A stretch of DNA of 64,000 bases from Azolla caroliniana (Eukaryota > Plantae > Polypodiophyta), in contig JBHGNT010000002.1 of assembly GCA_043228905.1 (NCBI GenBank), positions 27,094,001-27,158,000 of the forward strand. Reading direction: 5' to 3'. The notes under the pieces are model-generated. The model was given only the letters and a program-made list of their open reading frames with translations. It made no database searches and was not told the origin of the DNA. Of this stretch, positions 1 through 64,000 are shown piece by piece. The translations under genes and the position numbers were made by a program. The number at the start of each line of letters is the position of its first letter. The stretch's first letter is position 1.

Positions 1-959
1 ATCCACTACTCGACGATGGCAGGAATTCAAATGGGGAAAGATACACGGGGCAAGGGCAATAAAGAGGTTGAGTTCTGGCCATCTATCCTTGGGAGTCTTA
101 CAAAGGGAAATCTTCGAAAGGACGAACCTAAGGAGGTCAAAAGAGGGTCCAAGCAGCGACTAGGTGGAAAGACCTAATGGAAGAGAATACGGGCTTGGTA
201 GAAGCCATCTACCAAAACTATGAGGTTCTGATTGAAGAAAAGAAGGTGAGGAAGGATGAGAGAGGGTAAAGGAGAAAGGTGGACCAACCTTCAAGCTCTA
301 CTCCAAGATAGAGAAAAAGGCTGACCTCATGCGAGTGATGAAGGAGAGGATCCTCAACAATTCCATAGAGTCCATAGAGGATCCTCAACAAAGATACGAA
401 ATGCGGTGCCACTGGGGCAGCAGTGTTTGACTACAATCTCAAGGAGATGGAGAGAGTCATTGCAATGAACCTTGACGAGAATAAGGTGATTCCGGTCAAC
501 TCGGTTCTTGTTGCTCAAATGAGGGGAAAAGACAAGAAAGGGACGATCTTGAAGAGGAGGATGCAAACAACTGTGTGGAAAGCTTCGACAACAAAAGGCG
601 CAACAATCGTTGCTCATCAGCTCCCTACAGAAACCCAAGAGTCCTTTCTCCTAGTTTGCTCCTATTTCCTAGCAACTATTTCTTCGTAATCACCCTTGTA
701 TTCGCCATTTTACACTCATTGTGAACCCTGTTTTGAAAAGGGGGATATTTTGTAAACAAATTAGTGGGTGTTGTTTTGATCCAAGAGTTTGGGTGAAAGA
801 CAATGAGGGAGGTCGGTTCCCAACATTGACAACTAAGGTTTCCTTGAACCACAATTCCTCAAACCGTGATTCCTCAAACCAATAATTTTCTTGAAAGAGG
901 ATAATTCTCAAAAAGGAAAGGGGGATTAGACGAGGACTATCCATGGAGGGTTTCTAAGT

Positions 960-2430
960 TCTCTCTCATTGCATCACATCCACGGTAGATATTATTGTTA
1001 CATTAAGAGTAATTGCAGAAGAAAGTCAACTACAAGGAAAGACACTCTATTATTGCTTTGTTTGCCAACTAAAAACTGAGAATGGTTTCTCAAAATACTT
1101 TTTAAGTAATATGGGGGTTAAGCAAGATGTCCATTATCACCTACACTCTTTGGTTTAGGCATAGATAAATTGGAAGAAGTGGTGAATAGGGTTGCAAGAG
1201 AAGAAGGATTAGATGCCTCAAAACTTATGCAACAAGTTATCTTATTGTTTTTATATGTGGATGGTGTAACTATCTTTTCATACAATGTTGATGGTATGCA
1301 ACGTTTACTTGAAGCATTTGAAACATTTTGCCAAAGTAGCGGACTGATTGTAAATGTGAAAAAAACAAAAATGATGGCAATGTGAACCATCCAGCCTCCC
1401 CAATACCCTATGCTTACATATAAGGGAGAACATGTACAATTTGTACAAAGCTTTAAGTATTTTGGTATCGATGTACCTGCCACAAATAAATGGAGCGTAT
1501 GCTTTGAGTCTAGATTTCAAGCTGATTGGAAATGTTATTATATGTTGGAAAATAAATGCAACCAAAGTGATACTCGTGGATGGGAAGTAAAACTAATGTT
1601 ATTTACTGCCATGGTAGCACATGTTTTGCTTTATGGAGTAGGAGTGTGGGGAGGCAATATCTCTCTTAATGCATGGAATGAGATTGAGAAGATTCAAAAG
1701 ATGTTTTTAAGGAGACAATTGGGAGTTAAATCCACCACCTCCTATCAAGTTATGCTCTTGGAAACAGGTGTTCAACCTATAGAGATATTGGCGCTACATA
1801 TACAAATACTTACAAAAGTCAAGAATATGCCAAATATAGATTACCACATCTTGCTTGGAATGTTGGATGTAAACTACAAAAGAATCACAAGAGCAAAATT
1901 CTCTCGTCCGGTTGGGTAGTTGACACAAAAAAATGGTTCAAACGATGGGATGTGGAAGATCTCCTAAAGCTTTCAACTGATGCTATGAAATATGTAGTTA
2001 CTAACAAAAGGTTAATGGGACCACTGAGGAATAAGTGGAAAGATGATAATAGGACAATTAGAATATTACATTGTCGACATCAATCCTGAATGTTGGATTC
2101 TATATAAGGCAAGAAGGCCTATTGATCATATTCAACCTGACCTCATTATTAACATGAGTATGAACTCTCGTAGACCCCTAAAACTCCTTTGCACTTGATC
2201 ACACAACCTAGGTATTGAAGTTGCATTATGGAATCAAGTTCAGCCAAATATAAAGGTATGCAAGGAAGGGCTAGTAGAGGATGAGTATCACTTGCTTTTT
2301 ACATGCTCTACATATAGTGCAATCGTGAAAGCTACGATGATATATTAAGAGGTGGTGATGACTTAAGTGTCACACTAAAGAGAAAACCTAGAAGGTTGAG
2401 CTCATATGTGTATGCCTTATTCACACATCG
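960..2430 (+). mobile_element. Degenerate non-LTR retrotransposon (RTE-like LINE) ORF2 fragment: RT to C-terminal CCHC
   Basis: Frameshifted translations give STVDIIVTLRVIAEE..GKTLYYCF, MGVKQ.CPLSPTLFGLGIDKLEE, a degenerate YADD (LFLYVDGV), NVKKTKMM, FKYFGI, LLYGVGVWG and a C-terminal C..EDEYHLLFTC. Multiple stops and frameshifts. Confidence 0.85.
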
Positions 2431-3229
2431 AGACTTGGTGCTTCAAAGTATGAATATCCCTTCATAGGAAGGAGACATACATTCCATGGGTCAATATTGG
2501 CCTCTTTATGGACACTAAAATGATCTATCCGCCATGGTCCAAGTCCCGATAGAGTAGCACAAGCACGTGCATTTATGCAGCACAAATTGACAATGCAATA
2601 CCTATGACTTGGAAGACTTCGAGATGATGCACCCAATATTTTTAGAGAAATTAGGAACATATAGGAGCTCAGCTAACTCAAGACCATAAAACACAAGTTA
2701 TAGATACATCAATTAAGGCAGGGTTTGGATAATACCTAGTTATCTACAATAAGATGAATTCATAACCAATTAATTGCACAACAGAAGCTGTAATGATCGA
2801 GATCATGGACACTCTGGTCACTAATATTTCAATGTCCTGATCTGGTTATTGAAGAACTGCCATCTTTTTACTCTTCTACGAATTTTAATCTCAGCCAGCA
2901 TTTTTTGGATCATTGCTTGCACAAGCATGATCATCCAGCATAGGGTAACTTCTTCAACATCAAACAATGGTTCCACTCATCAGTCTTTGGAATTGTATCG
3001 TCATCCTCCAATCAAGACAATTTAGGAGGCAATAATCGATATGCAGTTTGTTCCCACCTAAGCTACTTTTGGATGTAATCCCACATTCTGACTTCCCATA
3101 TTGGTTATCACAATTTGTCTAATAGGTCGATTTTGGCCTCTGGTAAACATTAATATACGTTTCTTTCTTTCTCTCTTTCGATGAAGAATATTGAATGCAT
3201 GACCTTCAGGTCTCAGCCAGACATCCATA

Positions 3230-4987
3230 CTAACTGAACAACACATCTCTAGTCACCATCAGTCTCTGTTTAGGGTTATACCAGTGGTAAGACATGAATT
3301 TTTCCAGTGTACCTGAGTTCAAATGTTGCTAACAAAAACACGTTGCTAGATACAATTGCTGAATGTAGGATTGAATGAATATCTTTCTAGACTATGCCCA
3401 ACAAACTTACTAACTGAGCTATATCCATTGGATCATTTATATGGTCCAAACGTCATCACCTCTCTCTCTTTTCTTTTCATAACCATCTCTCCCTATAACC
3501 AGTGCACAAGGTAATGCAATATGAAGAGCAACAGTTCTTAGGACTGTTCTCACTAGAACTCGAGAGACATAGAGAGAAATTGTTAGAGAGCAACAATTCA
3601 TCAACAAAGCACTATCCCACCTTTCTTTCTCATCATCACTCCTAATGCTACAAGTCAATCAAGGACTATACAAGTAGGGTCTCAACCACAACACTCAAAA
3701 GGGTATACTTCTGTCATAGCTCCCACCAGTCTATGCTAATTAGGAGAATTACAACGATTGTTGTATTCTTCCAACCACCATAAAAATTCGACTCCCAGAT
3801 AAAGCATGCTTCTACAAACTACCTTTATCCAATTGCCATAAAAGCTTGAATTCCGACATAATATTTTTGCATTCTGTTGGACTAGATAATGTATTCAGGA
3901 TATAATTAAACTTAACTCTTTGACAGTGCAAGCACAATTGACATCTAGCTTTTGAGGTCAATAACACATAGGTACATGTGACTGAAGAACTTTCTACCAC
4001 ATATATCCACTAACATCAATATATCAATACACATATCCATGTATTCATTGGTTATTATGTTCAATCTACGAGATAAATGTGAGAAATCATTGAGACAGCA
4101 CATTATTCACACATCAAGATTTCATCTACAGTAAGATTATGTTCAAACCTCAAGTTCATGAGGGTGGCCAATCTCTCTTTACTTCTCTCTAACTCTGATT
4201 TGCGTTTATCAAGAGCATAATGCAGACTCTTCTCTTCAGCTTGAGACTTCGTAAGTTCTTTTTCTATAGCCAAAATATTTTCATGCATCAAAACTATGCC
4301 ATTTTTCAAGAACACCTCCACTTCATCAACATCTATATGCATGCTTGTCATGGTGAACCCTCCATCCTAAACAATGTAATGTGATTCCACAATCAATCTA
4401 CAATCGAGTTCTAAGAAATAATTTGAAATTTTCATCAGAGTTTTATAGATTACCAAAAAGTCTCAGAAAAAATATTCATTGGCACGATAGTAACCATGTT
4501 CCCAAGTAAAGAATAACCTAGAACATAAGATTACTAAAATACATGTCGCTTCTGGGAAGCTTTTTCGTAAGTTTCTTTAAGTACCATGGAAGCTTACATA
4601 CCATGGTTCGTATAGGACCATTACATGCTTATCTAGTAGCAATATTTTATTTTTCAAGCTTCTACACCCAATTTCTAAGATCTCCCTTCCATTTTGTCGA
4701 GCTTTTGCTTAAAGAATTTTAAATTTGCAAGTAGCTTGGAATTATAATTTGAGGCATGGCAACTTGATCAAGTGCCAGCCGGATTGGATAGATGGTAATA
4801 AGGTGGAAATTTCCTGAATGGGTGAAATATGATGAAGCTTTTCGTAACATGTATGATACGAAAAATGGCATTTGTTGATAAAATAAAAATATGACGAATG
4901 TACCTTAATGGCTCGTTCCTCCACTAGCATGTCACAGAGAATGGAACCACTTTTGATCACATCCGACGCAAGCATTCTCGCTGTCAT
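3230..4987 (-). CDS. Clusterin-associated protein 1 (CLUAP1/IFT38)-like, C-terminal coiled-coil portion only; ~147 aa, or a pseudogene
   Basis: Exons 4904-4989 (..MTARMLASDVIKSGSILCDMLVEERAIK) and 4149-4366 (..IDVDEVE..EEKSLHYALDKRKSELERSKERLATLMNL) resemble CLUAP1 ARQLASEITSKGASLYDLL and [25 protein letters not shown]. Tentative phase-compatible exons 3823-3881 and 3230-3312 (..TLEKF..) have GT-AG ends. Confidence 0.6.
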
Positions 4988-5204
4988 ATCTGTAAAATCA
5001 CAACAATCTACCCAAGAAAACCGCAATAAGGAATAAGAGCTCCAGTGTTACTTTACATGTGCCTGGAAACGAAAGGAGGAATTCAAGGAACTTATGATTG
5101 TATATCTAGCCACTGCAAACCCTAAACGGCGAAGGAGATGAACACAGAGCCATAAGATTGAGTCACTGGAACGAATTGAGGACATGGTTGCTTGAATAGC
5201 ACGA

Positions 5205-5700
5205 TATGATCTAGAGGGGGAGGGAGGGTTGAATTAATTGACAATATAACTGTTCAAATAGCACATATAACTAATTGCATTTTTGGACATTTGGGGAAGC
5301 AATTGAAAGTTGAAACTAATGGACTCGCTTGGAGAGATAAAGCAAAACTTTCATTGAGTTTTTTCTCATGAACAAGAATGAGCAAAGCACACATAAAAAT
5401 GATCCAAGTATTCTTCTTTGGATCGAAGCGGAATATTTGTAGGTAGTGGAATGAATGGAAAGTAAAGTCGAATGTAGCCATCGTGCTAGAGACACAAATC
5501 TTCGTAGCCTTACAACTTATGGAGACACAAATCCCTATTGCAAATCGCACTCAACAGTACACCTTGGGGCTCTAAGAGGAATATTTGTAGGTAGTGGAAT
5601 GAATGGAAAGTAAAGTCGAATTTAGTCCAATGTAACACATCGTATCAAAGTGTGTTACTTTGACCCTCAAACTAGTTTGAGGCGAAATATGCATAGTCGA
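5205..5700. mobile_element. LTR-like remnant with a 44-bp direct repeat
   Basis: Starts with ctagagggggagggagggttgaatta, similar to Copia/SIRE LTR ends. The sequence ggaatatttgtaggtagtggaatgaatggaaagtaaagtcgaat occurs at 5430-5473 and 5578-5621. Confidence 0.4.
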
Positions 5701-6778
5701 TGATGAGTCTCCTCACGTATGGCCCAATGCTTTTTCTTGAGTATGACTAAATTGTATGAAAGCGATGCTTTAGATATATGGGCACTAGTATGTACATGTT
5801 AATGGTTTCCATGTTTGGCAAAGAAACACATGTGAAATAATAATACGTGAAACATGAGCCTCCACATATTTCCCAAAACATGATGCAATGACATTGCAAA
5901 AAAGCCTCTTTCATGTATTAACCTATTGATGCATCATGAATCAAATGCGATGCATCCCATTTTCCAAACCATTTCTTCATATCTTTTGCATCCACTTTGA
6001 ACCCAACGAATTTCTTTCGTTTTTATTTTATAACATTATATTTCTTTCCTATGAAAATTTGTAATCCGAGAGAGATTTTTTTTTTTTTTAGCGTCAATAG
6101 AAAGATTAATATTGCAGTGTGCATGTGTTCCTTTGTGCCACCCTTTTAGCATACCCTTTTTAGGATGCATGTACATAAGTCGACCCACCCTTTTAGCACA
6201 CCCTTTTTAGCTAAGCCAACCCAAATGGGTACCTTTGTATGAACTATAAATTGAGTAAGAAGAAAGAAGTTAACTAGGCTGGTTTTGATCTCTTATGTGC
6301 ATTTCACAATATTGACCCATGGGACCTAAGTACAAAAGTTATCTCGATGTGTGTCTCCTTCCTAAGAAGTGATATTCATAGTTTGAACACCAAGTCTTCT
6401 TGCCTTATATATATGAATAGAGAGACAAAGAGAGTCAAAATATCCAAAGATTCTCCATGCTCATTAAATCTCCATGTGATCACGCATTAGACCCTACATA
6501 ATCATAGTAGTGGAGAGATGGCATCGAGATTAGACCCTAGGAGTGGTGATAGGGTAGAGAAAGAGATGGATGTCATGTAATGAGTGTCGCATGAATGGAG
6601 ACCACCCGACCCAAACCCAAACCCAGCCAAAGAGTGGCCATGCGTTGGTTGGGATCCCAAGTGTGTGGCCTCGCCTTAAGATCTGAAAGAAAAACAAATA
6701 TTTACATTATTTATCGTCCTCTTTTCTATTACCTGTTTCAGAATTTGAAAAACAATGCATTATCAACAGTCGCGTCTT

Positions 6779-6904
6779 CTTCTTCTTCTTCTTCTTCTTC
6801 TTCTGCTTTCTTCTCGCTTTGTTGCACGTGGACAGAGGCAGGCACAGAACCAAGGTTTCCATTGAAGCTTGATCGTGGACAGAGAGAGGAGAAGACAACA
6901 CGTG
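6779..6904 (+). promoter_or_regulatory. (TTC)n tract and two G-boxes upstream of the orphan ORF
   Basis: CACGTG at 6825-6830 and 6899-6904; pyrimidine trinucleotide repeat typical of plant 5' regions. Confidence 0.35.
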
Positions 6905-6911
6905 CCCCGTT

Positions 6912-7739
6912 ATGGCTGTCGCTCCCTCCCAACCAAACCCTAACCCTAGCCCTAACCTTAACACAAGCCCTATCGCCAACCCTAACCCTAACCCTACTAA
7001 GAACCTTAAAACCATAGACCGAACTTCACCGAACCCGCTCTCGGAGATTCGAGGCCGAAAGATGACGATTGGCGCGAACAATTGTCCGGCCGAACTTCGC
7101 CGTGCGGCCTCAAGCCCCTACCATGTCATTCAAAAGTACACGAAATCCTACTACGCAACGAAAGTGTATTGGTGCAAGATCTACGAAGTCGAGTATTCTC
7201 TAATAAGAAACCCCATGACCACCTTTTTGTTGCCATGTAAGGCATCGTTAGAATGTGTTAAAGAAGAATGTATAGAAGGGACGTCTAGGAAAGCATTTGT
7301 AGCAGCCACTGGGGATGAGATAGGAATGTATGGCGAGGGTTCGAGTCCCGAAGAGGCGGCTTGTGAGCTTCAAGTCCGCCTCTCCGATCGCATCTTGGCC
7401 ATGCTAGAAGAGAAACAAAGCCATTGCTTGCCTAGTAAGAGGAAATACCAAGATGTGCTTCTTAAGGATTTTGAGGAAGAAATGATGAGTCATAATGTCA
7501 AGATATTGTCGCCCCCTAAGCATGTACCTATCCGAGTAGCATTCGGTATGACTCTCAACAAACCTCAAGAAAATATTGCCATTGGACTTGACTCGAACCA
7601 TGACCCTAACCCAAATCCTGACATAGAGACTAGCCCTCCTACCCCTAACTCTACTACAAACCTTGAAACATTACTTGATCCCACCCCTGAAATTACCCTT
7701 GACCCAAACATTGGTTCAACTGAGCCGCCCAATCCTTAA
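6912..7739 (+). CDS. Intronless hypothetical protein with a HicB-antitoxin-like core flanked by Pro/Asn-rich low-complexity tails
   Basis: Uninterrupted 275-aa ORF with a CpG-rich 5' end, an upstream (TTC)n tract and two CACGTG motifs. The core AFVAATGDEIGMYGEGSSPEEAACELQVRLSDRILAMLEEKQSHCLPS matches the HicB pattern yva..pdlpG....GdT.eEA..nl.eal...l....e.g..iP. A possible internal start is at 7215. Confidence 0.6.
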   Translation: MAVAPSQPNPNPSPNLNTSPIANPNPNPTKNLKTIDRTSPNPLSEIRGRKMTIGANNCPAELRRAASSPYHVIQKYTKSYYATKVYWCKIYEVEYSLIRNPMTTFLLPCKASLECVKEECIEGTSRKAFVAATGDEIGMYGEGSSPEEAACELQVRLSDRILAMLEEKQSHCLPSKRKYQDVLLKDFEEEMMSHNVKILSPPKHVPIRVAFGMTLNKPQENIAIGLDSNHDPNPNPDIETSPPTPNSTTNLETLLDPTPEITLDPNIGSTEPPNP

Positions 7740-9399
7740 GCATAACTTGGTATACTTAACACTAAGTAGAGTTTGCTTACTTTTACACTTGTGTAAAAAT
7801 ATAGACCCTTAGCATTTGTTCTCATTGTGTTTGCTACATATTGAGGCTTGATATTTTGACCCTACAACTTGAGAGATGGTGGTTCCAACTTCCATCCCTT
7901 TCTAATAATTCTCTCTTAGCGTTTAACCATGTTTGTTGCTATATCAAATCTTGTTGTTTCGTGAATTGAGCAACCATAAAGGCTGAAGTCAAGAGAAGCC
8001 ATTATGTTATCAGCTTCCTTGACATTTGATCATTCTTGATGTAGATTGATGTCCTTATATGAAGCTTCAACATATTTAGTCGGGCATAAAAGGATTGCTT
8101 GCTTACTTATAAGGTCTACAAATGATTTGCCTCATGCATCACAATATGCTCATGGACATGCCATGTATCATCACGATTCACAATATCCACCATTGTTACC
8201 GTCTTTATGCTGTGATGTTGGTCCATATTGTTAGCGTATAATTATTTGAGTTTATACATTTTGACAATAATATATAAGAACATTACTTATTTTCAATATA
8301 CCTCAAATTGTAATGACACATTACAACTATATACAACATTGTCTAATATTTCTTGAAAAGGACGAGACTTTGTCGAGTTTCTATTGACTTTGTGAAATAT
8401 AAAACTTGTATTGTCTGCTAACTTCATCTTGTTTGCATTTGGTAACCTTGATTAGTTCCATCCAAGTAGGTTTAGATTTTCGCAAATTATGATATTATGC
8501 TTCACCATTAACAAATAGGGTATTTTACACAATTAGATACATCCTCGATGCTTTAAAGCATACATATTCTACAACACATCCTACTTGTGATTTTGAGATT
8601 CATAATTTGTAGTGTCTACACTTAAAAGGCAACATTTTCACCTTCTGTTTTGGCATGAAATATGTTGCCAAGTTTATGATTTTCATGTTTTAAATATATC
8701 TTATTGTTGCTCAAGCTCAAATGCATGTCACTATATTTCGAAAGCTTTATATGTACACATTGGCAATGACGGTTAAAGAGCTCTATCGATCATTGTTTTA
8801 GTATAGCCTAGGGTTTTGCTTTCTTGGAATTTGTCAAATTTGGTATGCATGGTGAACGTCAACTTCATGCATTGGTTAACATTTCATATCTATTTGATTG
8901 CTTACCATATGATCTCTGCACATCCAATGTTAAACTTATTTTAGCTACTAAATCGATCATGTCAATGAAATCATTATAAACCATTGCACTATCTAATCCT
9001 TTTTATGGTATTGACAAATTGTTTCTAAGCAATGAAGATAGTGACAATAATTTTTTTATAGATTTATCTTGGGAGATACAATATTGGTTTTGATGAGCAT
9101 GAGAATATAGGCCAAGAAAGAATAATGGATCTTAAAATAGCGGAATGAAACAAGAAAGGGCATAATGGAGTACATGTGTCATTAATGAGGTGATATGTGA
9201 CACGTTAGTGGGGAAATCAGAGAAGCACACAAACCAAAAACTAGTAGACAATGTTTGAATCACGTTTCATCAACCAAATTGACGATTGAATGACCGTCAC
9301 CTTGCAAGTTGCAAAACTATAGAACATGTGTGTGTTTGATTGACCAAAATTGGATGTAAGTTTTTAGCACAAATCAATGAGAAATAACAAAAAAAACAA

Positions 9400-10000
9400 T
9401 TCGGGTATGATGAATCAATAAATTGGAGATTAATGGAATCCGGACAAACCATGTGTCCTAATCATGAACAATAAAAAGACATTAGTGGGTCTTGAAGCCA
9501 AGACTTGGAAGCTTAAAGCAATGATTTGGAATGAAAATTCCCAATAATTGTCAAAAAGTGGGTACAACACAATGAATGGCATACATTAGATTTTTTACGA
9601 CTTTGTTATAACAAAATCAAGTAAGGTAGTGAAAGCCAAAGTAACAAGCTCACAAAAGGTGAATTACATCTCGATATTGAAACTCAAAGTCATGGAAAGC
9701 TGATCATGTCATTGTTGAAAGACATTTGCTAGTGTCAAAGTCACATGAGAAGTATATCTATTGTGAATCCACGAAAAAAGCAAATGATATATCCTAGAAT
9801 ATAGAAATTTGGGCATTTAACTTATTTGGGTGAGGTGTTAATATTGATGAGAAACTTGCTTGATTACAATAAGCTCTTTTAGATTGTAATATGCTTAGTG
9901 CATAAAATACTTGTCATTAGATAGGATCCCTTTCTATATGAAATAGGATTGCATATGCATTGCTTAGATATGTGGCACTATGCATAGGATTATTATGCTA
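9400..10000 (+). mobile_element. Highly degenerate LTR-retrotransposon (Copia gag-like) remnant
   Basis: Fragmentary, stop-riddled gag-like peptides and no open ORF. Weak recognition only. Confidence 0.25.
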
Positions 10001-10910
10001 TAACATTTTGAATACAAAAGACAAGATAATATATTTTTGAACAATGACTATGATTGAGTAGATTCTCGAGTTTGGTCGAATGGGTGTTCAATTTGACTCA
10101 CAATTGATAATTCTTGATACTATTTTCCTAGTTTCACCTTAGAACTCCAACTACTTGATAGCATGCAAGCTACATATGTGCGTGCACACACACACAAATG
10201 AGACAATTGATAACTCAAAAACATCCAAACATCCCTTTTGTATTGTGGAGTTATAGGCAAGCACGACTCGCCAATGTGCATTGCTTCTATGGAGTCATGG
10301 ACCCCACGAGGAAACCCATAAGCTAACAATATGATGCACACGTTTAAAAGTAAATACTGCAACAATTTGTCGACAAGAATAATGAAAAGTTGAACTCATA
10401 AATTCAAAGCTAAAGAATTAACTCATCGAGAAAAATGTTTTGTGCATAGAAATATTTCCAAAATTGTTAATAAAGAGATCGTTTAGATAAGCACCACTAA
10501 AGAATTAATTGTTAAAAAATAGTCACATGCATGTGAGATTGATGCCACAATTAACATTATCATCACAAACAAACTTAGAACATACATATTTAGTTAGAGA
10601 AAGCACACTATCAAGATTCCGTTGTATGAAAAAACTATTTTTTCAAAGACCGCTAAATAGAGGCTACCTCCCTCCGTTTGAAACAACTACAAAGAAGTCC
10701 ATTTTCAACTCAAAAAACGACTTACACACATCAAATAACCTAAAACTACCCTTACCACCATCATATTTAAGCTTGGATATTCTAGAAATACCCCTAAGCT
10801 AGGTATCCATAAACTTTTAAACAATTTACATAACGACCTCCTCTTAAACCCCGAGTTAGCTAACCTATCTAGACCCTTCGTTTGTTGGACCAAATCCAAG
10901 TCCATTCGTA

Positions 10911-11125
10911 CACTCTTAGTCAATAGTAAATTCACTAGATCCCCTTCAAATCTCCCTTTTTCATAATATATCCCCTCTTGAACACCTTTCCATCATGCTT
11001 AATTACTCCTCTCTCCCCCTTCCACACTCCTAGTCAATAGTAATTTCACTAGATCCCCCCAAAATCCACTTTATATAATATATCCTCTCTTAATACCCTT
11101 TCCATCATGCTTAACTACCCCTTGT
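10911..11125. repeat. Imperfect tandem duplication (~114-bp unit)
   Basis: cactc.tagtcaatagtaa.ttcactagatcccc...tttccatcatgcttaa occurs twice. Confidence 0.75.
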
Positions 11126-13031
11126 CTCTCGAGTCCCCTTCTTACATCCATCATATTTAATTGACCTTTTGCACTAATGAGTTCATATGGGGCGAAACTA
11201 ATTTGCATATTGTCTTTTTTCTTAATGAAAATATCTTAAGTTGTTTTCTCACTCTCTCTACTCTAACTCTCATCTACATTGTTAGAGTACTCGTAATCTT
11301 TTCATCTCTTTTTCTCCCCTCTTACATCATCTACATTGTTGTGTTAAGCGGCTCGCACTCATTGTAACGACCCAATGGTCAACATAAGGATGCATGTTAA
11401 GCATCACATGTGGTTTTCAATAAATTGTAAAAGAATGATTGCCAAATTCCGTTGCAACTCGAATGTTATTTCATAGTGTGCACCTATTAAAAATAAATAC
11501 ATATTCTATTAGATGTCATGACCTTAGTTGAGATCAAAGTTCATAGGGTTATGATTTTGTAATTATATTCTATAATAGGTCATAACCCTAGTTGTGATCA
11601 AAACTCATAAGATCATAAACATATACTTTTATGTACAAGAGCCTTGGTAAAGTGGTCCCTTGTAAACAAGCTTTATTTTGCGTCATAAGGATTTAATGAA
11701 TATGAGGAACGATTGATTCTATTCAACATTTCACCTATGACTAGCAACCACACCCTTTTATTATTAGATACTTTTGTATCACCTCCTTTTTCACAATGAT
11801 TGATTAAACATTTATTGATGTTATTTTTTTGCAACACTATGATTACTCCTGGAGGGAGTCGCATTGGGATGTCAATACGCCACACCTACAAAATGGAACA
11901 CAAATAGACAACAAAATCAAGTTTAGTTGCAAGTTCCAGACATGTACACAAACCAACGAGACCTTGTCGGTAGAAGAGGAAGTGGGACACGCATAAATGT
12001 TCTATTTACACCATAATCTTATAAATGACCATGTGATGTATGAGTCAATTGAACCACTTCAATGTTTGTAACTAATTGAAAGACCGTGAATTTGCATCAT
12101 GACACTTTTTGTGTTAGGTGTTGATTTCTCATGACCGTTTTACGAATACCACCAAGTGAGACAATGTTACCATCATATATTGGACTTGGGGGGGGGGGGG
12201 GGGGTTGTATGTGGCCCGAATAGACTCGAGTTTAACGAGGCCATGCCACAAGCCAACGTAGAAAGATTAAACATTTAAATGGGTCCGGATACCATGGAGT
12301 TTGAGTTGGGCTATACATACATATATCATATATGGTAATCACACACACATACACACTCATATATGTACACACATACACACACATAGACACACACTTATAA
12401 ATACACACACACACACACACACAGAGGAGTGAATTGAACATTAAGTAAGACAAGACCTCTTCCTCTGCCCCCAATCATTTGTTGCCAAGACTATTGAAGG
12501 CTATTATATGTATGTATTTGATCTCTCTCTCTCTCTCTCATTTTGTCACACACACACATTTACATGTGAGAATTGCAGGTAAATCCCTGTCTTTCCCTCT
12601 GTCCCTGCCTCTCTATCTATTGATACAAGTTACAAGTTACAACTACCACTACCACAACACCTTATGTATGCTTTCTGGGATTTTGTACTCGTGAAGAAGG
12701 CTTTACATTTGCATGTAAATTTTTTTTGACGTTGTCTATAAACATTAAATTTCATTTTTCCCCATCAGATTAGGGTTTGTGTGTGTCTTTCGTATACATA
12801 TATGTACATCTTTATTATTTTCCTGGTCCTTGGTACCTTATGTTTTCTTGTTGGGGTTTCTCTTGTTCTTTCTGCCAATGAAGTAGAATTCTGGGGCATT
12901 ATATGGATATATATGCGTGTCTCCATGTGTAACATACACATGATGATACTTTTATTGGAAAAATGAGGAAAAACTTTGATGATATGTTTTGTTTTTTCCA
13001 GGTTAGGATATTATAACCCTAACTGAAGATT

Positions 13032-15851
13032 ATGGGAAACTATTGTTGTGCAAAGCCCGGGGTAATGGAACCTCCCACAATGAAGACACATGATATATCT
13101 ACTCCAAAGCTAGGTATTAAGTTCATATGGAATCACACACACACATACACCGTACTGTTGTCTTAACCAAATTCTTAAAGAATTTAATATTTGCAAAAAG
13201 AATTCAAGTTGTATGTGAATTTCTTACTTTCAGATGTACAAAATGGTGAGAAAATGTCAGTGCGGACGTTTTCACAGGTAATTGATTCGCCTCTGTTGTC
13301 ATTGGAGAGCCTTAAGTTAGCTACTCATAACTTCGGACCCAAATCTCTCATCGGAGAAGGTTCGTGTGGACAAGTCTACTATGCGGAGGTGGATGGACAA
13401 CCTATGGCAATCAAAAAGCTGAAAGCGAGCATTACCCAGGACGAAGTCTTGATTCAGGTGGTTCCCTATATAAGTGAGAGGTTTGGTTTATCTCATAAAC
13501 TAACTAACTGCTCAAACAGCACATGTAACTGCTCGAGAGGGGGCTGGCCAAGGTCATTACGGGAAATAACAAAAACATAGGAGCATTTTTGGAGAGAAAG
13601 AAAATCTCATGGGTATTTCGGACTGTTTCTCTGTAATTTAACGGTGGGATTTTGTTTTTGTTTATATATTCTTGTGGTTGTTTGGAGAGTGTAAGATGCT
13701 GACATGAATATGGAATGGGAAACCCATTGACACATTTGTCAGTGTTGGGCCTTCTAAAGTACAACACTGTTGTTTACACTCCTTCACCTATTATTATGTC
13801 CCATGTGTTTGTATAAGTTCAGCATTTTTCTAGAACTTCAAAGTCTAGACATATTGCTATGGGTCTTTCTCAATACACGATAGAAAATGTTATAGTCTTA
13901 ATGTCTTTTTAAAGACTAATGTCTTAATTTTGAAATGCAGGCTTCAGTGGCTTCAAAATTGAAACATGAAAATATTGTCAATCTTTTGGGTTATTATGTT
14001 GACCACAACATCCGTATTCTTGCATATGAATATGCAACAAAGAAATCCTTGTATGAGCTACTTCATGGTACTAATGTTTCTATTACATATTTCCATGTTA
14101 TTTTGGTTGGTCATAAGTCTTTCATAGAATATTACATATTTCCATGAATAGGTTACAGCGTGATATGGATTCCTGAATCTTAGGCTTTTTTTTTGTATTT
14201 TGATAGGTCAAAAAAGTGGGAAACAAAGGAATGTTCTTGATTGGATGCAGAGGGTTAAGATAGCAGTAGGTGCAGGGGAGGGCTTGAGATATCTCCATGA
14301 GAATGCCCAACCAACAATTGTTCATAATGAGTTTCGGTCATGTAATGTGCTTATTTTTGACGATTTTACCGCAAAAGTTGCAGATTTTAATCTCTCAAAT
14401 CAGCCATCTGTACGTCTCCACTCTACTAGAGTATTGGGTGGACTTGGTTATCAAGCTCCAGAGTAAGTCATTTAAGGGCTCGTTAAAGAAATGTACAAAT
14501 AACTATGTATGTATGCGCACAAGTATATATATGCATGCATGCATGTGCCACTATACATTGAACATCAATACAAGTAAATAATTTTTTACATAAATATATT
14601 TATGTCCAGCCGCTATTGCATTTGAAGATAAATACCAATAACTGTATACGTGTATATGTTATAAAATTAGGCAACATAGTCTTGGGCTGATTTTCAGAGC
14701 ATACTGAGCATGATACCTTTTTTTGCAGTTGAGGAAAACTGAAGTTCGATATGTGCATGTTTTGTATATGAATTTTGGTGCATAAATAGATCATTATTGT
14801 TTCACTTTGCATGAGATAGAATGCATTTTTGGTACATAAAAAAGCAAAGAAATGTTTCCAATGTAGAGAACTATCAAACCTTTCATTAAAGATTTCTCTT
14901 CTTGATGGACCCCTTTTAAAGAGGGTCATGCCATCAGTATACATGAATTATGTCACAGTAGTATGTCTTATAAATGCAGATGTAAATTAGATAGTTTTTT
15001 GGAAGGAAATTTATTTTCATATGTTCATGATATCAAGGGTCAAAAATCATTTGCTACAAACTTGAGCTTATATTTAAGATTGCAAACATGTATGTCGCAG
15101 ATTTGCAATGACTGGACAACTCACACAGAAGAGTGATGTTTATAGTTTTGGAGTGGTATTGCTAGAGCTACTGACAGGAAGGAAACCCATTGATCACGCG
15201 ATGCCTCGTGGACAGCAAAGTCTAGTAGTATGGGTATGCACGAAAAGCAATCTGGTTATGATCAGTTCAGTTTCGGCCTGTGAATTTCCAAATATATGTT
15301 TTGATTAGAAACATTGACTTCACATTTTTATAGGCATCTACTCGACTAACTGAAGATAAAGTGGCCGAATGCATAGATCCAAAATTGCTGGAATACCCTC
15401 CAAAGGATGTTGCCAAGGTAGTAAATATATCGGAAAAGCACCAAAATACCCCCCTAACTTTTGGGTATTTATTAGAATACCTCCCTCGTATTTCAAAGGT
15501 TTGAAGGACAAAGGGTATTCTCGTAATTGCTCAAAACTGAGATGTATTATGGTAAATCTCCAAAACGTTAGGGGTATTTTGGTGTTCTCATTGGATACAT
15601 TAAGATTTTTGTTTAAAAGGTATATACATAAAAAGGAAAAATATACTGCATAGGAGTAGACATGTCTTTTGGTCTTTCCCTAAATGCTGATGTGTTATTT
15701 TTGTTTTCATACTTGTTGCTTTTAGATGGCGACAGTTGCATCTCTCTGTTTGCAATATTCAGCCGACCTTCGACCAAACATGACTGTAGTTGTAAAACAA
15801 TTGCAAACTTTAATGTCCTCCAAATCAAAAGTCGTTGATGCTAATAGATAA
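13032..15851 (+). CDS. Pti1-like receptor-like cytoplasmic kinase (RLCK-VIII), probable pseudokinase, 343 aa
   Basis: Seven exons: 13032-13113, 13234-13457, 13941-14067, 14207-14462, 15101-15233, 15334-15417, 15726-15851, all GT-AG and phase-consistent. Motifs: [65 protein letters not shown]-terminus MGNYCC. Confidence 0.93.
15432..15590. mobile_element. Mutator-like MITE in intron 6 of the kinase gene
   Basis: Terminal inverted repeats ggaaaagcaccaaaataccccctaac / gttaggggtattttggtgttctc. No clear TSD. Confidence 0.7.
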
Positions 15852-16540
15852 TCAGGATTCAGCATTGGATGATTGTTTCAAAACTTCTATACTTGAGAAG
15901 GAAAAACTAGTCGGTGCAACTAACATATATAGAAAACAATTCATCATTATATGCTAACTTGGTTGTTCACAAAATTAGGAACGATCCATGGCAGAGAAGC
16001 AATGACCTTGATGAGGTGACCATCTTAAACAGACACTAATGCGCCCCTCATATTCTTCCAGCCTTTCATGCCCTCTTTCAATTTATTCGTGTAGGAGAAG
16101 TTCAAAAATCAGACTTCTCTGTTTGCAACCCTATATCTCTGAGAGGAAATGAAATTGCCATGGAACTTTAGACGTACAAAAAGATAGCAAATAGCTCTCT
16201 GATATAGTTTTCTTTAGGAATATCTGCATCTGTTTTCATTGAATTTGTAACAATACTCTAGTTGGTCTCAAGTTCTTAAAATTCAGCTGTAAGACATGGC
16301 GTCTTGCTCACTGTGTAATTATCTTAGTACTTATCAATTTGCAGAGCACCATAGTTCTTGTGAAGGAAACAAAATATTGAGCGGCTTAATCCATGTATAT
16401 ACAAAATAATAATAATGCCCTCGACTTATTATATATGCTAATAAAAGAATGTGCAAAATCTGGCTGCAACTAAAACCTTTGTTTTTCTCCATTTTTATGA
16501 AGCAGTGGGTTTATATCACTAGGTGCATTGCATCAATATC

Positions 16541-16868
16541 TGTACCTAAAATATGTGGGGAGGGTTGTGTTACCCGAGGAGCATATGGTCTGTTAGTGAA
16601 CTGTAGATCTAAGATGTTTAGTCAGCTCGTGGATCAAAGACACGGAAAAGTATAAATAAATTATATCACATGCTCTTATCAATGGTGTCAAACGTACGTA
16701 ATGTACCTAAAATATGTGGAGAAGGTTGTGTTGCCCTAGGAGTATATGGTCTGTTAGTGAAATGTAGATCTAAGGAAGATATCTAGTCAAGCTAGTAGAT
16801 CAAAGACACGGAAAAGTATAAATAAATTATATCACATGATTATCAATGATGTCAAAAGTAGGTAATGT
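16541..16868. repeat. Tandem duplication (~161-bp unit) between convergent genes
   Basis: tgtacctaaaatatgtgg...gatcaaagacacggaaaagtataaataaattatatcacatg... at 16541 and 16702. Confidence 0.9.
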
Positions 16869-17994
16869 GATAACAAGTGACAATAGTCCTTGGGGCTCCT
16901 TCAAGGAACATACGAAAACTTTTTGCCAATATCAATTAATGTAATAAATTAATTGGGTGAGTAGTTAACACTGATGGAGAATAATCATTTGGTCAAATTT
17001 TGTGCCACCAAACAAAACCAGGCATTAAATAGTCTGAGTAAACTAATGTGTACTCCATCCAAGTCTCAATTAAAAAATTGCAAGGCATTTGCTATGTTTG
17101 GAATAGATTTCATATGGAACTAGTAACCGTCCTAAAAATGATCATAACTGTTGGTGTATTAGCTTTGCCTTTGTTGAAGGCCATATAATTTGATCCTCAT
17201 TGAAGAAAATGTTCCAAATTCAATGTTGTAATGTTGTAAACCCATATTTCCAGGGCATGTAAGGTTCCATATCTTAAACAAAAAATTATCACGAGGCATT
17301 ATAATCAAGACAGCATTGTTCAGTTTTGAGCTCACAATCTTATAATTGCAGAGTGGATTCAGTATTTTATACTGTGGATACCATTTTTCTAGTACAAATA
17401 AATAAACCTCATTGTATGGCTCAAACCACCTAATAGTTTCACAAACCTAAAGCATTCTTCATAATGCAAAAGTAGAATTCAGTGATCGTCTATTTCAAGG
17501 TGATGATCAAGATGATTGTCATGGTCTGTTTTTATGACAGTTTTTTATATGCAAACTAATATTGGCAACACAACCACATCCAGATCACCAACATACAAGT
17601 TACATGCCAAGAAATGAATGATTTAAATCTTTTATTTCAATGCTCCAAAACCCCAAAAGACTTGGCTACACAAAAGAATTGAAGTTGATGGCCTCATTAG
17701 AAATCTTGCAATCCTTACCAAATACATTATTTGTCTCACACCGCCATTATTTTTTATGACTCACAGTTGTGATGATGTGGTAGGGAGTAAAGCCATTACA
17801 TCATAGAAGAGGCCATTTTGTTGTAAGTACCAGGTGGTTCTTCGTAGAACCATATATATCCAGAAAAAGAATCATGTACGGTAGCTTTTGGTATGTCTCA
17901 TTTTATCTTGAGAAGAAACCCTTGGATCCAATTTATGCTGATCTACTTCCATGCCATTTGTTAGGCTTTGCTTTTAGTACTTAGTATGGGTAAA

Positions 17995-20900
17995 TCATGC
18001 TTCATATTGAAGAATGGTAACTTCTTCCACAACAACCCATGGTTGGACCTCCCCATAATCACTTACACTTAGAGTACAACTCTGATAACATGGAAAAAGA
18101 AAAGAAAAGAGAAAAAGGTATTAATATTGACATCTCATAAAAGATTATTATGCCTACGGGACCTAAACAAAGATCGCAATCATTAATGCTGTCTCTTCAA
18201 AGAGAGGAACAAAGCAGGGATAAACATATGCTAGTTTAACATCCTAATAAAATGAAAAGAACTGTTAAAAGAGTTGTGCAAGTTACCTTGGCGCATGAAA
18301 AAACAATCAAAGTGAGCCATTCCCAAGCATTGGGAGAATAAGAGGTCAATGGATGGTCTTTGCAAGCTTGTTGCAAGTAGTACAGGAGTGGTGGCATCAA
18401 CTGCATCTCATACACCCTTGGTCCTCCACAATGGGAGCACATACCTGTTTCGGTCTCATCTTTGCATGCCCACAATGGTTTCCCTTTAAAACAATACCTA
18501 AAAATTCATTGATTGCATTCAGTTCGATCATTTCAAAATAAAAACCATAAAGTTGAATAATGATACAAACACACTTTTGAACAACTCCCAAAAGGCAAAT
18601 ATAAGACCTATTTCGGCATTATCTGGTCAATTCATTTCCCTCCTCTGGACTACAAATGCTATTCAAGGAACCATATTGCCAATTCATCCCCTTTTTTCTG
18701 ATTATTATATCTGGCTATTCAAGGAATAATATGATCACTTCATCCTTTTGTCAATCCTTCAGGGCCTCACCAAGAGCTTTCACAGAAATAACAAAGACAA
18801 ACATTTTGGAGAAATAACAGATACCCAAGTGTTTCAGTGTTTTCCACTTATTTGGTGATACCACTCATACCAAGGAGAATACCTGAAGCATTGCTCTGAA
18901 CAAGAATCCACTTATTTTGGAGAAATAATAGATAGCCAAGTGTTTCAGTGTTTTCCACTTATTTAGTGACACCACTCATACCAAGGAGAATACCTGAAGC
19001 ATTGCTCTGAACAAGAATCCAATCTCTTTTTGAACTTGCTCAGCCAACTCCCAAAGACAATTATATGTGATATTATAAGCGTTATCTAGTAAATTCAATT
19101 CCCTCTGGACTGTATGTGCTATTCAAGGAATCATGTGGGCCATCATCCCCTTTTTGCCAATTATTATATACGCTATTCGAGCAAACATGGTCAATTCATC
19201 CCTTTTCCAATCATTCAGGGGCTTCCCCAAGGGCTTTAGCATAAATAACAACAACACATGGCCATTTTGGGGAAATACAGGAAAACCAAGGGTATTTCAG
19301 GAATTTTCTCCTTATTTGGTGACACCACTCATACAAGGATAATACCTGAAACATTGCTCTGGACAGCAATCTAATCTCTTTTTGAACTTGAGATAAGTTC
19401 GATCAGCAGACAAAGCCCTATCGTGTTCGTATTCCTCTCCTTCCCAGACCTCCTCCCTGGATGATACTTCTATTTGATCTATGCTCTCCAATGCCGAGGC
19501 TGGTTGGCTTCCTTGAGAAGGACATGACTCATTCTGAGGATACACATAGAAACAAGGGAGCACTGAAAAGGCAAAGGAACTGATGTTATACATACATCAT
19601 TACATGGATACAATTTATAACTAGTTTTCCTGTATCTACTAGTGATATTGAAAATACACCACTGAGATACAAGGCACAACAATAATGGACGGGGAAACAA
19701 AACTCTGAATCAACATCTTCTGCTTTCTTTGTTGCCAAAAAAGCCGATGAATAATCTTACTTGAACATTTACATGGTCAATTCATACTCCCTGTCTCTTT
19801 TCCAGGAGTTGACCAGGGGTATTTGGAAATAATGAAACTGAGGGGTATTTGGGGCGATATTGAAAACTCAATGGTATCTGGAGTATTTGTGTAATAGAAA
19901 TATTTTACCTATGTCTGTTTTTTGAAATAAAGATCGTATTCACAATCATAAAAAAACTAAATAGGTCGCTTTATTAAAGTAATGGCATTTATGAACTATG
20001 ATATATCCTCACGAAGAGAATATTATGTAAGGAACTGATACTGTGGCTAATGAAGAGAAGCGACAGCGCTCATCCTTATGAGATGCAATGACTCAGTAAA
20101 TGTTTTCCAAAGAATCATTACCTGAGAAGTCTTGTAGGGCTCTACTCTGCATCTTAGGATTTATATGTAGTATGTTTGAGCATACAACCAAGAGAGATCA
20201 TGGTAGACACCAAATGGCTAAAGATAGAAACTTCCACAAATTAATTTGATTCCGACAACCAAATCCAGCAGGTACCTAATGAATGCTTGGTCACATCCAA
20301 AGCACAGACGTCGGTAAGCAATATCGACTAGAGCGTTCTCAGCAAATCCCTAAACACATAAGCTGATCAGAATTAAGTTTTAACGTCACACAACTGACAA
20401 CCAACCCTCTGATCAAAGCTGGCATGGCCTCTAATTGAGAAAGAAAGAGATGTGGTGCTAACTAGCAATACTGGAAAATCACTATCGAGGGACTTATCCA
20501 ACCTTAATCACATGAGGAATGCTAGTGATCGTGTGGAAAGACCTTAATCCACATCCTCTTCTTCTGCTGCATGAACAGACCTACCACTTCTTAGCTCTAA
20601 CAAGCATCACATGGCCAGCATCATCCTCTTCATACCCGCGCTGACCTGAACCATACTGAGCAGACCGACAACCGAATTATCAACTCGACAACATGTGCAT
20701 CCAAATAACATGTTTGTGATATTGGTGCTCAGTTATCAAACTGTAAAGCCAGCCCAACCTCCCATGGAAATCAACTATAAATCCTCCATATCTTGGGAAA
20801 AACCATATAGTTCCGAATTATTTCCAAATCATATGGTCAACAATATGAAAAGTAGCATATTCTAATAGTTGACATATGACCACCAAATATATCTGCACTC

Positions 20901-22320
20901 TAAAGACATAAACGATACATGTCAAATGAGATTTACCAGGTAAACCATGACCTACGGATTCTGTGGTACCATTCTCATCAATGGATGCAATCTCTTCTTC
21001 GACTTCAAGGTTAATGGGCAAGGATGAAGCTGACGCAGTATATCCAGCCTCTAGAAGGGCTGCTTCAAGTTCGTCCATTGCCAAAAATGCTTCTTCTGCC
21101 ATGTCATCCCTTCTGACAGCCTCTGGCTCCCAACCGTCATTGTCCCACCATTCATTACCCTGGCGTTGATTATTTGAATCATTTTCTACTTCTTGTTCCC
21201 TTGATTCATCTCTTGCCACATCAGCTACCGATGAACTTGAATCATTACTGACCCTATTCTGAGATGTACTCTGAACACGAAGTGTCCTCCAACTACATAA
21301 AACCATGGCTTTCTTAGGCATATTGATGTAGAATCATACTGAAAAAAGAATGTGGTTATTTCTAGAGAAAAGTAAATGCAACAGTGCATGACCTCAATGG
21401 ACTTATGCCACAACTCGATGATGGGCAACCAAGGATGTAAAGGGTCCTCTCCTCAATCTTGATTCCCCTTATTGATACTGGAGCATATATCTGCAACATT
21501 TTCTTTTTAAGATATTTCTAAAACACCATATAAGATTGTACAGAAACAAGGCAGGTGAACCTGTGCAACTAGTGAGAGGACGCCGCCACACAATCCACAT
21601 TTTCGTAGTTCACTATTTATAGCCTCTGCTGCCATTGCCCAATCCTGCTAATAGAATATCTTTGATTGTTACCATATGATTAAATTATAGAACCAATTCA
21701 CTTAACAAATAAAATGCCCACTTCCCCTTCCCTACTCACGGATGTGTTTTCGACATGCAATATTAAGCTTAATTCCACATGTTTATACTCCTCGCACTGA
21801 AACGAAACAGAAACTTACTGGGAGGCCACCAATTTTTGTAGTATAATGATCACTACGTTCGTGATTTTCCTCTGCCCAAGGGCCAGGCATGCCAAGAATG
21901 ACCTCCTTTGTCTGTTAATGAAGAACAAACCACATTGCAAAACATTGGCACACAATGAAACTAAACATGATATGAAATAACAAAACATTAAATAACATGA
22001 CATCTCATAGCATCAGAAAACGTCACATAACATTAAATAACGACCCATGACATCAACATAATATAAAATAACATCAGGTAACATCACAGAATATTCTATA
22101 GCATCACATCACAGAACATTCCATAGCATCACATCACAAGCACACCATAGCATCTCATAGCATATCATCACATCGCATAAAAAAAACATAATATGACAAA
22201 GCAAATCAAGAAGAAAAAAACATCTCTCCTAGAAACATGAATACAGTGATATTTGCATGCATAGTGGAGACTGACCGAATAATCGTACGTATCCAGATCT
22301 GATGGCAAAGGGCGACCCAT
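17995..22320 (-). CDS. Programmed cell death protein 2-like (PDCD2_C domain; TSR4/PDCD2L family), 396 aa
   Basis: Eight exons: 22276-22320, 21819-21911, 21561-21644, 21393-21490, 20937-21292, 19346-19562, 18287-18497, 17995-18081. Motifs: [91 protein letters not shown]. Confidence 0.93.
18590..19390 (-). repeat. Tandem duplication of the exon-6 3' end plus proximal intron within PDCD2-like intron 6
   Basis: The donor region atacctgaa.cattgctctg occurs three times (~18880, ~18990, ~19343), and the flanking intron blocks are duplicated. Confidence 0.85.
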
Positions 22321-24705
22321 TTTCTCTTGAACCAGGTGAATGTGGCTCCCTTATGATAGCTGCGAATCCTCGGTGAGAGACAGAGACGAACAAATTATAT
22401 ACCCTTACTTCGGAGGGGTATTATTGTAATTATTATTAGCATTAGATACCCTTTGGTTTTTCTTTATTTCCTCGGGATGTCCTCATCACCTTACCTTAAG
22501 TTAGACTCTACAATATTGTCCTCATCACCACATATGCAATCCTTAAAGATCACACATGAAGACAAACAAAAACCGCTATCAAATATTGTGATGATCTCGC
22601 AATATCATTGAACTATTATTACTATTCTTTGTAATCTATCCATTGTGTTTTGACATTCAATCATTATTAACCCTTAGATTTATGGAGGCCATTGTCTTAT
22701 ATTTGGTAGAGCAAACAAGAAACGAGGAAAAGTTGCTCCCACTCTAATATTGTTGTCGTGGTCATTGATGTTTATTGTCAAACAACTAGGGCGTTGGTGT
22801 TGGTCTCCAATAGATAGGAGTGTATAGTATATAGCTATGGAATACAAATGTGGATTGAACTTTGTTATGAAATGACTCACTTGTCATTAACAATAAGTAA
22901 ACAAACTTACTACACAAAGTTAATAACGTAAGATCGAGTACTAGAGTTGACACATAACAAAGGTGGAAGGATAGTAAATGAATCATAAGCACTACAATTG
23001 CATATAACACTTGTAGGTTATAACAACAAGTTAGACCGCAACTATTCTAATATTGATATAATAAAAGAAGCACAACTCTACTCAAGTGGCATCTCTGTTA
23101 AGATGGTTTGAAAAGGATTAGTAGATTGCTAATCAATCTAGGTGGACTCTAACTAGGGAATCATAGTGGTAGAGAATTGTAGTTTTGTGCCAACACAACT
23201 CTTTCATCATACAATGAATTCTTTAATGATTGCTTGCCTCATGGTGGCGTAGCTGAGGAATTGGGGGATGTCACTCTCCCAATAACAAAAAACTACCTCA
23301 TGCCTCAACACATAAAAACACTTACCTCTCCTCTCCATGCAATCGTGGAAGCATCAAAGACTTCTTAAGCTAAACTAAGATTAACCACACTTAATGACAA
23401 CGTTAATTATGAAATATGTTTGTTTTAATTAAATAGATAATTACTATATTAGAAACCTTTGAGATGTTTGACTTAAATAGATTAATACTAAGTAAACAAG
23501 ATATATATCTCAATCAATTCGTGTGGAAAATCATCAAGGAGGAAAGTTAATCTTAGTGGATGCCAAGGGGAGAGAAGGTATTCCCAAAGTTGAGGTACCG
23601 AAAGGTCCCTTTGAGATAAGTTGCTTTACTTTCACTCACTCTCATCCCCTTACGTGTGTACCGACTTGGATATTGCTTTCTCCCAATTAGCATGCTTGAT
23701 GCTCATTTGATGGATGGCATGTATAGTTGGTTGACTAACTACCATGTGAAGTCAAGAGTTGTATCTATGTGAATATTCACTGTGAATTCCGCCATACTAT
23801 TGTTGTTAATATTTAGTGTAAAACAACCATGGGCAGGTTAGGTTATGCATAATGAACTCAGTCTGTGTTCTTGTTGTTAGTCATCAGTCGACAATAAATA
23901 CTTGGTGGATGGTAGTGAGAAATCTATAGGATTTATACTACACCAACAAGACAATGGTTAAAGATTACAATATTTGGTTACTAGCACAAATCTACCAATG
24001 GCAATACAAAGGGATTATAACTCTATTATGTTGGCGGGCCCTTTATAGATATCTAGTGACACATGTCAATGACTATTCTTTACCATTATGGTTGCCAAGT
24101 GTTGCCAACTATTCTCTACCATCATCATTATCCAAGTGTTGGTGACTATTTTCTACTATCACTATGTGTTTCAATCGTGCATGTTGATCCACTCTATTTG
24201 TTGCTCTTTTGTTTTTCATAATGTAAGCAATTAATCACTAGGCACAACCCATTATGATAATAAAGGGTTAGATTAGTTCATACCACCTTGAGGCATTCAT
24301 ACTCTTAATATCCATTCTTGGAGGATGGCACAACTCTTTAAGCAATGTTCTACCTTGATCATGGTTGCTCTTGTCTCTTGCATGAATTGTTGGATACCAA
24401 AGAAGAGGGGAAGTAGGAATTGACAAGCGTAATACAAAAAATTAACACATCTTAACACATTAGCACAAAGAGTAAATTTATGTGGAGTAAACAATGAATA
24501 GAATACACCACACCAATAGATAGGAACTTGACTAACCATTAATCCGCATTCACGCATTACAACTATGCTATTCAGGCTACTTAAATATGTTTACATGGTG
24601 TTGTTTGGTTTTTAGTTTAGTGTTTTATTCATTGACCGCTTGACAAAGTGATCCCTATCATATTAAAAATAACCATATGGCCTAATTAAGCATGGTTACA
24701 TTATA

Positions 24706-24912
24706 AAGTAAGTACAAAGGACCCAAAGAATCTCTTAAGTAAAGAAATTTGTGTTTTAAGGGTATTATGGTAAATAGGGCTTGTAGATTTGAGTGTATAA
24801 TTATTTTATAAAGTGTATTTTTTTGGACATAGGGGTAGTTTGGTAATTTTGGAACTTCCAGGGGCATTCTGGTAAATAGACGAACTTCTAGGGGTATCCT
24901 GGTACTTTTCCC
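24706..24912. mobile_element. ~207-bp Mutator-like MITE / solo-TIR element
   Basis: Perfect 9-bp TSD tacattata at 24697-24705 and 24913-24921. Near-identical to the arms of the element at 46620-47967. Confidence 0.88.
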
Positions 24913-25813
24913 TACATTATACTATGGCATTTCGACCATCACACAAGCCAAATGGCAAAGACACACAGAAAGTCTCCTCCCAAAACTAGCTTTGCAACAT
25001 CGATATTGACATTAATTTCCCATAATGTTGGGCCCTAAAATGATAACATTGCAACACACATTTTTAAGACAAGACAAATAACACATTATTATGCACAAAA
25101 GCATAGTGTGAAAGGATTGCCTTCAAACTTGTATACGTTCTTGAATCTCTTCTACCTTGTATAAGCATGAGGGTGTATTGATAAGGACGAGAATCATAAC
25201 TCAAGATTGTGGTTTTAAGTTTCAAGTAATGGGTTTGAAATGTGTAAAAACACATTATAATGTTCATTCTCGCAAGAATGGTTTTACAACATTAACATTT
25301 ACACATAATTTCACATTAGAAAATGTGAAAATGGTAGCATGTGTCACTCTTAATGGTAGTGCTAAAAGATATATTATGCTTATTTGGACAAGGTTTAGGT
25401 TGAATGCTTTGGATGTACATGTATATGTTATTGCTAATTACCCTTTCAAATATAGTGTAAACAAATCCTTCAGAATGTCTTGCTGTTCAAAATGGCATTT
25501 TCATCCTTTCAAAGACAGTGAAAACAAATGATGCCACATAGTTTTACCCTAATTCCTAAAACCTGAACCGAAAGCTTATTGTATGCCCTACAAAACACGT
25601 TTTTGCTAGGCACCAAGGAAAGTATGACCGAATCCATTTCTTATGAAACACATTTGAGTTCAGACGACCAAGGAGAACTGAAATTATAGATCATGGTCAT
25701 GGGAAATGTACATGCAGAAGTGTATTTACTCAATTGGTGATGAATGTAGAACCAGTGATGAGAAGGATCCATAGCTGAATCAAGTAAGGTTGTTTCTCTC
25801 ATTGAAAGTCTTC

Positions 25814-25853
<40 letters not shown>

Positions 25854-26029
25854 TACACAGATAAGACAAATCCTTAGAGTTTCCATGGTTGGACAAACCC
25901 AACTCTCTCATCTGAAGTTTCAGAGCAGGTGAAATGAAGAAACAAATCGCATCATATTTGTGTATTTTCAAAAAATGGGCATTCCCAAATGAAAATGGAA
26001 AAGGCTGATCATGCCATGGATTATTCTAC

Positions 26030-28891
26030 ATGAAGTTTGGACTATCTCTTTCTTCTTCTTGCTGTTTGCAAGAAGAAGGGTTTCCTTATCACTCCATCGA
26101 GGAGGTTTCTCATCTATTGAAAAGGTTCACAAAGGACAGAGCATATGATCAAGGACACCATTTGTATGAATCTTTGAAGAAACATCATCTTGAAACTCAT
26201 CCTTCATTCGGGAACTATGTCGTCTCTATGTTGGCTGAACTTGGGTTTATTCACGATGCCCATCATGTTTTTCACAAATTGGATCACAAAAACGAGAAAT
26301 CATGGCATTCTCTTATAATGGGCTATATAGAAAGTGATAAGCCACATCATGCCCTCTCTCTGTACCGAGAAATGGGAAAGAATGATGGTTATTCTGGTGG
26401 ACGTATTTTTTTGCCTTTTCTAAAGTCTTGTGCAAAGCTAAAAGACTTAAATGTAGGTCTTGGAGTTCATGCTGAGATTGCTAGAACGAGACTTCTTAAA
26501 GATGATATTTATGTTGGCACTGCTTTAGTTGATATGTACGTGAAATGTGGATGCATTATGAAAGCACAACAAGTCTTCAATGAGCTTTCAGTTCAAGATG
26601 TGACTGCTTGGAATGTATTGATTTCTGGATATACTGAAAATGGGCATGGTCAGAAAGCTTTAGAATGTTTTGAGAAAATGAAACATCAAGGTGTCTCTCC
26701 AAATGCTATCACGTTTGTTAGCACCTTGAGAGCTTGTGCTAGCATTCGTGATAGCGATAAGGGTGAAGAAATACACGCCGAGATTGAAAGAAAAGGTTTG
26801 ATTTCAAGAAACCCCTATATTCATAGTTCCCTTGTTGCTATGTATGCCAAATGTGGGTTGCTTTCGAAAGCTCAGAAAGTGTTTGATAGTCTTCCTATAC
26901 GTGATGTCGTATCATGGACTGCCCTTATCTCAGGTTATACTGAACATGGGCATGACAAAGAATCTCTCAAGTGTTTTGAAAAGATGCAATTTGAAGGTGT
27001 ATCTGCAAATGCTGCTACTTTTGTTAGCACTTTAAAAGCTTGTGCTAACATTGGAGATGCAAATACAGGAATTGAAATACATGATCAGATTGAACGGGAA
27101 GGTTTGCTTGATAGAAACATCTTTATTGGTAGTGCTTTGGTTGATATGTATGTAAAATGTGGTGTAACTACTAAAGCACAACAAGTTTTTGATAAACTTC
27201 CGGCCCGAAATGTTATTGTGTGGACATCCCTTATTGCAGGATATGCAGAACACGGTGAAGGAGACAAGGCCCTCAAGTGTTTTGAACAAATGCAAGAACA
27301 AGGCATCTCTCCAAATGCCATAACATTTGTGTCTGCTTTAAAAGCTTGTTGTAACATAGGAGCCATAGATATTGGCCAAGGAATACATGCTATGGTTGAG
27401 AGAAAGGGGTTACTGGAGAAAAACCTCTTTGTTGGAAGCACATTGGTTGACATGTATGCTAAATCTGGATTACTTTGGAAAGCACAAGAAGTATTTGATA
27501 AACTTCAATGTCAAGATATTGTCTCTTGGAATGCATTAATCACTGGATATGCAAAGCATGGATGTTCTCTAGAAGTCCTCGAGTGTTATGAGAGAATGCA
27601 ACTCGAGGGCATGTGCAGCAATTCTATCACCTTTATATGCAGTTTAAAAGCTTGTGGTGCTGTGAAAGCTCGTCAAAAGGGCCGAGAAATACATTGCCAG
27701 GTAAGAAGAAAGGGTTTGTTGGCAACAGACAGCAATGTTGGTAGTACGTTGATTGATATGTATGCTATGCTTGGTCTCCTTACAAATGCACGTGAAGTAT
27801 TTAATGAAATTCAGAATCAAGATGTTGTATGTTGGACTTCTTTGATTGCTGGATATGTGGAGCATGGATATGGAGAGGAAGCATTAGGTTTCTATGAGGA
27901 GATGCAACTTAAGAATGTTATACCCGATCCTATAACCATTATTTGTGGTTTGAAAGCTTGTAGCAGCATAGGATTGATAGAGAAGGGCATAGAAATACAT
28001 GCTGAAATTGAAAGGAGGAGCTTGTTAGGAACAAATGTTGTTCTTGGAAGCACTTTAGTTGATATGTATATGAAATGTGGTTTGCCTGCTAAAGCACAAC
28101 AAGTGTTCGATAAGCTCCCCATCCGAGATGTGGTGTCATGGACTACACTCATTGCCGGTTGTACAGATCATGGATATGGTGAAGAAGCTCTCTTGTGTTA
28201 TGAACAAATGCAACTTCAAGGCATTTTGCCGAATGCTGTTACATTTATCAGCATCTTAAGAGCTTGCGGCAGCATCGGAGCAATCGAGAAAGGCCAAGAA
28301 ATACACACTGAACTAGAAAGAAAGGGATTCCTTGAACAAAATAACCTTGTTGGGAGTACTCTGGTTGACATGTATGCTAAGTGTGGGTCTGTATCCATAG
28401 CACGGCAAGTGTTTGAAAGACTTCCAGATAGAGATACAGTCTCATGGAACTCCTTAATTTCAGGATATGCCCAACTTGGTGAAAGTGAATATTTTGTCCA
28501 CATTGTGGATAGGATGCTAGGGGAAGGCATAAGGCCAGATTCAGTCACACTGCTCGTTGTTCTTAATGCATGTAGTAGAAGTGGTATGTTCACCAGTAGC
28601 CAAACATATTTTGAAGTGATGAGTAAAGATTATGGTGTTATCGTGACACCTGAGCATCATGCATGTCTGGTTAATCTACTTGGCCATGCCGGACATGTCG
28701 ATAGAGCAATGGCAATGATGAATAAAATGCCTTTTTGTCCAACTCTTCCAGCATGGCGGGCTGTTTTGGGTGCTTGTAGGAACTCTGGAAGCATAGAGCA
28801 TGCGAAGCAAGCCTTTGAACATGCCATGCATTTAGATGAAACTCATTCTGCATCATATGTTTTGATGTCTCAAATATATATGCAAGAATAA
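26030..28891 (+). CDS. PLS-class pentatricopeptide repeat protein with a truncated E domain and no DYW, 953 aa
   Basis: Intronless; about eight P-L-S triplets (GSTLVDMYAKCG..A..VFD.L..RDVVSW..LI.GY...G...A..CFE.MQ..G..PNAITFVS.LKAC). Ends PEHHACLVNLLGHAG..WRAVLGACR..SASYVLMSQIY. Confidence 0.95.
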   Translation: MKFGLSLSSSCCLQEEGFPYHSIEEVSHLLKRFTKDRAYDQGHHLYESLKKHHLETHPSFGNYVVSMLAELGFIHDAHHVFHKLDHKNEKSWHSLIMGYIESDKPHHALSLYREMGKNDGYSGGRIFLPFLKSCAKLKDLNVGLGVHAEIARTRLLKDDIYVGTALVDMYVKCGCIMKAQQVFNELSVQDVTAWNVLISGYTENGHGQKALECFEKMKHQGVSPNAITFVSTLRACASIRDSDKGEEIHAEIERKGLISRNPYIHSSLVAMYAKCGLLSKAQKVFDSLPIRDVVSWTALISGYTEHGHDKESLKCFEKMQFEGVSANAATFVSTLKACANIGDANTGIEIHDQIEREGLLDRNIFIGSALVDMYVKCGVTTKAQQVFDKLPARNVIVWTSLIAGYAEHGEGDKALKCFEQMQEQGISPNAITFVSALKACCNIGAIDIGQGIHAMVERKGLLEKNLFVGSTLVDMYAKSGLLWKAQEVFDKLQCQDIVSWNALITGYAKHGCSLEVLECYERMQLEGMCSNSITFICSLKACGAVKARQKGREIHCQVRRKGLLATDSNVGSTLIDMYAMLGLLTNAREVFNEIQNQDVVCWTSLIAGYVEHGYGEEALGFYEEMQLKNVIPDPITIICGLKACSSIGLIEKGIEIHAEIERRSLLGTNVVLGSTLVDMYMKCGLPAKAQQVFDKLPIRDVVSWTTLIAGCTDHGYGEEALLCYEQMQLQGILPNAVTFISILRACGSIGAIEKGQEIHTELERKGFLEQNNLVGSTLVDMYAKCGSVSIARQVFERLPDRDTVSWNSLISGYAQLGESEYFVHIVDRMLGEGIRPDSVTLLVVLNACSRSGMFTSSQTYFEVMSKDYGVIVTPEHHACLVNLLGHAGHVDRAMAMMNKMPFCPTLPAWRAVLGACRNSGSIEHAKQAFEHAMHLDETHSASYVLMSQIYMQE

Positions 28892-31800
28892 AGGAGCAAG
28901 TTTGGTAACAATATATATAGGGCTTGCAAGGATTTTTGTTGGAGCCTTTTTAAGGCTAAGGTCACAATGAGTGACAGACTGGAAATCCTTGCCATGCCAT
29001 AAAATCATTGGTTTGTGACATAATGATATCCATTGGACAAGCTGAAGGAAGTGCACCTGTAACATTGAACTCAGGTAGGCCCAATCAATAGCCAAAGGTT
29101 TTTCAGTTAGTGACTTGGGCATCCTTGTGTGACTATGTAGCTTATAATTTCTTTTTTTCAGGTGGTCCAATCCAAATGCGGAGGAGAGACCTACATGCCA
29201 CAGAATTCAGGAAGAAAATAATCTAACAGGGCGGAAAGTCCAATGTTGTAGATTAAAATGCAAACTTTTCATTTAGAAGGAAGGGGCAAGCCATTAGAAA
29301 AATATTGAACTCATTTTCAGGCCTTTCAGGGCCAGGGAGTGGAGCCAATCAAAATATCAAACTTCCGTGAAAGGAGAAAATAGTTCAAGTTCAATATTAT
29401 TGAAAGGGAGCTGAATTCCTTTACTGAGAATTCTTGAATGCATCCTTCTTAAAAAATAAAACCATGTCGGACAACTACAATATGATAATACAAGGTTCTG
29501 TGTATACCAATTACATGTTCCTCATATGAACATTTGATAAGAGGAATAGTTCATGTTAGATCTGAAGGTTCCCTCGGAAATCCAGAACTGTCGTTTTGAG
29601 GGTTTTCTCATGAGTTTAATTTCAAGATCATATAAGAGAACAAATTTCTCTAGAAAGTTGGATTTACAGATTCTTTCAACAACCCAAATGATGAAAGATA
29701 AAATGCTTTCTTATAACAGAATGGCAACAAATGATGAGACATGTCATCAACAGTGAAGTTGATATATTGGCTTGTCATCAACACAATGATGTTGATATGA
29801 CCAAGGTCTCAACGTTTATGATATATACACACATTTTCCCTCTTATACTTTTGAGCACACAAAATGCCATACATTACTAGATAAGATTGTAAAGAATGCA
29901 AATCTATAAAAGATATTGGGGGAATATTTTATTATTGAGAAATGTCACAATGCACACTCTCAATTGGAATGTTGATTAATAAGATAACAAATGCTTACAA
30001 GTACAGTGAGAGCCTATATCCCTACATAAGAATGAAATTTATGACATTTTTGGGTTGAATTGTTTTTATTTATGGGGATATTTTCCTAATAAGCTTAAGC
30101 TGCAAAATTTTCACTACAAATGATGAATGATTCTATAACCTAGTTGGTAAGCTAGAATGCACCTCAACATACCAACAAGATGATCCAGCTTAGTGCATAA
30201 ACATAGTCCATATCGATCGATATCAAGGCAAAGCACAAAGTGATGATTTTGAAAAAAAAACGGAGTAATAACCACATAAATGTGCAACCTCCATCTCTAG
30301 GAGTGAAAGAAATGTGAAGCATAGAATTAGATCAATAAACCAATGCATTACTCATAAAGAGAGCATGAATAGTTTTGTGAGAAATAAATTATTGGAACAT
30401 AAATTGGTACAAAACATCCTAGTGATTGTGTCCAACGAATAAACTAAGTCGAACAATTATTTGAGGAATGTTGTTAATTATTGAATCACATATTTTGTTG
30501 AGAAGTTTGGAAGTAGTATTCCACGCTCATGCTATTCATTTTTCTTCTCTTCTTGGTTGGCCTTGGTATGCACCATGACCCCTGGAACTTATGGGGAAAG
30601 GGTACTTTACATCGATGCAAGTACAAATTACTTATGCAAGTGTTTTTCAAAACGTCAATAGTAAGTCTTCACAAATTCAAAGAAAAACCTAATGAAGCAA
30701 CATCAATGCTTGTGTTGCCAAAAAATGAGACACGATTTTAACTTGGGTTATGTGAAAACAAGCCAAAGATATATTTGAATCTACTACAAGCCTCAAGGTA
30801 CTATAGAGCTAAATGAACATGGCAAACGTTTGGAAAGGGTTATACTTGTTTATTTGAATAAACCACAAGCCTTGAGGTATTATAGAGCTAAATAAACAAG
30901 GGAAAATGTTTGGAAAGGGTAATGATCCATTCCCCAGGTATAGGGATTGATATGCATATAGCAAACAACTAGCCAAAGTCCTCTATGTTGGAATCTCATT
31001 GATGACCTATATATGAATATTTACCCTTTCAAAATAAAGATAAACGGAAATGCCTTTCGTGATATCACTAAAATCATTTAGAGGAAGCAAAAACAAAAGC
31101 ATATCATATTAATGTTTTACCTTCATTTTTCCAAATTGAAATGTGAAGGGCCCTCTCCAGTCTCAAATAAAGGGCATGGAAGGCATTCAATACATTGAAA
31201 GCTCAAGTTTGACGAAAATAAAGATGGAAATGGGAAATGAGTTATGTTATGTAAATTCCATGTGTAAGGAGTTCCTCCTCAAAGAGTTTGACTAATCTTC
31301 AAATGTGGAGATAGGATCTAAGGAGCTCTCAGTGACTTGTTGTAATAACTTGTCATAGGGATTTGTCATATCATTACCAACCCTTGAGTTGTGGAGAAAA
31401 TGTGAATATTTGGACACCCATTTTCCATTTAGACACTCTTCTACGAGCAAAGTGATAGTGCCCATGATCTCAAACAAAAATTTGGAAAAATATGTATAAT
31501 GAACACAACATCAAATCCACTACTAGAGACGTAAAAGTCATGTCCATTTTATTGTCAGAAACCGCATGCATAAGCACTCATTTTATATAATTGAATTTGT
31601 CTCTATTAGGCAAGGTCATGCATTTCTAACCCATGGTGGGGACATTAGAAAGTCTATGATATGATGAATAAAGACAATTATTTGAGATTTAAGAGCTTCC
31701 GTACATAATGTTATATTGATGTTTCATGTAATGTAATTTACAAGGATTATGTTTGCAATGAGGTCAAATGACATCTCTAGCTATGATTATGTGTTGTCCA

Positions 31801-33928
31801 CACTTATGTCTTGTCTTGTCTTGTATGTTTGTGGCTTTAATCGTTTTAATGGTTGTCGACAAAATGGTCCCAGACTAAGAGCACATGTATAGGGAAGCAC
31901 ACAAAGCCAAATGTAGGGCAATTAGTATTTGCTAGCAGAATCAAAGCCTGACATCCAAACAAATTGGTTGCTTGTAGCTTCATCACTTAAATGGAAATAA
32001 TTACTTTGATCGTAGTAAAGAAGTGATGAAGTTGGATTCTTGGCTTAACGTGCATATGTATGTGAAGGGTTTGTCGCTCTAGCCTCTAACATCAATAAAA
32101 ACATCGGTTGTCACCATGTTAACACATCAAGTAGCAATATAAACAATCAAGATTTCAATATAAACACTTGGGGGAGTGGGGAGGGGGGCAATTACCAAAC
32201 TACGTGAGGTGCACGTTTCTAACACACATCCCATTAAGGGCTGGATAAAAGAAGCAAAGTTTTGGAAATTGGGGGATCAATTGATCTTGAATTATTCTTA
32301 TTATTATTTTGATATATTTGTATATATACCATGTATACATGTAAATCCTGTTGTCAACAATGATGAAGAGAAGAGAAATAAGCGAGTTAAAACACATTGG
32401 GTTGAACAAATAAACTTGGTGAGTGTCTAATAATGTGAAAAGACATGGATGGTAAAGAAACCGTAAATCATAAAGAAATGTGACCTTCTATAAAAAATAA
32501 TGCCAACGACCAATTTTTCCCATCAATATGAAAGGATTAAGATGGGGGGGGGGGCATGGTGTAAAAGGACATACAAGATGATTGTGATCTCTTCCAAAGG
32601 ATATTTTTGAAATGTTGCATTACGGAGACCAATGATCACATCGACCTACTGAATTTTCCATCTCTCACCACCGAGATGATGTGGTCCTCCCTCTTCCATA
32701 CATTCATATGCAATATTAGGCTCGAAAGTTTGCAATACTAGATTTTAAGAGCACGTGATTTAAATAAAGGCAAAGGAGAAGGGGGGGGGGGAGGTAGGAG
32801 GGAAGAAAAGAGCACACGACATCGAGATATATAGTTGACATTGACATTCGGGATTTAATAACCATACATAAATGCACACATGTGATGTGAACACACTGCA
32901 AAAGTTTCGACTACATACATACATACAAACAAAACAAGCGCTAGGATAGATAGATAGGGGGCACGGAACATATAATCAACCCTTTTGTCAAGGGAGGGAT
33001 TCTATGGTGATATAAATGTAGGGGAGATGGAGGACATGGTGGGGTGGGGAGATGGACATGGAAATGGACATGGACACGGGCACGGATATGTGGGTGGGTA
33101 GATAGATAGATATTATTATAATTTATGATGTTGGCTAAGTGAAACATTGTCACAAAAGTGTTGGTACATGACTCTAGTGGGGGGGGGGGGGGGGGGGGTT
33201 CACAAGAGTTTTAACGAGCCGGAGAGTTTGAAATTTAACTGGGGATGTAGTTGAGAGAGCTCGGACGGACACATGCATGTGGCAGATGGCCGGGCCAGGC
33301 CGGGCCGCGACGAGACTCGAGACTCGAGACTCGAGAGGGAGAGCTTCGAGCCCGGACTCTAAATTACATACACTTACAACACACACCCACACACAAATGT
33401 AACTTTCTCAAAGAGAGAAATGATGATGATATTATTATTATTTTGATGATGAGATGATGATGGCATGATGATGATAAATGATGAATGATGATACCCTCTC
33501 CACTGAATGAACGAATGTAAACATGATTTAAGTGTTGGGATTGTGGGAAATGATGGCCGCTTGGACACACACTTACACTTTCCTCTTCCATTACAAAAAG
33601 GTAAAAGACAGGAAAAGCTTGATCTTTTTTTCCCTTTTGTTTTTAAATCTTTTTGGTTGGGTTGGGTGGACCGCGGAGGAGTTACATAGATTATCAATTT
33701 TTCTATAATTACAATCAATCCATCCATTACTGATATAAAAGTCATAATTTTTTAATCCGGACTGTTCTTGGGACTAATTTTGGAAGGTAATCAGCAGCAA
33801 CATTTTGCATATGTAACAATTTATGATACTAATAATGTGTACATAAGGGGGGGGGGGGGGGCGGGGGTATCTGTGTGCATCTGTGATCAGATCCGATCCG
33901 ATCAGATGAAGGCTATCGATTTATCTAC

Positions 33929-36637
33929 CTATCTTGGTGGTGTTGTCTTTGCAGGTGTTGTTGGGCCACATTCCTCGCAGATTACTGTGCTAGAACGGTT
34001 TAATGATAACTCCTGCATTCAACACCAATTAAGACATACCGTTAATTATGTCGCCTGCTAATTAGAGACGTTTAATCGCGTTTACTTCTCAATCTAGCCT
34101 ACTTTAACCTAATTAGGGCAAATAACCTATATCCAGGCGCTGGTGGCAGTACGGGAAACCCTAATTATCTGAAGTGAATAATGGAAGTACCTGGATCTTC
34201 CATTGGAGCAGCTTCACATACTCCACAACCTCATCCAGCATATCCGCCGTGTTCGCTTGCTTCATCCACAAACAAGAATAGCAAAATGTAAATCCACCTG
34301 ATCTTACTGCTCACTACTAATTCCATGATTAACTGTTCTGCAATTACCTTGTCGAGGTTGGGTACGAGGTCTTGCAGCTTCTTAATCCGCTCGCTAATCT
34401 TCGTCCTCCTCACCTGCAAAACCGTAATCAGTAGCTGTAATTACGAATCCTTAATGCCATCCATCGCCTCTTACATATGCGAGACTAGTATTCTTGGGAT
34501 ACAAATTTTAAATCTGTGTAACTCAGACAAACAGCTCAGACATGGATGGATACATGCTAGATACATGATTAAGCATGGACGTTAAAAATGTGTCAATTTT
34601 CGGGCGGTGGCACAGATTAACAGTAATCATAAGGGCATCGAAACCTAATTGATAAAGTCTTAGCGCAGTCTTGACACTAATCTGAGACATGTACAATTTA
34701 TGGATACATTACAGTTTGGCTGGATTGAAATGATCAATTACCCGTTCTGCGATGCTGCGAGGGTGAGTGGCATGGCCCCTCTTGGCTCGCGCCTGACAAT
34801 TAGCGAGAGCCCCGCCACCAGTACCAGCGCTGCCATCAGGTGAGGAGGCAGAATGAATCCCATCATGCGATGTCGCCCCCTCCATGTTGCAGTCATCGAA
34901 ATTGTGAAAGTCTGGTTGATCCATCGCCAGAGCAGGAGGTGGATTAGGAGAGTTGGAGGTTCTGTTAAGTAATAATGAATGAGGATCGATTGGGGATAAT
35001 AATCCAGCTCTCAGTTGCTCACGATCCAGATTCAATAATGGATGCGAATTAGAGTTGAGGAACAGATCGTCACGATGATGACGGCCGTGATGATGATGAT
35101 GATGCTGTTGATTCGTAGCAGTGGCAGCAGCAGAAAGATGCTGAGAATTCATCTAGAAAAAACAAAAAAGAATTTAACAGAGACCATAGCCTCGTATCAT
35201 TTCGATCAATAGGCTCCCAATGAATCCAAACTGAAGAACACTAGATTTTACCCCTACTAGCAGGAACTAATTTGCATTGAAAATGAGCATCAGTTAAAAG
35301 GCTAGAAATTGTGTGAACCTTCATCTGATGGCCGTCTGTTGGTACTGGTCTCTGCTGCCTGGACATATTTGACATGGACATCTGATGCTCGTCCAGACAG
35401 AGCTGGGACAGTAGCCCTGCAGGGGAGCTACTCTGCCGGATCAACACATTGGAGGTCGGTGAAATGGAAGAAGACGGCAACAGTGATGGCGATAAAGACG
35501 ATGATGAAGACAGTGATGATGAAGGTGATGATGGTTGTGGTTGTGGTGGTGGTGTGATCACATCATTCGTGCTTCCATTATAATTGTAGTGTAATCTCAT
35601 AATTTGGCCATGGCCGCTAGGCGAAGAGGAATTGCTGTAAGCAGGAGCAGGAGGAGGAGGAGGAGAAGATGAAATACCTGCACTACAGCTACTGTTATCT
35701 GTAGAGTTCCTCATGATTCCAGTACCTGATCTTGATTGATGATTGATCTGGTTCATCATTATCTGCTGCTGCTGATGTTGCTTCAGATTCTTATAAGAGT
35801 ATAGCTCATTCCCAGAGATTGTGGCCGCCCCAGCAGCAGCAGCAGCAGCAGCAGTAGGAGCAGTAGCCGCCGTAAGAGAAATGTTCATGGTGGGGATGAC
35901 CTTCTTCTTCTTCTTCTCCATCTCCATCTCCATCTCCATGTCATGCATTTCTTCCATGGCAATCCTTGACAGGAGATGCGCAGGGGAGCTACTGTGCCTG
36001 ATGAGCTCATGGCCAGATGATGGTGATGGCGATGGGGATGGTGATGTTGGCGATGGCAATGGTAATGGTGGTCTCCTCCTCCTCCTCCTTCGCTTCATAT
36101 CCATGTTATTGCTGTTACGGATATCATTTGAACTGATTCTATGATCATGATGAGGGCCGGAATTGGTCATATCCGGATTATTGTTATCATCCTGCTCCAA
36201 GATTGAGGGCAAAGGATATGGCACTATATTGTCTATATTAGCAATTAGGGTATTATAATCACTGTCCATATCCAGCAGTGCAGACAACTGATCATCATCA
36301 GCACCAGCACCGCCATGGCCAGGAGGATTAAACTTGTATAGCAGGTCATGATCCTCGTCGTTGAGAAGGTCCTGTAGTACTGAACTGGGGGCAGAGTGGT
36401 GCCTAATGAGAGAATAATTGTTATTGTTGCTGCTGGTCCTCATTAATTCTGCTCCTCCAGCGCCCTTGCTGCTATTGTTGGGGGCGAAGGTATAGTTGTA
36501 GCTAATGTTGGCTGAATTACTGCTAGAATTAGTGGTATAAGGAGGAAGGGCATCCATTAATCCAAAGCAGTTCTGGTTATTGTTGCTGCTGCTGTTATAG
36601 TCCTGCTGGACGGAGTCCATGGGCATCATCATCGTGT

Positions 36638-36641
<4 letters not shown>
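33929..36641 (-). CDS. bHLH transcription factor, subfamily IX (FBH/AKS-like), 650 aa
   Basis: Exons 35319-36641, 34742-35152, 34348-34413, 34191-34259, 33929-34012. RAKRGHATHPRSIAER|VRRTKISERIKKLQDLVPNLDK|QANTADMLDEVVEYVKLLQ, plus LIRxSSSPA motifs. Confidence 0.92.
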
Positions 36642-36674
<33 letters not shown>

Positions 36675-36954
36675 ACTAATTTATTCCTCGAATCAAATAG
36701 CAGTCAGAGGATGCTTAAGGGGGAGGGGGATCAAGATGTATAGGAATGGCGGAAGGGATACCAATTTTCTTTCATCAGAGGTTTATGGGATCAGAAGGAC
36801 AGGGGGAAAGCGGTGGTTAAAAACAGACAGAAGAAGAAGTAGAAGAAGAGGATAGGGGACATGGATAGAGGAAGTTCTGCTTCAGTCTGTGAGACTAGAC
36901 AGAGAGAGAGAGAGAGAAGAGAGAGAGAGTGACGACTGTTCTCTGAGGGGTTGG

Positions 36955-36991
<37 letters not shown>

Positions 36992-37035
36992 TCTGGCTGA
37001 TTCACATGTGGACGGACGGACGGACGGACGGACGG
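36640..37035. repeat. (TA)n, (GA)n and (GGAC)n microsatellites in the bHLH 5' region
   Basis: (TA)n abuts the start codon at 36641; (GA)n at ~36901-36988; (ggac)n at ~37010-37035. Confidence 0.9.
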
Positions 37036-40000
37036 AGGTATGGGTAGCGGGGGACAATTATGTAAATAGCGGAAACTAGCTATTCCTAGAATAAATAGCA
37101 TAAAGTGGCTCTTTTTACTCTTTTTACAGCTGGCACTCAATTTATATCTTTATTTTTATCCATTAATAATTTGTCATAGTTTTGTTTACCATCCTAATCT
37201 TATGTTTCTTCTGTTTTGACTCTCTCTGTGTCTGTCCGTGTTGTGTGCGCGCGTGTGTGTGTGCATGCCTCCTCCTGATTATTCTTATTTATCGCCGAAT
37301 TTAATTTTCATTTCCCATTTTTTTTATTACCTCCTGCAGTCATAATAATAATAATTATATTAATTATCCCCTCCCCCCCCCCCCCCCACTCAGGTGCTCT
37401 CTACAAACAAAAGCAAATTCATAGCCATGTTTTTAAATTGCTTGCTCCAGAATTTTATAATCTGGATTAATTTACGGCCACTATTCTCGACAGTGGATTA
37501 ATAAAGTAATTAGTGGCTCGAGTAGGGGGGGGGGGTGACTAATCAATCTATTGCTTAGTTAATTACTTACTGCAATCCCATCCATTATTTCTATTTCTAT
37601 TTTATCCTAATGCGGTGTTAAAACAATAATAAATCAATGTGGAAATCAATAAAGAACTGTGGCAGTAGTTAACACAAGGAAATTGGACTTAAAAATAATA
37701 ATAATCGAATCAACCAAAATGTTACGTAGATTTCTCCTGATTGAATTTTCTGTCAGAGACGTATTTGTACTAATAATGAATTCTCCAAAAAATACAGTCA
37801 GTTTGTTTTAATATATAGCTTTTATTATTAGCAAGTAAGGGGAAATGAGCCGTGTAAAAAAAAAAAACTCCTAAAAAGAAGAAGGAGAGACAATGAGTGT
37901 CAGTGAGTAACTCTATGTTTTTTAAAGAGAGAGAAAGAAAGATATATTAACGTCTGAGACATAGATTTGATTATGTGTCCTCAAAGGTCGGATATATATA
38001 TATATATTATAGTGACCTAGGTCCTACCCCACGGTACCAAAGAGAAGAAGAGTGAAACATTTTTTTTTCACGTCAATCTCTATATGGAGTTCCTTATGAC
38101 TGTCGTCAATGCTCGAGAATTTATACCTATGAATGTCGCACTTTTAATGATTTGTGGCTGGAATGGTTCCTGGGAGGAGAGGATAGTAGGATGCCATTAT
38201 CACCTTCTCTATTGTTTGTTTATCCTATCCGACGACATGGACATGGTAGCTTCACAAATCGTAATGCCGTTCTACACTAACTAAAAGAAGGTATTGTAGC
38301 ATGAGAAAGCCTTGCTAAGTCTTAAAAGCAGCTCACATCATGATCAAACCCTACCATACAACACTAGGAAGGGATGAAGATAGAACTTGGAATGGAATTT
38401 GGATCATTGGTGACACGCGATGTTTGTAATGCTTGACATCCTCCATGTCTGTGCATGAGTTGTGAATTTTGTGACTCCCTCCCTATCCACGATCATTGAA
38501 CCACCATTCTACCTACTTGCCTAGAATATATTCATACACCCAAACTTAATGCTCATTTAATGAGCTTTAAAAGTGTCTTAGGGGACTTCATGTAGGGTGT
38601 TAGAATGCAATGCTTCAACTTCTCAATTTCCTTCTTCTTCTTCTATGAAAGTTTTTCTCCTACGCTCACTCCTTTTGCACCCATTGCCCATTAGACAATC
38701 ATGTTGAGGGATATATTATCCCTTTGGATCTAAGGGTGTTGCTAAACATTTTGCAATATCAATGTTCTCCTCTTTGAATAAAGGACAATCTAGTTATGGC
38801 TCTCTTGTACATATTACAATAATCTAGGGTAGAGAAATGAGCATCTCATATCAACATCTCGATCTCATTGTTTGAAGCAAGGACAAATTTGGGAAATGCC
38901 ATAGATGGTCCTTATGGAATGTGCACGTATGGGAACAAGTTTGAAAACTATTTGCGTTATATCAAAAACCTATGCCACAAATCCTCTCAACATGAATATG
39001 TTCCATCCAAAATCTAGATTACCATAGCCAACAAGAAGTACACAACATTGTGCTTCCTTACTATTATTCACAATGTCATCATAAATGAAAATGGGTATAA
39101 CTATAACCAACAACTTGCTTTGCAACACATTGGTTTGCCTACTATTGAAGTGGACATCAAGCTTAGGCCCAACCTTATAGATCTTGCTTAGGAGGATAGA
39201 GCCCAACTCATTTGAGGGACCACCATATGTACATTATTATCGTTGTCGGAGTTAATAATAAACATCAATATCCTAATTTGTATTTCTTAGTATGAAAGTC
39301 TTGTGGATTACGTCTAAACTTTTTCTTGTATCTGAACTTATAGGGGACGTTACTTAAGCATGCTCCACTTAGAACATGTGGATACACAAGCATTTGATGA
39401 TGGAAATCATATGGATTGCCAAACAATCATATGGAAAGATAATAAATGATATTAATATCCAATCCAAGTTGCCTCTACTTTTCTGCTTCCGAAGCTATCT
39501 ATCGATGCTCCCAAATAATTAATAAGCCCCCAACAAATATTTATACGTCCACGCTTAGGAGATTAAACACACATCTCGAAATTAGGTTTCGTTCAATCGG
39601 AGGAGCAAACCTATATTGAAATATTGTGGCTTTTTGAAACTTAGGAAGATTCAATGTGGATTAGGATTTGCCATTATGTTCTCTATTGCGTATTAGAGCT
39701 CTATGTAAGATAAGGATCACACTAAATGTGTTTGTTACAATAATAGGAGTTGGTATGGCATGTAAAAAGTTCGCTTAGAGTTGGCTTTAATCCGATGAAG
39801 AAATCATTCAAGGAACAATAACATTGCACCGAGCTATGAATGAGACACAACATTCTATGAGATGTCCCCACCACAACAAAGATTCTCCATGGCTCTATGT
39901 GAGGCTAGAGACTACTACGTATACACAACCACTTCCACATACAATATATGAAATAACTCTTGATTTCCCTTGAGTTTGTCATCAAATCCATGAATAACTC

Positions 40001-42587
40001 ACAAAATCCTCTGATCATCATCCTAAAAGAGAGTTTGTCATCATCCTAAACGAGATGAATTGGCCATAAATTCAGTCAAATGGCACGTATAATTGCTTGA
40101 CAAGGATTGATTGTAGCTCGAAGAAAGCTTGGAGAAATAACAAGAAACTAAGGGGTGGTTTCAGAGTTCCTCTTATGATTAGAATAACACGAAGAAACTT
40201 TTTCATTGTATTATTATTAGTATATAGTATCTTTGTGGAGTTCAATGTTCATCCTGAAATGCTACAAGCCTACACCACCAAACAACCCTTAGTGCATATT
40301 ATATTTGCATGATGACTCACATGCTACATATTGTCTACTTTTAGTTCTTCACGTGATATATATTGTGTAGGTCTTTTACAAATAACATCGATTCCCATCT
40401 TACGCACAAAAGTATTAGATATGATTCTCTTAGGTTCTAGTGTGACATTTGACTATAGTATTCTGCTAGCTAGTTTTAATTGTTCCATGTTCTTTAACAA
40501 TTTTTACATTTTGTCTTATAAATGAATTCTGATCAGATCCCTTTCTTTTGCATTACCAACAAAATATTTAATTTTGGGAGTAGGCATAAATATTTGAATG
40601 TCCACCCAATAAAAAAGCAGATTTGGTTGGTGTGAAAGTTGTTCTGGCTTGGTTTAACCATAATTAGCTTGATATCTCCCCAATAGGCTTTCATCGAACA
40701 TGGATTTATATGTTACCAAAATTTACTACATAATGGTCGTTGGATACTTTCTAGTACGGTCTTGATAGTGAAGGATGTAATGGACATAAGTTGAGTAAAA
40801 AACAATGGTTACACTACAGAGCTCACTCATAGTTGCACCCAACACATACACCATCATGTTTATACACTTGATGTCGACAAATGCCATAAAATGATGAGTT
40901 TTGGATTATAAATAATAATGTGTGCCAACGTGTAGAAAGTCCTATATGGAGCTCCACGCAATACGAGCCACATCAACATTTGCCATGTAATGTCGTAGTT
41001 GATTCATTATATGTTACCTATGATTGACGGGGTACTTGAATTAACTTATTAATTATAAAAAAAAGTTGATGCTAGTTTATAATATTTTGAGGTGGACTAA
41101 TGGCACATAAAGATTCGTAACAAATTTCTAATAGATATGACTTTTAGCAATTCAGATCTATGGGTTGGTCATTTACACTCCCTCCATCTATTATTGTTGT
41201 ATTCCTTATAATCCACTATATTTACCTAATCTCACTCCATTATAAACAATGTTGGTTGCACTTCACCTCCAAATCCATGTGTTTGCTTTAAGTATATGGC
41301 TTCATAAACTTGCAGGTAGGACCACAAAAGTATCATTAGCAAAAGGAAGCATTGAACATTTGAACAAAAGCTAACAAAAATCCAAACTCTCATTGTGGCA
41401 TACTCATGCCACCTCCAACCGCTTTAGCTTCAATCCTCAGGCTAACCCTATAGTGTTGGTCAACAGATTACTATTTGTTGGAGACACTCTAACATGGATG
41501 GGCACATCCATGATAGGCTCTTGCACATTATCGTACTATATCACCAACAATTTTGTTTGCCAATGGAACACTAAATTCTTTGCTATTGCATTGCAATTAT
41601 TGTTATACGCGTTTAATTTGCACAACCTCTCCTTTCATTGGAGCTCTCATATTAAGCATGTTAAAAAATATGTGACCTCGTAAGTTGTTCCCATACTTGA
41701 CGAAGAGATGCCATTGGTTGAGATACAACAAAATAGTTTGAATGGACTACTAAAGATTTGTAGTTCTAGTAAAATTGGTCGTGCAAGTAAAATTGGTTGG
41801 CATGTATCCATATCATATGAAGAGTTTGACAAAGGTACTGACGCATATACAACAAAATGAAGAAAGTTAATAAAAAACCCTGACAAAGCTCTAATAAAGT
41901 TATGACAAAGTTAGTGAATAAGCAATTGCTATACATCACTGTAGATTGTAGTTGAGTCCCTCATTATAAGTTGGATGATCAATAGAACGGAATTTGAAGT
42001 ATGTTGGAAGAAATGGTGGAACTGCTAAAGTATTCTGGCTCCAATAACACTATGGAATCGTTGCATTAGGCTTGCAACATTTTGTGTTATGATACTATAA
42101 TAGCTTTTAAAATAATGAAAACAAATAGTAGTCACACACAAGAAATTTTCCTCACTTCGAGGAAACTATTTCAAAATTCGGTTGACACCGAAACCGATTG
42201 TCTATTACATTTTTACCAAATTTCTAGAAGAGTAGACCCATTAAATCTCATATTTGAAGAACTCATACTACAACACCACATACTTGCACTAGCTTATGGA
42301 TCATCATGTAGTATTTCATTAATTATGTATTGTATGTTGTAAATTAACAATATAATGATTTTTTATGGTGTGCATGATAGTGATGAAATTGTAATGTTGA
42401 TGATAATGTTATTGGGTATCTTAGAGGATCTTACAAGTTGTTGATGATCATTATAAAAGGAACATGACATTCTTATCGAGATATGTGGGATTAAACAAGT
42501 TTTTGAGGTTTTACGCTTGTCATACTAGGGTTACAATCCCTAATTTCTTCCCTACCAACAACCACAATGTTTTGGCTAGTTAGCCAT

Positions 42588-42850
42588 TTCTTCTTGTGTC
42601 TTGGTGAGTGTCCCCTCCATTACGCCAAATTTGGACTACATCTTGGGCCTATCTAGCATTTGTAATATTCCTAAATGCTCTATCAACCAATAGAAAAGAG
42701 GCTTCAATTGCTTACACGAGAAAATTTGATTTCATCTTATGTCTTGGCCGAGTGTCCCATCCATTACATGAAATTTGGAGCACATCATTGGCCTTTTATG
42801 CATTCGTAATGAGTCTCTCTCAACCAATAGAAAAGAGGCTTCATTACTTT
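42588..42850. repeat. Diverged tandem duplication (~140-bp unit)
   Basis: gagtgtccc.tccattac...tcaaccaatagaaaagaggcttca occurs twice. Confidence 0.7.
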
Positions 42851-44390
42851 TGCCAAATTGAATGACCCTTAGTATTCTCCAAACTTGTCACAAATATATT
42901 TCCAAATATAGGCAAAATGATAGTGTCTTGATGCAAAAGTATATGATGTCATGACATTTCTTACAAGGCCTGAATCAAAGTTCGAAATTTCCCAATGCTT
43001 GTCTATTGGTTTGGTAGAGTTGGTTGGGGAAAGTTTCAATTGCCAAGTAAGGAATTTTGCTTGATTATCAATAGTATAAAGGATGTCTTGCATCACCGAT
43101 TTGCATCATGGAACATGGCTTCATTGGAATAAAAAAAAACATCGGTAGCATTGGAAATGCTTACATTAGCATTGAGTGTGTAAAATTAACCTTTGAAGAT
43201 ACACTTGTGATGCAAATAGACGAGTAACGATGCGGGTAATATTGGAGGGCCAAGGAATTGTTGTCTAATTGTACCAGGAATGCATGCACTTGTATGTAAT
43301 GAGAACAAGCTTATGTTCATGCATTCCAAGGAGATGTGCTTGAGGTGGGGAACAAGGGGCGAAGGGTGATTGAACTATGCAATGTGGTGAATTGGAATGT
43401 GTATACACTCCAACAAGACAGTAAGGATTCATTCAAAGCCATCATTTGCACTCACAATAATCCCAATTCCAAATGTTATAAGCACATACCAACATTTCTT
43501 ATGTTGAAAATTTTGGATGTGTATCCATAGTCTTGTGAATATTTATCCACCATGATACGTACCCTTTTATGTTTTAGTCTCAAGTATGTCTTTTTGTAAG
43601 ATCATAAGTATGGTTTTCTTTATTTTTTTAGACAAAGGAATCTTTACGTATGAGCTTCACATACGTTTATGGATAGTAATGAAAATGTCCCTTCTAAGTA
43701 TCAATGGAATCAATATTTGCTATGCTAAATTTATAGATTGAGAAAAATGTGCAAACCAAGAATTCTAGGGGTTGATTGAATGTAAGATCTCTTGAAACCC
43801 CAATGTCACTAGAACACTAGCCAACTCCTCTAAGAGAGGACGTGGCCCCAATATCTCTAATTCCAAGGCATGGAGTTCTCAATTATTTGCTAAACCTCCT
43901 AAGGTTCTCACAACTTAAGAGCATCTCAATGTATTTAAATTCTCTATTTCGCGTTCTGTACGTCAAGGCTGTCCATTGGCCCCATTCCTGTTTTTGCTAG
44001 TAATGGAAACATTTTCAATGTATTTAAATTCTCCTCAAGTTTCTCTTAAGGGTTTGCCTTTGCCTACAATGCAACAACAATTGTTGGATTTAGAATCCCG
44101 CAGATGATACTGCAATTTATTTCCAAGGTAATCATGATAATTTAAGAAAATTGCAAGTAGTAGTGGAGGAATTCAGTTTGGCCTCTGGAGCAAAGATAAA
44201 TTGGCATAAATCTCTTGGTTTTTGGGCACCACAAAATTCATTGCCTACTTGGATACCTTCAAAGGAATTCAAGTGGGTTCTTGATGGAACCACCACTCGT
44301 TACTTAGGTTGCCAAGTGAGACTTCATGTAAATGCAGATATATTAGTTGCTCCTCTATTTGTAAAGTTAAGGAGAAAATTGTTGCTTTGG

Positions 44391-44828
44391 GCGCTGTGGA
44401 CAATATGGAAAACGAGATGCGATGCTGTTTTTAATAATGCTCACATACATCTCAATAATATGCTTATTGAATTCTGGTGGTTATTTGTCCACACCATACG
44501 TGGACAATATGATGATTTGCAGGGTACAACTGATGCTCAAAGGCAACGTCAAGTGGACTTTAAGAAACGGTGGCGAGGGCTTCACTTATTTTCAGATACG
44601 TCTCCTGGTATGAAGTGGAATTATTCCATTCCTCCTTTTTTATTGCATAGCTTGTAGATGGTGTTCCATTTGTTCCTATTGTGATATCATCTGTATCATC
44701 AGATGTTGGTATTAGGTTTTGTATTACAATAGAGGTGAGATGAAATGTCTCCCTCTGTTTTCTATATGTACATTTCTCAAGTAATTTACTAAGGTGTATC
44801 TTTTTAACAAAAAAAAAAAAAATAAAAA
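44391..44828 (+). mobile_element. Young 5'-truncated LINE copy nested in the older LINE
   Basis: TSD aaaattgttgctttggg on both sides, poly(A) tail at ~44806-44832, near-identical to 52445-52858 (reverse complement). Confidence 0.92.
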
Positions 44829-45263
44829 AAAAATTGTTGCTTTGGGATTCGGTTAACCTGTCATTTGCAGGTTGTGTACTTGTAACTAACCAAGTTCTTC
44901 TAGCAACTATTTGGTATATTGCTTCTACTATGTTGTTTGCTAGATCATGTATTTTGCAAGTGCAACACCTCATTCGCAATTACATTTGATGAGGAAAAAC
45001 AGGTTAAGATAAACGGCCAAAAGTAGCTTGGGCAGTATTGATTGCTCCGCGACAAAATGGTGGGTTGGGGCTAGTGGATTCGGAATCACAATGTAAGGCT
45101 TTGCTTTCTAAATTTGTGTGTAGAGTTGTGTTGCCAATGCAAGGTGTTTGGAGTTAGTTGATGATGCATAGCCTATCTACTATGTGTTCGACAATAGGTG
45201 GAATGTGGCAACCCTCATTAAGGTGGGCATTTATTCAAAATTTTCATTTGTTTAAACAACCTT

Positions 45264-45597
45264 TGTTGGGAAAATAGGTTCCTCCGGATGGGAAGAGCAT
45301 GAGCGGAATGGAATGGAAGCTAAGGTCAAAAATTGATTTCCGAAAAATCAACTAGTCGACAGTCGATTGCTAATCGATTCGGTTATTAGCCGAATCGGTC
45401 GAAGCCGAATTGGGAGGGGGCTATAATTATAATAATTTATAAATAGCCTAAATATGCCCTTAGTGTGCCTATGCCATAGTTGTAAATAGCCCATATTGTA
45501 TATGAGTATAAATATACTTAGGGCAAGTAGTTAGAGATGTAGAAGTTATTGATCATCATAGTTGTAATAAGTTACTGTGAGTAATTGTCTCTATAAC

Positions 45598-45648
<51 letters not shown>

Positions 45649-45878
45649 GTAACTCTGCCGCCGTCTGTTAGATGAAGACGGGCTCGAGGTCGATGCCTCT
45701 GATTCTCTTATTGTATTTCCTCTCATACATAGTGATTTGTTTCTTGGGGTTTGTGGACCCCCGTGGTTTTTCCCTTCTGGGTTTTCCACGTTAAAATATC
45801 TTGTGTCCAACTTTTAGTTTTTTGTTCTCTCTCCTTTTGTACTTGAAGCTCAGTTGTGGCCTAGACAAATTTTCAACA
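45264..45878 (+). mobile_element. Solo LTR (TGTTG...CAACA) with internal (GA)n
   Basis: Canonical termini; it interrupts the LINE reading frame (..FKQP | SKDRF..). Only a 3-bp flank match (ctt) is visible. Confidence 0.8.
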
Positions 45879-45982
45879 CTTGTCAAAAGATAGATTTTTT
45901 AATAGAATTCTCACAAGTTGGTCAACTGTTAAAAAGTTTCTAGTTCAAAAGATGCCTTTGACAACGGATGACTTGTTGAGAC

Positions 45983-46475
45983 TATCATGAATCTGTGAAC
46001 ATTATGCTTCACCTGGACCTTAACCTAGGACTTCCTATTACGAAATTCGAAGCCTAACCATAAAGGCTACTTTTCATAGTGATTATTGTATCAGAGAAAC
46101 TTATGGAACTTTCTAGAACATTCTAGAAATCTTCTGGAACATCCTAGAATATTCTAGGTCTAGAACAAAGCAAGAGATTGAACAGACAGATCATATCAAA
46201 TTAGTTCGAATCAATTTGTCAGAACAAAGCAAGAGATTGAACGATTGAAGGAAGGTATAAGAGAATAAAAGAAGAGCGGAGAATGGATTGATAAGAGAAA
46301 AGTGAGTTTATTAGAATAGAATGAGTACAAGGATGAGTTGGATACAAGGTAGGCTTGGAGCTGAAGACTGGTGATAAAGGCTACTTTTCATAGTGATTAT
46401 TGTATCAGAGAAACTTCTGAAACTTTCTAGAACTTTCTAGAACCTTGGATACAAGATTTCTAGAATGTTCTAATA
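45983..46475 (-). mobile_element. LTR-like insertion with TA...TA termini and a 5-bp TSD
   Basis: TSD gagac at 45978-45982 and 46476-46480. The LINE frame LLR|QPLTWN is restored on removal. Contains a ~60-bp internal direct repeat (taaaggctacttttcatagtgattattgtatcagagaaac). Confidence 0.78.
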
Positions 46476-46619
46476 GAGACAACCTTTGACCTGGAATTTT
46501 CTCCTATGATGCAAGGGTTTTTTTGGTTGGTAGCCGTCCTCAGCTGAATTGGGCTTCTTTGGATGGCACATCAGTTGCAGGTAGTGTTCTATCATGGGGA
46601 TGCTATGTTATGAAAATTA

Positions 46620-47967
46620 GGTAAAAGTACGAGGATACCCCTAGAAGTTTGTCTATTTACCAGAATGCCCCTAGAAGTTCCAAATTTACCAAACTACCCC
46701 TATGTCCAAAAAAATACACTCTATAAAGTAATTATACACTCAAATCTACAAGCCCTATTTACCAGAATACCCTTCAAACACAAATTTCTTTAGTTAAGCG
46801 ATTCTTTGGGTCCTTTGTACCTAACGGTGTAGTCTTTCTTTTCCACTCCAACAATTTTCATTTTCGAGTTGGATTTATTTCGGCATGTAGAGTGAAGTAG
46901 TCCGCCCACTGTAACATTAGATAATTGATCCATGCTAGCTCCATCGAGATGAGATTCATCTCGTTGTGCCACATTCAATGATTCCTGTAAACCACTATGT
47001 TCAATTGAGGTACTTGCAATGGACTCTTTCCATTGCATTTGAAACTCTTATTTCACAAACATTGGTACTTCTCTCTTTTCTCATGCTTGCAATAGAATCT
47101 TCATCCATATGCAAACTTTCTGTCATGTTGGGAGATTTTAGGTCTCTTATTTTTCCATCTTCATTTCTCAGTTTCTTTTGCAATTTGATTTAAAAAAGAT
47201 TAACCACATCACGAACACTCAATTGGGGATTATTATCTTGCCTTATATCTTCTGCAAAGAGTTTGTTTTCCACCATGCTCATTTCAGACACTCTTTCATA
47301 ACCATGATCAATCTAGAAAGCCAAATTCTACTGCCGACATTTTCATTGTTTTCCTTCCAGGGGAATTATCATTACCTGTGCATGTTCTTCCATCACTGGA
47401 GATGCTCCCGTCAGAAAAAGAAGAAGATTCATCACATCCATTATTTTGGATTGTTGATCGGCAATGACTTACAAGCCGGATAAAGTCCAGAATGGGAAAG
47501 GGATAATTAATTTAGAACTATCTATAATTATTTGCCGGTCAACATGGATGTTGCTTGAATTATGGCCATCATTTTTGGATGTTGCTTGAATTTTGGATGT
47601 TTCCAAAGAAATAATAGAATTTGTTCTATTTCCATGAGGCCTATTCAATTTCTATTGTGAATTTACATTTATCCCCACTACTCCCAGAAGTTTTTTCTGT
47701 TTCTTCTTATATGATCCCATAAAGTCAATGTAGGCCTCCCTAGAAGAAAAAGAGGTTCATTGAATCTTCTATGTTAGAAAATAATCACCACAAAAAGAAT
47801 TGATGTATGTATAATTGCTTAAGTAAAGAAATTTGTGTTTGAAGGGTATTCTAGTAAATAGGGCTTGTAGATTTGAGTGTATAATTACTTTATAAAGTGT
47901 ATTTTTTTGGACATAGGGGCATTCTGGTAAATAGACGAACTTCCAAGGGTATCCTGGTACTTTTCCC
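46620..47967. mobile_element. Pack-MULE-like element with ~200/150-bp inverted arms and ~1 kb of captured sequence
   Basis: Arms 46620-46822 and 47817-47967 are inverted and end GGTAAAAG / CTTTTCCC. Flanks tatgaaaatta / tatgaatta form an imperfect 9-bp TSD. The interior has broken exon-like ORFs on the minus strand and no transposase. Confidence 0.88.
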
Positions 47968-50208
47968 TATGAATTAACCGTTACAATCTTGGTCTATGCT
48001 TTTAGTTCTAGGAGGTTCTATTATGTGCAATGATATGCAAGTGGCATTGGGACAATTTATGGCTTCATAGTCCCCCTTTAGCAATAAGATTTGGTTTGGT
48101 TATTTCTCTCCTTTAAACATTATTTTAGGAGCTAAAGTACCTAACACTACAGTTGATGCTATATACTTTAATGTGGATGATGATGGTAGGTTGTGGCATG
48201 TATTTTCTGCATCAAATGTGTGGATGTCCGCAAATGTTTCAGCTATTCGTGCAGTTGCAAGATCTGGAAAAAAATGGTTCTTGGATCTACCTTTTCAAGA
48301 ATGCTTGTTGTGTTCCTCATTGTGAGTCTGTACAATTTGTATTGGGATCTGGTTGATTATCAATGGAAAAACCCAATTGCTAGTGGAAATGGTAAACATT
48401 TGGAGTTTTTCCAATATTCACTTAAGCTAGGTAGAAATTTGTTGTTGCATCAAAGTATAAATGCCCTATTGCCATTAAGCATTGGACTACAAATAATGTG
48501 CATGCATTGCAACTTACCAAATTTTGGAAATTGTTGTGGAGTATGCAGTTGCCGAAAAAAGTGATTTGTTTTCATTGGTTGTTTATGCATTATGCTCTTC
48601 CTATTGGTGATTGGTTGAGGCAAAATTAGCAATATGCTTGTGGAATGCATTGTAGTATATCTATGGAATCTATTTTGCATGTGTTTTGGTCATGTCCCAG
48701 TATCAAGCAAGTTTGAAGTAAGTTGTTTTTATTGCTGAGACAACATTATTCTTGTTCTATTTTCTCGTGGAGTGTAGTATTATGGGGTGTCCTTCATGGA
48801 GATGTTATGAAATATGAAAGTAGGCATGCTTCTCATGTCTTTCACTTTTCCCATGGAAACCTCTATCTCACCTCATTTCCATCTTCTATTCAACAGTTTA
48901 GAATTGAAATTTTGGTTATTTGGCGTACTATTACGTCATTGGTTCTTTGGATAATATGGAAAGCGATATGTGATACCGTTTTTAATAATGCTCACATCCA
49001 TCTCCGCACCATGCTTATTGAATTTTGGCTGTTATTTGTTCATACACTACGTGGTCAATATGATGATCTGGAGGGTTCAGCTGATGTTCTATGGCAACGT
49101 CAAGTGGCCTTTAAGAAATGATGGCAAGGGCTTCGCTTATTTTCAAATGCAACTTATGGTCGGAGGTAGAATTATGCCATACCTTTTTTGTTGCATAGCT
49201 CGTAGTTTTTGCTCCACTTGTTTCTTATATGATATCATCTGTTTGATCAGATGTTGGTACTAGCCTTTGTATCACAATAGAAGTGAGATGAAATGTCTCC
49301 TTTTGTTTTCTCTATGTACATTTCGCATGTAATATACTAGGGTGTATCTTTCTTTAAAAAAAACAACTTAAGAGCATCTCAACTGTAATCATGTTGCACT
49401 TTATTGGAGTAAGAGGTACAACGTTTTTAGCTTGTTGCGATATAGGTACATTGAAGAACTTTGGAGCATCATGACAATATTCATGCTTGTTGTAAGAGCT
49501 ATGATCTTTCTAGCTTCTTGTAATCTAGGTGCATCAAGGAACTTTGGAGCACAACCATATTCATGTTGCAACTTCAAGTAGAGGTTGTTAGACGAGAGAG
49601 AGAGACTAAAATACAATATGTCCATGCACATATATCACAACAAGTTAGGGTTTATATGAGAAGGTCAAAGTTTGACGGATGGTCTCTTGCATAAGTCACA
49701 CTGAAGATGTGTATCCATGTCCATGGGGTTATTAACCCACTTTCTCTAGGTGTTTGCCCTTAGGTTATTGGTTTTTGTCACTTATTTAACATCAATCAAT
49801 TAAGCCATAAGTTGGACAAGTCCAAAATTGTAGCCACGAGAGAGTTAATATTGATGACAAGAAAAGGACGCTAAGTTAAAAGGCAACCTAGTGCAATTTA
49901 AAAGATTTGTAATGGAAGAATATGTGAAGCCTTATATATGGTCTATGATAACACCTTGAGACTCTAGATTCACAAAATATATACTCTATGAAGAGATTCG
50001 GAGTGGGAACAAAATCTTTCCTCAAATTGTTTTCTCTCTACGATGGTACCCATGCCATATGGCCTACTCTCTACACGAAAAGAGAAAAGCATAACAATAA
50101 TTTGGAAATATCCAATGTAAAGAAGCAATATCTAGCAGTTTTTCATTGAATTTGTTAGATAACATTGTCGAGGAGGAGACCCCAAGGTGCAAAGCTCAAC
50201 GTCCAAGG

Positions 50209-50262
<54 letters not shown>

Positions 50263-50438
50263 CATCATGCTTCTATTTAATCCTTAGACAAAGGTGTCAC
50301 GTGGTAATCTTTAGAAAAAGATATATTGACAAAGTTTAAAAGGCCAAAATAGGGGTTATGAAACCATATATCGAGGGTTTACATCTTAAAATGTTCTCTC
50401 GTCTTCAGACGTGGGGGGATTATCTATGATTTCCGAAG

Positions 50439-50473
<35 letters not shown>

Positions 50474-51357
50474 CCATGTAGTTAGTGGGTGACCATACTT
50501 CATTGTGACACCCATTGTAAGTAGTGTTGTTCACATACATTTATATTATTAATATCATTGTGTGTTTCCACTGAGAGAGAGAGAGAGAGAGAGCAAATTT
50601 TAGGGTTTAGATAAATGTGATTTGACTTAGAAACAAGAGTACATTACATAGTAGTTAGCTATGTTGCACCTTAGAGTTTGTAAAAATTAAGTTACAAACA
50701 ACACCATTGGAAATGAGTGTTCAACAAACATGGTGGATAACTTCAAGGTACCATTATTACTATATGCATATATACATACATACATATGGGCACTCCAATA
50801 TAAATGGTGTCTAAAACGGTTATTATAGTTAGACACATTATGCAAGTATCTCCAAGTTCACATTGTGTGCATCATTTAATGACATGGGATCTTGCACTTC
50901 ATGGGTTGGATGAAGGCTATATTGCATGAGCTTAGGCATTCATCAAATGCAGGTTTCTTGCTTATGTAGTCTAAAACCCCCTCTTTTAGGACTCGAGTCT
51001 AAAACTCTTGTAGTATACAAATCTACAATTCTGTTTTCCTAACTATCATTATTATGATTTAAAGAGATAGTTTTCTAATTGATGTATAACTCTACAGGTC
51101 ATGATAGTGATCATCACCAACATAGAGAGCAAAATAGCATGGTAAAGCATTTCAAGAAGGGATGGGTTTCACGATGGAGTTCTCTAAGAAAGAAGCCACA
51201 TACACACCCAAAGGATGTATGTAAGCATGTATGCATTTATCATATGTATATATGTTCGAGTGATGGATGTTTGAAATTATGTATGTGGTATGAGCATTGG
51301 ATGGTTGGATATATTTATGAATGATTGATGCCTGTGTGCACACATGTATGGATGTGA

Positions 51358-51397
<40 letters not shown>

Positions 51398-52427
51398 GTA
51401 TGGATGAATAGTTAGGACGTATGTATGTACATACGTATGTAAGTATATAGTTAGGACATATGTATGCACATACATACATATGTATTTATCTATCAAAGGA
51501 CATAAGCTTACATATGTATGTATGTATCATCATACTCAACATGTATGTGTATGTGAGTTTTTGTTGATGTTTATTGCATGCACAGTTGGTTTCACACTCG
51601 AGGCCCAAGTCTCCAAGAAGTCCTTGTAAATTCCAACATCAAATTCAATTGTTAAGTGGGGAAATTAGGTCAATTTCTTACCAAAACAGGAGCTTGAGCA
51701 CCAATGGATCTCCATGGAATTCACAAGCTAATACCCAATATAACTATAGTAGTAGAACTATGCCCTCAATTTGCAAACAAGGGCAATGGATAACAACAGA
51801 TTCTGAATGTAAGTAAAAGTTAACTCTCTCTTAGGTCTTAGTATGAATTGGTTGCTTCTAGAAAAACACTCAAAGAACTTTTATTCTTAGTTAAGACTCA
51901 TAAGCTCTTAAAATGGTCGTTTATATAACATTTTGTTTCTAATTGTGGTGGCAGATGTGGTACTTGAGCTTTGACATGCAAATCAATTTGGATTTTAACT
52001 ATAACCTGTCTAGTTTTGATAAAAGGACCCAACCACGATAACAATACCCTTGTTAGAATGGTGACAACCTACTTTGGATTGATTCCAAGTTGATGAGTAC
52101 TACTTACATTTCAGTTCTTAAATAATTTATTATACAATCACTTGTAACCCTTTATGAAATGATCATAGCCTTAATTCATGTTTTTTAATTTTGAGTAACA
52201 TGGCACAATTCACAAATTCATCAATATTAGTAATGAGTAGTTAAGAAATTAGTTAGAAAATGAGGTGAAAGACGAGGCTATTCATTGGTTCCTAAGTCCA
52301 TAGCAATTGTGCAATGCAAAAGTAGGGCACTTTCTCTCCAATAAGACGTAGGTTTGTGGACCAAAAATAGGCAATGAAGTTATCCAAACAACAATTATGG
52401 CCTATATCTTGAAATACATGTAATCTT

Positions 52428-53275
52428 TTTTTTTTTTTTTTTGAAAAAGATACACCTTAGTAAATTACTTGAGAAATGTACATATAGAAAACAGAGGGAG
52501 ACATTTCATCTCACCTCTATTGTAATACAAAACCTAATACCAACATCTGATGATACAGATGATATCACAATAGGAACAAATGGAACACCATCTACAAGCT
52601 ATGCAATAAAAAAGGAGGAATGGAATAATTCCACTTCATACCAGGAGACGTATCTGAAAATAAGTGAAGCCCTCGCCACCGTTTCTTAAAGTCCACTTGA
52701 CGTTGCCTTTGAGCATCAGTTGTACCCTGCAAATCATCATATTGTCCACGTATGGTGTGGACAAATAACCACCAGAATTCAATAAGCATATTATTGAGAT
52801 GTATGTGGGCATTATTAAAAACAGCATCGCATCTCGTTTTCCATATTGTCCACAGCGCTAGTGACGTAACAGTACGCCAAATAACTAGATTTTCAGTTCT
52901 AAACCGAGGAATAACAGATGGAAATGAAGTGAGATAGATGTACCCATTGGAAAAGTAAAAAACATGAGAAGCATGCATACGTTCGTAATTCATAACATCT
53001 CCATGAAGGACACCCCATAATACTGCACCCCACGAGAAAGTAGAACGAGCATAGTGGTTTCTTAGTAATAAAAACAACTTACTCCAGAATTGCTTGATTT
53101 TGGGACACATCCAAAACAAATGCAAAATAGATTCCGTAGATTCACCACAATGCATTCCACAAGCATATTGCTGATTTTGCCTCAACCAATCACCAACAGG
53201 AAGAGCATAATGTATCAACAACCAACGAAAACAAATAACTTTTTTCGGCAACTGCATACTCCACAACCATTTCCA
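52428..53275 (-). mobile_element. Young 5'-truncated LINE copy (zf-RVT region, 3' UTR, poly(A))
   Basis: 16-bp TSD aaatacatgtaatctt at 52412-52427 and 53276-53291; poly(T) at the left end; open 224-aa ORF with C..C..ESILHLFWMC. Confidence 0.93.
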
Positions 53276-56200
53276 AAATACATGTAATCTTATCTATTTG
53301 TTATACAAATATCCCTTTATATTATATGTTTCATGTATGTAAAAAGACATACAATAACAATAAATAACATGTTTTCTATTGAGCATGTTCTACCAATCCA
53401 ATTATTTTGATTAATTGAATCCCATTGTTTTAATCCACATAAATTTGATTTTTTGTTTTTAGTTTGTTAATTCTTGTAAAATGCCTCAAAAAAATATTAA
53501 CCATTCCCTCTTAGTGAATACATATTGTTAGTAGTTACATAAAAACAATGTGGATCGTCTACAAGTTCAATATGTTATCATGGGTTGTTTTGCGTCTACT
53601 CCGAACAAGGAAATTTTCAAAAGCCCACAAAAAGAAATACCCAATTTAAGAAATAACAAAGACAAAATCTAATCAAACCTGGAAACAACACACTATATGC
53701 TAAACCATGATGTGAAAGCTTGCCTTAGACATTCTTAATATATTCATGTCTCTAGTTACGGGCATTCTGGTGTGTTTATGGTTTAGATTTTAAGTTTTTT
53801 ATCATGCAAAAAAGAAATTTGCTCTTAAAAGTGGCTTTGACTTTGCAAATTTACAATGCTTGAAAATCAAATCTAAGAAAATGCACAATTGGAAATCCAA
53901 ATCTTTGAATTAAAGGTCACAAGTTCTCACAACTATTCATATATTTCTACAAACACCAACAATTTGAAATATAGGAGAAGGTGAAAAAAACAATGAGCCT
54001 TATTTGATGAATGGATCTTTTTTCACAATGTTTTGCCTTCAATTCAATGTTGATTGTTGATATCATGTACTTAAATAATTTTCCAAGAATGCATGCATCA
54101 CAACTAATTAATAGCTTGACAAGTTGATGTTGTATACTTAAAATGTACATCACAAGTAAGGATTTAAGGTTCGAGTTTATGTTACCTAATGATTATTAAC
54201 AACAAAAAATGTCACACCTCAACATTCAAATTCAATGAGATTATGACAGATCAAGAATTTAACAATAGACAAATTATGGCAACTCAAAAAATTTAGAATT
54301 TCAAAGTAACACACATTACAAGCCCAAGTCAACATAGAATGGGGGGCTTGAAATGAATTGTTAGACGAGAAGTGTCAAATAACTTTCATTTTTCCTCGTG
54401 ATCTAATTGCATGTCACATTTTCCTTCCATCTGTCACATCTCATTAAATATATGAGGTTTGAAATTTGCACAACATCGAGCTTTAAAAATTAATCCTGAG
54501 TTTCCCTCTCTTCCTCAATTTAGAGACACAAATGTGATGTGATGTCATTTTCTTTTATGTGGATAATGTTGCATTGTCGCGGATAAATGAAAACTTCTTA
54601 ATAATGCAAAGGTGATAACAATTAGGTGTATGCTTTTTTAATTTTGCATCTATCCCTTACTCTATAGTGATTTGTTTATCATTGGAAAAATTGATGTGAT
54701 ATCTAATCGATGATAATTTTGTTTGGGAGTAAGAGCTTAAACCATTTGGGAATCTAAACTGAACTGAACAAAACTAGTTAAGCCCTTAAGCCACGATTTC
54801 ATGGCTCAGTTCAAGTCGATTGCATGATATCCATCACTTGGCCATGACCTTCTGTAATATGCCAAGGTCGTATGATCATGTTGTCCTTGTCTATCCATTT
54901 CACCAAACTGTGATGTATTATTACCTAAACAAGCTAAGGTGTCTTTTACAAGATGGTCTATTGTTGGGTGTAAAGGCCCAAGGACTCCCACTATGCTCTA
55001 AGTCATTTGATGCATTTGAAAGTAACCACAATAATTTAACCACACGACCAAAGGGGCTTATTATTGTATAAAGACGAAAACCCTAATGAGAAAAAAGTGA
55101 GATGGATTACTTCAAAATCTTCATAGTTCTATCCCAACCCTAGCTACTTCTCTCGTATCTAGCCATCTAGAATTCCCTTTGAGGCAAGGAGTCATTGAAT
55201 TCTCTTTCAATTACACCACTCAACTTTCTCATCATAAATGTGTTTGTCAATACAAATCACTTTGTGAAGCTTGCAAATGTGAATGAACATATGCACCCTT
55301 CAAGCTTCTAAAAGTTAAAGGTAGTTACATTTCTCCCCTCGAGATGTAATTGCATTACAATAAAACATCAACAAATAGAATATATATTGTAATGCAAACA
55401 CATTGAAGTAAACAAGTTAATTTCAAATTCATAATCACAATCCATGATTTGATTCATCATCAATTCCATGTTCAAGATACATCCTAAGAAATAGAATCGA
55501 AATTGCATTATGCTCAAACCCATCTTGCCACCAACTGCCAACTATCTCAATCTCAATCTTACTCTCAATCTCTCCTCTCTTTGGATCCCAAAATATGTAG
55601 GTTTATTAATACCGTTTACTATATATTATCAATAATCTCATCATAATGTAAATGTTGACATAATGTAATCCATGCTTTACAAGGTCACATGCAAGTTCTC
55701 CAATTGTTCATGAACCTAGAATGGACCACAAAAATCAAGATTCCATTTGGGTTTGCCTCTCACTTGATGGTTGGGCACCTTCAAAAAGCCCACAGCACCC
55801 TACTTTCAATTACACTCAAGAACTCTCACAAATGTATTGGCATCTTCTCTATTGACATTATTTGGAGACATTTGTAGCATGTCTACTACATGTAGATGTG
55901 GTTGAAAATCATAAGAAATTATTGTTAGCAATAGAATGGGAAAACCCTACGTCACAATGTTTAACAAATATTGTGAGAAAACCCTATATCACAATGTTTA
56001 GTAACATTTTCAGCAAATCCTATATCGTAATGTCTAACAACATTGTGAGCAAACCCAACATCACATAGTGTAACAATTTTCTCATCAAGTTCTAACAAAA
56101 AAGTACAAAAATCCCAATTTGTTTATGAATAACATATGCATCAAACATGTACTTCAGTTTACCCATTTGTTGACATGTAATTTCTTTTAGGCTTGAGGGT

Positions 56201-56674
56201 GTGAATCATTTCGTTGAGGGTCTTCCATCTTTTCAAATACATTTTCTCAGGAAAGATGGAAGAGATTTGTATATGCATACACTTCAAAGAAGAAAGCAAA
56301 AAACACATTTCATTGAGGTGAAACAACCTATCTCTTGTAATTTTTTCCTTAGGAACCAATACAAAACTAGGTGACCAAAAAAATTAACCAGAAATTCATA
56401 CTCTGTGCAGCATTGCTGCAGAATTGTTTGTGTTTAAAGTGACAACTGTCCCTTGAAAGAAATTCTTTAGGGACACTTTATATTACAACAAATGAAATAG
56501 ATTTTTTTTTAGGAGGGCAAATAAATTTTGAATCAGATGACATTCATAATACTAATGCTAACAATAATAATAATTAATATGTATGGAAGCTCTGAATGGA
56601 GTAAAAATATCTGCAAGCACAAGTAAACTTGCCTGTACACTACTTTGCCTTTGTCATGAAGAGTTTGTATTTTA

Positions 56675-59600
56675 TTATATGTTCAATGGCTCTGACTCTG
56701 GATAACCTTCCTTGTCATTAAGTTCTGTCACTAAACAAAAAACCAGAGAATCTTCAATCTACTGATTGGTATTTGGAAAAGAGAAAACATTTAACCAGAA
56801 TGTCAACAATAGAACTCTGATTTCAATTTGTTGATATGATTCACCGGTACAACACAATATTGGAGTTATTTATTTCTTTAACTTCCAAAACTTGTAGATG
56901 ATTCCAAATATTGCACACTACAATTACACTAATCAATCCCCATTCTTTTTCCGCACATTGGTAAATACACGTGTAGGAGGAATTGTTATAGTGGGGTAAC
57001 TTTACCTGGTTTGGATTTCTCAGCAGCAATCATGAATTTATTCTGAAGAAAAGATGCCAAGATGAGGAATACTGAACACATCCCAAACATTACTGTTATT
57101 GGAAATGCATTAACCTGAAATAACCACAGTTTAATCAGATAAGAGAAACTTATAAAGGATAATCTAATAGAAGAACGTGCCACCTTTCAAAAATCCCATT
57201 GAATTTGTAACTTCCCACTGTAAAAATATTTACGAGGGAAACTCCAAAAAGTCCCCAAGCTCTTTGTTTCCCCAAATACCCCTAAATTTTCATTATTTCA
57301 CAAAATGCCCTTAATCAACCCCCTTTTTTCAATCATATGTGCTATTTGGGTAAGTACATGATTTAATTCATCTCCATCTCAATTATATGTTTTGTTTGAG
57401 CTACTATATAGTCAATTTGTCATTTTTCTCTATTTTAGGAATTGAACATCGGCATTTGGAGAAATACACAAATCTGAAAAACTCAGGGGTATTTCAAGTT
57501 TTTTGCTATTTATAAACATTGTTGAATCTGACAATTATATCAATTTTCTACTGAGTTCTCAAGGCTTTGAAGTATTTCTTGAAATTTCTTGGCATGAAAC
57601 AGAAACTCGACTGATTAGAGAAGGAAGAAGACGTTACATTTTCCAATTGGCTAAGCAACTTACATTGTAGAGGACAACGCAGACAAAAATGTTGACAGGG
57701 ATCCTGAAGAAGTTTAAAATGGTACTTCTGGACCCCTCTGGGACATACTGAGATCTCAATTTCATGATGGATGGCCAGAATACACCCACACATGTTTCGA
57801 ACACACAAAAGGCAAAAAGCTGAACTTTTCCAGAAAATTTCATGCTCCCACCTGTTGCCCCTGAAGTTGTTGTAAAGAACTAATGGAAAAAACCACAATT
57901 TTATATCAGTGGTCAAAAAACTATGTTTCAATATCAATTTTCCATTGGAAAATCACGATGAAGTAAACATTCACGACTCACATTAATCACAACAGGCGAG
58001 AAAAGCGTCACTGAAGAGATCAAAAAGACTATTTGCATGTATTTTTCAACCTTAAGCGACGACCTTGCCATGAGCCGTGAAGCTAGGGAGCTTCCAATCA
58101 TAGAAGATAACATAAATATAGCAAAAATGAATCCATGAGGTATCTCTTCATCATTTGGACTGAGGGCTGGTGTCCACAAGAAAACAAAGGTGTACATTGA
58201 ACCCTCAAACAAGGATTGTATTGCTCCAAGCAAAGCTATCTTCTCATCTGCTCTTCACAAACAACACAACTTATCTGCTTGAATATCCAGATATCATGGC
58301 ATTTGAATATACTGATTTCATAAAATAAACGAGATTATCTTATACATCAAAAATAAATTCAATTTCAATGTTACTAACAGCCATGTAAATAGAATGATCA
58401 ACGAGATTATCTTTATACATCAAAAACAATTTCAATTTCTATGTTAGTAACAGTCATGTAAATAGAATGGACGTCCATAAGATCATCTAATTATGGATTA
58501 AGAATATGACGATGATGATATTATGGTAAATGATATGCATTGCTTTAGATTTGCAGGTTTAAATGTAAAGAAATAGATAAAATGTTACATTCATTGTAAA
58601 ACTGTCCAATTGTAAAACTGTCCAGGGTTTCTCCAATATAAATGTCTTTACGAATCTACTTTTCACAGCCCAAGGGATGAAGGCAGAAGTATTGGCTTAT
58701 GGCCCGCTGGCCTGGGCAATGGTAACAAGCTAATCATAAAGGGAAGAAAGGTAAATTACCAGATGCAATCGCGGATGCTGCAGTTTTAAACTGGTGCAAG
58801 AGATTCTTGTTATCAGAGGCATCACCATAATTCTCTGACCATGTATATACGATGATAGCCATACCCACTGCAAGTACACAGGAAGCGGCATCAAAAGGAG
58901 ACACAGGTCCAAGAGAGAGCGTCTCAGCTAGAAAATTGGCGAACAATCCTGACAAAATGGCTATGAGTCCATTGCCAAAAAACACTGCTTTTGAGAAGGT
59001 CATAGATAACCATTGGGCTTCAAATCCCCTCTGTCAAAACAATGAAACTAAAGTCACAAAAAATGGCAACCTCTGGGGGAGGGATTAGTTTTTAGCGAAA
59101 AAATCTGTACCACACATCTCAAATTTCCTTATGTTCATGGTTTACCTTGAAATGTTCCGCAACTAACCAAGATTCAAAAGCTGAGAACAACAATGACGTT
59201 GCAATTCCACCCAATATGCGGCCCAACATTAACACCTTATACTGAGGAGAATGTTTAGTCATGCAACTGAGAATATATGTTATACAGTACATAATGCTTG
59301 CCCGCTTACGCCCACTGTTGATAAGACAATTTAAACATAGTGTCACTAAATCCTGTTTTAGCAATGCATTATATTGCACTCAAAGTGGAGAAAACAGACA
59401 AAAAATATTTGCATAAATATGCCCATCAAAATCATGAGACTGACAGGCATAATAAACATAAAGGAACCATCAGAGGGAGAGTTAAATAAAGGATGCAGAT
59501 CACATGTCAACTGCAGACAGGAAAAAATTGGTAATGAATTAACAAATCCAGTATTATCAGATTAATCCTTTTGAACTCACTATTTATCACCAAGTGAACC

Positions 59601-62226
59601 CACAAAGGTACCAAATACCATCGATGAACCAAAACCAGCAATGAAGAGCCTTCCAATGTCACCCTTGTCAAATCCATATTGTGTGTACAGAAAATAAACA
59701 TAAGGACCTTGTAACCAATCTCCCGCTGCAAAGACAAAATATTTATTGGCAAAGTTTTGTTAATTGAAGGCCATTAAAAGTTGAAAATGCATAAAACTAT
59801 AATTTTGATCTTTCTAACAGTTAACAGCTAGCATCACATAGTTGAAACTGAATCCAGAATGCAAGATTGCAGATTGTCCATATTTTAACCATTAACATAT
59901 AGAGAAAACTTTCCTACAACAATTTAGATTTAATCGCCACTTTTCTGAGTAAATAACAAGATGTAAGGCTTACATTTCCTACCCAAACAATCATAAGCTC
60001 AAATCCTCCATCAATCATATAGAAAAACATTTGTTTGTTAAAACTTTGTATTAAGCTGTATTAAAACTTCATGAACAATAAAAAGCATCCACATGCTCAA
60101 ATAAATGTACGCACTGCAGAAAGTAAATCAGAAGTGTCTTGTATTCTTCTTCAAACAATGTGTCAGCTTAGCACTGGGTTAACTAATGCTTCAAACCTTT
60201 GCTACTCATGGTTTTTTTCATCAGAGAAGCTCAGATCTATTTTTATCTTAACACTAAGATTCATTTTTACTCCTACCAAATACTAGGAACGAGCATAGAT
60301 TTATTTTTCTACAAATAGTAAGATCAAACATGTGTAGCTGTCATCAAGGTTAACATTCTAAGCACATCTGAACCAAGCTTCCAACCTTTGCATCAAGGAG
60401 ACTAAGATATTTTTTTTCCCCGACAAAAGATTGTCTTTTGAGGATAGCCTTTGCATAAGATCGAAATAGTTATAGCCATAATAGAGGTTGACACTCTAAA
60501 AAGAGCTGAATCCAATTCATGCACGGCATGTAAAACAGAAGTCCACTGTGATCTCACATAAAATCTTGAAAACCTAGGATGAAATCTGGAAAAATATACA
60601 GTTAGACAAAAGAAAACTGAGATTGAAGAGATAAACGCCTCGCAATGCATGTTTGACAACCAATAAAAGCAAACAATGATGATGGGATGTGTCCACAATG
60701 TACAACTAATAGTTCGAATTTCAGCTAAGGTTCAGAAAAGCAAACACTAGATCGTCATTTCAATCATTCAAGTTGATGTTTAGCTTAGGCCTTAAAAAAA
60801 GGAAGCTTAAAGGACTTCTTCCATTTTTACGTTTAGAATTTTAGCTAAGGTCCAGAAAAACAAAGATTAAATCCTGGTTTTCAAACTTAATGGAATAACA
60901 TAGGAATTGAACCATTACAGAATTGGCATTTTAGAACCCTGTAATGTTGTGAAGAAATTTCTTGAATCCAAGGTTATATAATTAAGCATTCGTGAAAGTG
61001 ACTTTAGAGAAAACAATGATCTCAAAGTCTTGACAAGAAAAAGAAGCCCACAGAACTGACACGATGATACAACATAAGCCCACAGAGATTCTCTTATAAG
61101 AAAAAGAAGGTAAAACTAGAATAAGAAACAATGAAAGATGTAATGTAATCATCTCAACAGAAATTTTGGAAACATTATGGAATATGATGAAAAAGGTTGA
61201 AGATGAGAGGTCTGATGCATAATTCAACAGAAATTTCACATACATTATTGAAGAAGAAGAAAACAAACGTTGAAGAAGAAAGAATGAGAAAGTGGATGTA
61301 TTATTTGATAGAATTTCGCACGGATTCTTGAGAAAGAAGGATAAAAGTTGAAGAAGAAAGCAAATACTTTATAATGAGTTTCAAGCATTGAGGAGGAATG
61401 AAAGGAATTCGATGCAGCAAGTCAAAAGAAATGTGCATAAACGTGCTTGAAAAAGGAAAGGAAAACAACAAAGAACTAGAAAGATTGAATGGTTCTAATG
61501 CAATAATGCTGGATGAATTCACAGAATGAAGTTGAGAAAGAAAAGGATCCGATACAACAGAATTAAGTCCACATACATTATTTGACAAAAGAAAGAAAGG
61601 CAATCATACTTTGAAGTAGAAGAACGAGAATGACAGCATGGGAACGAATGAATGGATGGATGAAAGCATCTGATATTGCAACAGTAATTTTCTATACATT
61701 CTTTACAAAAAGAAGACCAGCACTAAAGAAGAACGAAGAATGAGAGGTCTAAGACTATTACGTTCAAGATCTTGAAAGTTGGGAAAGGAAATAGCGAAAC
61801 AATTACTGAAAAAAGAAAGAAGAAAGGGATGTATTATAAATCGTCTTTGAGGAAAGACATTAGAGCTTGAATAGTGAGAAGAGAGCTATAAATTGAAGCA
61901 CGCTTGACAGAAACATAGGTTGAGGAAAGAGAATATGAGAAAGGGTCAAAGCCATCGCCATATTTATTGAAGAAAGAAAGGGCAATCAGAGAATATTGAA
62001 GGAAGTTCAGAGATCAGCATACCCATCATAAGGCACAATCAGAGAATATTGAAGGAAGTTCAGAGATCAGCATACCCATCATAAGGCAATAAACGAAGAG
62101 ATAGTTGTTCTTGAAGGAAGAGAAAGCAGAGCTAGTGATGAATCGATCCTTGTTGTTCTTGCCAAGCTCCACAGAACCAAGAAGGAGAAGAAGAAGGATG
62201 AAGAATGCAACGTAGAAGATCTCCAT
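56675..62226 (-). CDS. MOT2: Molybdate-anion transporter (MOT2/MFSD5, MFS_5 family), 460 aa
   Basis: Exons 62076-62226, 59581-59725, 59146-59314, 58760-59030, 57982-58247, 57664-57879, 57006-57114, 56675-56730. Motifs: FKNNYLFVY.LMMAGDWLQGPY, GRILGGIATSLLFSAFESWLVAEH, QSLFEGSMYTFVFLWTPAL, RSTILNFFRIP, EPLNI*. Confidence 0.95.
57236..57506. mobile_element. Mutator-like MITE in MOT2 intron 6
   Basis: Degenerate TIRs (gggaaact..ccaaatacccct / ggggtatttcaagttttttgc). Flanks tatttacga / tatttataa match 7 of 9. Confidence 0.6.
58328..58470. repeat. ~72-bp tandem duplication in MOT2 intron 4
   Basis: aacgagattatct..atacatcaaaaa...catgtaaatagaatg occurs twice. Confidence 0.85.
61983..62088. repeat. 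Perfect 53-bp tandem duplication spanning the MOT2 exon-1 donor
   Basis: caatcagagaatattgaaggaagttcagagatcagcatacccatcataaggca at 61983-62035 and 62036-62088. Confidence 0.95.
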
Positions 62227-62251
62227 AGCTCAGAGCTCTCTTCACTGGGCC

Positions 62252-62289
<38 letters not shown>

Positions 62290-62439
62290 GACAGATATGG
62301 CGTTGTGTGTGTAGTCTGTATGTAATTATGTACATAAACAAATATCTCTCTGCTCAGAAGGAGCAGCAGCAGAGCGGAGCGGAGCACTCTGCAAACTCTT
62401 TTCACCCACAACAACAAAAAAAGACTCTCTACTCTATAC

Positions 62440-62770
62440 TATATACACATACATCCCATACATACATACATACATACATACATGCATACATCCCATACAT
62501 ACATACATGCATGCATACATCCCATACATACATACATGCATGCATACATCCCATACACACATACATCCCATACACACATACATACATACATACATACATA
62601 CATGCATACATCCCATACACACATACATACATACATACATCCCATACACACATATATACATACATACATCCCATACACATATACATACATACATCCCATA
62701 CATACATACACACATACCACATGCATAGATTCATACAATCGTTCATTCATCCATACATACTTACATACAT
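62440..62770. repeat. Compound (CATA)n / CATCCCATA satellite upstream of MOT2
   Basis: Degenerate CATA tetramers punctuated by catcccatac. This repeat produces the many spurious overlapping ORFs here. Confidence 0.95.
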
Positions 62771-64000
62771 ATACTCTCTGTGTGTAAATCCATGCATTGT
62801 GTTCACGCATTCGATCACCCGCCCAACAAACGGCTCAACGTTATGTCCGAAATTTGTGTTGCTGAAGTGGCTTCGTGTCCATTGTCTCTCATCATCATCA
62901 ATCTTGTTAGACGCCGGCCGGACTAAACACATTTGTTGTTGCGCCTACATCTAGGATCGTGCGGGAAATGTTCTTCTACCCATGTGAAACAAATTGTACG
63001 AATCGACTCCTTAGTCTCTACATGATGTTTGATGTTGTTTTGTTTCGCGATGCATTCTTTTTTCATACATGACTTTATACTATTATAAGACAGCGAAGGA
63101 AAGTGTCCTTGTAGAGACCAAGTAATGGTGATGGGAGTGTCAACCCTTGAGGTTGTTAAATAAATGTGTGAGCTCATATTTTTATGAGAAAGAAGTGTTA
63201 GCGGGCCACACTTAAAAAGGAGAAAAGTATTAATGAAGTAAGTGACAATCCTTAAATGTTGTGATAGATCTACAGAATAAATATGATCCCAAAGTATTCA
63301 GATAATGCTACACGTTCAATGCAATTCTTAGAGTGGGATCAATAATGAAAATCCTAAGAGATGCATGTGATGATGTGGATTTTCAAGGTGTAAACCTCAG
63401 AAAATAATTTCATCATCTCAAGCTTTATAATATTGAAAACTTGTTAGATGTCTACTTATATGAACAAAGAACTAGGAAACAAACTCCTTTTCTCAGTACA
63501 AATATTCATGGAAAGAAGCCCAACTTCTTAATATTAATGGAAGATTTCCGAGATCCAAAGATGGATTAGGATGTGGCAACTAATTGCTAGACTAGTGAAG
63601 AGGAGAAAGACGACAAATAGAAGACACCAACCTCTCATCGACCGGCGTAGAGTGTGGAACCTTTAATGATTGCACCATATTATTCACATCATTAGTATTG
63701 CCTTCCCTCACTCTTTTGACTATTAATATTGTATCCCATTTGTTGGGTCCACTACATAGGCATTGCGACATTATAAAAAAATTTGGACAAAGTATTTGAA
63801 TAACCTTACCTGTCATTGTGAGAGGGAGCATGTTTGAGTACACCATAGTAGAGGACTATTGAAGAATAGAAATAAGAAGTCGGAGATTGAATTATTTTAT
63901 CTCCAAATATCCATTTCATTATTATCTCCTTCTCTCTCTAGAGTTTGAGTGCACATTGTATATGTTGGCCCACTTGGCAATTCACATTACCGACATATCT

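What the first reader, a model, noticed from the sequence alone, without database searches (positions are those of the whole stretch)
6912..7739. Orphan intronless plant ORF with a bacterial HicB-antitoxin-like domain (candidate horizontal acquisition)
Seen: an intact 275-aa ORF in otherwise decayed DNA, with a CpG-rich 5' end and gene-like upstream motifs. From the in-frame Met at 7215 it reads MTTFLLPCKASLECVKEECIEGTSRKAFVAATGDEIGMYGEGSSPEEAACELQVRLSDRILAMLEEKQSHCLPS...VPIRV. Established: HicB-family (partial RNase H fold) domains of HicAB toxin-antitoxin systems have three strands, G-x-T/S-x-E-E-A, a long helix, a Pro and a final strand, and they bind dsRBD-fold HicA RNases. They are essentially prokaryotic/phage proteins. 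Inference: this is a domesticated HicB-like gene fused to Pro/Asn-rich tails, with no DNA-binding domain and no HicA visible in the window. It could neutralise microbial HicA-type toxins or bind an endogenous dsRBD-fold protein.
Basis: partly seen in the sequence, partly recalled or inferred. Interest (0 to 1): 0.8.

Follow-up and report, generated by a model that had tools for sequence, protein, structure and literature searches.

The report
Fern gene with bacterial antitoxin fold
This is a real, conserved, single-copy plant gene, likely of ferns, whose protein is predicted to fold like the toxin-blocking part of bacterial HicB antitoxins, so it was likely taken from a microbe or phage long ago and likely repurposed as a binding module rather than kept as an antitoxin.

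Summary
The 275-aa ORF is real: single copy on a chromosome-scale contig, under purifying selection (18 of 22 listed core changes in relatives synonymous), with three distant relatives, one from the fern Adiantum. No Pfam, NCBIfam or PHROG HicB model matches. Yet two AlphaFold models each return seven HicB-type structures as their top seven of 48,161 chains (Z up to 8.3; next row 4.2), and the Atlas's own model of the Adiantum protein also matches HicB clusters. Sequence-level likeness is weak. Two acidic helix positions typical of HicB, one likely equal to the Glu needed to neutralise HicA, are hydrophobic in all four plant proteins, so antitoxin function is unlikely. Transfer from a prokaryote or phage is likely but untested by tree: no alignable microbial relative was found.

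The parts
6912..7739 (+). Whole ORF, 275 aa, single copy, no intron needed
   Evidence: core collinear with 3 relatives; contigs of relatives show only in-frame indels inside the ORF among the rows listed
6912..7061 (+). Pro/Asn-rich N-terminal tail (aa 1-50), partly encoded by an AACCCT microsatellite; length varies in close relatives; likely disordered
   Evidence: not alignable to the tails of P0002 and P0003
7062..7163 (+). Conserved basic and aromatic segment (aa 51-84), not part of HicB; starts at a Met shared by all 4 proteins; ends in a short helix modelled with confidence
   Evidence: 21 of 34 columns invariant, no indels, net charge +4 to +6; helix at aa 78-82; not HicA-like by hhalign, probability 0.14%
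7164..7196 (+). Predicted strand 1 of the HicB-like domain (aa 85-95)
   Evidence: aligned to HicB residue 1 onward
7197..7286 (+).
   Evidence: 24-58 aa in the 4 proteins, 5 of 30 columns invariant; pLDDT under 50 at model residues 59-71
7287..7553 (+). Rest of the HicB-like domain (aa 126-214): strands 2 and 3, G-S-S-P-E-E-A motif, long helix aa 146-166, second helix aa 177-193, last strand aa 203-208
   Evidence: V155, R156 and L162 replace the common HicB E, A and E
7554..7739 (+). Pro/Asn/Thr-rich C-terminal tail (aa 215-275); no HTH or RHH domain
   Evidence: no family match; more replacement changes than the core
6775..6911 (+). Likely 5' leader or promoter: CTT microsatellite and two G-boxes
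   Evidence: sequence; shared with close relatives L022 and L023; function untested

Best explanation
This single-copy, intronless plant gene is conserved under purifying selection and encodes a domain predicted to have the HicB antitoxin fold, likely acquired once from a bacterium or phage by an ancestor of ferns and likely repurposed as an RNA- or protein-binding module instead of a HicA antitoxin. Committed mechanism (inferred): the acidic helix face that grips the basic HicA toxin in bacteria became hydrophobic and is covered by the protein's own conserved basic segment (aa 51-84); that basic, aromatic surface would then bind an RNA or a host protein, and the proline-rich tails would be flexible spacers. 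Step odds: real gene 0.97 (shown); HicB fold 0.9 (predicted); common descent with HicB 0.75 (inferred); microbial or phage donor about 0.65 (inferred); not a working HicA antitoxin 0.85 (inferred); the docking and RNA-binding detail about 0.3 (untested).
For: Real gene: 18 of 22 listed core differences in contigs of related organisms are synonymous against 22% expected (28 ORF rows from the 40 shown of 180, pooled over 3 runs); L022 core 11 synonymous of 14; core 62-73% identical to 3 distant relatives. Not contamination: it lies at 27.1 Mb of contig C2 near a PPR gene, and the Adiantum protein is on a 175-Mb contig. Fold: top 7 VIA-align rows are HicB-type for both models (5yrz Z 8.3, rmsd 3.2, 101 aligned; 6g1n 7.4, 3.2, 85; next row 4.2; Adiantum-led model 8.1, 3.1, 100). 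The Atlas model of the Adiantum protein gives TM 0.55 over 99 residues to two HicB clusters, and 0.58 to a 120-aa unnamed, half viral cluster. Sequence: the plant profile ranks HicB frames as 11 of the top 20 of 2,023 frames from 61 bacterial loci, against 2 of 20 with reversed frames. Restricted range: 4 proteins at E <= 0.001 among 1.84 billion representatives. Lost antitoxin face: the column that is E or D in 57 of 61 HicBs is V, V, I, A; a second that is E or D in 48 of 61 is L in 4 of 4. By spacing the first equals S. pneumoniae Glu47, whose change to Ala lost neutralisation (PMC6159526, section 24).
Against: No HicB model matches at any reported E-value. hhalign to HicB is weak (score 23-25, probability 14-29%) and a reversed HicB profile scores 22-23. 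Foldseek gave no match at E <= 0.001 for either model. The best Z of about 8 is near the level that the tool calls common for models without a Foldseek match; the case rests on one family filling the top seven rows. Both AlphaFold models use the same 4 sequences. No microbial relative could be aligned, so no tree and no donor. L022 lacks 7 codons in the long helix, though that contig is low-coverage and looks chimeric. The Glu47 match is by spacing only, and I could not inspect model contacts, so the docking of aa 51-84 is not shown.
Confidence: 0.5

Rival explanations
1. It is still a working antitoxin: it binds and blocks HicA-type RNases of microbes, phages or symbionts.
For: HicB fold over the whole toxin-binding domain; HicBs without a DNA-binding domain are argued to be functional in bacteria (PMC10865869, passages); other bacterial genes in ferns are defence genes (PMC9477723, passages).
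Against: Both acidic helix columns are hydrophobic and a near-invariant Ala (60 of 61) is Arg or Lys in 4 of 4 plant proteins; HicA toxins act inside bacterial cells (established knowledge), so contact is hard to see; the gene is single-copy and slow-evolving, unlike the tandem-expanded fern defence genes.
Confidence: 0.1
2. The fold is a look-alike: a plant-born or transposon-derived protein reached a three-strand-plus-helix shape independently, or descends from an RNase H or dsRBD domain.
For: No sequence-significant link to HicB; 431 chains reach Z 2 or more, among them integrases and dsRBDs.
Against: Integrases and dsRBDs reach only Z 4.1 and 3.8 and cover less, while HicBs align from first to last strand; the motif register agrees with the structure; HicB frames are enriched at the top of the profile search; single copy, no transposase or repeat family.
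Confidence: 0.2
3. It is HicB-related but was inherited vertically, for example from the plastid or mitochondrial ancestor, and lost or changed beyond recognition in most plants.
For: hicA-encoding loci occur across prokaryotic phyla (PMC10865869); a small fast-evolving domain could escape a single-sequence search; an N-terminal tail could be a targeting peptide (untested).
Against: The core is 62-73% identical among known members, so relatives in seed plants, mosses or algae should be easy to find, yet only 4 proteins scored among 1.84 billion representatives.
Confidence: 0.12
4. It is contamination or a chance ORF.
For: Intronless, GC3 0.50 against 0.30 for the PPR gene.
Against: Chromosome-scale contigs in two plants, synonymous bias, ORF length beyond 1000 shuffles.
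Confidence: 0.02

Closest known systems
HicB antitoxin N-terminal domain (S. pneumoniae 5yrz; also 6g1n, 6g1c, 4p78, 6u0i; Pfam PF15919)
   Same: Predicted three strands, long helix, second helix, last strand; G-x-S/T-x-E-E-A motif in register.
   Different: In a eukaryote; 10-18% identity; 24-58-aa insertion after strand 1; extra conserved basic segment; no HTH or RHH; acidic helix columns replaced; no hicA partner found.
Small HicBs without a DNA-binding domain (classes 1 and 2 of PMC10865869) and the HicB-like solved proteins 3kwr and 2dsy
   Same: No DNA-binding domain; same fold (Z 6.5 and 4.9).
   Different: Classes 1 and 2 are 60-103 aa and linked to hicA; this protein has a 164-aa core and long tails.
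Unnamed 120-132-aa phage and bacterial clusters of the ESM Atlas
   Same: Nearest by predicted structure (TM 0.58/0.66, 99 residues, reaching into the N-terminal segment) and by features (0.82-0.88).
Bacterial genes in ferns: Tma12, aerolysin-like genes, PAD (PMC9477723, PMC12448838; passages read)
   Same: Prokaryote-type gene in fern chromosomes.
   Different: Those have alignable bacterial relatives and trees, and aerolysin-like and PAD genes are tandemly expanded; this one is single-copy and recognisable only by fold.

Membership tests
HicB antitoxins | N-terminal partial RNase H fold | tested here: met
   Predicted models only: top 7 rows HicB-type, Z 8.3 (rmsd 3.2, 101 aligned) and 8.1 (rmsd 3.1, 100 aligned); Atlas TM 0.55.
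HicB antitoxins | Score above a curated HicB family cut-off (Pfam, NCBIfam) | tested here: not met
   No HicB family listed for 4 of 4 members; PF15919 finds nothing in the own genome.
HicB antitoxins | Sequence homology by profile comparison | tested here: inconclusive
   hhalign score 23-25, above 100 block shuffles (best 21) but near the reversed profile (22-23); 11 of top 20 against 2 of 20 reversed.
HicB antitoxins | [quoted passage not shown] | tested here: not met
   Tail is low-complexity and unconserved. Classes 1 and 2 also lack it.
HicB antitoxins | Adjacent or fused hicA toxin gene | tested here: not met
   PF07927: 0 matches in the own genome, control rang in 9 of 14 (introns or gaps could hide one); aa 51-84 not HicA-like.
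HicB antitoxins | Acidic helix residue needed for neutralisation (S. pneumoniae Glu47) | tested here: not met
   E or D in 57 of 61 bacterial HicBs; V, V, I, A in the plant proteins; mapped by spacing from Thr33.
HicB antitoxins | Neutralises a HicA RNase | not testable with these tools
   Needs a growth-rescue or binding assay.
Prokaryote-to-fern transferred genes | Integrated in the plant genome and under selection | tested here: met
Prokaryote-to-fern transferred genes | Nested among prokaryotic sequences in a supported tree | not testable with these tools
   No alignable prokaryotic relative.
Prokaryote-to-fern transferred genes | Absent from other eukaryote lineages | tested here: inconclusive
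   Only 4 proteins among 1.84 billion representatives; 1 named (Adiantum), the others unnamed; no plant genomes besides the own could be searched.

The most novel reading that the evidence does not exclude
Ferns domesticated a phage- or bacteria-derived HicB-fold antitoxin domain, the first such domain reported in a eukaryote as far as the papers searched go, and rewired its toxin-binding face into a conserved RNA- or dsRBD-protein-binding regulator that sequence searches cannot see.
Probability: 0.35. Interest if true: 0.8.

Novelty: new variant of a known kind. Interest (0 to 1): 0.63.

Why it matters
HicB domains are described from bacteria, archaea and their viruses. A conserved plant gene with this fold would show a toxin-antitoxin part put to new use in a eukaryote, and a transfer that standard screens miss because only structure reveals it. 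It is one small single-copy gene, so knockout and pull-down tests are direct. Searches for a prior report found none: HicB + fern + horizontal gene transfer (53 papers, 20 listed, all prokaryotic by title), HicB + eukaryotes + land plants (1 listed, a software name), ferns + transfer + antitoxin + Adiantum (0), fern genome + toxin-antitoxin (1, unrelated), HicB-like + eukaryot (7 of 8 listed, all prokaryote or virus by title). Most subscription journals are not in that library.

Tried and rejected
Family scans: only sub-threshold DUF5709, CotJA and phrog_17403 rows; nothing in NCBIfam or PADLOC. PDB sequence searches: nothing useful. Foldseek: no match at E <= 0.001; 6g1c appeared at rank 4 for the second model (E 0.37, probability 0.77). 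tblastn of phages and plasmids: one chance-level row each. Pattern scans of genome and viral contigs: none. Profile A4 in two samples of 401 genomes from two phyla: 1 match at E 0.049 with a stop inside, judged chance, and 0; other phyla, cyanobacteria included, could not be reached. hhalign to single E. coli HicB: nothing. Longer forms: only the Adiantum protein. Homodimer prediction: no answer, no evidence either way. Expression: no RNA holder listed. Two runs only guessed to be RNA have contigs over 6936-8081 without a joint in the ORF, and little cover elsewhere apart from repeats; this is not proof of transcription, and the test on a spliced neighbour gene could not be run, so expression stays open. 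Nup85 as a neighbour in L022 was rejected as synteny: Nup85 is on C13 in the own genome and the junction runs through a shared repeat. The idea that aa 51-84 is a HicA remnant was rejected. One structure paper sought by DOI was not held. Supplements of PMC9477723 (9 files searched, 1 scanned file not) and PMC6786969 (9 files) hold no HicB or antitoxin term.

Full report
Observation. The ORF 6912-7739 is present and translates as quoted. It is longer than any ORF in 1000 shuffles of the region (best 214 aa). Its 5' half is CpG-rich (1.52 against 0.43). It lies at about 27.1 Mb of contig C2 of a 523-Mb assembly and is the only match of its core there (1 candidate). A search with relative P0004 found only this locus plus 3 weak rows (E 0.002-0.09), two of them over its acidic tail. 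The DNA is unique apart from microsatellites. The window also holds a PPR gene.

It is a real gene. Three distant relatives exist at 90% clustering: Adiantum capillus-veneris KAI5080374.1 and two proteins from unnamed sources. An exhaustive phmmer over 1.84 billion representatives gave 4 proteins, those three and a 97% identical one. The organism is therefore likely a fern; that is inference, and earlier scan notes say the same. The core is 62-73% identical. In contigs of related organisms, 21 of 28 listed differences in the ORF are at third codon positions and 18 of 22 in the core are synonymous, against 22% expected (p about 6e-9). Only the 40 best-supported of 180 rows were shown, and runs were pooled. 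A close relative on a metagenome contig gives 11 synonymous of 14 core changes, but also lacks 7 codons of the long helix; that contig has 1.5-fold coverage and appears joined to another chromosome through a repeat. Expression is not established.

Anatomy. Conservation runs from Met51 to about aa 214. AlphaFold on the 4-row alignment (mean pLDDT 69.9) gives strand 1 at aa 85-95, the insertion, strands at 126-132 and 137-140, helices at 146-166 and 177-193 and a last strand at 203-208. An Adiantum-led model repeats this (pLDDT 79.4). Upstream, aa 51-84 is among the best-conserved parts (21 of 34 columns invariant, no indels, net charge +4 to +6); most of it is modelled poorly except a short helix. 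Both tails are proline-rich and unconserved.

Fold. Against 48,161 solved chains, the seven best rows for both models are HicB antitoxins or HicB-like proteins: 5yrz (Z 8.3, rmsd 3.2, 101 aligned), 6g1n, 6g1c, 3kwr, 4p78, 6u0i, 2dsy; the next row is 4.2. 3kwr and 2dsy are not titled HicB; 2dsy matches a HicB profile at E 3e-5 and the label for 3kwr is recalled. The Atlas's own model of the Adiantum protein independently matches HicB clusters (TM 0.55 over 99 residues), 7 of its 9 rows being named or dominated by HicB families, with an unnamed, half viral 120-aa cluster first. Against this, Foldseek found nothing at E <= 0.001 and Z near 8 is not high in itself.

Sequence link. No curated HicB model matches. 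I collected 61 HicB domains from two bacterial phyla. hhalign places them in the expected register with score 23-25, above 100 block shuffles but close to a reversed profile. The plant profile ranks HicB frames as 11 of the top 20 among 2,023 frames, against 2 of 20 when frames are reversed; the HicBs are related to one another, so this is no independent count. Common descent is likely, not proved.

Function. HicB blocks the HicA active site with its N-terminal domain (PMC11594946, section 6 and passages). In S. pneumoniae, Glu47 to Ala lost neutralisation (PMC6159526, section 24 and passages). The column 14 residues after the Thr33-like position is E or D in 57 of 61 HicBs and V, V, I, A in the plant proteins; a second acidic column (48 of 61) is L, and an Ala in 60 of 61 is Arg or Lys. 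No HicA was found in the genome and aa 51-84 is not HicA-like. I infer that the toxin-binding face was remodelled, likely capped by the protein's own basic segment, and that the protein now binds an RNA or a host protein. This last step is untested.

Origin. Contamination is excluded by the chromosomal position in two plants. The narrow range and prokaryote-only fold relatives favour an old transfer into ferns, a group with known bacterial genes (PMC9477723 and PMC12448838, passages). No alignable microbial relative was found, so there is no tree and no donor. The Atlas leads point weakly to phage-type HicB-like proteins.

Verdict. It has the fold of HicB but fails HicB membership on family score, partner gene, DNA-binding domain and the key acidic residue. 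No prior report was found in five paper searches or in this scan's notes. New variant of a known kind; interest 0.63.

Noticed in passing
L022:1-1241 and L110 (G000:C13, about 20.07 Mb): The metagenome contig joins a Nup85 region to this gene through a shared repeat; Nup85 is on another contig in the own genome. Assembly chimera or rearrangement.
   Followed up: partly
window 6100-6400: High-copy short repeat upstream of the gene, very deep in a DNA run; L023 matches the window at 5482-5617 and again from 6469, so the stretch between differs between relatives.
   Followed up: partly
L022, aa 153-159 of the window protein: In-frame loss of 7 codons in the long helix in a low-coverage contig; real allele or assembly error.
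   Followed up: no
window 6936-6995: The Pro-Asn tail is encoded by a telomere-like AACCCT repeat that also occurs at many other places in the genome, with several copies on C29.
   Followed up: no
window 26030-28891 (+): Intact 953-aa PPR gene with an E motif.
   Followed up: partly
window 34709-36641 (-): Low-complexity ORFs; one ends in a motif that I recall from plant bHLH factors; no Pfam match at 0.01.
   Followed up: no
   Followed up: no
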